NCBI GenBank assembly: GCA_964016885.1
Contig: OZ024740.1
Coordinates: forward strand, 412,114,001-412,178,000
Direction: 5' to 3'
DNA from: Eledone cirrhosa
Taxonomy: Eukaryota
Length of the DNA: 64,000 nt
A program made the translations under genes and the position numbers. Below, in pieces: positions 1 to 64,000 of this stretch (the first letter of the stretch is position 1; each line of letters starts with the position of its first letter). Below the pieces are notes generated by a model, which worked only from the letters and a program-made list of their open reading frames with translations, ran no database searches and had not been told where the DNA came from.

Positions 1-1235
1 CAAAAATAACCAATCACCTGGACAAAAATACCCTCCTCCCAGAAGAACAGAAAGGATGATACAGAGGCTCATATGGATGCAAAGATCAGTTGTTAATAAA
101 TAAAGCCATAACTGAAAACTGAAAAAAAAACCCCAAACCTCAGCATGTATTAAATTGATTACGAAAGAGCGTTTGACAGTGTTGCCCATACATGGATACA
201 CAATGTACTAGCCATAAATAGGGTATCAGCAAAAATAACAACATGTATCAAACATGCCATGAGTAAATGGCAAACAATTCTGATGATACAAACGAAAGAT
301 AAAACAATATAAACAGAGCCTATCACAATCAACAGATGTATATTCCAAAGAGACTCCCTATAACCACTGCTTTTATGCCTAGCATTAACACCACTATCTG
401 AAACACTAAACAGAACTGGGCTAGGGTATAAATGCTACAATGGGAAAATTAGGCATCTCCTATATATGGGTGATCTACAAATGAAAAACAACTACAAACA
501 CTGCTCCAAACTATACACGGATTCACCAAAGAAATAGGCATGGAATTTTGGATTAGAAAAATATGCTAAGGGAACTCTAAAGAGGAAGAAACTGGTGAAA
601 AGCAATAATATCATGTTACGTAAAGAAACAGAATAAGAGAACTAGATCAGACCCAGCCATACAAATACTTATGAATCAACGAACTAGTTACGATTCAACA
701 CACACAGATGAAAGAAAATATTAGAAAAGAATACTAGAGAAGAATTAGATTGATACACAAAACTGAACTAAATGCAAATGATAAACTGATTGGCATCAAC
801 ACTTAAGCAGTCCCAGTAATGAGCTACAGCTTTAATATTTTGAACTGGACACTAAAAGAACTAGCTGGAATAGATAGAAAAACATTAACAATAATGACCG
901 CATTTAGAATACAACATCCAAATCAGACGTAGAAAGATTATAATTACCAAGAACACAAGAAGAAAGGGGCCAGATAACTCTTATAAAATAAATACTATAG
1001 GACTTCAAAAATACCTAATAAAAAAACAAAGGAAAGCTAATACAAATAGCCACGAAACATGGATAAAACACAAAACAGTTCTTGGTCTTCAAGGAACCAA
1101 AAAATTCAAATCAAAATCTGAACTAAAAGATGATTGCGTGGAAAATGAAATCAAAGAAAAACAATGGACATTCTGAAAGACATGAAATTTAAATTTAAAT
1201 CTAACCTCCAGAATGACATGTTAACATGATGGCAA
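1..1235 (+). pseudogene. Decayed R4/Dong-like non-LTR retrotransposon reverse transcriptase fragment
   Basis: Manual translation gives IDYERAFDSVAHTWI (~154-198), RCIFQRDSL*PLLLCLALTPLS (~334-400) and IRHLLYMGDL (~448-478). These match IDYKKAFDSVPH / GIFQGDSLSP / HLLYMDDL motifs. Many stops and frameshifts; boundaries approximate. Confidence 0.8.
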
Positions 1236-1317
1236 GAGAATTACTTACATATCCAATTTTTTGTGTAAGATGGTGTAGGATAGAACAAAGGAGGGACACA
1301 AAAGAAAAGCCTAATCA

Positions 1318-1346
1318 CTGAGGAGGCCATAGAATGTGTGACGAAA
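1318..1346 (+). ncRNA. Hammerhead-like core in a PLE-type terminal repeat (repeat ~1267-1474, abutting (TA)n)
   Basis: CTGAGGA-G-GCCATA-gaatg-TGTGAC-GAAA. Homologous to the cores at 35738 and 51211; downstream flank matches 51240-51395. Confidence 0.55.
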
Positions 1347-1473
1347 GAGCTTTGACAATATATAAACAACCTTCCGTTTATCGAACCAACTAACCAACCG
1401 GGGAAATTTATAATAAATTGAAATGAAAACCAACATGTGCATGTGATTTTATTGGCAGCATGACGCTCCCAAA

Positions 1474-1474
<1 letters not shown>

Positions 1475-1536
<62 letters not shown>

Positions 1537-1538
1537 CA
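1475..1538. repeat. (TA)n microsatellite
   Basis: Direct reading. Confidence 0.95.
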
Positions 1539-1729
1539 TAATTTGTGACTGATCAAACAAGACCTTTTTCCATAAAAACACAATCACGTTTCTTCCTTTT
1601 CTCACCCTCCTCTAATTCTCTAATTTTTTTTCTCATTCTCTTTTCTGATGAAGGACTAGGGTTAAACCAATATATAACTTCATTGAATTGAATTATTTAC
1701 ATTATTGTTTACCGTTTTCTTTTCTTTCA

Positions 1730-1808
1730 TAATTTCGCTGATGAAGTTTCCTGGGAAATGGATTGAAATTTTGAAACTGAAATACATGTTAGACATATTT
1801 GAAATTAC
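1730..1808 (+). ncRNA. Hammerhead-like motif
   Basis: CTGATGA (1738-1744), helix II AGTTTC/GAAACT, GAAA (1779-1782), near-palindromic TACATG, then TT. Helix I forms only distally (TAATTTCG/TGAAATTA). Confidence 0.55.
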
Positions 1809-4800
1809 TGTTATTCTGTTGCTTTCAGTCCCAGAGTATTTATTCTTCATATTTATTATAATACATTTGAACACATTATTTTGTTGGAATTTTACGACCT
1901 ATCATTGGTGCATCTCCACACTAAATAAATTAAACGAGCTAACATCAATAAACGAAAAGGTGATAAACTACTTCTGGGGAAATATTAACTAAGATGTATC
2001 TAAGAGAAAAAAAAATCTTACAAACTCATTTACTGAGAATAGCTGGTTTTGTAAATTAGTCTGCCGGTGTATATGTATCACCCAGAATAAATGCAATCTT
2101 TGATTCAGTAAACAGAAAACAATTGGGATATTTTTGTAAATTGAAACAATATTCTCCTGAAAGATCTTTGGTTTTTCGGCATCAATCGATAAAACGAAGA
2201 AATTAGAAGACAAAAATAATAACAAGAAATTGGTGAAGTCGACATGGGGAAAAACTGAACAAATGAGTTTTAGAGTGTACCGAAAAATAAAAAAAATTAT
2301 TCATGATTTCGCCAATGAAAAACAGGGAAGAAAAAAACCACTCGTTAACAATGTTTAGTACTAACACATTTCTCTGGAATAATGGCTGTCTAATTCCTAA
2401 ATGAAAAAATAAATATATATATAGTAAAACTCATAAAAAATAACACGTAAGCTAGAATACATATATTGAATCTGTAGAAATAGAAAACAAATGTTCAACA
2501 GAGAAGAACGAAAATATACAGAAAATAAAGTAAATGAAGCAGAGAGATACCTTGCATGCGACTCGTGATAAAGTTGTTTTTGCCAATATTAGTATTAGCC
2601 ACTATGAAGAATACGATTCAGATATTCTTATACACCGTGCCAGATTCAGGGTGAGATGCAGAAATAAGAATACAAAAATAGCCTCAACAAAATTATGTAT
2701 ATCGAGCCAAAAGATATTTTAGATATAATCCTATAATTTCAGCTATATATTATCTTGTAAAACAGCACCGATAGCAGTATACTTTATAGGCTAAATAACT
2801 GAATATATTCCTGGAAAGGAATCTGGGTAAAATGAAGTGTCTGAATTGATTCCTTTTCAAAACAAATATGAAATAGTGACAATGTTTCCAAATGAATAAA
2901 AAATAAGAAATATCAATTACTTTCTGGAATGACCGTTTAAATAAGGGAAAACTATAATTAATTAAATAGACCTAGAATCTTATTGAGATGTTCATCGTTG
3001 TCAGTGGACAAAAACTAATATGCCCAAAGTGAATTCTGAAATATTGTTTTGGAAATTCGAATATACCTCGCTCTAAATTTGTCACTCTCCATAATTTAAT
3101 AATGTATAAATTATGTTGGCAAAATGCTATTTATATATCGGTGAGAAGGACACAACCATAGGCAACTTGCCAGAAACATTCTGTTGTCCATACATTTTGA
3201 TTATTCTCTAAAATAAATGTTTTGAAGTTATAATCTTGTCACCGATTCCATTGTATCACAGACAATAGTCAATGATAAACCCGAGCTCTAATGTTGCGAG
3301 TGACACACACCTACATACTACATACGACCAAACTCATACACATTTGTTGGCCTTAAATTTATCTGTCTTACATTCGTTGTCATTATAGAGCGATATACGG
3401 TAAACATTTTGATCGAGTTCTTATTGGGTTTCACATATGTATGTAAGGGATTATTACGTCGAAGAATGTTTCAGAAAATATGAGAGCAAAACAAAAAAAC
3501 ACTTCCATTCATTATTATTTAACTACTCATATTTCTATTGTTTCACCATTGCATACCTCAGGCAGATATTTCATTATTCAGTACGTTGGCCGTCTTTGTT
3601 TTGTGGTTCTCCACAATGAACTATGCGCAACGATTGCAGCAAGGAAACGGCAGGAAATCGGTACGGCCATATCAGGCGTTTTGTCGGTTTGACACACTGT
3701 CATTATTGTTTTGAAGCAAAGGAAACACGTTTGATTACATAGGTAGTAATAGATAAGAAACGTATATTTTATCATACAACAGACAATATACGGCCACCAT
3801 TGTAATTACTTGGGACAACCTACCGAGTGTAAATACGTGTCATTCAATTGGTACGAAATGGAATAGCTATCTTTCTAACCACCCGAGAGAATATATGTTT
3901 AACTGTTATTTTAAAAAGGGCAATTGACTTTAAAATTATATAGATTCAGATTCCATGTTTATCTAAAGTATTCAAATATTTTCCAGTAATATAGATTTCT
4001 GTTATCTTTACTTACGTACACTAACATTACAATTTAATGATATAAGTTAAGAACTATCAAATTATAGAGTAAGACATTAACATTTCTCTATTTCCAGAGC
4101 ATAACCGATAAATTCTCCCCTTATATTTGTAACCACATACTTTCAAAAATAAACCTAACCCCACCGACATCTACTCTCAACTAGTGACACTCTGATTAAT
4201 TATGAAATAATATATATTACGTACATATCACATATTTTGATATTAGAATATATAGTCGGCCAGGTAAACATTATATGCTCATTATTGAAGATTAATTAAA
4301 CGTTAATAAGCTGATTTGCCTACCAGTGTATCTCTAGACAGTACACTATATTTGAAATAGCCATGAATGTCCTGTTCTTTTAGGTTTAACTTCAAGGAAG
4401 CCATAACCATTTGGCTATTTGCATACTACTAATATTAACCGTGGTAGTGAATTCGCTTATAAATTAACATGTTTACAATGTATATCTATATAGAAATATG
4501 AAAGGATTTAACCGAAGAGGATATAAATGTATGTAAATGCATATATCTCACAATTTGGGAGGCTACGGCATATATATGATTCGTTAAGACGTAAAAGGTT
4601 TACACAACTTCTGAAAATGTTACATAAATCTAATTAAGCAACTGTAAACAAAATGTTTGGACAGAAAATTCAGATATGGTAAATGGGGGTACATTTAAAG
4701 GAAGAAAATTTCTCCCTGCTCATACTTTGGGAAAATGAATACATATTTAGGTTTCGGAATTACATTAGCTTTGTGGAGAAGTAAAATGTGAGATAGAATT

Positions 4801-5018
4801 GAGATGAGAGTAGGTTATATAAGTACTGTGTTCATGCTTGGATAACATTTATATCGGAATGTTCTTGGTCATAGCTGTTGACTTTTAAAACCTGAAGTTT
4901 TGAGAGACATGTAAAATATTAAGTAGTGAGTAACAGAGAGTATGTCGGATACGTCTAAGGGGTGCTTTGTTCGTCGATATGTGTAGCCTCTATGTCCGGG
5001 TGCCTGGGTCACCTTCAA

Positions 5019-5084
5019 GTACAGAATGATACTAAGAATGAATATGTATATATATACATATTCATTGTTAGTATCATTCTGTAC
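5019..5084. repeat. Short inverted repeat centred on (TA)n
   Basis: gtacagaatgatactaagaatgaatatgta ... tacatattcattgttagtatcattctgtac. Confidence 0.85.
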
Positions 5085-5332
5085 ATATATATGTTCGATT
5101 GGATGGTGTGAAGGTTTTGTTATGAGCGCCCAATTCGATTCGAGAATTGAATAAACATGTATATCATTTTTTTTATTTACACGGAAATTCGTATATCGTC
5201 ATGTTTACATGCTTACAAATTAGGTGTGTATATATTTCTACACGTTAGTGCTCTTTCTGTGATAACGCTGTATTTATACAGATATAACTTCATACATCTC
5301 GGGTGCTAATACACTACTTACAAAATATATAC

Positions 5333-5464
5333 GGTTAAGGTATGTTGATGCCCTAAGGACAGACACTGGTCTGTTGGAGACACAGGACATGGCAGCGATA
5401 ATGAGGGACAGACACCGCTGGAGAGAACTCGTCCATGGATCTCGGGAATTTTACCCGCCCTAGA
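5333..5464 (+). mobile_element. 3' end fragment of an RTE-clade LINE, followed by (TATG)n
   Basis: Close match to 8253-8384 (ccctaaggacagacactgg...ctcgggaattttacccg). Confidence 0.75.
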
Positions 5465-5472
5465 AATATATC

Positions 5473-5506
<34 letters not shown>

Positions 5507-5539
5507 TGTATGTATGTATGTATGTATGTATGTATGTAT

Positions 5540-6112
5540 CAGTACAACCTGTCTCATGGTCGGGTCGTTGGCGACTAAACTGGCAACCCCACCAAGGTTT
5601 CTTGGTGAGGAGGGTGACTTTGGACATCCTGCAGGACTAAAAACAAAACCTGTCAAAGGGCAAAGGAGCTCTTAAGAGTCAATGGCCATCCAAAATCACC
5701 GGGAGAGATGACCCCTTAGCCTTTGTCAAGGCAGAATTCTAGGAGAAGGAAAACTCTGATATAACACCTGCAACCCTGATGGTATCCAATGATGTTGACT
5801 TGTTCTTCTTTTTGGTACATATCATCTTGTTTAAGATAGTGGGACTGGCTTTGTGCAGTGCCTTTGCTCACTATAAAAGCTTCACGGCACAGGCATTGCT
5901 TTATATCTGGAGATCTCTCTGCACTTGTCGTCAGGTGGTACCATGGGCCCAGCACTATGTGTCAATAATTGTCAAAAGTGTAGTGTTTGTACCAGAGTTT
6001 TCAAGTCGCTGGCTGGACTAAAAAGTCACACTTGTTCAGCGCATCGGTAGGGGTTCTCCTACATGGATATAAAGTAGTGGCCGTACTCGAAAACGAGTTG
6101 GCAGCCACCATG
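5540..6112. mobile_element. Interspersed repeat flanked by (TATG)n; homologous to 41512-41815
   Basis: Shared blocks: accccttagcctttgtcaaggca, gatataacacctgc, gatgttga, cttcacggcacaggcattgc, aacgagttggcagcca. Possibly the 5' region of an RTE element (inference). Confidence 0.6.
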
Positions 6113-6940
6113 TATATATGTATATATATATACATATCCTAAGTGTAAAATCAGCAATATTTATCTCCAATTACTCAACATACTTGTAGAATAAATTCCC
6201 GTTAATGTGAAACCATAAAACTGTCTTGGAGACACAATCAATATATTCTTATGTGTGTTAAAAGGTAAGCACCAGTAGATACATATGTAGGCTTCAATAT
6301 GCTTCATTACTTGCAAGTGATATTTTGCAGTTATCTGTTTCACTGATTATATTTTTTTAATGGAATCTATTGATAATTTCTATGTATTGTATTTTATCTC
6401 ATGTCATTGGTGTATTTCAAATCACATAACATTCTTTTAGTAATAATGCTTTCTGTTTATATGAAAAGTGATAATGTAACTTCGCTTTCTACTGAAACCT
6501 ATAGATATTTGTAAATTACTATGCGAACTTTATGTTACTCTATATATAATCCGATATTACCTTTTATCATTATCTGCAACCCGACCCATTTTAATGAGTT
6601 CTTACTTGTAGCATAGCTAAATGATGAGAATGTTGCATATTGCTTTAGATATCAAAGAAATGTATAAATACTTAAATGATTCGTGTCACAATTATTATTT
6701 TCAACTATTTGCGTTTGGAGTACACATTCTGCGGTCCCCAAATTTACATTACATCAGACCAGATTAGATGAAATATATTTGCTTGAAAGTAGTGTTTCCG
6801 ATTAAGTAAATTGAGGAACCGAGCGAACATTCCTAATTTTAATTGCATGGGAAATATCTAATGTTCTTGTTTTATTATGTGATCAAAATTATTATTACGG
6901 TTAGAAGAGCTTTGGTCGATGATATTGTAACCTTCAGTAA

Positions 6941-7203
6941 AGAAGAAGAAGAAGAAGAAGAAGAAGAAGAAGAAGAAGAAGAAGAAGAAGAAGAAGAAGA
7001 AGAAGAAGAAGAAGAAGAAGAAGAAGAAGAAGAAGAAGAAGAAGAAAATAAGAAGAAAAAGAAGAAAAAGAAGAAACAGAAGAAACAGAAGAAGAAGAAG
7101 AAGAAGAAGAAGAAGAAGAAGAAGAAGAAGAAGAAGAAGAAGAAGAAGAAGAAGAAGAAGAAGAAGAAGAAGAAGAAGAAGAAGAAGAAGAAGAAGAAGA
7201 AGA
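6941..7203. repeat. (GAA)n trinucleotide tract, ~260 bp, with a short degenerate middle
   Basis: Direct reading. Confidence 0.97.
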
Positions 7204-8019
7204 ATGAGCATGAGGAGGGAGAGGTGAGGAGGATAAACAGAAAGAAGGAAAAAGGAAATTGTGGAAGAAACATCGGGAAGAAGAGGGATATTATACTTAG
7301 AAAGGCGTGATAAGCAATGGTGTCTACAATAACACAGCCACGGAAGTAATATACGTAGAATATGTGAGAGAGTTTAACGTGAATACAATATCAGATGTGT
7401 GGTTTCGGTTAACAACACCGGTTGTAAAACATGTATTGTGAATCTTGATCCTGTGATATATGTGATGGACGTAGAGCAGCTTACTAATAACGCAGTAATT
7501 AGTTGCTGTATTATATCATATCCCTTTACAATGACGTGTTATGGTACATTGATGCGCAATACCGTCAGGTATTTAGGTCTTCGTTTAAATATCCTGACAC
7601 AGTGCTATTTATTTGATCACTACAGTGTTGATAATATATTAGCGCTATGGTACATTTGCCGATTTAATCAACTTTACACTCACGTTACTAGTGTGATCAC
7701 GAGGTAATGACAAAACATTTGTTATATATTTCATACGATTCTCAGAATTAAACGCTATAAAAATTAATATTTGCTCAAATTAATATAATACTATAAACCT
7801 ATAGATGTTTTATATCCGCAAAAGTTAATTTAAAATCAGATCGTATGAACTGAAGAGCTAATACTGCATCTGTACAGGATCAAAAAGAATCCATCGATTG
7901 ATTGATTGTTTAAAGAACTCATAAACAATTTCTGAGTCGACATTAGTGTGTGAAATGTCATATTGGCAAAAGACCATGGATTTGCGAACAATTGACAAGG
8001 ACACTGACCAAGAAACTCA

Positions 8020-8385
8020 TTCAGATGGTGGATGGTGCTACACGAGAATGCTAAGGATGAATCTGAACATTAATCAGTATACACTGAGGATGAAGAACTC
8101 AGAGCTTTACGGGAGCCTCCCAAAAGTCAGCTCGAAAGTGACACAGAGGAGACTGAGGTTAGCTGGACATGCTCACCGACATCCAGAGTTGATACTGCAC
8201 TCAGTGCTCCTGTGGGAGCCCCTGCATTGACACACTGAAAGAGGAAGACCTAGGTTAACATATGTTGATTCCCTAAGGACAGACACTGGTTTCTTGCAGA
8301 CGCAGGACATAGCAGCGATAATGTGTGACAGAGACCGCTGGAGAGAACTCGTCCATGGATCTCGGGAATTTTACCCGTCCTAGAC
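8020..8385 (+). pseudogene. RTE-clade LINE ORF2 C-terminal fragment and 3' end
   Basis: CYTRMLR..NSELYGSLP..RRLRLAGH..LLWEPLH*HTERGRPRLTYVDSLRTDTG matches the RTE C-terminus; one in-frame stop. Confidence 0.8.
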
Positions 8386-10412
8386 ATAACAAGGGATTAA
8401 GTTTAACTAATACTTATTATATCGATAACCCAACACGCAGATGTATAAAAAGCAACATCTGACAAGGATGTAATTTAAATTGATAGCATAACGGGATATA
8501 CCAATGCATTTAACAATATAGAGTATCCTTTTACTAATTGTGCAACTTAATCTGCTCCTAATTTTCCTGACACATTTTGAGATGCCACAAATGACTATAT
8601 CAATGAAAACATAAACATACATCACTAAACACATTCCTATACTGATTCCATTTGTACGGATGTTTATGATTACTGAGATAGGAACAATAGCTGGACTATA
8701 TGATTACAGTAGCTGTAGCCAATTAATGATTGCTGCGTCCCCAACAAAGCAATACTCTAGCCTGGTGCAATTTCAACGCAAGAGGTAAATCTAATTATGC
8801 CCTTTATACACCGGGTGTGGGGATATGGATAACATATCGGCAGTAGTAATACCATAAAAACAGGCATTGATCGAAATAAATCGCTTGTAAAGAACAATAT
8901 TTATCCAACAAAATCTGTTAGGTAGCTTGTAGAAACGTTGATATCAGGTATATCACTCCTAATCCTTCACACATCTAAACTGTTATATTCCAGGCAATGC
9001 TCAGCCTATATATTCCGTTCAATTACTTACATAGAATCACTGCAAACATCAAAGAAACATTATCTTCAATCTAAATATGAGCGCCATGTAATAAGCCTAT
9101 CAAATTTGATTCAATAACAAGTCATCATTATATTATTTCTAAAGCAATGACGACTGGTCTTGGAGTTGATTAGATGCGTTCCTCATACACGGAATCAGAC
9201 GTAAATCACTCGTTTCTCTAGCAATCAATAGACATATAATTCACATTATCCACCGCTCCATATACATCTCTATGTAATTCCTTCCTTGAACTCAGGGCAT
9301 CTGAAGATTTATCCGCGCATTTACTAGTCATGGTCTAGAGGAACGAACGGTTTGTTCCTGTCATATTCATTGACAATCAACTCAAATATTTTAAAAAAAA
9401 AAAAAAAGGTAAATATTCAGTACCTGGAATTTTTAATCTAATTTCAATAATGTTTGTATATTTGTTTCTGAAATATTTATACACCTTTACACCAAACACA
9501 AATTCATCGTCAGAAATGAGTGTCAGGATAGATTCAATTAATTTGTATTGCTGGAATGAGTGAAATTCTTTCAATTCGTTGTTTATAATCACATCGGACC
9601 ATCAAACTCCCAATTATATAATATACCATCTGTCCCAATTATATAATATACCATCTGTCTCGGTTGTTACTCATCTATGCAGGGCATTGTAAAAATATGT
9701 CTAAAAAGACGTGGCAAAGAGATATAATTGCTTGCACATTCACTTGTTATATAAGATTATATATTTGGAACATTTAGAAGACCCTGGTTGTATACTCATG
9801 CAGTAGTTTGAAGGTATAAACTGTAGCGTCTTCTTTCACATTCACTATGTCAGATTATACATGATCACCACACGATAATACATAATTGCTGGGGAATCTA
9901 TTACGCAATTGAATATCTTGATATTTGCAATAGCTGAATCTTCTCCAAACACTCTATTGTCTCTTGAATATGGTGAACAAAGAAAAAAACTTATTCTTAT
10001 TTATAATATAAAGCCAAAAACTAAGACGCTCGCTACTAGTTATTCGGTCGAAAGTTTAAGTTTATTTTGTACTTGATTTGTGATAACCAGAATTCACTTT
10101 GGTCTTGGAAACATGGCGTGAGTATGTATAAATGCTGATTATCGATTGGAATTGCGATTTAGATTTCATCTCATCAACAATTGCACAACAAACTACCGAA
10201 CTGTGTAGACGTGTTTTCTTGGGGCTCTGCTCGAGTCAGCAGCAACACACACCATCACATTTTGCTACCTACACAAATATATATGTGTGTATGTATGTAT
10301 ATATATATATATATATATACATATACATGGCTGTGCCGATGATTGTGTGTATGTATGTATATATACATATATGTATGTATATATATATATATGTATGTAT
10401 ATATACATATAT

Positions 10413-10491
<79 letters not shown>

Positions 10492-10516
10492 TATATATAT
10501 ATATATACACATATAT

Positions 10517-11263
10517 ATGGCTTGCGGATGATTGTTTAACCATCGTCTCAGTGTGTTTGGCCTTTAACGTATGTTGTAGCTCTGGTTCATCTGAATCATT
10601 GAGCGCTTGCCACATATCTCGGAAGTTGTCTTTCGTTAATTCCTAAGCCGAAATACGATTCTCGCTAATTTATATTTGTATTAATCTCCAGAGTCTAGCT
10701 ATTGACCAGTTAATGTTCTTGATTTTTTTAGTTGATTCTATTGACTGATGAATAGCTTATGTTAACTTATAACCATTCTGTTGAGAGCTTAATTCGTTTT
10801 GTGATATTTTGCCTTCTTGCAATAATATACACATACTGAATTCATCCGCCTAAAATAAGAGTTGCCTCCCTTGCCGAGCCCCACGTGGGGTCGGTATCGG
10901 TCATTCCTTAAATTAGCACTCGAACTAAAACCTGTTGAAAAAGTGGCTTCCTTGCTCAATCATCTTACCAGAAGCCTAACATTATTTGTGAAAGCGGACA
11001 GTAGTTGATTTAGGAGTCGCAGAAACCCATTTTACCAACCATCCAGGGGTCCGGGTAAATTTTTTCAATCACATATATTTTTATTTGTTTAACCCGAATT
11101 ACTTGGTCCTTTTTATGGCTGTGCGGATGATTGTTTAACCATCGTCTCAGTGTGTTTGGCCTTTAACGTATGTTGTAGCTCTGGTTCATCTGCCACACAT
11201 CTCGGAAGTTGTTTTTCGTTAATTCCTAAGCCAAAATACGATTCTCGGTAATTTATATTTGTA
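10517..11263 (+). repeat. Direct repeat pair (10517-10681 and 11115-11263), each adjacent to (TA)n
   Basis: atggct..gcggatgattgtttaaccatcgtctcagtg...taatttatatttgta occurs twice. A 20-bp start fragment also lies at ~10327. Confidence 0.85.
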
Positions 11264-11294
<31 letters not shown>

Positions 11295-11305
11295 ATATAT
11301 ACATG

Positions 11306-11378
<73 letters not shown>

Positions 11379-11446
11379 GTGCGTGTGTATATATATATGT
11401 GTGTGTGTGTATATATATATGCGTATAGTATACTAATGTATATATA

Positions 11447-11694
11447 TATATGAAAGACGTAAAATAAGAAAATTTTAAAAATTAAAAATTAACTTACTAA
11501 AATTTTCACTCCAACTAATTAGTTTCTGTAATGGGATAAAGATAGCTACGCAATGTAACCATCGAGAATTCTCGATGTTTACATTGCGTAACTATCTTTA
11601 TCCCATTACAGAAACTAATTAGTTGGAGTGAAAATTTTAGTAAGTAAGTTAATTTTTAATTTTTAAAATTTTCTTATTTTACGTCTTTCATATA
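11447..11694. repeat. Near-perfect palindrome (~120-bp arms, centre GAATTC at 11566-11571) carrying the 3' half of a hammerhead
   Basis: Arms are complementary except for a few substitutions and a 4-bp duplication. GAAA-CTAATTAG-TT at 11611-11624. Confidence 0.9.
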
Positions 11695-11823
11695 ATTGTT
11701 CTGCATCCCCCTGCATTGAACCACCTAGGTACTATGACATAACTTATGTATTTGCTAGCATTAGTGTACATCTGTACGCATATGCTGGTAAATATACTAA
11801 TTCTCTCTCTCATATATATATAT

Positions 11824-12249
11824 GTAAATATCTTTAAGTCGTTTGGAAGCTTCGACAATGAAAATGGGTAAATCTCCGGGTAACAAGGTCCGGTGGTGGA
11901 GAGAGAGAGATGTAAGTGGGTGTACGTTGAGATGCGTGGTGTGTATAAGATGTGTGAGATGTGTAGAACGAAGGGAAGAGTATAAAGGATAAAATAAAAA
12001 TAACAACACAAGAGAGAGTTACCTTGGGAGAGATTTAAATCTCTCCCAAGGTAACTCCCTGTTGTATTATTATTTTTATTTTTATCCTTTATACTCTTCC
12101 CTTCATTCTACACATCTCACACATCTTATACACACCACACATCTCAACGTACACCCACTTACATCTCTTTCTCCACCACCGGACCTTTGTTACCCGGAGA
12201 TTTACCCATTTGCATTGTCGAGGCTTCTAAACGACTTAAAGATATTTAC
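11824..12249. repeat. Palindrome with ~213-bp arms and no spacer (centre 12036/12037)
   Basis: ccttgggagagattt|aaatctctcccaagg; arms complementary with scattered mismatches. Confidence 0.92.
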
Positions 12250-12285
12250 TTATTGTTCCACAATGTTTCAAGCAAACTTCAATAT

Positions 12286-12343
<58 letters not shown>

Positions 12344-13606
12344 TATACTAATATATTATTATTTGGAGCAAATATACTCATTTATAGACTGTTTATCTCA
12401 ATGCAATGAGAGCCACACAGAGCTGTTACACATTATAATTGAATATTGCCTCCAAGAGATGTATCCACTCCGTTTATATTTACAGTTGATACCATCCCAT
12501 GGTACTATTGGTTACGCAATTTCATGTTGTCGATCTCTAAGCCAGCTCTAATAGATAAATGTCTATACATTGCTCAAGCAACAACGAATCCTTCGAATAC
12601 TGTTTTTCTCATTGGCTCCAAGTGGCTCAATCATGCGAAAGATAGGCATATAAAGTGAAAATAATGTTAATTAAACGTAAATGAAAAACGATTTAACCAA
12701 TGATGTTTTTTTATTAGACTAGAGATGTATAGCACACACATGAGTTTTGTTTACAGCTTAGTAGATTGTGTAGCTGTAACTTTTACGTGTGTTGACTAAA
12801 GATACAGTTAAATGCCAGTGTTACCATTCTTGCGTTCCACCATTCTGTCAAGAGGTTGATACATAATTTATTAGGTCATCTAATTTCCGACTTTATTTTA
12901 CACACTAATGTGTAGAAATTGATTTGGCGGTCAAAAGCAGCAATGAGTTCAATACAAAGCTTTCAACTTCGTTATAACAACAATATTTATTGAAGCAATA
13001 AAACTACGTCTTGTATTGTATCGATATTCATGTACAAGAATATCATAAAGCGTTATTCGAAAGTCATGAAACATTGACCCAGAGAATTAGAAATGGAACG
13101 AGTTAATATAAACTAATTTTCCTGGAATACAAAACACACTAAACCATAAAATACTATTTCGTATATTTAATGAGCTGTCTGGTTTAAACCTGTTTAACGG
13201 AATATACATTTGGTAGACGAGATATTGTTTATGGGATTGAACAAACTATCCAGCATCGATAAATTGACCAAATTACGTATGTATAATATCCCAACATATT
13301 GTTTTCTGTGATAAAACAGGAAAATGTAAAATATAATCGTAAGAATAAACAACAAATCTGCACACCTGATGCTGTGACAGTGACAATATAAAAAACTGTA
13401 TTGTGAATTTAGGACTGTTGTTGCTCCAAACGACCTCCGAAGGTGGAAGAAAAAAAAAGAAACAACTTATAAAAAAACGAATTAAGAAAATAGAAGTCTT
13501 CTGAGTACTGCGTGTCTAAAATAAAAGATAATCGACGTATATACGAAACTATGACTACACATAATCACAAGCACTTCCCCACACAAAAACATTAACATAC
13601 ATATAC

Positions 13607-14586
<980 letters not shown>

Positions 14587-16499
14587 ATGGCCTGGGCCAT
14601 TGAGAAGATCAAACTCAATCCCAAAGTGTTCTTTTCATTTGCAAAAAAACACAAAATCACTGGCTCTACTGTTGGCCCTCTAATTGATGAAAATGGCACT
14701 CTTCAAGACAATGCTAAAACCATGGGTGAGATACTGCAGAAACAATACTGCTCTGTTTTCAGCAATCCTGATATGGCCGATCTGGGCTGTATCGGCGATG
14801 TTACTCCCCATTACACCTTATCGGACATAACGTTTGGCGCCCCTGATGTCTTGGCGGCAATAAAGGAAATCAAGCATAATTCAGCAGTAGGTCCCGATAG
14901 GTTCCCTGCTTGTGTCTTGAAGGCGTGTCAACACCAACTTGCTTCTCCTCTTGCCAATCTGTGGCGGAACTCACTGGATGCTGGATATGTGCCAGAAAAC
15001 CTTCTATCCCAGTCTGTTGTCCCAGTTTTCAAAAAGGGAAACAAATCCCTTGCCGTGAATTACCGTCCAATCTCACTCACCTCTCATATCATTAAGGTAT
15101 TTGAGCGAGTGGTGAGATCGCGAATGACCCACTTCCTTGAGAGTAACAATATGCTGAACTCCAACCAGCATGGATTCCGTAATGGAAGGGATTGCCTGAC
15201 GCAACTACTGCATCACTTTGATGACATTTTGAGAGCCTTGGGAGAGGGTTCCAACACTGATGTTATCTACCTTGATTTCAGCAAGGCCTTTGACAGGGTT
15301 GATCATAACATTCTACTGAGAAAGCTGTCCAATATTGGTGTCACTGGAAAGCTGCTGCAGTGGATCAAGAGCTTCCTGTCAAACAGAACCCAACATGTTG
15401 TAGTTGAGGGAGTCAAATCAAGCCCAGCCAAAGTCAGTAGTGGAGTCCCACAAGGCACTGTGTTGGGCCCACTTCTCTTCATCATCTATATTAATGACAT
15501 CACTGACATCATCAAACACAGCAACATTAAAATTTTCGCTGATGATTCCAAGCTCCAAAAGGTCATCAATGGCGTGGATAAGCCTTCAGTCAGACCTACT
15601 GGCTGTTACCCAATGGGCAGAAAAGAACAACATGTTACTGAACGAAGACAAATTCGAACTGATCCACTTTGGAAAAGAGGATGCTCTGAAACTCCCGTAC
15701 TCCCTTCCCTCCGGGGAAACTCTCGTGGCATCTAACAACATCAGAGACTTGGGAGTAACTGTGGACAGCAACATAAGCTGGACCACGCATATAAGCAGCA
15801 AAGTTGACATGGCCCGCAGAATGTGTTCCTGGATCCTCAGAACCTTCCAGTCGAGAGATTCCCGCACCATTATCCTTCTCTTCTCTACTTTCGCCCGACC
15901 ACACCTTGAATACTGTTGTCCACTGTGGTCTCCCCACACGAAACAAAGTATCATGAAACTTGAAGCTCCTCAAAGGGCAATCACGAAAAAGATAGATGGC
16001 ATGTCAGACCTTGACTACTGGGGTCGATTGGAAAACCTGAAACTTTACTCACTCCAACGTCGCCGTGAGCGTTATATTATCTGCATGATGTGGAAAATGT
16101 TCCATCATCACTGCCCAAATGATGTTGGCATCGCCTTCAAGATACACCCAAGGCTTGGGCCCCGTGCTATCCGTCCCATTCAAAAATCTAAATCGCAACT
16201 CATAACAACAATACGGCACAATTATTTCACCTCAATCGGCCCTGCTCTCTTCAACATCACACCAGGACACGTCAAAACAGAAACTGACCACACAAAATTC
16301 AAGAAGTCTTTGGACAAATTCCTCCAAGTAATCCCGGACAAACCACCCACACCCGGATATGTCTCCGCAAACAGTAATTCTCTTCTCGAATGGGCCATGG
16401 TGCCCAAATCCTGAATTGAAAGACTTCGCCAGGTGGTGCTATTAAGTTAGACATGGCCTGGGCCAATACTGGCCAAAACATTTCAAAGTTATTCAAAGT

Positions 16500-16500
<1 letters not shown>
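14587..16500 (+). mobile_element. 5'-truncated CR1-group LINE: RT ORF2 with one frameshift near 15578, stop at 16414, short 3' UTR
   Basis: Motifs [33 protein letters not shown] and FADD, then in the second frame RDLGV, RPHLEYCCPLWSP, LYSLQRRRERY and LDKFL. Tail ttcaaagtta occurs twice. Confidence 0.92.
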
Positions 16501-17691
<1,191 letters not shown>

Positions 17692-17826
17692 GTGAACGTT
17701 TTTTTTTTTACAAAATGAAAAATAACCGAGGTGTCCTACACGAGTGAAAGTATAAAGAAAAAGAGATGAAATCGAAAATGCAACTGGAGTCTTATTTTTT
17801 TTAAAAATATATATATATATTTGGTT

Positions 17827-17864
17827 CCTTTACCGGTTTCGCAGTTCTTCTGCTTTTCAAAAGG
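17827..17864 (-). ncRNA. Minimal type I hammerhead with U3-A8 variant core
   Basis: Minus strand: CCUU-UUGAAAA-GCAG-aagaa-CUGC-GAAA-CCGG-UA-AAGG. Helices I and II are perfect; helix III is palindromic. Confidence 0.7.
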
Positions 17865-17997
17865 TGAGTTTTTCTCACATATATACATATATAAATACAT
17901 ATATATTATAGAATACAGTTGGCTTTTTGCTACAATGTTTTCTATACCTTTCATTTATATATATACATATATATATATATATATACATATATGGATA

Positions 17998-18071
<74 letters not shown>

Positions 18072-18562
18072 ATATATTATATATATACACGTATCAATGC
18101 ATGGCATCGAAAAGTTAGTGATCAACCATGTTTTCATGAAGTTAGTTATTTTGTATTTCTAAAGGTAGATGAATTATATAGCAATAATTGAAATGTCATT
18201 TCAAAAGTACGCATCCTAACACCCAGATAAGTCTCGTCGCATAAAGAAATTCCGACAGGCAAATTACTCAACGGATATATGCTACAAGTTTTAAATACTT
18301 CTTGCACATTCCAAAGGATTCTATACTCATTAAATTAATCATTACTGACACGTATGTTATCCTGCAGAATACATTGAATTCACATTCAATCACACAAATT
18401 CTGACATACGTATTTCAAAATATTATCATATTGGTTTTGAAAGTGTATGAGATTGTGAAGGTTGTGAACCTACGTATGATTGTATGGGGTAAAATATTCA
18501 TGTAATGAGTTTCTTTGTGCCATGTGCATACAACAGTATTTATTATTTTTAATGATATGTTT

Positions 18563-18695
18563 AACGGTGGATTGGCAGTATCGGTAGAGAGTCGGACGCC
18601 ATGCTTTGCAGCAAAGAGTTTACGGGGTCGATAAAATAAAGTACCAGCAATGTACTGGATAATTGCTGGCCTTGTGCCAAAAATAGAAACAATTA
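18563..18695 (+). mobile_element. tRNA-derived SINE (family A), internally deleted, with 18-bp TSD
   Basis: tggcagtatcggtagag...ggggtcgataaaataaagtaccag...gccttgtgccaaaaatagaaac. TSD attatttttaatgatatg at 18542-18559 and 18692-18709. Confidence 0.85.
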
Positions 18696-18749
18696 TTTTT
18701 AATGATATGATTAAAATTTTTGCAAATATTGTGAGGCTCCCAAATCTGC

Positions 18750-21050
18750 ATGTCGTTGAAAAAGGTTGATCATTCGCTTTTTGAATATCTTTAAAAGATA
18801 TTTCCAAAATATATGTACCGTAGCATAAAGCACAAATTAAGATATTAAACGTTATCACATCTTCTCCGTTGTCTGACTGGAAACAAATGAAAATATTCAC
18901 CTTCATTTTCTACTTAGGTAATATACTTAGTATTCTAAATCGCATAATAATTCGTTATTGAATGGATGGTAATAGCTTCCTATCTAGGAAGCTGAATGAC
19001 AGTAGATTAATATATTCCGGAAAAACATACCAATATTTAAGCAGGAGCGATATATTTACTGAATCACAGTTTAATAAAACTACTCCATTAGGAGAGGAAC
19101 ATGTAATATATAATGTATACTTCTAATCGGTACGAAGCAAATATTATACGTTAGGTTAAGACAGTTTCCATTTATCTTATATCATATTAAGAGCTTTACT
19201 AATGCTCTGACGGCAAAACAAGGAAGATTATAAGTTTGAATTCTGTATATTGCCGGAACCTTAATCTGTAGAAAAAGCAACATCAGCGCAGCAAGAGTCG
19301 ATTTGCAAGACTTTTAAGTAAATGTAGGCTTATTCACCGTGATTGATTCTCTATTTGAATGGGATTTATAGAAGGCATTTCGTTTGGTATAAAATAATTA
19401 CAAACCAAATGAGTTTTAACGTTTCATAAAATAATTCTTCGGTTTTATATGCAATTTGCTTTCGCTGTTATGTTTTTGTTCAGGCTCCGTTTTGGCACCT
19501 TTCAAATATTTTGTGCATTGATTTATACTCATCTAAAACAAATATGTTCCGTTTTACAAATACTATAGTTTAGAGCTTACAGCATGGAAATTCCCAATGC
19601 ACCATATACAGGTATAGCAATTCCGATGCATTGCCGAACCTACATCTTTAATAAATTCTGTGTAAACACAGTCAACCTATCTATTTCAAAGTGCTCATGA
19701 CAATTAATGTCGCATATATGGAACATTAGCCACATTTTCAACAGCCTTGTTTCATATGTACCGTACTATGTCGTTTTATATATAAATTGATTTTAGAAAT
19801 ACATTGGAAATGTTTAGTGTTGCTAATAATATGGAAACGAAATTAGTGGAGAAACTTTTGTAGCAGCACAAATCTGATTTGATTTCGTATGGTACTCAGG
19901 TAATACATTTCAATATTAGCTGCGGAAACTTTCAAGGACACAGCAAGTCACCGTTGGTAATTGACCTTGTAATAGTAAAATGCAGTGTGAAAGCTTCAAA
20001 TGTTCTTGGTCTGTAATCTGGAAATATCTTTTTCATTAATAATCTTCAGAGTAACGATCCACCTGATAGGCTGATAGATATTGTACTTTTTTGTATCTGA
20101 ACATATAAGAATGGAATTCGGGCTTTCAAATTTGGCAGTTTCAATTATGAAATGAGGCAGGTTATTAAGAATTGATTGAGTCATAATGACAGGCGGAGAA
20201 GCCATGAAATTCATAGTAATGTACATAGTAATGTACAGATGATTGGGCATCTTAGAATAAAGCAGAGTGAAATGAAAGATTGCATTATTATTGAATGCAT
20301 TAGAAGAGTTCATAGACACGGACATTTTAAGCTGCATTAGGGCAATAGCATATAAGCGTTATATTGTCGAGTATTGTAAATCAAAAGATACATTGTAAGA
20401 ACATTATATCGAACCAGAGCAGAATAGTAGGAAATAGATGGGAAACCCAGTAAGCTGTTAACTATGCATGGAACCCGACATTCGCATACACGTATGGATA
20501 GGCCATATGTAACGTAATGGAGTGTTGGTAGGGGCATGATTGGTGAATGAGATTGGGTGAGCATAGTATGATTTAGCCTCCTGTGTCGTCACATAGAGAA
20601 AAGTAAAAAGAGGTTTATAAAGGTGGTAAAAAAGGAATTATTTTGAGAAGGGGTAACTCTTAGATGAATTTGTAAGTTATTTCAGAATGTCAAGAAGGTC
20701 AAACATTCTACGAGGTAAAACATTCTACAGTGCCAGTTTCATAAGTCAACGGAAGAAAGTAGAGGCAACAAATCATGGTGTTGTTTTGATATAAATACTT
20801 GGCGAAAGAAAGAAAACGTACAATTATAGAAGTTCACCCTAACATTGCGAATTATATCAGGAGTAACATTCAAAAAGAAAATGTCTCGTTGTGAGAAATA
20901 CGACGACACCACTACTCACACTATTGATGTCTGTCGTAATATGGCACATAATGAGCACAAAAAGGCGTGGTACGATCTGTTGACAAATATAATTCTTTGA
21001 GTGTTGAATAAGAAGTAGAATAATGATTGGTGAAATGAATGGCACAAATA
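18750..21050 (-). pseudogene. Highly decayed Penelope-like RT, Naiad-like
   Basis: Colinear minus-strand remnants: CHITTDINSV (~GHIITGDL), FHFTLLYSKMP (~FDFSTLYTKIP), VRQCIGIAI (~RQxIGIPMG), SFLD, DNGEDVITFNI and YGTYILEI (~DKRDDFNF, YGVYISQL). Confidence 0.5.
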
Positions 21051-22680
21051 GAAACCCGAGGAAATGTTAGAATCCACAAATTGTAAGCAAGTCTGGGATT
21101 TTTCAAAACCGACACATACAAATCTGGGTACAAATTTGCACATAAATTCATAAAAAAAGCTCTGATCATCCACCCATTATTTCAATTTGACACAAGAATA
21201 TAGCAAACGGAGCAAGAGATGCCGAGCAACTACAACACGTTGACTATTCCTCATAAATAGCACTGTAAAATGTTACTGTGCTAAAATGTTACAGTGCTAA
21301 ATCACCATGTACATATGTATATTTACAATGAGAAAAAGGTGAGTTTACTAAATATTATTACTTATTTTGTTCAGTCTATATATATAAATATAGCAAAATA
21401 GAATTGAGCTAAAGCTACTATAAAAAAAGAGAAAGCATTGAAATATCGAGACAAAATCCGACTAACGAATACACATATTAAATGAGACTGATAACATTCA
21501 TCACATAAATATGGAGACGTAGATTAGCAACGATCACTAAAATAGAGTCCAACTAATATAAAACATTGAAACCAATGCTGAAAAAAAGTTATACATATAC
21601 GGATATTGCTAACCATAGAGGTGAACTACAGCTACAAGATAATGAATCGGATGCCAAGTTAAGTCAAGGCTTTTGAGAGCGAAAATCGGAAAACAAATGC
21701 TTTGTTTCTGAAGCACCATTCCCCTATTGTTAATATAAATATGATATATATCCACCGCATCCAGGCATCCAAAGAGGAAAGTGTCGATACAATTACTTAA
21801 CTAACCACTGTGCATCAATTATAATGTGTGTGAAATAATTAACATCACATAAAGAGAAACTGATTAGTGTATTTATGGAGAAACAACATGATGCAAGAAA
21901 CCATTATTGACTATATTAGGAAGAAACAAATTGTTCGGAAGATGACTACACAACAAATGAAGGATTACATAGCAACAAAACTAAAAAGAAATATGTAGAA
22001 ATTATACATCAAAATTAAAACAGAATTTTACAGTATACTAAAGATGAATTTGACCTCTGCAATATTCCCGAAGAGTAATTAAGCCAGAATGATAGGAGAA
22101 AAGGTTTTAGAAATGTTTGTTTAATGCATGACCACAAAAATAAAGAAATATGTCATAATGCCATAACTATGAGTAGCCAGTACAATTAGTGCTCAAGGCC
22201 GATTGAAGAAATTATTTATGGGTGTTGTGTCCGCAATACCAATTTGCGATATGTGGTCTCGTTACCGTTAAAACGGAGACAATTGGTATTTTTAGTACGA
22301 AACACTAACGTTGAAAGTCATTTGGTCTCAAAAATCTGGATCATCTCCGTCAACATTGACAAGAATAAGAGTGTTATTGTCGTCAATATGATTACTACTT
22401 ATTATTATCTCCAGGAGTTGCATATTTTAATTTATATTTGTTTATGTTTCTGCTGTCAATAAAATCCAACAACGGCGCTAAATACTTATAATATTTAATA
22501 ATATTTCGGGCATAGGTAACGATTTTATATGCATGTCCTCTTTTATTGTAAATCTACGGTTATTTGAAATTTACAGGTTCGATTAAACTATAAGATCACA
22601 TTGAGTTGAAAATGTTCTTTGTATTTATGTGGCTGTATTATAAACTCATTTAAACTATTACATATAAACACATACACACA

Positions 22681-22724
<44 letters not shown>

Positions 22725-23163
22725 CACACACACACACACACGCACACACACATATATATATATATGTGTGTGTGTTTGTATAGTAATAGTTATATTTATA
22801 TATAAAAATATAAATAGGATAAAGGTAATATTATATATTACCCGATTACCAGTAAGATAAGTAGAACAATGTAAAATATCAGATATAACATATAATACAG
22901 AGAAGAAATACATATGTTGTATATATATATATATAGATAGATGAATCCAACAATTAATGGTAGGGTCTAAGCCATATGAAGAACTCAATGTAATCGGTAT
23001 GTAGAAGATGTGAAGCAAAGTTTAAAATACAAAATTTGCAACGATATAATTCATTGGATACAAAGTCAAAAATACAAATAGTGAAAACAATGAAATTAAA
23101 CAAAAAACGGTTAATTCAGATAAACCTTATTATTTTACGATCGTTTCTGGGGGGTAGTTCACC

Positions 23164-23293
<130 letters not shown>

Positions 23294-23297
23294 GGGG

Positions 23298-23371
<74 letters not shown>

Positions 23372-23401
23372 AGATCAAAAGATGGTTAAAGGAGTTCCAT
23401 A

Positions 23402-23472
23402 TATTTTATTATGCGCATTTCAAAAACAAACATCATCAAGCAATAATATTTGTGTTTTCATCAGATAAAACA
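23402..23472 (-). ncRNA. Type I hammerhead ribozyme motif (mirror copy)
   Basis: Reverse complement of 23599-23669. Confidence 0.8.
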
Positions 23473-23598
23473 GGAGAACATGATATGAAGGCTAAAAAAC
23501 ACTTGTGGATAGTGCAGTTTTAAATCAACATATCAACATATGTTGATTTAAAACTACACTATCCACAAGTGTTTTTTAGCCTTCATATCATGTTCTCC

Positions 23599-23669
23599 TG
23601 TTTTATCTGATGAAAACACAAATATTATTGCTTGATGATGTTTGTTTTTGAAATGCGCATAATAAAATA
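23599..23669 (+). ncRNA. Type I hammerhead ribozyme motif
   Basis: UGUUUUAU-CUGAUGA-[16-bp helix II, 1 mismatch, GCUU loop]-GAAA-UGCGCA-UA-AUAAAAUA. Predicted cleavage after AUA at 23661. Confidence 0.8.
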
Positions 23670-23793
23670 TATGGAACTCCTTTAACCATCTTTTGATCTT
23701 ATATTATGCATACTCCAGTCCCACAAACTGTAGAGTGCTTCTTATCCGATATCTGCATTGCTTTATTGTACTACAATAAAACTCACCTCCTAC

Positions 23794-23838
<45 letters not shown>

Positions 23839-24448
23839 CTGTGTGTGTGTGTGTGTGTATAGATATATGTATAAATGAAAAATAGCGTGCTGCGTTGTTG
23901 CATATGGGATACAAATGGGATACATATAAATAAAATTAGAAGAAGACAGGACTGTCCGACATCTGTGATCTTCCAGCCATCATTGGTATTTCTTCGAATT
24001 AAAGACCATATACCTCAGGCTGGTGCGAGCAATAACTAAAAAAAGTTATTGAGACAAGTAGAATTGGGTGTAGAAAGCGAGACATGTAAACAAACAGAGA
24101 AAGTAATAGCAACGGAGAGATAGAAGAAAAGCAAGTCCGTGATATCTGTGAACTTAAGTTCGATCAAATCGTGGACGAGAAGAGAAGACACGCCCAGACC
24201 CTGTGAAATGTGAGCGAGAAAAGGATTTCACACAGGACAGACGGGAGGAAGTGAGAGAGGGGAGTAGCAGAGACTGAGTGAGTGAAAGTGTGGCGAAGAG
24301 GCCAGCCGAGAGAGGGTGACTGGCAGAGGGGGTGAATGAAGGTAAGAGATACAGGTGAGAGAAAGAGGATAGCAGTAAGAAAGAAACAGACTGGTCACAG
24401 TGGAGGGAAAAATATAAATGAAAAATGGCGTGCTGCGTTGTTGCACAC

Positions 24449-24598
<150 letters not shown>

Positions 24599-24648
24599 GT
24601 ATATATATATATATATATATATTTGTGTATATATATATATATTTATAT

Positions 24649-24717
<69 letters not shown>

Positions 24718-24724
<7 letters not shown>

Positions 24725-24752
24725 AATTACCAGCAAATTAAATATCTCTTTG

Positions 24753-24800
<48 letters not shown>

Positions 24801-24838
24801 AGTAAAGAGATATTTAATTTGCTGGTAATTCAACAAAT
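24718..24838. repeat. Inverted repeat (~38-bp arms) around (TA)n
   Basis: atttgttgaattaccagcaaattaaatatctcttt / aaagagatatttaatttgctggtaattcaacaaat. Confidence 0.9.
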
Positions 24839-25253
24839 CTATTTATTATAACAGATTCGACGCAAGGAAACCTGTAACAAGTTTCCTGGAGTATAATAAC
24901 AATGATATTAATAAATGGAAACTATATTTATAAAACCATATTTATTTTATTATATATATTTCAAGGATACCAAAAAACCTTTGGTACGGACTCATCAGAT
25001 AATATACAAAATTTGTTTTATATATAGTGACATACCCGAAAAACTAAACGTTATCGGTTCAGGTTCTATTTTGGATAGTGAAAGAAAAAGAGAAAAATGT
25101 CAAATATTTAGAATGGATATGCAAATGAAGTAGAAGCGTAGACTGAAAAAATCGTTATATTTAGACGCTAGGTAAATTTAAATAATTATTAGGATACTTT
25201 ATAAAAGAAGGAGAAGAAGAAGGAAGACAGATAGGCTAATATTATTATTATTA

Positions 25254-25383
25254 GTACCAGTAATGCACTGGATAATTGCTGGCCTTGTGCCTAAAGTAGA
25301 AACAATTATTATTAGGGTGCAAGTACCAGTAATGCACTGGTTAATTGCTGGCCTTGTGCCTAACGTAGAAACAGTTATTATTA
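25254..25383 (+). mobile_element. Two tandem SINE family A 3' fragments
   Basis: agtaccagtaatgcactgg.taattgctggccttgtgcctaa.gtagaaaca occurs twice. Confidence 0.75.
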
Positions 25384-26581
25384 GGGTGCAGGTAGATTTA
25401 AAAATTAAAAATTAAAAATGTGTTGAAGTGGTAGAATACTAATCCAAACCAAATCATGAGTTATAATATTATATATATAATGTATATAATGAGATTTTAT
25501 GTGGAATTAAGTTGTAAGTACACTTTAGCGTATTATATTACAACCAGTCAATTATATACATATTTATTTAAATCGATAAAAATATAAATATCATTGGTGT
25601 TTATACATGCTGTTATTAATTAAATATAATTTAAGGGTTACGAAGGATATTGTGTTTACATTTTCAATATATAGTTAAGAAAAAGACGTAGTTCGAATTT
25701 TATTATAGAAGAATTTTTTGTACTTTCAAATAGTTCAATAAAGATAGAAAACATTAAGTTAACGAAAATTATAGAGACTTTAGTATTTATGTTGTTAAAA
25801 AGAGTGGATGCTTTATGCGTGCTAGATTATACAGAAAAAGGAAAAAGAAAAGGAAAAGCTAACTCTAATGTTTATTAGTTACACTATTTATGTTAGATTT
25901 GTCACTTATTTTAGAATTTACTTAAAATTTATGTGGAGAAAATTTTATATATTATTTTATGTATGATTATAGGGTATTTTATATTACATGTTTTCAAAGA
26001 TGAGAATTTCTTTTATCTATATAGATATTATCTATATAGTCAATGAGTGTATTTAGAAAACTATCACGAAAAAGGATATATTTCAAAATATCAATTAAGA
26101 AATATCAATTAAAAAAAAAAAAAAATATCAATTAAGAAACCTAAGAAGAATATCAATTTGAAAAGAATATCATTTGTAAAAATAATTTGTAAAAATATTA
26201 CATAGAAAGAAAAATATATTTAAAAATCACAACTAAACCTTGACAGAAGAATAGTGCAGACATATAGAATGAGAATAAGTGAATTATAGACTATAGATTA
26301 TAAATACTTCGGAAAGTCATTTTTTGGCGATGTCTGCAGGAACTGAATATTTCTTTTTTTACTTTTTCACAATCTATATGTCTTTTATAAAGTATCCAAA
26401 TAATTATTTAAATTTACCTAGCGTCTAAATATAACGATTTTTTCAGTCTACGCTTCTACTTCATTTGCATATTTATCCTAAAGATTTGAAATTTTTCTGT
26501 TTTTCTTTCACTATCCAAATAGAACCCGAACCGATAAGGTCTGGTTTATCGGGTATGTCACTATTTATAAAACACATTTTG

Positions 26582-26645
26582 TATTTTATCTGATGAGAGC
26601 CTACATAAGTATTTTTGGTACCCTTGAAATATATATAATAAAATA
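26582..26645 (+). ncRNA. Type I hammerhead motif
   Basis: UAUUUUAU-CUGAUGA-GAG..CUU-GAAA-UAUAUA-UA-AUAAAAUA. Helix I is a perfect 8 bp; helix II is imperfect. Confidence 0.7.
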
Positions 26646-26716
26646 AATATGGTTTTATAAATATAGTTTCCATTTATTAATATCATTGATATATAAATAT
26701 ATATATATATATGTAT

Positions 26717-27163
26717 ATTAAATGTGATCTGAGTTTTTCAAATATTAATAATAACATTCGATTCGTTTGCAATTATGCAAACAACCCTCATTTTTAAAGC
26801 TATGTCAGTAGAATGAACCCTTCATTCTTGCTCTTGTGGATTGCTCAGTGGATCTGCTAATATGCAGATCTGACTGATGGGCCAGTCTGCTAATATGCAA
26901 ATCAGGCCGATCAGTCTTTGTATACTTTAGAATATAGCATATAGTTTCATTAGCTCTGACAGTTGGCAAGTGGAGAGTGAGCCGTACTTATGAAGGGTGA
27001 TACCCAGAAACATTGGTGTTTCCAGTTCTTTTTACATGCCAACACAAGAGCAAGAATGAAGGGTTCATTCTGCTGACATGGCTTTAAAAAGAGGCTTGTT
27101 TGCATAATTGCAAACGAATCGAATATTACTATTAATATTCGAAAAACTCAGTTTACATTTAAT
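26717..27163. mobile_element. Fold-back element with ~120-bp inverted arms and a degenerate hammerhead in the spacer (26987-27020, +)
   Basis: Arms 26717-26838 and 27042-27163. CTTATGA-aGGGT-gat-ACCCa-GAAA-CATTGGTG-TT. A solo arm copy lies at ~33965-34092. Confidence 0.75.
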
Positions 27164-27221
27164 GTATTCAACCATGTAGAGCGACATTTTTTGAATTTTA
27201 TTCTTATTATTAATATTATTA

Positions 27222-27326
<105 letters not shown>

Positions 27327-27515
27327 CAAGTGTGTAACATCGTTAGTTAATGAATTCCAACAAGTGAACCAGGACTGACGTGACAGAAATAGTGGAAAGG
27401 AAGTAACAGTAAGTCGATAGCGAAAACAACATTAAAATCCATCATCAATATTGAAACATTTTCCAATTTGGCGTCTTTTGGACGCTCCTTATAGAATTAT
27501 CCTGGATCACACGTA

Positions 27516-27579
27516 CTCTCACAGTTACACACACTCCGGATCACATTCAAACACACACACACACTTATATGAATGCAAG

Positions 27580-27626
<47 letters not shown>

Positions 27627-27867
27627 ATGTGTGTGTGTGTATGTTTGAATGTGAGCCGGAGTGTGTGTAACTGTGAGAGCCTGTTAGATAATAGGGAAAC
27701 ACCAATGGCTGTGAAACAGTTAAAGACATTTCAAAGGAAGAGAGCAAAGATTTAATGCGTGCAAGTCTGTTTCAAAACTACACTGTTCTCTATCTAATTC
27801 AACAAGAAAACTACTTGGAGAAGAAGCTCGGCTACATACCTGGCGTATAGTTCATTGAGACAGTTGG

Positions 27868-27948
<81 letters not shown>

Positions 27949-27952
27949 ATAT

Positions 27953-28042
<90 letters not shown>

Positions 28043-28141
28043 GTTATATAAATACATTATTTAATTGATTGACACACACACACTTATATGAATGCAAGTA
28101 TATATATATATATGTGTGTGAGTGTGTCAATCAATTAAATA

Positions 28142-28234
<93 letters not shown>

Positions 28235-28457
28235 GAGAGAGATGTATGTATATATGTATATACCAACTGTCTCAATGAACTATACGCCAGGTATGTAGCC
28301 GAAGCTTCTTCTCCAAGTAGTTTTCTTGTTGAATTAGATAGAGAACAGTGTAGTTTTGAAACAGACTTGCACGCATTAAATCTTTGCTCTCTTCCTTTGA
28401 AATGTCTTTAACTGTTTCACAGCCATTGGTGTTTCCCTATTATCTAACAGGCTCTCT
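27516..28457. repeat. Nested inverted repeats interleaved with (TA)n, (CT)n and (CA)n
   Basis: Arm pairs 27516-27565/27627-27680, 27676-27870/28260-28457 and 28053-28080/28116-28145. Confidence 0.88.
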
Positions 28458-30949
28458 ACAAGAAATTCTAAGATTATTATTGTTGCATTATTTAATTTTT
28501 TGATTAGTCTTCTTTGAAGTCAATTCATCTCAAAAATGCTTCAAGCATCTCTTCTATACAATCACCCTGCTGATAATGTAAAATCGTGAAGTAAAATATG
28601 TTGACTTTTAACGTTGCCGAATTATATAATATCATTAAGCATCTAGGTGAGAATTGTTTGTTTCAATATACTTTTTCTAGCAAGCCAAATGATAGCTAAT
28701 ACAAATCTTACGATCTGTTGTTTTACATATACACATAGTTTGAGATAAATATATTCTAATGCGTCCCACTGTTTTTTGCTTTTCTTTAACGAGTATATGT
28801 CGTACTAGATTGGGTATCCAATGTAATTCTAACTATGTTCAAATATTGATATCCTGTTTTGCATAAAACCAAACATATTTTTGAAGATATAGTCGATTAG
28901 CTCGATCATAATATTTCACTGGGATTATAGTTTTGTTGATCCCAGAATTTGCAGTGTAAAATTTGATTCTGTAGCTAAAACCAAATGATTAATCCTAAGA
29001 TTCCCCAGTGATGACCAGTATTCCTTTTCAACATTATGGTCACACACACACACGCGCGCACGAGCGCGCGCAAACACACACACACACACAAACAAACACA
29101 GACGCACACACACACACACACGCACACACAAGCACACAAACACTCAAGTCTGATCCATTAAACCCTAGAGACGATCAACCATGTGCTCATCTTTTCTCGA
29201 AAAATCATACACCAAAATTACTCTCATATCCTATTAGATGCTCATTTAAGATAATGAGCTGGGGCACATTGACTAATATATTACTAAAATATTACATAAT
29301 ATATCCAATGTGATACCTAAAAGACCTGCCATTAGTTTTCTGCTGTTTCAGATAATACTTATACTAGCAGAAAATCAACCAACCTTCAGGTGGTTTTCTG
29401 CTAGCATGTATAGTGTGCATATTGATATTATACGCAAGTATATATGCATGTAGATATGATAGACCAAATATAATTGTAATTGACAATATACACAGAAATT
29501 GATCGAAGACTGCGTTACATTCTCTTATACTCTTTCATGATACATTAAAAAAAAGCAAGATAAACTGCATTAGGAGAAAATTAGTGACGGAAATATATGA
29601 ATGTTTATTTAAGCGATCGCTAACCGGAAGTGTTGACATTTGAAAATGTTAAAGAAGTGAATTTTTAAATAAGCAATAAAATATATTTAATCAACAGCCA
29701 CGAAATTTAGTAGCTAAATTATGTAATATTCATTCATTATTTATTCAAAGTAATTCAACTTATTTTACTAACTGGATTAAAAGAAATAAACCGTACGTAG
29801 TCCCGCACTCCTTACTTTATTATAGTTTAGATTTTACAATATGTATTAAACACAACATTTCTATAGATTTTTAACGATTCTATGGAATTATCCGAATATT
29901 TGACGTCGTAACTCACATTCTTGGAGAAGCGGAAACACCGGTTCGTTAAGACTGATTAAATTAATATTTACTAATAAAGACATGGTTTTGTTGGATAAAA
30001 CTCTAGTATGATTTGCTTCTAAATTAGAAGCTACTTGAGACAGAATGTAAAGTATTTTCAAGATTGTAAATAGAATCACCATGATTAAAATATGTCATAA
30101 TACATTAGATTGCTTCAAAATTCCGGTATACATTTTCAGACAATATATTTTACAGCAACACCAAGCAGTATTTATGCATACGCATACTAATTGAAAGAAT
30201 AATAATTGACCTTGAAATGTGAGTATTACTAATATATACATTACTATATCTTAACAATATGTGTCGTTGCACATAACAAAGAACCTCATAACAGGAAAAC
30301 CCCAGTTCTAAACAGAAAGTTATGCCTCGCAATTCGAAAGGAAATGCAAAATCAAAAAGACGATGCTGAACAAATGAACATTGCATGAAAATATTATATG
30401 CGTTCTATTGGGCAGCTCATTATACAAAGTCACATGCAACATAACAAAGACATATAAGAAATGACGAAAGCAGAAGAACAGTATAAAGGAATATATTGCA
30501 GCAAACGTACAGATATTTGGTTTAAGAGATATGAAGACCCACAAAATTGACTTTTCAATTGTAGACATTGGAATTAAAACAAATCATCTCATCCCATTAT
30601 GTAATATGTTACAAACAAATGAAACAGCACAACAGAACCGGAATATTCTAAAATGAATTCGAGTCAAGAAGGAAAAGACGCAACACTGTAGTTATGGCAA
30701 CATATACAAAAAGTGAAAACCAAAACCAAAGTGAAAATACTAGAGATTTCCCAGAAATGATCTCACAATGTACTACAACAAACCAAAAATGCACAGTAAA
30801 AAAGAAAAACGAAAACCCCAATTACAGTGATGAAAATAAAATCCCATAACTAAATACAGTCACAGAAACATACCCACATATACACTCCGAACAACAACAA
30901 CATAAACATCCACACAAGAGATCAACTGAATAATTATTGCAGATACAAT

Positions 30950-31162
30950 AATGGTTTCTTATATAGGCACAAGGCCGGCAATTAGAGGGGAGGGAAAGTC
31001 GATTAAATCGACCCCAGTGCGTCACTGGTACTTTATTTTATCGAGCTCGTAAGGATGAAAGGCAAAGTTAACCTCGGCGGGATTTGAACTTAGATCATAA
31101 AGGGTCCTAACTCTATGCTGCAAAGCATGGCGTCCGACCCTCTCCCCATACTGCAAATCCAA
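30950..31162 (-). mobile_element. tRNA-derived SINE family A, near full length
   Basis: ggcacaaggcc...tcgaccccagtgcgtcactggtactt...ggatttgaact (B box, minus strand)...gcatggcgtccgac. Confidence 0.85.
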
Positions 31163-32296
31163 ATAATCAACTTGAATATCAACATAGTGAATTATATGAG
31201 GTAAACACTACAATGGTAGTTTGACTGAAGACTAGGATTGAACCTAAAGAAGATACACTTCCAATGTAATTCCGCCCACAATCTGGAGAAAGAAGCAATG
31301 AACTATTTCTAATATTGTGTAGGGGAGATAGAGAATTTCAAAAGGATAAAGGAGAAGAGGAACCAAATAATAACAAATATATTCAATAAGTAAAATTAAA
31401 AAAGAACATTCTGAAAGAATGTGAAATCCTCCACACAAATTATAGCTGCAAAAACAGGCTAAAGAATATTCAACAAAATCATAACACTATTAGATACACA
31501 AACAGCAAAAAAAATTCGGACATACTGGAAAGGATTGTGTCGGAAAGAGAATAGCAATAAGCTGGTGAGAAATAAAGTATGAAACAAAATAGCAGCTCAC
31601 ATATTACCCCCAATCCCCGAAAGTAAATCATTCACACATGGACAAACGGAAGCACTGGAAGGCATCAGCTACTGCAAAAGTCTCAACATTATTGCTGAAG
31701 CATCTGAGTGTGTACTGAGTAGAAAATCAGAATATCCGTCACCACATAACACCTTTACCCCACTCCCAACAACATTATATACTTATATCATGCATAGTAG
31801 CAACAGATAAAGCCGTCACATCAATACTATATCATCTGTTGATAGCACATTTGTAAAACAAGAAAATACTGCGAGAATTACAGAAAACAAGACAGAAAGC
31901 AATCCAAAGCTTCAAATGAGCAGCTACTGATGGATTGGACAAATTAGAAGGTAAAACTCGGAAAACTAACTTCTGCATAACCTGAGTTGACTACGGAAAG
32001 AATTTCACATCATGTCATATTTGTGGATATTGGTTTCACTTCACATAGACAAATGAGCCCCATCCGTAAATACATCAGCCATGTGATTAGAAAACAGAAG
32101 TCAAAACAATGAATTAAAATCAAAACCAGTTCTACTCTGATAGGAAAATATAGGCATTTCGATTGACCCCATTTTAACATTAACCCTTTCTATACGCGTT
32201 CTCTGAGGTAAATGTATTACTTTTTAGCAAGAAGGAACACTTTAATATATTTCTAATACCATGAATACTAAACATAATAGTGATTTAAAAATTATA

Positions 32297-32497
32297 ATGG
32301 ATTCTAGTTTAGGACAAAGGCCAACAATATGTGTGGGGGAAATCCATTATCACAACCTCAGTACATGACTGGCACTTTATTTTAGTGACATCGGAAGGAA
32401 AACTGCAAAGTTGATCCAGATGAAGTTTGGTCATAGAACGTAAAATATTGAACACAAATCATGTCCGAATACTAACCAAAGCTGCCAATCCACAACC
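32297..32497 (-). mobile_element. Degenerate SINE family A
   Basis: ggacaaaggccaaca...cagtacatgactggcactttatttt...ctgccaatccac. Confidence 0.6.
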
Positions 32498-32555
32498 CAT
32501 ATAATATAAGAATATTGATAAATGTTTCTAACCTAGGCACAAAGCAAGTATATTG

Positions 32556-32808
32556 TGTGTGCGTGACAGCTCACACCTATGCAGGTTTAGCTGGTCTCCT
32601 CCAAGGCATATCTCGTTGGAGGTTTCGTGGGTGGCTTAATGATAGGGACCACAGTCCCATCATTTCATTTCTACAGCTGAGTAAACTGGTGCAACGTGAA
32701 ATAAAGTGTCTTGCACAAGGAAACAACACATCACCCGGTCCGAGAATTGAACTGACCCCTTTCGATTGCAAGCCCAATGCTCTAAGCACTAAGCCATGCG
32801 CCTTCACG
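32556..32808 (-). mobile_element. tRNA-derived SINE family B inserted in a family A SINE (32520-32920), 9-bp TSD
   Basis: Minus-strand head gtgaaggcgcatggcttagtgcttagagc...agttcaattctcgg (A/B boxes). TSD agtatattg at 32547-32555 and 32809-32817. Confidence 0.8.
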
Positions 32809-34094
32809 AGTATATTGGGGGAAGGACAAAGTAGATTTCATCGACCCCAGCATGTTACTGGTACTATTTTAACAACCGCTGAATGACAAAAGCAAAGCTT
32901 AACCTACACGGAATTGAAATAAAAACTTAACTAAGTATTGCATTTCGTGTCATCCAATGCATCAATAAGTTAGAGACAGCAGAAATGGGAAAGGCAAAGA
33001 AAAACAACAAACAAGAAATAGTGGAGTTAGAGATCATATTATGTGTAAAATGTAATATCAACAAAATTATAATTGTATATTGAAACCAGTCAACAACACA
33101 GAATAATATTGACAATGAAAACAACAAAAAGCACGACAGAAAACAATCAGAATCTAAAAAATACAAGCGAGAGAGAAAGAAACTATAGAAAATGTTTGCA
33201 AAATAAAAAGCACACCTATTCACCATATCTTTGCAAATGCGATAGCCTCGATGTGACCTTGTGATTTTCACTATGCTGTTATATCCTAAAAAGCGAAAGA
33301 GCAAACGTGCCAATCCGACAAGATATTTGCTCGGGCGATATTTAACGGAAGATTGTTACTACATCATCAATGTGTGGCAGGTATTACCTCTTCCAGTACG
33401 ACTGCTAATAACATAACCGATATTGGTGATTATGGGATTTGTCTGTGCAGGTCATCTAGAATATTGTGAAGAAGAAAAAGATAAAAAGAAAAGAAAAACA
33501 ACAACAACAACAACAAAGATCACAACAATAACATCAACAACAATAAAAACAAAAATAAAAACATCAACTAGAGTAATTTGCTCGGAATTGCATATGGTGC
33601 TTATGATTTGTGTAATAGATTGCTAAATGCAAATATTCATATATAAATAACAGCAAAGCAATTGCATTTTTTTTTTTCATGATTAAGTAACAGAGGTTAT
33701 AGAGGACCTCTTTTAATATCCAGAATGGAATTGATACAACATAGAAACGGACAGAAAAGCTGAACTTCTCATTATCGGATATGTTTGAACGATTTGTGTT
33801 AAGTAAACAATAAAATGTAATGAATCAGATTATCTGTAAAAAAGAAGGTGTATTTCAGTTTCAACACACGATCAGTAGATATTTAGATTTTCTTCTAACA
33901 TCTGTCTGATAAAGTACCCACTGTTATATGTAAACAGAAATATACATGAACACACACATATATAAATGTAATCTGAGTTTTTCGAATATTAATACCAACA
34001 TTCGCTTCGTTTGCAATTATGCAAACACACCTAATTTTTAAAGACATGTCAGTAGATGAAGCCTTCAGTCTTGCTCTTGTGTTTGCATGTAAAC

Positions 34095-34159
<65 letters not shown>

Positions 34160-34264
34160 GAAGGATTCGGGACATCGATGGCTGAACTCCTGCCGTTTAA
34201 ACAGCTACTTCCGAAATAGCTGTTGAAATGGTAGGAGCTCAGCCGTCGGGGTCCCCAATCCTTC
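34160..34264. repeat. ~105-nt imperfect hairpin after (TA)n; related to 34705-34876, 43909-44033 and 48645-48765
   Basis: Shared gagctc(a/t)gccgtcggggtc and agtat(c/t)gagtactctggt. GAAA-TGG-TA-GGAG follows the central stem. Confidence 0.75.
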
Positions 34265-34645
34265 TAATTACAACATCCCAAGTATCGAGTACTCTGGTCA
34301 GTAATGGTCTAACAGGGTTTTACTGCATCCATTCTGAATTTTGATTCACATCTCCCGTAGCCTTACTAAAATTGATAATTGGTGATCGAAGATCAGGGCT
34401 TAGATCGATTTTTGTTATGGTTTAGGAATATTTGGAATGGTAACATCAGGAAAGAACAACGTTTCCACCTTGAAGTACGTATGTTTGCTTTAATATCATG
34501 TGCTTTATATATGCATACATTACTGTATTTCTCTAAAGATATTATATGGCTTGTTCTCTCTCTCCCTATATATATATACATATGACTTGTAATATGAACT
34601 ACACACACACACATACATACATACATACATACATACATACATACA

Positions 34646-34704
<59 letters not shown>

Positions 34705-34706
<2 letters not shown>

Positions 34707-34876
34707 CGAAGGAGTTGTGGTAAGGAACCAGAGTACTCAATACTAAGGGTAGTAGAGTGGGTAATAGGAAAAAGTATGACCCCGACGGCAGAGCTCAAGC
34801 GGTTTCGACGGCTTTTCCTGTCTAGTCCAGAAATAGCCGGCGTGAGCTCTGCCATCGGGGTCATACTTTTTCCTAT
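34705..34876. mobile_element. Hairpin-type repeat (inverted arms 34764-34876) between (TA)n tracts
   Basis: ataggaaaaagtatgaccccgacggcagagctca ... tgagctctgccatcggggtcatactttttcctat. Confidence 0.8.
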
Positions 34877-35105
34877 ATATATATATATATATATTAATTA
34901 TTAAAATAACAGATTAAAGTTTAAGCAATATATATCAATATATATATATATTTATTAAAATAACAGATAAAAGTTTAAGCAAAGAATCGCTGCTTTCACT
35001 CTTAACGGGATCTTCTGAAACTAACAAAGTCAAACGCAGAACTGGATATTTCAAAAAACGTTGCAACCGGAGGAAGACAGGAAGACGATACTTTGGTTCT
35101 TGGTA

Positions 35106-35378
35106 ATGTTCGCTAGCTAAGAACGGGAAAAAACGAATATAAACGTCATTAATAGGAGCGGTGAAAAACAATTACGCGCAAAGACAGAACCACGTTTATG
35201 GTATAATAGTGGTCGTAGACTAATGTTCTCTTAGGTGGTGCATAGAGACGTTCTCTGGCGATGAACGAAAAAAACGAAGATAATACGTCATATGTGGAGC
35301 GTAGAGAACAATAGCACGCAAAGACAAAACCACGTAAATGGTATAGCAGAAGTCGGAGACTAAATTCTAACTAGGAGA
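35106..35378 (+). repeat. Diverged tandem duplication, period ~142 bp
   Basis: gaacg..aaaaaacgaa..acgtcat..ggagcg..cgcaaagaca.aaccacgt..gtcg.agactaa occurs twice. Confidence 0.75.
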
Positions 35379-35737
35379 TTCATTCGGTCTCCTTAATGAG
35401 TGGAACAACAACAACACCCAAACAAACAACACTGACCTAAGAGAAGTATAAATAAGTAAATAAAATAAAATAAAATAAAATAAGATAAATAAATACATAC
35501 ACAAGCACAATAACAACAAGCACATAAACACACACTAGTCACCCAGCAGACACAACACTATACACACTAGTCACACATCACACATAACACTATACACACA
35601 CGCAAACGCATGCGCAAAGAAGACAAAATAAAATAAGATAAACAAACAAGCAAATAAATAAATAAATATATAGACAGACTGAATAAAAAATGGCGTAGAC
35701 ATACAACACAACAGGAGGAACAAAGAATATAACACCA

Positions 35738-35765
35738 CTGACGATGTTGCAGATGTGCAACGAAA
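35738..35765 (+). ncRNA. Hammerhead-like core
   Basis: CTGACGA-T-GTTGCA-gatg-TGCAAC-GAAA. Upstream flank is similar to 1267-1317. Confidence 0.6.
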
Positions 35766-36041
35766 GATTTATGTAAATTATGTAAACTATATATATGTGT
35801 TTGTGTCTATATTGTATCTGTATTTTTTTTTACCGTCGGTCAGTCAATGGCAACATTGAGGACCGAGTAAGTTAGATCGCAGATATAAAAGACAGCGAGA
35901 AGCGCAAACCAACCAAACAGTGAGTGTGTTCTGTTATTAATTCTGGCAATATTACGCAAATATGACCCTCCCCAAGTATAACAATATCTGTTTCGACACA
36001 CGATTTCATATAAAAAACCTCGCTAAACTAATTCATCGCCG

Positions 36042-36146
<105 letters not shown>

Positions 36147-36856
36147 TATAGATATTATCATAGTATAATAGGTTGTGAGTAAAATATGAAAATACTATTG
36201 TAAAAGGATTTAAGTAGAAATATGATAACATTTATGCTAGTGATGTCAAACTGGCATTTATGAGTTTGGAAGTCTAAGATAATTTGTTTTTACTAATTGT
36301 TGCTCGCAGATAAATATGGTGCGTCGTGTTTCCTTCGTTTCTCCGTATTAGTTTTACATACTTCCGTTTGAAAATATTCTTATCTTCGTTTTCGTGCTGA
36401 TTAGAAAATGCAATCATAAATGACTTATATGGTTTTTAAAACATCAGCATATATTTGCATCTACATACTTTACGCAAATCACATTATTATTGTGACTATT
36501 TATAGCTATTTAAAATACATGTTTATGTGCGTTTCTGCGTATTTGTTAGTAGACGTGTGTTGGTGTGTTTGCGTAGATATCAGACGATGTTAAATATAAC
36601 AATTATAATGAAACACAAAATAAAAGGTAGAAAGATATACTCCAAGCTTATATAATTATACATGTGCACACAAATAGATGTTCATGAACAACTCTCACAG
36701 TTACACAGACATGCATACGTATTAAGATGATTGAAATTATGATGATGGTGACGATGATGATATGTGCGAATATAGAAATAATATCACGATGTGTTTAATC
36801 AATTTTAGTAACATCAAAAACAATAAATATATACATACATACGAATATATATATAT

Positions 36857-37072
<216 letters not shown>

Positions 37073-38179
37073 GCATGACAGGGTAAGTGTGCCTCTGCAC
37101 CCATATGTATATGTTCGTTATAAAAGCAGGAAAATACTCAGTAATTTTTATATGGTGTAAATTGTAAATATTTATTCCGCTGATGTCTTCTAACGTTGTT
37201 TTAGGTTAGAAAAATGATCGATTACGCGGTCAATCTAGACTAGAAAGTGTAGGATGGTTCATTGGTTGAAGCAGTCTATGTTAATCACACATTAATGGTG
37301 ATAATTCCAAGTGTAATTTAATTTTTGAGGTTAATATTAGACCTATTGATTGAATTCAATATCGTAGGTCTCTTGACAGACTATGTGATACAACAACGAT
37401 CTAAGAGCATACTTTTTTTGTAAAGTGAGCATTCTGGCTGCACTTGACATTTAAGAAAATTCAGTATTCAATACGAAGACAACGTTTTAAAATGTATTTG
37501 AAGACTGAACCTTTCAATGTTTGAAATTGTAATTCTTTGCTGGATTGTGTTTTTCTAACGACTATATTTCCCTGGGGGAGCCCTGGCCGTTCTATGTCTT
37601 TGGCTCTGCAACGATAATCCATCTGAAGTTGGGGTTTCGTTTTCCTTTAACAATTTAAACCCTAATATATTTCGAACTATTTATGACCTTATACACACTT
37701 CTAAACTGAAACTATTAGATGTTTTGTGTGCGAGTAGATTTCAATGTAGATTTTCTTTTTGTCCCGTTATACACTTTTAATGTACGAATTGCAAAATCTA
37801 CGCCAGCATTTAATCTTCCCAACCATACAAATTCTTCATTCAAGTGGATCTTTGTTATGGCTCTGCAATTGATTTCGTACACGATTGTTAATATCGTGCG
37901 TTTTGTTTAATGACTATATTTAGATATTACTAATCCTATGTTACCTCCACGAATTTAGCGTGTATTAATAGAAATCTTTTAAAGGTGTTTGAGGCAACTG
38001 TGTGAGGAATTTGCGTTACATAGAGATTAGCATCAACACAGTTTTGTGTGTGTTATTGACGCATTTATGAGGGGGGAGATTTAAACCAGATAACCGAGAT
38101 ATGTGTGTATATATTATACAGGTTGGAGCAGTATTTGTTATAGATTCTGTATTTATATAGATAGGACTTTATTGTATAT

Positions 38180-38260
<81 letters not shown>

Positions 38261-38267
<7 letters not shown>

Positions 38268-38657
38268 AAAAAGGAAAAGAAAATGCTGACAAACGTTCCC
38301 AGTGAAAAATAGTTTAATTAGGAAGAAGTATAAATTAGTAATAAGTATTGGTTAGTATTCAGTTTTAGTTTTAAGTTTTTTACCGGTTGCGCATTTCTAA
38401 TGCTTTTCAAAAATAAATTTTGGATAGAGCGCTCGTGATGTTTGCTCTAATCTGAGCAAAGAAATTAGAGCAAACATCTCGAGCGCTCTATTTCAAAATT
38501 ATTTTTGAAAAGCATTAGAAATGCGCAAACTGTAAATACTTAAAACTAAAACTGAATACTAACCAATACTTATTACTAATTTATACTTATTCCTAATTAA
38601 ACTATTTTTCACTGGGAACAATTTGTCACCATTTTCTTTTCCTTTTTACAAATATAT
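38261..38657. repeat. Palindrome with ~190-bp arms and ~11-bp spacer next to (TA)n; degenerate U3-A8 hammerhead in arms
   Basis: Minus strand 38376-38413: TTT-TTGAAAA-GCATT-aga-AATGC-GCAA-CCGG-TA-AAAAA. Confidence 0.88.
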
Positions 38658-38743
38658 CACAACTCGTGTGTCACACCTCTATTTTTTTTAAATATAATTA
38701 TACATATATACATATACATATATATATATATACATACATATAC

Positions 38744-38816
<73 letters not shown>

Positions 38817-38996
38817 TGTTTTTGTGTATAATGGTAGCTATGATGCTTCCATAGGCGGTATGCCAGTTAAGCACTCTATGTTCTTACAGAGCAGAGTGTG
38901 ATATAATATAAAACGAAAAATCAGTGATGCATCTGGACTCAGTTTATTGTGTGTTACAATTGTTTCGCCAGCAGATAGCTCGAGTCAGGATCATTG

Positions 38997-39057
<61 letters not shown>

Positions 39058-40149
39058 ATATACATATATATACATATATATAAATATTTGAAAAAATGAA
39101 AATAATGACTTCCCTTGTATCATAATATTATAACATTAAATCAACATTTTTTAACACTACAACTGAAGTCATTATTTTCCTTTTTTTCAAATATACCTTA
39201 CTGTACCAAGGATCTCACACATTTTCCAATATATATCTATATGTATATGTGTGTGTATGTGTGTGTATGTGTGTATATATACATATTTAATATGTAAGCA
39301 AATAAATATGCTAGAAAATATGAAATTCCCTGTAAATTGAAAAAAAGAAAAAATGAAATACACATTTAATCGATGTTCGGACCTTTTTAGGCCCTGATCA
39401 CACAGAGTGTATATCATCAAATGAAGCACACGGAAACCTCTATTTGTTGGGCTTATCTACCCATTCGCTCTTAGTATTATTCAGAAAGAGACTTACTAAT
39501 TTTCATGTAATTAGCACTCGACAGATATATATTAAGCCTCGAAAATCTACTTAAGTTTTTATCATAGATTTCATTTACAGGTAACTTCGTATTTTAAGGC
39601 AATGTTTACATGCCTCCATATTAAATATGTGTATTATATGTATTAAAAATGTGTATATTTACATACACATTCGTGCAGTCTCGATTATACCACCTGTATG
39701 TATACAGATATAATTTCATCGTAAATTCCACACGTTAGCACAATTGTTAATATGTATGTTAATTCATTCGCAATTTGAGTTCTAATAATATGCAAATTAC
39801 TACCTCCATTTGAGAATAAAACTAAGAGCGAATGGGTAGATAAGTCCATCAAACAGACGCGTTTTCGCGAAGGCCCTATTAGTTCCAAAAATCTATTCAG
39901 TGTGTTCACAATTTTTTCAGTTTAGGAGGAAATTCTCATCTTTCGGCACGTCTACATGCTTAATATAAAAATAATTGTTTCTACTGTTGGCACAAGGCCA
40001 GCAAATACCCAGTGCATTACTGGTACTTAATATTAAACATGAATATAATAAACATGAAAAATATTAAACATGAAAATAATAATAATTGTACAGTTTTGGA
40101 TATACAACATGAATTTGTACGGATATTATCATATATATATATATATATA

Positions 40150-41121
<972 letters not shown>

Positions 41122-41179
41122 GAATTTTTTAATATAGGGAACTTGTTCTTTGTTTTTATTCATTGTTTTTATGAATTTA

Positions 41180-41443
<264 letters not shown>

Positions 41444-42234
41444 AGGCAAGCATGTAAGTGTGTATGATTGTTTGATGTATGCATGTATGTATGTATGTAT
41501 GTATGTATTAAACCACTGGGAGTGAAGGACCCCTAGCTTTTGTCAGGGCATTCTTCTAAAAGGCAACTCAGGAAACTGGGATGACTCCGATATAAAACCT
41601 GCGGCTCAGTAGTTACCGATGATGTTGATCTTTTCTTCTATTCGGGTTATAGCTACTGTCGCTCAGAGAGTGGGATTGATTCACTGCACATTCTTTCCTA
41701 ACTTTAAAAAATATCTTCACGCACAGGCATTGCACGATAGAATTAATTAATAATTATTAATACTGGTATATCATGCAATGACCATACTTGATAACGAGGG
41801 GGCAGCCATCATCATGTATGTATGTATGTATGTATGTATGTATGCATGGGAGTTTGTGTGTGTAAGTATGTTTAGAGGTAGATACGTATTATGCATGCAT
41901 GTATATATGTATGTAGGTAGGTATGTCTGCCTGTAATGTATATATATAAACAGTAGAAACTCGGCTAAAGTACACCCGTAGACGGAAAGCAGAGGCGGTT
42001 CCCACTATTCCTGTGTACAGAGGTAAATAAGCCATGTCTCTAGATCATTGTTTATAGTAATCGACGACGGTTTCACCTATTTTCTGCGTTTGGGATTCGT
42101 ACATCAACGATTTTTAAACCTAACCAGATTTACACAATGGTTTATATATATATGCGTGTGTGTGTGTGTGAGTGTGTGTGTCTGTGTGTGTGTGAGTGTT
42201 TGTGTGTGTGGTGTGTGTATGCGTGGGGTGAGGT

Positions 42235-42304
<70 letters not shown>

Positions 42305-42695
42305 TTCATTGTAAAATGAAATGTCGTAGTATTTTATAAATAGATATCTTTTATAATTTAAATTGTATATATGATACAATTAATATGAAATGAGGTTTGG
42401 GATGTCTTGTGATTCTATTTTAATGTGCCCAGACAACTTGTTGAGTAATCGTAAAAGAAACAGTGATAATTACTTCAAATTAAAGAGAGATAAAAGTAAG
42501 AGTAACATTTCAACAAATTGTTTGATAGAAGACATATAACCAATTTAATGCAGAGTATAGCTAAATATCAGAATCAAGAGAAATATCTGAAACTTAGGTT
42601 ACGTATGAAAGTTTTTAAACTTGGTCATGAAATTCAAAGTGAAAAGAACTAGAATAGGAAGAAGACATTGTTTCAGGGCCTTGTATATCTATATA

Positions 42696-43120
42696 CTGGG
42701 TGTCCCCAAAAAATGTATGTACACGTTGATTACCTGTAAAGGCAATATTTATCACAATGCACAGCCTTTCCCCAAAATAATTGTTTCTACTTTTGGCACA
42801 AGGCCAGCAAATTACTCAGTACATTACTGGTACTTTATTTTATCGACCTCGTAACGATGAAAGGCAAAGTTAACCTCGGCGCGATTTGAACTCAAAATGG
42901 CAAGGGCCGTAACTCTATGCGTCAAAGCATGGCGTCCGACCCTCTACCAATCCTGCCAGTTCACCGCCCTTTCCCCCAAATAATATGATCTACAAACATA
43001 ATTCAATTGTATGTAACACCCAGAAATGAGTTTGATGATTTAAATAATGCATTTAAAACATAATTTATTTTATGCATTTTTTAAAGATTTTGTTTTGTAT
43101 ACATTTTTGGGGACACTCTG
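42696..43120. mobile_element. Tc1/mariner-type MITE with TA TSD, interrupted by a SINE
   Basis: TIRs ctgggtgtccccaaaaaatgtat / atacatttttggggacactctg, with TA on both sides. Confidence 0.75.
42780..42967 (-). mobile_element. Full-length SINE family A with 17-bp TSD
   Basis: TSD cctttcccc(a/c)aaataat at 42765-42781 and 42968-42984. Minus-strand ggcggtgaactggcagga...gagttcaaatc. Confidence 0.88.
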
Positions 43121-43232
43121 TATATATATATATAAGTGTGTGTGGGTTTGTGTGTGTGAGTGTGTGTGTGGTGTGTGTATGTGTGTGTGGTGTGTGTATG
43201 TGTGAGTGTGTGTAGTAAACGTATGTAGATGT

Positions 43233-43275
<43 letters not shown>

Positions 43276-43458
43276 CTGGGAAGGTGTTAATGTGTCTGTT
43301 TGTGTGTATAAGTGGATGGGAAAAATTAGATCTGTTCAAGCGTGTATTGGAGGTTTCATATTATAATTAAATATATCTTGATAAATGAAATTTTTATCTA
43401 AGATTTATAAAAATATATAGAGTATTCAAAATTGAATTATCTAAGATTATATGTATTT

Positions 43459-43567
<109 letters not shown>

Positions 43568-43849
43568 TATGCGTTTTCATATGATACTTGTTATTAATAT
43601 TATCATCTCAACTGTTCGCCAAAACTAATGACTTTTCATAATCTTGAATAACTGTTATTTTTGATGAAATTATTTTTACGGGTTAGTCGGTATGAATAAG
43701 AAATGATATATAGATTCTATTTACATCGTATCTTTAGAGAGTTATTACAAATACATGTGCTTGTAGGTGTATATAGAGGTAGATTTATATATGTTTACAT
43801 GTAGGTACACATAATCAAACACACATAAACACACACGCGCACAAAGACC

Positions 43850-43886
<37 letters not shown>

Positions 43887-44032
43887 TTATATATATATAT
43901 ATATATATATAGGAAAAAGTATGACCCAGACGGCAGAGCTCAAGCCCTTTCGTCGTCTATTTCTGCTGTCGGGGTCATACTATTTCCTATTTGCCACTCT
44001 ACTACCCTAAGTATTGAGTACTCTGGTGCGTT

Positions 44033-44080
<48 letters not shown>

Positions 44081-44160
44081 CCAGAAATAATAATTATATA
44101 CATACACACGCACACGCTCTCATATGTATATATGAGTGTGTGTGCATGTGTATGGATATA

Positions 44161-44224
<64 letters not shown>

Positions 44225-44235
44225 CATTACACACG

Positions 44236-44275
<40 letters not shown>

Positions 44276-44303
44276 CATTACACACGCACACACACACACA
44301 CAC

Positions 44304-44386
<83 letters not shown>

Positions 44387-44971
44387 TTATATATACATAC
44401 ATAAACACACACACACGCACATACATTTATATTTAAGTGAGTGTGTATACTAAGAGAGAGAAAGAGAGAGTAAATAATTCTTACCGATTTCTCAAGAAAT
44501 GTTTATCGAATACAGATACATACATAAGAAAAGCGATATGTTTAAAGGATTGAAAGACAAATTGAGAACGTGGAATTCATAATTACTACTGGAGTGTTTT
44601 TACTTAGTCGAAGCACAGCCACACACATATACACATACACCCACAGATACACAGATACACACACGCTTAAAACACTATCTAAATCCATTTCTCAATCTTT
44701 ATCTTTCTCTCACTCCTCTAAACACCCCCCCCCCCAGCTCTCTCGCTCTGTCCACTACACTAGCTTTCTCTTTCTATCTGGCTCCCTTTCCTACACACAC
44801 ATATATGAATGTAAACATGACGACAGATTGTCACGCATGCACAAAAGCAAAAAAAAATAATAAACACATGAGGATACATACATACATATGGCACACATAC
44901 ATACATACAGAAATACATTCATTTATAACTACACAGGTACATACACAGATAAATATACATATACATATGCT

Positions 44972-45005
<34 letters not shown>

Positions 45006-45033
45006 TATGCATGTATCTAATTTGGTATATATG

Positions 45034-45067
<34 letters not shown>

Positions 45068-45091
45068 CATGTATCTAATTTGGTATATATG

Positions 45092-45189
<98 letters not shown>

Positions 45190-45417
45190 CATATACATAT
45201 GCATTCATTGGTGATTGTGTGACATTGTAACTTGTTTACATGTATCGTTGGCTAACAATTACCATAGATAAGAAGTGGTGTACTTTTATGCCGGGTAATA
45301 CACATAACAAGGTTTACATTAACATCGGTCCTTAAAACTTGATAATGTTGGAGGGAAACCGCCGCCGCGTCTTACGACTCTCATCAATTATCGAAACATA
45401 ACGCGACCCATCACTTA

Positions 45418-45503
45418 CCAGTCTATCTGCCCAATATTCCAGTCTATCAGCCCCATCTTCCAGTCTATCTGCCCCATCTTCCAGTCTATCAGCCCCATCT
45501 TCC
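45418..45503. repeat. 21-bp minisatellite, 4 copies
   Basis: ccagtctatc(t/a)gccccatctt. Confidence 0.9.
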
Positions 45504-45745
45504 AAGGATGGAATGAAATAAAAAATGTGGAGAGGGAAATAATTAGAAGAAGAAAAAAAAGACTGCAAATAGTGGGAAAGCCGATGAGGATGGACATATG
45601 ATATCCCGACGTGGAAACTATGAAAGATATGACATGGTTGAGAATGGAACTCAGACCACAGAGAATAAACGAATAACGTAAATTATTATAGTTTCTACGG
45701 CAGGAATAATTCCCCGGATCGCATATATGTACATAATACATAATT

Positions 45746-45912
<167 letters not shown>

Positions 45913-45941
45913 CATATATACATATATATATATACATATAC

Positions 45942-45975
<34 letters not shown>

Positions 45976-46146
45976 ATGTGTGTGAAAGGGTGTGTGTATG
46001 TGAGGGTGTGTTGGTGTGAGAGCGCGAGAGTGTTTGTGGGTGTGTGGGTTTAAGGATGTGGGTATGTGCGTGTTTGAGTGCCTGTGTTTGTGCGCGTGTG
46101 TGTGTGTATGTGAGGGTGTGTGATGGGTGGGTGTATATGTGGATGT

Positions 46147-46206
<60 letters not shown>

Positions 46207-46761
46207 ACGTTAGAAAGTATATATCTTTGTTATTGCAGCGGCAGCTGTGGTTACGATTCAATTTTGCAAAAAAAGATACGCGTTTTAAAAGACGCTACAT
46301 ATAAACATTGACTGCAATAAGCTAGAAGATGTGTAATTTCACTAGAGCCACCCCAGGAGGTGTATGAAATAAATTTAAAACAAGCCCGTAAAATACACTA
46401 ACATAGTCGACTTAAGGTTTATACAAAAATTATACATTTATTTATATATATATGTATATATATATATACATAAAATTATATACATCTCAAATAATATATA
46501 CATATATATATATAGATATATAGATATGTATATATATATAATTTGAGATGTGTGTATTCCAACATTCCAGCGCAAATGAGCAAATAATTGACGGTCATTA
46601 AAAAATCTATTGAAGAAAATCGGATAAGGTGTCCCTGGAGACAATTAGATCGAAGATCGAAGAATCGAAACTGCATGTAGAAACTGCGTGCACACACGCA
46701 CACATATATATATTTATACATGCATATATATATATATATATATATATGTGTGCGTGTGGGG

Positions 46762-46808
<47 letters not shown>

Positions 46809-47035
46809 TGTATATAAAGCACAAAGAGAGGAGGAAGACTCATACGGACATCAAAGAAATAAATGTGAATAAATAAGTCCGCAAACACGTATATGCATGT
46901 ATGAGAGCGATGTGTATGTATGTGTCGTTAAACTTTTCCCTTTAGCAGAAGTATATTGTTATATTACCCAACTAGTTGTAGGCATTTTATATATGAGTCT
47001 CTGATGAAACGGAGATCAAATCTGTATATATATAA

Positions 47036-47087
<52 letters not shown>

Positions 47088-47199
47088 GTGTCACATATAC
47101 GTTGACCATGGTTTTTGTACCTAGAAATTTCCCTAGGTACACGACTGAGCAAGATTTGTTTGTGGAAGACTCCACTCTCCACGCCACCGTCTCGTCGCA

Positions 47200-47367
47200 A
47201 CTCATTTCTACAACTGAGTGAAGTGGAATAATGTGAACTAAAGTGTCTTACGCAAGGACACAACGCGTCACCCGCTGGACCTCCCAATTGCAAGCCCAAC
47301 GGTGTAACCACTAAGCCATGCTCCTTTATATATATATATATGAAGGCGCATGGCTTAGTGGTTACAC
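47200..47367 (-). mobile_element. SINE family B fragment whose 5' 25 bp is repeated in inverted form across a short (TA)n
   Basis: gtgtaaccactaagccatgctcctt (TA)n aaggcgcatggcttagtggttacac. Confidence 0.75.
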
Positions 47368-47374
47368 TATGTAT

Positions 47375-47455
<81 letters not shown>

Positions 47456-47458
<3 letters not shown>

Positions 47459-47494
47459 TACATATAAATATTCAGATTCACTATCCGGGAGTCA

Positions 47495-47564
<70 letters not shown>

Positions 47565-47623
47565 ATATATATATATGTATATGGACTGCCGGATAGTGAA
47601 ATCTGAATATTTATATGTATAAT
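47456..47623. repeat. Inverted repeat (~45-bp arms) around (TA)n
   Basis: aaatattcagattcactatccgggagtc / gactgccggatagtgaaatctgaatattt. Confidence 0.85.
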
Positions 47624-47692
47624 ATAAAGTTACAAGTTTGTAAACATATAAATATGTTGCTAGACATTTACACACATTTATACTTGAAATAA

Positions 47693-47772
<80 letters not shown>

Positions 47773-48078
47773 GCATACACAAACATATATATACATATAT
47801 CTATATACAAATGCATACATACATACAGAAATTCAACTATTTTTGGTTACATTTACACATAGTTTTATGTTTATTGATTCATACTTTCATCTACATCCCA
47901 AGAGATACAATTATGTTCCTGTGTGACGGTAGAACAATGAAATTAAAGGATACATTTTATGATTTCCACCCACACATGCACATTACATTCGCAGACACGC
48001 TAGCACACACACATACACTCTCTCTCACACACACACAAGTACAAATAATCGAACATACATTTCCATGTAGACATATGA

Positions 48079-48138
<60 letters not shown>

Positions 48139-48145
48139 TAGAGAA

Positions 48146-48198
48146 GATCTTCTACAGGACAAGAACTGTTTCATTCATGAGAAATCATCAGGAAGCCC
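48146..48198 (-). ncRNA. Stand-alone type I hammerhead motif between (TA)n tracts
   Basis: CUUC-CUGAUGA-uUUC-ucau-GAAu-GAAA-CAG-uucuuguc-CUG-UA-GAAG. GUA cleavage triplet; U-U at the base of helix II. Confidence 0.72.
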
Positions 48199-48202
48199 AT
48201 AT

Positions 48203-48238
<36 letters not shown>

Positions 48239-48310
48239 CTATATCTATATATATATATATATATACATATATATATACACACATACATACACACACATAT
48301 ATTTTTATAC

Positions 48311-48342
<32 letters not shown>

Positions 48343-48786
48343 GCCTATGTATATATTTTTATATATATATATACACACATATATATATATATTAATCCTC
48401 TTCGCATTGTTTTGGGAAAAATTAATTAAAAATAATTAACACAAACAGAACTTCTGTTTGTAATTTCACCTTGCATCAATGATTACATGTCTATGCCCTT
48501 TATGCGAATAGAAACATACACACACCCCACGCACACATATATATATACATTTATGTGTGTGTGCGTGAGAATGTGTGTCTCTGTGTGTGCATTTATATAT
48601 ATATATATATATATATATACCTATGTATATATATATATATATATAACGAAGGAAATGTGGTAAGGAACCAGGTGGACCATAACGCACCAAAGTACTCAAT
48701 ACTATGTCCAGAATTAGCCGTCGAAACGGCTTGAGCTCAGCTGTCGGGGTCTTACTGGTTCCTATACATATATATATATATATACC

Positions 48787-48873
<87 letters not shown>

Positions 48874-49771
48874 ATACTTATATAAATATATATATATTCA
48901 TATATACAGAGGGATAGAGAGAGAGAAATCAATAGAGATAGATAAATAGATCGATCCATCGATTGATAGATAGAAACCTGTATAGACAGAGGGGTAAAAC
49001 GATACTTTTATATATATTGTGTGAGTGTGAGCGTTATAATATAAACTTAATAGACACAATCATAGACAGATGTACATATACACGCATATGTGACTGTCTG
49101 TGTGTTTGTGTGTATGTTTGCGTGCTTGTGTATGTGTGTGCTATGTGTGCTTGTGTGCGTATGGATATAGATGTTCATGTACTTGTTATATATAAAGTTT
49201 TATTTCCATACTGAAAACTGAATTTATATATATAAATATATATATATATAAATATATATATATATTTAGGTATACATCAATATATTTAAAATGATTCTTA
49301 CCTTATGATGCAATTCCTTGATCCTTTCTTCATGAAAATAAAAAAAAAGTCTCTCAATGGCCGGTTTGTTACGTTAACATACTATTCCTGTATTTTGCCA
49401 TTTGAAAAGAGACATGGTAAATCAACACAGCTAAACTAAAGCCCGACCGACAATGCAGACAGCAAGCCATCCACTAACTCAACCGACAAACCAGGCAGCA
49501 TGCTTTTTTTACTGTATGTTCCAACCATCTAGACGAACAACACGCTCGCAGACTGATAGCTTAGGAAACATAACAGCAAAGCAAGTAACAAAACGAAACG
49601 AAATCAAACATGACAATAATTATCATCCTTACCATCCGAGAATGAGAACCGAGAAACAAAGCGCCTTGATAAAAGCTGCACACTAATTCCTAACTGATTA
49701 GATGCGCACGTGTGTGCATGTGTGTTAGTTAGTACATTACGGTAATGTATATATAAATACATACATACATA

Positions 49772-49830
<59 letters not shown>

Positions 49831-49842
49831 GTATGTATGTAA

Positions 49843-49884
<42 letters not shown>

Positions 49885-49915
49885 ATATATATATATACGT
49901 ATGTATGTATGTATG

Positions 49916-49978
<63 letters not shown>

Positions 49979-50003
49979 ATATATATATACGTATGTATGT
50001 ATG

Positions 50004-50092
<89 letters not shown>

Positions 50093-50096
50093 TTAC

Positions 50097-50184
<88 letters not shown>

Positions 50185-51017
50185 CAAAATATTAACAAAT
50201 GAAAGATATTCACATAATCAAAATATATTCTTTATTATATATATTTCAAAGGTACTGTCTGCTTTTTTTTTCAGTACGTCTTTGGCGCGTGCCTCCATTT
50301 ATACACTTACATTGGCTAATGACCTAGAGAAAATTAGTTATGAAGAAACCTGGCTTATATTAGCTTTTCTTTGGTTTAACTCACTAGAAGTACTCTATAT
50401 TCCTGGCCATCCTCTAACCAAGGGTTCCATACCTGTTTTCAAGGAGGGAAACATATTTGCCAACTTTTACCGTATGTAGTGTGACCACGAGTGAGTCACT
50501 AAAACCAGCAACCTGCTGAACTCTCTCCATCATGAATTATGTGACAGCCAACACCATTTGGACATATAATGTGGTACTCAGTGTAGTGTAAGCGACAGCT
50601 AGAGACTGAGTGTTCGGGTCAACCAATACCTCTCCTTCTGTCTATCGTTTTTGTATTTGAACTCTAGAACCTTTAAAATCCACTCACCAAAAAAATCGAA
50701 CTATCATAAAAATATTGCGATTCATATATTTCACCCCAAATGGACGATCTCTATTTAAAATCATACCGAAATACATCTAAACACAAATAGATTATATAAA
50801 ATTCAAGAGGTCACTGGACATACTCCTCCAAAAAATTCCGCATAGCCCCAACGCAGGCGCACATACTTATCCAGATATGCTTCTGAAAACAATAGACCTT
50901 TCTTAGTGTGGGCCCTGATATCCATGTCATGAACGTCGCATGAACCATGATCTGAAAGACTTCTCTACGTGGTGCTGTTAAGTAATAAAAAGTCTGGATA
51001 TTCATCAAGTTTTCGGA

Positions 51018-51067
<50 letters not shown>

Positions 51068-51075
<8 letters not shown>

Positions 51076-51405
51076 ATGCTTTGGGAGGGTCATGTTGCCA
51101 ATAAGAAAGACACGCACCTGTTGCTTTCACTCCAATTTATTATAATTTAAATTTATAAATTTAAGAATTTATAAATTTCTGGTTGGTTGATTGGTTCCAC
51201 AACCATACGATTGAAGAGGTCACAGATTGTGTGACGAAAGAACTTTGACAATATATGAACAATCGTCTGGTTGTGGAACCAACCAACCAACCAGAAATTT
51301 ATAAATTCTTAAATTTATAAATTTAATTTATAATAAATTGGAGTGAAAGCAACTGGTGCGTGTGTTTTTTAGTGGCAACATTACCCTCCCAAAGCATAAC
51401 AATAT
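51068..51405. mobile_element. Fold-back element with ~140-bp inverted arms and a hammerhead core in the loop
   Basis: Loop TTGAAGA-G-GTCACA-gattg-TGTGAC-GAAA (51211-51239). Homologous to 1318-1474; starts at (TA)n. Confidence 0.85.
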
Positions 51406-52179
51406 CGGTTTCAACACAAGTTTTCAGATAAAGATTCTTGCTAAACAAATTCAGAAATGAAATATATATATATATATATATATAGGAACTAGGATTGGTG
51501 CTCTGAAATAGCGATGTATACATGAATGTATGTATAGTATATTTGGCAATATATCGTATGTTTAATTAGAAACATTTAGAAGACCATTCGCTATCAATTT
51601 TAAAGTAGTGACTATGTCACTTACTTATTTTCTGTGAAAGAAGGGAGGGAGGCTGAGAGTCTGTTTCACGCTGGTTGACATTATAGAAACTGGATTCTTA
51701 TAGAATTCCAGTAATAATCAGACGCGATTGCCGGTCCAGCAAAAAAAAAAAAATAAATAAATAAATAAATATATATATATATATATATATAGTCGGTTGC
51801 GTAGTCTTTGGTGTTATTTTTTGCCGTCGTTCAGGGCAAAGTAAGAAGAATAAGCTAGAGACTAAAGAAAGCTGAGAGGAAGACGCTAGAATACAATAAA
51901 ATACAATAAACTAAAAAAAAACTGTTTAAATGTACTATACGTGTTAGGTTTTGTTTTAAGATTAGGTGAATGTAGAGGAGTAGAAAGAGGAGTGTGTGAG
52001 AATTAGTGTTAGGGTTAGAGTTAGAATTAGGATTAGGACTATTGTTAGTAGTTACCATGAATCTACGAGCCTTGTCACTGGTTTAGTACTGTTCACTTGT
52101 TAGAGGGCGCATTAAGTTTATGGCCATTCATCAGTCTGTATTATACTATATTATTCCTGGCTTGGCGAATCCGTTACCC

Positions 52180-53620
52180 CATCGTAGTATAAGTATACGT
52201 GTTTCCATGTGTCCCCGTCACTCCAACGGTTTAGGGTAGGCACCTGCTTATTAATAAAACATGACACCGCTATTCTTAGGTCGATCGTAACTATTGGCTC
52301 CGCCAATATTTTTGTGGTTATTCTTCTTCCACATATTTCTTTGTGTTGGAACACTGCACTTGGAGGCGTCAATGTTACAAAATGTTTGAGTATTCTGTTA
52401 TGCATTTCGCGTTCCTTGGAACCAATTTATTATGCTCCGCACGCGTATTTTCAAACTAAAGAGTCTCTCAGGCATTTTTGTATTATTGTTGTTAATTCCT
52501 GTGGTAATGTATTCAGCAGGCCTCTCCATTGATGCTCTGCGTGAACTGTTGACTCAACATCCTTCCACACTTTGTTACTCGAACTGGAAGGCCTAATTTC
52601 TAATACAGTTTTTAAGACGATTGTCTCTCTATTCTCTTTTGCAAGACAGATCAATACAGACCCATCATTTATCTTTATTTAGTTTCTTTCTCATGTTCTG
52701 TCTTCTTGTTGGTGTTGTTGTTGGTCTACTAGTGTTTGTAGTTGCTATTAGGACTAGAGTTGTGTTTCGTTTTGGTGTGTGGTGTTTGTGACTGTGTTTG
52801 TCTTTGTGTTCTCTTATGCTCTCGACAACGGTTCTTAGAATACTTTCTACGTAGCCTCTCTTTAACAGTAGTTTCCTCTGTTTAAGCGGGGGGTATACAT
52901 CCCTACCTGGCCACATGGTGTTTTCTGTTTTGTGGATATGAGGAATCTCTGTGGTGAAAGACATCTTTGTTGGCTTCGTTCTCATAGAATCTGATTTTCT
53001 CCTTTCCTGAAGTTTTAGATATGTTAATTCCAGCAAACGTATGTAACTATCGGCTGTAGGGAGTTCGATGTCGAACTTGATGGTGTCGTAGAGCTCATTA
53101 AGTATCTTATATATTTCCTTCGCCTCCTCCCTGAAATGAGTTAGCATTATTGCGTCAGCTACGTATCACCGGTACAATGTGACCTATCGGTCGGAGTACA
53201 TTGCTCTTTTTCCCAGGCTTTCCATTGTTAAGCTTGCCAGGGTTTCGCTGTGTCGGAATCTCTTCGGATGGCCACAGACTTGCTTGTATCTTCTACTGTC
53301 ATACATAAAGAATGTGTTCGTTGTAGAGAATTCAAGGAGCGAATTGAGGCCTGTTAATGAAAAGTCTGCTGAGAGGCTCTGTCCAACCTCTAGGCACTTT
53401 TGAACTGAGCGTATGGCCTCAGCTGGTGTTATGCTGGTTTATATGGAGCATATTCAAGGATGCATACATATTTGTTATTTTCTATTCTCTTATTGGGGAT
53501 TTTGTGAAGGAGTTCTATCAGCTACCAGCTGTTTTGGGGTTTTGCTGGTATGTGTACAACTAGTGGTTTTAGTAGCCATGGCAGGATCTATTCTATTTTC
53601 CGGAGAGGGTATCTAGGGCA
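52180..53620 (-). pseudogene. Decayed Penelope-like element (RT C-terminus plus GIY-YIG)
   Basis: LYR*YVADA (~YxRYVDD), LNELYDTIKFDIELP, TKPTK and LRIAVSCFINKQVPTLNR (GIY-YIG tail). Degenerate CTGATGA-ATGGCCAT-AAAC just downstream (~52114-52132). Confidence 0.65.
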
Positions 53621-53664
53621 TTTACGCCTAGCCTTCTTCTTCTTATGACCAAATGCCGACGCCA

Positions 53665-53853
53665 CCGAATATTAGCAGTATCGGTAGAGGGCCGGACGCC
53701 ATGCTTTGACGCATAGAGTTACAGCCCTTTCCATTCTGAATTCAAATCCCGTCGAGGTTACTTTGCCTTTAATCCTTACGGGGTCGATAACATAATGTAC
53801 CAGTAATGTACTGGATAATTGCTGGCCTTTGCCAAAAAAGGAGAAGCAATTAT
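53665..53853 (+). mobile_element. SINE family A
   Basis: tagcagtatcggtagag...attcaaatcc...ggggtcgataa...gctggcctt. Confidence 0.85.
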
Positions 53854-54650
53854 TTATTGTAGTTACTTTTCAAAATGCTTCACATTTTTATGATAATATA
53901 TTTGCACTAAGCGGGCTATTTTTAATGGATAGACCCCACGGAATGATGCTTAGCTCATAGAAACTTAAGTAGCACATCTTCTTTGTGTAATTTGATATTC
54001 ACCTTAAATGTACAAATATTGCGAAATAATTTCTTGGAGTAGATTGAATATATTTCATTGGATAATATAGTCATTATTTGACTGGAACATATAAAAGAGC
54101 AAACTAGTGTAATTTGGACTAAAACTTCCTTTTTTACCTGCAAACATTTTACTAGCTATTTCAATTCTCAATTCTATTTGGGAAAATTGACTTTCAAATT
54201 ATGGAAAAAGAATTACTTTCATCAGACGTGTATATTTCAAATGACCACATCAGACGTATATAGTTTAAAATGACTATAACAAAGTCTTAATCGATTACAA
54301 TTAAATCAATGGTAGGATTACTATGCGCATCAAGCGCAATGGAGATTAAAAGCGAAATATATCTATCTTCCGATTGCAATTGCTACTGCGGCTGATGTGC
54401 CTATCGATTTAATTGTAAAATAAGGTTCCGATCTTTTTGTTTGTGGAACGCGCGTTACTCGTGATTAAGAACAATATACGTAGAACGAAAACTTTGGCCT
54501 CTATTTATTAATATACACACTGTGCATATTACGCAAATAAAATCAGTGTTGATCCACAAACTTAAAACCCTACATGTACTTCTTATACAAATATAGAGTG
54601 CAACAGAGCAATTCGCAGTGTGCACCACCTGGTCATGCACATATACTCGC

Positions 54651-54694
<44 letters not shown>

Positions 54695-54695
<1 letters not shown>

Positions 54696-55135
54696 AATCA
54701 GTAGAGCGTCAGACACCATGCTTTGCAGCATAGAGGTACGTCCCTTTACAGTCTGAGTTCAAATCCCATCGAAGTTAACTTTGCCTTTCATCCTTACGGG
54801 GTCGATAAAATAAAGTACCAGTAACGTACTTGGGTCGTTTAAACGACTTTCCTCTCTCCCCAAATTAGTCGCCTTGTGTCTATACTAAAAATCATTATTT
54901 TTATAGGTGCCGATGGCAGTGGATTGGCAGAATCGGTAGAGCATCGGGAAACATGCTTTGCAGCATAGAGGCACATCCCTTTACGTTATGGGTTCAAATC
55001 CCACCGAGATTAGCTTTGCTTTTCAACCTTACGAGGTCGATAAATTAAAGTACCAATAACTCACTGGTATCGATTTAATCGACATTCACCACCCCTAAAT
55101 TGCTGTCCTTGTGCTTATACTAGAAATCATTATTT
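54695..55135 (+). mobile_element. Two head-to-tail SINE family A copies (54695-54900, 54912-55135)
   Basis: Each has a gttcaaatccc B box, ctttgc.ttt and gtcgataaa..aaagtacca. Confidence 0.85.
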
Positions 55136-57221
55136 TGTAGGTGCTATGTTTATAATTGTGTTATCAAATGGTACAACATAAAGAAATGACCAAGCTTCAA
55201 TTATTCCACCCAAACAGAGTAGAACATAAGACAGTTAAGAAACACCCGCCTTATGGCAATATATAACAACTTAGCTCACAAATTAAATGTAATATCCTGG
55301 AGCCTGCAAATATATTTCATTCTTTTATAGTCCCATAGTAATAACAATAATAAGTGTAATAATTAGACAAAACTGCAGGAATTTAAAAAATCAAAGAACA
55401 TTAATAAATGATTGTGTTGCATGAAGCAGAATGAAAGTGAAGACAAATGTTTGTATAGAATATTAGAGAGTCAGAATAATCTTAGCATCGAAATTAAGTG
55501 GTCGACACTCTACTAAAAATAAAGTAATCATGTAGCCTATTAGAATATTGAGATGAACTGTCTCTTTCTTCAAACGAGAAGCATTAACAAAGCACATAAG
55601 CTTAAATCTATGAAGCAATGTTAATAGACATTATTTATCACGAAAATAATGAAGCAGTGGAATATTTAATGTAACAGAAGCAATACAAGAGACATATGCT
55701 CAACTGGATATATATGTTAGCAGATGTAATGCGAAGATCATGTGTCGCCAGGAAGGTCAATGTGAAGATATAGAAATAGAAAAAAAGGATATCATAGATA
55801 GGATGGACAATTGAAAATAAACACTTTGTAACTGCATTTTCATGAATAAACAGAAAGTATAACAGAATATAAACAATACACTTAACAGAGAAAGATGGAA
55901 AATAAGGAATGAAAAACTATTTTTCTAACCTTAGAAATATTAACATATGCCAGCAAAAAGTATGTCTCCAATTTGTATTTAATTAGAAGAAATTAGCCTC
56001 ATTTTACCTTGTAGTTATTGAGACTCATATTCGTTTTCAACAATCAGAGCCATGACCAATTACGTTCTACGTTTTCTTTATTAACTATAATGATTGAGAC
56101 TCATTTTGAACGGCATTTAGTATGAATAACTAAATATGTTAAACTGAGAATATTAAATTTATCTCAGACTTCTTCGCCAAACAAATGAAAATATTTTCAG
56201 ATATTCGAATGTATTTACTCCCCGTTGATAGAGAAATTTTGGAAACAACACGAAAATAATAGTTCTGGAAGTTGTGAAACACTCCCTAACTGAAATCTAA
56301 ATAACGTAAATTTTTTTCGGCATAAGTTATTCTGGGCGGTAGGTGAACATTTCTCACTAAAGTTTCTAAACAATGAATTAATTACATTATCAACTTGTGA
56401 AAATAATTTTGGATTGTTACACTGGAAACAAACACACATTTGTGGTAATGGCAAAAGAGCATTGCCGTCAGGCTTCGCTGCAGTATATTACTAGTTATAT
56501 TATTGTTCGTTTAAGATTGTACGGCATGGTTGGAGTGAGTTAATGGTTAAACATGGGTGTTTAAAAAAATTAACTGAATACCCCACGTCATCTAGACAAC
56601 TGTTGACGTGTTAGCGAATACGATCTGCTGTGAATAATAACAATAAAGAGCTATACTTGCAGAAAAGTGTTCTCGACAAAGAGGTTTTTTTTTAAATCTT
56701 ATCTAGAAATAGGGATTACACTGACGGCGATATTCCCTCCTTTCTTCTGTCGTTATATATTCGCTTCCATTTCCAGAACACTCGTTTCCAACTCTCTCTT
56801 CTTATTCTTCTTCCCTCCAATTCTTGTAACTGCTGCTTACACACGGTGACATTTCTGTCAGTGCTTGGACGACTCACCATCATTATGGGCCCTTTCTTCG
56901 TAGAACTACAGTCCAAACTATTTATTTGTAATTATATAAAGATTTATTTTTCTCTCCTTGTTTAAATGCACTCGTATTTTTATCAATATATTTTTTCAGT
57001 TTAAGGACATTTGTAGCACATATATACATGATTTGTGTAATTCGTTGAAAGGCTCAATTTCTCCTAGTTCTCTGTTTTGTCCCGTGTGCACTAGACGGAA
57101 TCATCCCAAATTTAATGCACCAAAACTATAAGGATTTCCAGATGATGATTGAAGAGAAGATATTGACCAGTTTTACATGTTTCCGTTGTCTTTGTCTTGT
57201 GTACATCAATTTCTTTCATTC

Positions 57222-57253
<32 letters not shown>

Positions 57254-57337
57254 ATCTTTCTCGAATGTTTCATCTCAATTACAGATATCAACTCGTGTGT
57301 ACTCACTCAATCGAGATTTTGACTAACTTTTAATGTT

Positions 57338-57383
<46 letters not shown>

Positions 57384-57709
57384 AGATTTGAATGGATACA
57401 GTTTAGTTGAAAGGAATTTATTGACACGTGTTTCTATAACAGTTACATAACCTGAAAACAGCTGCTATCTACAAAGTTTTAGTTATGCAGACATTCAATA
57501 TTTCAATGTTATTATTTACTGTCATTTCATCAGAATAATATTACTGAGGACCTATTTGGTTTTTATAGAGAATATTAGGAGGGAGGGGTGAAGTTGTTAG
57601 AAGAATAGTTGAGGGAGTGGTTTTTTGATAGCAGTGAGAATGTTTGGTGGCAGTGAGTAATTAGATTCCCATCTGTTGTTTTGACATTTTTATAGAATAT
57701 ATTATTGGT

Positions 57710-58920
57710 TTTAGCTAATTGGGTTTTAGCTAATTTCTCCCATTTTAGGGTAAACTTTTGATCGCTATCCCTGAGTGTCCAAGCTTTTTCTGCTAAAGTT
57801 GTTACATTTCTTTGGCTCTGGTGTTTTATTGAGTAAGAATGCCTATATAATCGAGATTTAAACGATGTTGCCGTTGATCCCACGTAATACCACTCGTTGC
57901 CTCCGGATTTAATGGTACACTTATAAATAATATTTTTTTCCAGGCAGTTATTGCCGAGGGGGCAGTTGTCAGGATAGGTGCAGTTACAGTTGTGTATGTT
58001 GGGTTTTCTCTGGAGTAGTATTGCGGACGAACTTAGGTGTGGTTTATTTATGTTCTGTAGTGTATTGTCTACTGTTTTTTTGGTGTTCTTTGTACTTAAG
58101 TTCTTAGTGTTTTCGTTTAACCTTCTAGTATTGATCTTTTTTATGTGTTGTTCAAGGTTTAACGCTGTAGAGTATGACAGTCTTATAGTGGTAGGGTTTA
58201 GGATTTTGTGGTATTTGTGTGATGTAGGAAAATGTCTCTTAATTATTTTAAAGAAGAGTACTGGTAAATGTGTACTAATGGAACTATTGTATTCGGGGTT
58301 ATACCATAAGTACTCTTTGCATCGCTTTCTATTAGTTTTGTTAGCTGGTTTACTGGTGTGCATACTATGGTAGTAAGTGTGGTTTGGTGTTGTGTTATTA
58401 TATCTACCTATGTGGGATTTATTTTGGGTGTTTTGATTGTTCCCATCTATATACTCTATTTTTTTGAGGTAGCCTGCTTTACTAAGGGCGTTATCGTAGT
58501 ACTCGGCGTGTTCCTTAAATACTTGTATGCTAGAAGATAGACCCGAGATTCTAAGGGAAATATTTTTAGGGATATATTTAATTATAGAGATGGGGTGGTT
58601 AGACCCAACATTTACGTATTTGAGATTTTCATTCAATTTATGAAACGGTTTAATCAAACCAGAGTTTAAATTGAGTGTGACCTCCAGGAAGTTAACTACT
58701 TTAAGGTTGTATTCATATGTTATAGTTAGTCCTATTTCGAGTAGTAGTTTTCTTATATCTTTGCGTAGTTTTTCTAGTTTTTGGTCATTTAGGTTTTTAA
58801 CTAGGAGGAGAACATCGTCGCGGTATATTCCGCCGTGGAGATTGCTGAATTTTTCCTGGAGTCTAAAGGCGATAAATAACCCCACAATATCAGTTATATC
58901 CGCCGTACTGTTATTCCGCC
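57710..58920 (-). pseudogene. Truncated PLE RT + GIY-YIG reading frame, uninterrupted
   Basis: GGIYRDDVLL, NFLEVTL, SNHP, WYNPEY, CNCxxxxxCPLxxxC, IIYKC..YYVGST..FKSRLYRH. Both ends of ORF 57575-59092 are chimeric. Confidence 0.88.
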
Positions 58921-58932
58921 GTACTGTTATTC

Positions 58933-59556
58933 TGTCATACTCTACAGCGTTAAACCTTGAACAACACATAAAAAAGATCAATACTAGAAGGTTAAACGAA
59001 AACACTAAGAACCTAAGTACAAAGAACACAAAAAAAAACAGTAGACAATACACTACAGAACATAAATAAACCACACCTAAGTTCGTCCGCAATACTACTC
59101 CAGAGAAAACCCAACGTACACAACTGTAACTGCACCTATCCTGACAACTGCCCCCTCGGCAATAACTGCCTGGAAAAAAATATTATTTATAAGTGTACCA
59201 TTAAATCCGGAGGCAACGAGTGGTATTACGTGGGATCAACGGCAACATCGTTTAAATCTCGATTATATAGGCATTCTTACTCAATAAAACACCAGAGCCA
59301 AAGAAATGTAACAACTTTAGCAGAAAACGCTTGGACACTCAGGGATAGCGATCAAAAGTTTACCCTAAAATGGGAGAAATTAGCTAAAACCCAAAGCTTT
59401 TCCAGGAGCCAAAATTTCTGCAAATTGTGTAATCTTGAGATTTATTACATAATCACACACAAGAAGAAATTGCTGAATAACAGAATTGAACGAACATTAT
59501 TCTGCCGTCACAGAACTAAAACCCTTTTTTCCCACTACAAGCCGAATATTACATAA
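58933..59556 (+). pseudogene. Inverted PLE fragment encoding the GIY-YIG C-terminus to its natural stop
   Basis: YYVGSTATSFKSR...CKLCNLE...LLNNRIE...CRHR. Positions 58933-59393 are the reverse complement of 57720-58180. Confidence 0.88.
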
Positions 59557-60410
59557 AAGAGGGACATCCCCCAACTATATAAACCTCAATCTAGTTAGAA
59601 AAATATAAAAACAATCTCTTCTCAACATATATTAATAACCTTAAATTACCACACTAATAATGGAAAGATATGCTGACGAGAATAGGTGCAAATATGCGAT
59701 AATGAATGTGTCTAAAAACGTCCATAAGTATGTATATATATGTGAAAATGTATATAAATAAGTAAATATATATATATGTTTGATGTGTATAGTTAGATGT
59801 AAGTGTATTCATGTATTAAAGTGCTTATATATATATATATATATGTGTGTATATATATATATATATATAGATGTGTATGTATATGTATATGTGTACACAT
59901 AGACTAGAGTATGTATGTATATATGTGTGTGTCTATACGTGTGTATATAAAGATAAGTTGAGTATGAAAATGTATACACATGAACGCGTATGTATGTACA
60001 TGAATACACGTGTGTATATATATATGTATGTATGTGTATATGTATGTAAGTATGAATATGTGAATGTGAGTATATGTATTTTGTAGAGGTGTGCAAATAT
60101 ATTTGTGTATGAATGCGTGGGTGAAAGGATACGTACACTTGAAAGAAAAATTTAAGTCTGAATGTTAATTAAGTGCAAACACAAAACCAACCACGCATAT
60201 CTTTACTATCTCTAATCCTTCTATAAATTTAGAAAAATAACCAATAATATATTCTATAAAAATGTCAAAACAACAGATGGGAATCTAATTACTCACTGCC
60301 ACCAAAAATTCTCACTGCTATCAAAAAACCACTCCCTCAACTATTCTTCTAACAACTTCACCCCTCCCTCCTAATATTCTCTATAAAAACCAAATAGGTC
60401 CTCAGTAATA

Positions 60411-60466
60411 TTATTCTGATGAAATGACAGTAAATAATAACATTGAAATATTGAATGTCTGCATAA
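60411..60466 (+). ncRNA. Hammerhead-like motif in the PLE pseudo-LTR (copies at ~57482-57537(-), 40635(+), ~40250-40305(-))
   Basis: CUGAUGA-AAUG..CAUU-GAAA-UAU-uga-AUG-UC; helix I is weak. A second half-motif, GAAA-CACGUG-UC, lies at 60515-60526. Confidence 0.6.
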
Positions 60467-60921
60467 CTAAAACTTTGTAGATAGCAGCTGTTTTCAGGTT
60501 ATGTAACTGTTATAGAAACACGTGTCAATAAATTCCTTTCAACTAAACTGTATCCATTCAAATCTTTCTATTTTTCTCCGGATTACTTTTGGAACTACAA
60601 CTGGAACCGTAGAGCAAACTCTACGTGAGCCTCAATCTACTGTGTGTAATATTTATATTACAACACAACGGAAAATACTGTATATATATATATAACATTA
60701 AAAGTTAGTCAAAATCTCGATTGAGTGAGTACACACGAGTTGATATCTGTAATTGAGATGAAACATTCGAGAAAGATGACTTTCTGATTCATGTAACAGT
60801 CTGATGAGCTTTTGATTCCAGAGTCGGGCCCGATCATTACAGATAAAAACTTGAACTGATACATCGCAAAATCTGCGTCACGCCAGAATGAATTTTCTGA
60901 AAATTCGACAGCTCGTCCATC

Positions 60922-61015
<94 letters not shown>

Positions 61016-62890
61016 TGTGTGTGTGTGTGTGTGTCCTGTGTGTGTGTGTGTGTGTGTGTGTGTATAATTGTTGACTTAGTACGCACACGTTTTTCTGCTC
61101 TTAAAGTGTTAAGTTCCTTCCTCTTCCTATCACTACTTTTCTACTTCAACTGTTATATCTCATTTTATCTTTTGAAGGACTAGTTTCCGAAACGTAAAGA
61201 CTCCTTTTCTTATTATATCAAGTGTTACACTAATATATTTCTTTATGGTACTGTCTTATTTGCATTCATGGTCCTTGAGCAAGCGGCTTTTTTTCCAGGA
61301 CGACCATTAAAGAATGCACATGTATACACTCTAATCATATATTTGCCATGTTGCCCAGAAATAGTAAGAAGCAAGCAAAAATGGCTGTTGGAGGCTGTGA
61401 GCATTGACGTCCCTATACATTTGGGGCACTCCTGGAAACATATAGCCGTCTATTCTCTTTTGAATTAAAGGTCTGAATGTCATGTGTGGTGATATCCTTA
61501 ATGATTTTATATGTATCTCCACACATTGTTACCTTGTTCAGTATTTGTGTCAGTTTAGATATGATGTTCCGCAATCTCCAACAGTCTGTTTGTGTTTCCC
61601 ACTTAGTTCAATGAGCGACATATCTTTTCGTTTATGAATCTTCACTGTCAGAAAATTCGGTGAGTGTGTGGTTAGTTTTAGTTGAATTTGTGTGTCTGCT
61701 TGATATTTTGTTGTAAAAGTCTGGATTTTGTTATAGAGATTTGTGGGTTGGTTGTGTTAATGTTGATATCGTTGGTGATAGTTACGGTGTGGATGTTTGA
61801 GTTGATGGTGTTTCAGGTGTGTCCGTATTAGATTTGTCGGTGTGTTTTCCGAGTTATATAGAGTGTGGTTTGTGGTGGGACAAATATTTTGGTTTGGAGA
61901 ATTCCTCATCTTCCCTGCGAGAGGAGGCAGCTGTTTCTGATGAATCAGATTCCGATGGTAATGGGTGGGCGATTGTGCGAGTGACTGTCTATGTGTTTGC
62001 AAGACGCGGAGATAGGAAGAGCTATATTGGAAGATGCCCATTTTGGATTTGTTGTATTATTTTCTGTTATTTTTCTTCTTCATGGTGCTAGTGGTGGCAG
62101 AGTTGCCGCTACCACTGCTGTTAATGTTACTGATTGTTATTGCTGAGATTAGTGTGTTGCTGTTTTCGTTGTTGTACATCGATAGTGATGTTGCATTTGT
62201 TGTCGTTGGGGCTATTGTTTTGCCGACAAATCCACTTTACAAATAAAACAAATATATGTTCTGTACAGTCAACTACTATCAATCCTGAACGCATCGTGTT
62301 ACTCTTATTTATATCCTTATAGAATACGCTTTTTAGATAACATCTAGATGACCAATGCGATTTGATCATGTTGCCTTTGAAATATTCGATAAATGTAGTA
62401 CGTACCTGGCAGAGAGATGGAAATGCCTGTTCATTTTTTTTAGGATTTTACACCTTCTCCATTATCTGCTATCCCACTTTAATGGATGAACTTTCGGAAG
62501 TCTCCAATTGTATTGGAGAATTTCAGTATTAATTTGTTGTACCTTTATTGCTTGGCTCAGGACTAAAGATCTGTTAAGGTGAAAACCTGTGGAAACACAC
62601 GCCTAGCATTGAGCAAACACCCTGATCACCGTTAAGGAACATTTGATAATAATATTAATTTCATTCATATGTATAAAAGAGAGTATACGTTGCTACAGGT
62701 GTTACAAATGCGAGCTGTTACCTGAAAAGAATAACAAGGATACCAGTAATAAACTATACACACATACATATATATACATACACACATACATATATGTATA
62801 CATGTATGGACACATACATATATACTTACAAACATACATAAATATATAAATATTTGTATGAAGGAGTGTATGTTTTGTGTATGCATATAT

Positions 62891-64000
62891 ATCATCATCA
62901 TCATCATCATCATCATCATCGTTTAACGTCCGTGTTCCATGATTGCATGGGTTTGGACGGGAGTTTTCCCACTTGAGGCAAGAGTGGTTGTCTTGCTCGC
63001 ATAGGACTGTCTGGCGGGTTTTCTACAGTTGGATTCCCTTCCTAACACCAACCACATTTACAGTGTGGGGCTGGGAGGTATTTACCGTGTTGCCTACACG
63101 GCCACATTACAGCGTGGACTGTCTGGCAGGTTTTCTACAGCTGGATGCCCTTCCTAACACCAACCACATTTACAGTGTGGGACTGGGACGTTTTTACCGT
63201 GTTGCCTACACGGTCACATTACAGCGTGGACTGTGTGTTTTTTTTTGTCGTGACACCTACACGATCTCATTTGTTTCGGCCTGGATTTTGTGGCACCAAC
63301 ATAACTTTACATTGAAAGGGGCGGTGTGGATGGGGTGGGGGTGGTGGGACGGGGGTGTATTTTGTTAGAGATGCCTACTGATGTAGTAGGTTTTACTTTG
63401 TATTTAGGTAACGCGGGTCTTCTCTATTACTGAGTACCGCCAAAGCTCTCGGTCCAGTGACATTGTCTTGGAGAGGTGTAAGTGTGTGAGGTCGGAATTT
63501 ATCAGCTCGTCCCAGGTTTTTCTGGGTCTGCCTACTCCGTGGCTACCGTCTCTCTTTATTGCCCTGCACTTTGTTATACAGTTGTCGTCTTTCATGCGCA
63601 TCACGTGACCATGCCAACGTAGCCTTCTCTCGAGTAAACAACATCTGATCCCTCTTATTTCTAATTTTTTCCTTAGTTCGTTTATGCTTTGCCGTTCGCG
63701 TATATTACTATTACACATCCAGCGGAGCATGCAAGCTTCGTTCCTCTCTAGTCTGCGTATATCCTCTGCACACAATGCCCAGGTCTCACTGCCATGCAAC
63801 ATTGCTGTTCGTATGCAGGCATCATACAACCTGCCTTTCACTTTTAGGGAGAACCCTTTAGCGGCTAATAGTGGTATAAGCTCTCTGAACTTTTTCCATC
63901 CAGTTCTGACTCTAGCTACTGTACTTTCGGAGCACCCTCCCCCACTGCTGATTTTGTCACCCAGGTAACGGAAGCTGTCCACTATTTCTATAGAACCCTC
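62891..64000 (-). mobile_element. RTE-clade LINE 3' part: ORF2 C-terminus (63404-64000), 3' UTR and (GAT)n tail
   Basis: SFRYLGD, GWKKFREL, LHGSETW, RRLRWHGHVMR and GRPRKTW. (ATC)n at 62891-62920. 112-bp tandem duplication at ~63004-63233 in the UTR. Confidence 0.92.

What the first reader, a model, noticed from the sequence alone, without database searches (positions are those of the whole stretch)
17827..17864. 38-nt minimal hammerhead with compensated U3-A8 core
The core UUGAAAA changes both C3 and G8. Established: positions 3 and 8 form a Watson-Crick tertiary pair and U3-A8 is tolerated. The same core recurs at 38376-38413 with a covarying helix II (GCAUU/AAUGC versus GCAG/CUGC) and the same CCGG-UA, so it is a family trait rather than decay. 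Standard CUGANGA searches would miss it.
Basis: partly seen in the sequence, partly recalled or inferred. Interest (0 to 1): 0.75.

Follow-up and report, generated by a model that had tools for sequence, protein, structure and literature searches.

The report
Known U3-A8 hammerhead in Penelope retroelement
This 38-base stretch is a real copy of the small hammerhead RNA motif, predicted to cut itself, that a very abundant jumping gene of this animal genome carries at its ends; its swapped U-A core pair is a published variant, so the find is ordinary, except that the sister family at the second site carries a further fixed core change and has still spread to thousands of copies.

Summary
The motif is real (minus strand, 17864-17827): a complete minimal type I hammerhead with U3-A8 and a palindromic ACCGGU helix III. 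It lies in a ~197-bp, 5'-truncated terminal repeat (pLTR) of an autonomous Neptune/Nematis-type Penelope-like element (PLE; RT plus GIY-YIG), between (TA)n tracts. Genome-wide the U3-A8 pattern has 20,541 matches (control 25); C3-G8 has 20 (control 9). U3-A8 is therefore the master state, not decay. It is also published: natural U3-A8 in 2011, about 1,300 U3-A8 minimal hammerheads in Schistosoma PLEs in 2014. This scan has reported it on other DNA before.

It belongs to a different PLE family (RT-EN 55% identical) and its core reads GCAA (A13C), not GAAA. A13C is fixed there: 99 of 100 listed exact copies, and 26 of 28 readable copies found through the protein, including copies with intact ORFs. 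I did not find A13C in print, but one key paper was not readable.

Likely mechanism: slow, dimer-dependent, probably protein-assisted cleavage in full-length transcripts; the window copy is probably inert. Cleavage is untested. New member of a known kind; interest 0.22.

The parts
17827..17864 (-). Minimal type I hammerhead motif, family A: U3-A8 core, 4-bp helix II, palindromic ACCGGU helix III, GUA triplet; predicted cut between 17831 and 17830
   Evidence: Sequence; identical over the 30-nt core to the motif in full-length copies such as L122
17685..17881 (-). 5'-truncated solo pLTR of family A (Neptune/Nematis-type PLE), with a ~20-nt deletion just upstream of helix I; 3' end abuts (TA)n
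   Evidence: 94% identity over 192 nt (17679-17870) to the pLTR of L122; ends read by eye
17400..17684 (.). (TA)n-type microsatellite at the 3' end of the insertion (it continues further left); likely the insertion target
   Evidence: the same junction is seen in most copies printed
38376..38413 (-). Minimal hammerhead motif of sister family B: U3-A8 plus A13C (GCAA), 5-bp helix II, helix I of only 3 A-U pairs
   Evidence: family state
38257..38455 (-). Family B pLTR fragment that carries site 2
   Evidence: blastn to L216, 80-82%
38464..38698 (+). Inverted partner copy of the family B pLTR; its hammerhead (about 38502-38545) also has C13 and a damaged helix III

Best explanation
The 38-mer is the hammerhead motif of the terminal repeat (pLTR) of an abundant autonomous Penelope-like retrotransposon with a U3-A8 core, and it likely works as in other PLEs: two copies on one transcript would pair through the palindromic ACCGGU and cut slowly after GUA, while this solo truncated copy is probably inert. 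SHOWN: full-length copies read hammerhead - about 170 nt - ORF1 (about 400 aa) - overlapping ORF2 (775 aa, RT plus GIY-YIG) - about 1 kb - hammerhead, with both motifs on the coding strand 4.7 kb apart. U3-A8 is the master state. The motif is far better conserved between families A and B than its flanks. INFERRED from published work: U3-A8 keeps the 3-8 Watson-Crick pair and activity; the monomer cannot form helix III; a dimer can; cleavage is slow and may need the element's protein; cleavage is probably not required for insertion. The window copy has no same-family partner in the window and is predicted to fold otherwise.
For: Element link: 24 of 30 loci found with the family A endonuclease have the motif on the same strand 0.93-1.41 kb downstream, none on the opposite strand. 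4 of 20 stretches fetched around long-ORF copies show hammerhead-ORF1-ORF2-hammerhead (L120, L122, L123, L129). ORF2 hits RVT_1 (E 4.9e-6, 26.8 bits, under the 29.6 cut-off) and GIY-YIG (E 3.7e-6, above cut-off); the L073 copy passes both cut-offs. It has the CxxxxCxxC linker. Core state; the single mutants, each about 0.7%, look like post-insertion transitions. Constraint: between A and B the motif is 26/31 identical (84%), the flanks 49-60%, shuffled flanks about 48%. Helix II differs with pairing kept in families A, B, C and D; C and D copies also lie downstream of PLE ORF fragments (L081, L303, L294). Dimer: closing A15.1-U16.1 in the monomer costs energy (+0.7 against -4.7 kcal/mol without it), the ACCGGU duplex gives -8.3. 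Literature: PMC4209133, PMC3088659, PMC11167929.
Against: No cleavage data, and no evidence on expression. Helix I is weak across the group: 4 or 3 bp in A, 3 A-U pairs in B, 2-3 bp in C and D. In native context the predicted fold keeps helix II but not helix I and pairs the GGU next to the cut site with downstream ACC. The cofold MFE of two 38-mers pairs the palindrome but is not the exact dimer hammerhead. Copies show no clear pile-up of 5' ends at the predicted cut: 9 of 30 truncated among 356 matches, against 5 of 30 among 300 at a control site 6 nt away. Sister family B amplified with A13C. Family H, 43% identical to A in ORF2, showed no family-wide hammerhead in 1.5 kb downstream of 20 endonuclease hits.
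Confidence: 0.8

Rival explanations
1. The fold is hammerhead-derived but is kept mainly as a non-catalytic signal (a binding or dimerisation site for the element's protein); cleavage is negligible in this PLE group.
For: A13C is fixed in an autonomous family with intact 784-aa ORFs, and its motif is still far better conserved than its flanks. Helix I is marginal. No 5'-end peak at the cut site. In the anole PLE, catalytic mutants did not affect insertion in vitro and no RNA-seq reads ended at the cut site (PMC11167929).
Against: Families A, C and D keep every catalytic core position plus an NUH triplet while helix II sequence changes, the pattern expected from selection for catalysis. A13 changes cost only 10-100-fold in minimal hammerheads according to PMC4075628 (citing earlier work), so B need not be dead.
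Confidence: 0.15
2. The window copy itself is functional, cutting a host or read-through transcript.
For: All core positions are intact.
Against: Solo and 5'-truncated; no second family A copy in the window; competing fold; no host-gene Pfam domain among 96 window ORFs scanned, only an RT and a weak transposase hit (short exons would be missed); one of about 20,000 similar motifs.
Confidence: 0.03
3. Chance resemblance, or decay of a canonical C3-G8 hammerhead.
For: The sequence is short and A-rich; the monomer fold z-score is only -0.94; no Rfam match.
Against: Shuffle expectation 0.03 per window; 20,541 against 20; fixed position in PLE pLTRs.
Confidence: 0.02

Closest known systems
Minimal hammerheads (min-HHR) of metazoan PLE pLTRs, including the U3-A8 variant of Schistosoma mansoni Cercyon elements (Cervera and De la Pena 2014, PMC4209133)
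   Same: Type I topology; short palindromic helix III; G10.1-C11.1; position in both pLTRs; solo and inverted-pair copies; U3-A8 core (about 1,300 hits in S. mansoni).
   Different: Here U3-A8 is the fixed state of several related families, with at least 20,541 exact-pattern copies; helix II is short (4-5 bp); families A, B and D lack the extra nucleotide between 9 and 10.1; family B adds A13C.
Natural U3-A8 hammerhead core variants (Perreault et al. 2011, PMC3088659)
   Same: The same covariation at the 3-8 pair, reported there as active in earlier in vitro work.
   Different: The core variants named in the section I read do not include A13C.
Neptune/Nematis-type EN+ PLEs (Craig et al. 2021, PMC8557442)
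   Same: RT followed by C-terminal GIY-YIG; CX2-5CxxC linker; (TA)n targets; 5' truncation, partial tandems and inverted upstream copies; two alternative 3' ends (tail); ORF1 separated by a frameshift is listed in the Fig. 1 legend.
   Different: Clade not fixed by a tree here. The tail is about 70 nt in A (read by eye), against the 30-40 bp described.
Poseidon PLE of Anolis (Frangieh et al. 2024, PMC11167929)
   Same: Hammerhead in the pLTR near the ORF start; AT-rich targets; internal RT starts that explain tails.
   Different: There the core is C3-G8 and the ORF starts inside stem II; here the AUG lies 198 nt after U3.

Membership tests
Minimal type I hammerhead of PLEs | Core positions 3-9 and 12-15.1 with a Watson-Crick 3-8 pair and an NUH triplet | tested here: met
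   Site 1: U3-A8, GAAA, GUA
Minimal type I hammerhead of PLEs | Helices I and II, with G10.1-C11.1 | tested here: met
   4 bp plus 4 bp at site 1; helix II covaries across families; helix I is weak in relatives
Minimal type I hammerhead of PLEs | Palindromic minimal helix III | tested here: met
   ACCGGU; duplex -8.3 kcal/mol
Minimal type I hammerhead of PLEs | Located in the pLTRs of a PLE, on the sense strand | tested here: met
   24 of 30 endonuclease-anchored loci; two-pLTR copies in 4 of 20 stretches
Minimal type I hammerhead of PLEs | Self-cleavage as a dimer | not testable with these tools
   The genomic proxy (5' ends at the cut site) was inconclusive
Minimal type I hammerhead of PLEs (site 2, family B) | Intact G12-A13-A14 | tested here: not met
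   C13 in the window copy and as the family state; filed as a core variant, not as a consensus member
EN+ Penelope-like element, Neptune/Nematis type | RT plus C-terminal GIY-YIG endonuclease | tested here: met
   Pfam RVT_1 and GIY-YIG in families A and B
EN+ Penelope-like element, Neptune/Nematis type | CX2-5CxxC linker upstream of GIY-YIG, and cysteines between GIY and YIG | tested here: met
   Read in the ORF2 translation; definition from PMC8557442
EN+ Penelope-like element, Neptune/Nematis type | pLTRs, inverted 5' copies, (TA)n targets | tested here: met
Neptune clade specifically | RT phylogeny with reference Neptune and Nematis proteins | not tested
   No reference proteins were on hand; the 'Neptune-like' label rests on domain order and linker
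Non-LTR retrozyme | Head-to-tail tandem monomers, each with a hammerhead, non-coding | tested here: not met
   The window copy is solo; the family has a coding master

The most novel reading that the evidence does not exclude
This genome holds a natural experiment on what PLE hammerheads are for. Sister autonomous families share a U3-A8/ACCGGU hammerhead, yet one fixed A13C in its catalytic core, kept the rest of the motif conserved and still amplified to thousands of copies with intact ORFs. Either U3-A8/C13/A17 is an undescribed active core, or PLE hammerheads are selected as non-cutting dimerisation or protein-binding folds.
Probability: 0.3. Interest if true: 0.5.

Novelty: new member of a known kind. 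Interest (0 to 1): 0.22.

Why it matters
The U3-A8 motif itself changes little: it adds a very large set (at least 20,541 pattern matches) to a published variant and shows that CUGANGA-only surveys undercount hammerheads in such genomes. The more useful part is the pair of sister families, A13 and C13. They give matched natural substrates for the open question of whether hammerhead cleavage matters to PLE retrotransposition.

Tried and rejected
Rfam, whole window (150 of 361 rows shown, almost all microsatellite-driven miRNA matches, none a hammerhead) and site 1 alone: no hammerhead match. The repeat finder was swamped by (TA)n. A MITE or foldback reading of the inverted repeat at site 2 was rejected: both arms are pLTR fragments of a coding PLE. 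The retrozyme reading was rejected (coding master). RNA runs: no RNA holder listed; this says nothing on expression. 5'-end test at the cut site: about 107 against about 50 estimated truncations, from 9 of 30 and 5 of 30 sampled; inconclusive. Search for a C3-G8 sister family with ACCGGU: the candidate (family G, 30 matches) has mostly A or G before UGA, probably an insertion between positions 3 and 4, so it does not test 3-8 covariation. The PLE fragments in the window at 57575-59556 are of another group (almost no similarity to A, B or H) and are not the source of site 1. Literature for A13C: 'hammerhead'+'A13C' gave 0 papers; 'hammerhead, A13, mutational, cleavage' gave 14, none on this variant by title; 'hammerhead'+'U3-A8' gave 1; 'Penelope, hammerhead, octopus' gave nothing specific. 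Lunse et al. 2017 (PLE hammerhead variants), Nelson and Uhlenbeck 2008, and Przybilski and Hammann 2007 are not held. The first, and parts 2-3 and the figure images of the Cervera supplement, may already list A13C. A search of this scan's findings by sequence gave nothing.

Full report
1. Observation. The window is AT-rich DNA full of (TA)n tracts, from a 3.0-Gb assembly that I take to be an animal's from its retroelements; I did not identify it. On the minus strand, 17864-17827 reads as a complete minimal type I hammerhead: 4-bp helix I, UUGAAAA (U3...A9, so U3 and A8), 4-bp helix II starting G10.1-C11.1, GAAA, palindromic CCGG, and UA. The predicted cut is between 17831 and 17830. A relaxed descriptor finds 2 such motifs in the window against 0.03 per shuffled window (30 shuffles). 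Site 2 (38413-38376) has U3-A8 and the same palindrome, and its helix II covaries with site 1, but it reads GCAA where the core needs GAAA, and helix I is three A-U pairs. An inverted, more damaged copy lies about 90 nt to its right.

2. Family state. With the same right half, C3-G8 has 20 (control 9), U3-G8 138 (control 22) and C3-A8 156 (control 14). The two single states, each about 0.7%, occur mostly in otherwise family-typical sequences, as expected from mutation after insertion (inference). So U3-A8 is inherited from the master elements. The same numbers mean that there is no sizeable C3-G8 sister family with this helix III, so 3-8 covariation is not demonstrated inside this group. Canonical C3-G8 minimal hammerheads exist in other repeats of the genome, with other palindromes.

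3. The carrier. Extending family A copies led to a coding element. Of 30 loci taken by similarity to its endonuclease, 24 have the motif on the same strand 0.93-1.41 kb after the ORF and none has it on the other strand; 6 showed none within the 1.5 kb held. Of 20 stretches fetched around long-ORF copies, 4 show hammerhead, ORF1 (about 400 aa from the first AUG), an overlapping 771-775-aa ORF2 and a second hammerhead 4.7 kb after the first. ORF2 has RVT_1 and GIY-YIG domains and a CxxxxCxxC linker, which Craig et al. give as the mark of Neptune and Nematis PLEs (PMC8557442; introduction and passages read, supplement searched). Copies end at one of two TA-containing points about 70 nt apart and run into (TA)n (by eye). 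Among 27 family A motifs from the unbiased list (inverted pairs counted twice), 13 have their 5' end 32-43 nt upstream of U3 and most have an inverted partner. The window copy (about 17685-17881) is such a short pLTR piece, 94% identical to the pLTR of L122, with a 20-nt deletion upstream of helix I.

4. Site 2 is a second family. Family B has its own ORF1 and a 784-aa RT-EN, 55% identical to A. An exact 30-mer that allows A or C at position 13 has 3,996 matches, and 99 of the 100 listed have C (one loop subfamily only). To avoid choosing on the motif, I took 30 loci by the B endonuclease: 1 had no anchor and 1 had a disrupted motif; of the 28 readable, 26 have C13 (24 counted by the script, 2 read by eye), 1 U, 1 G and none A. 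Of 8 stretches chosen for an intact 784-aa ORF, 7 have a downstream C13 motif, and L216 has it in both pLTRs. Contigs of three public runs laid on L217 list no other letter at that place, so it is not an assembly error; two runs carry other coded organism labels, one at low depth. Between A and B the motif is 84% identical, the flanks 49-60% (shuffled about 48%), so the fold has been under constraint in both lines. PMC4075628 (part 1 of 2 read) states, citing earlier work, that A13 mutations inhibit 10-100-fold.

5. How it likely works. Shown: architecture, core state, conservation. Inferred: a transcript through both pLTRs carries two motifs that pair through ACCGGU (duplex -8.3 kcal/mol; monomer closure unfavourable) and cut after GUA, about 170 nt before the ORF1 AUG. 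Cervera and De la Pena found no monomer cleavage and low dimer cleavage for a schistosome motif (PMC4209133; parts 1-2 of 4 and supplement part 1 of 3 read). Frangieh et al. found the anole PLE hammerhead protein-assisted and not needed for insertion in vitro (PMC11167929; parts 1-2 of 4). My genomic proxy agrees loosely with the latter: copies that begin at the cut site are rare and not clearly more common than at a control site (9 of 30 of 356 matches, against 5 of 30 of 300). Against efficient cleavage: weak helix I, and a predicted competing pairing beside the cut site, both in the window copy and in L122. The window copy has no same-family partner in the window and is most likely inert. 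Site 2 would be paired off by its inverted neighbour if transcribed (inference).

6. What is known. Perreault et al. report natural U3-A8 covariation and cite earlier proof of activity (PMC3088659; section 8 and passages read). Cervera and De la Pena report U3-A8 in Cercyon PLE minimal hammerheads, about 1,300 hits. A review summarises dimer cleavage through a palindromic stem III (PMC6765202; passages). I also saw part 1 of 5 of bioRxiv 10.64898/2026.07.22.740005 and one passage of PMC7151607; neither changed the reading. Lunse 2017, Nelson and Uhlenbeck 2008, and Przybilski and Hammann 2007 I saw only as reference-list titles. Earlier notes of this scan reach the same verdict on U3-A8 in other genomes; the word A13C occurred in none.

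7. Verdict. Site 1 is a new member of a known kind, probably an inert passenger. The family-fixed A13C of the second site is the only element that I could not find described, with the caveat of the unread Lunse paper and supplement figures. Interest 0.22.

Noticed in passing
window 38376-38413 and L133-L192, L213-L220: Autonomous sister PLE family B has a fixed A13C core change in at least about 3,950 exact copies of one subfamily, including intact-ORF copies.
   Followed up: yes
L122:5071-5158; L217 near 3650; L227 near 4720: Families A, B and H all have overlapping ORF1/ORF2 in the -1 frame with a U UUU UUA heptamer in the overlap: a likely programmed -1 frameshift. PMC8557442 Fig. 1 legend lists frameshifts with pseudoknots for PLEs; the slippery-site label is recalled.
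   Followed up: partly
L193-L212, L221-L228: Related PLE family H (796-aa ORF2, 41-43% identical to A and B) showed no family-wide standard hammerhead in 1.5 kb downstream of 20 endonuclease hits; its pLTR may lie further out or hold a rearranged motif.
   Followed up: partly
L309-L338: Old family G (30 matches) has ACCGGU and G8 but mostly A or G before UGA, possibly a one-base insertion between core positions 3 and 4.
   Followed up: partly
window 23402-23472 (-) and 23591-23669 (+): Inverted pair of C3-G8 hammerhead-like motifs with 8-bp helix I, long helix II and a palindromic helix III; the same repeat appears in L007.
   Followed up: no
window 26574-26645 (+) and 1722-1807 (+): Two further CUGAUGA...GAAA motifs with 8-bp helix I candidates; weaker, possibly decayed PLE hammerheads.
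   Followed up: no
window 57575-59556 and 52665-53165: PLE-like RT/GIY-YIG fragments of another group, the first in inverted arrangement; no Pfam support.
   Followed up: partly
window 14587-16414 (+): Frameshifted LINE-type RT fragment between (TA)n tracts (RVT_1 E 1.6e-27).
   Followed up: no
window 17861-17869 (+): The antisense of helix I and its flank reads AAG/GTGAGT, a consensus 5' splice donor (consensus recalled); any copy inserted antisense in an intron could act as a cryptic donor.
   Followed up: no
L031-L060: 5' ends of short copies cluster 32-43 nt upstream of U3 (13 of 27), at a short TGTG/CACA inverted repeat that may promote fold-back priming and the frequent inverted pairs.
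   Followed up: partly
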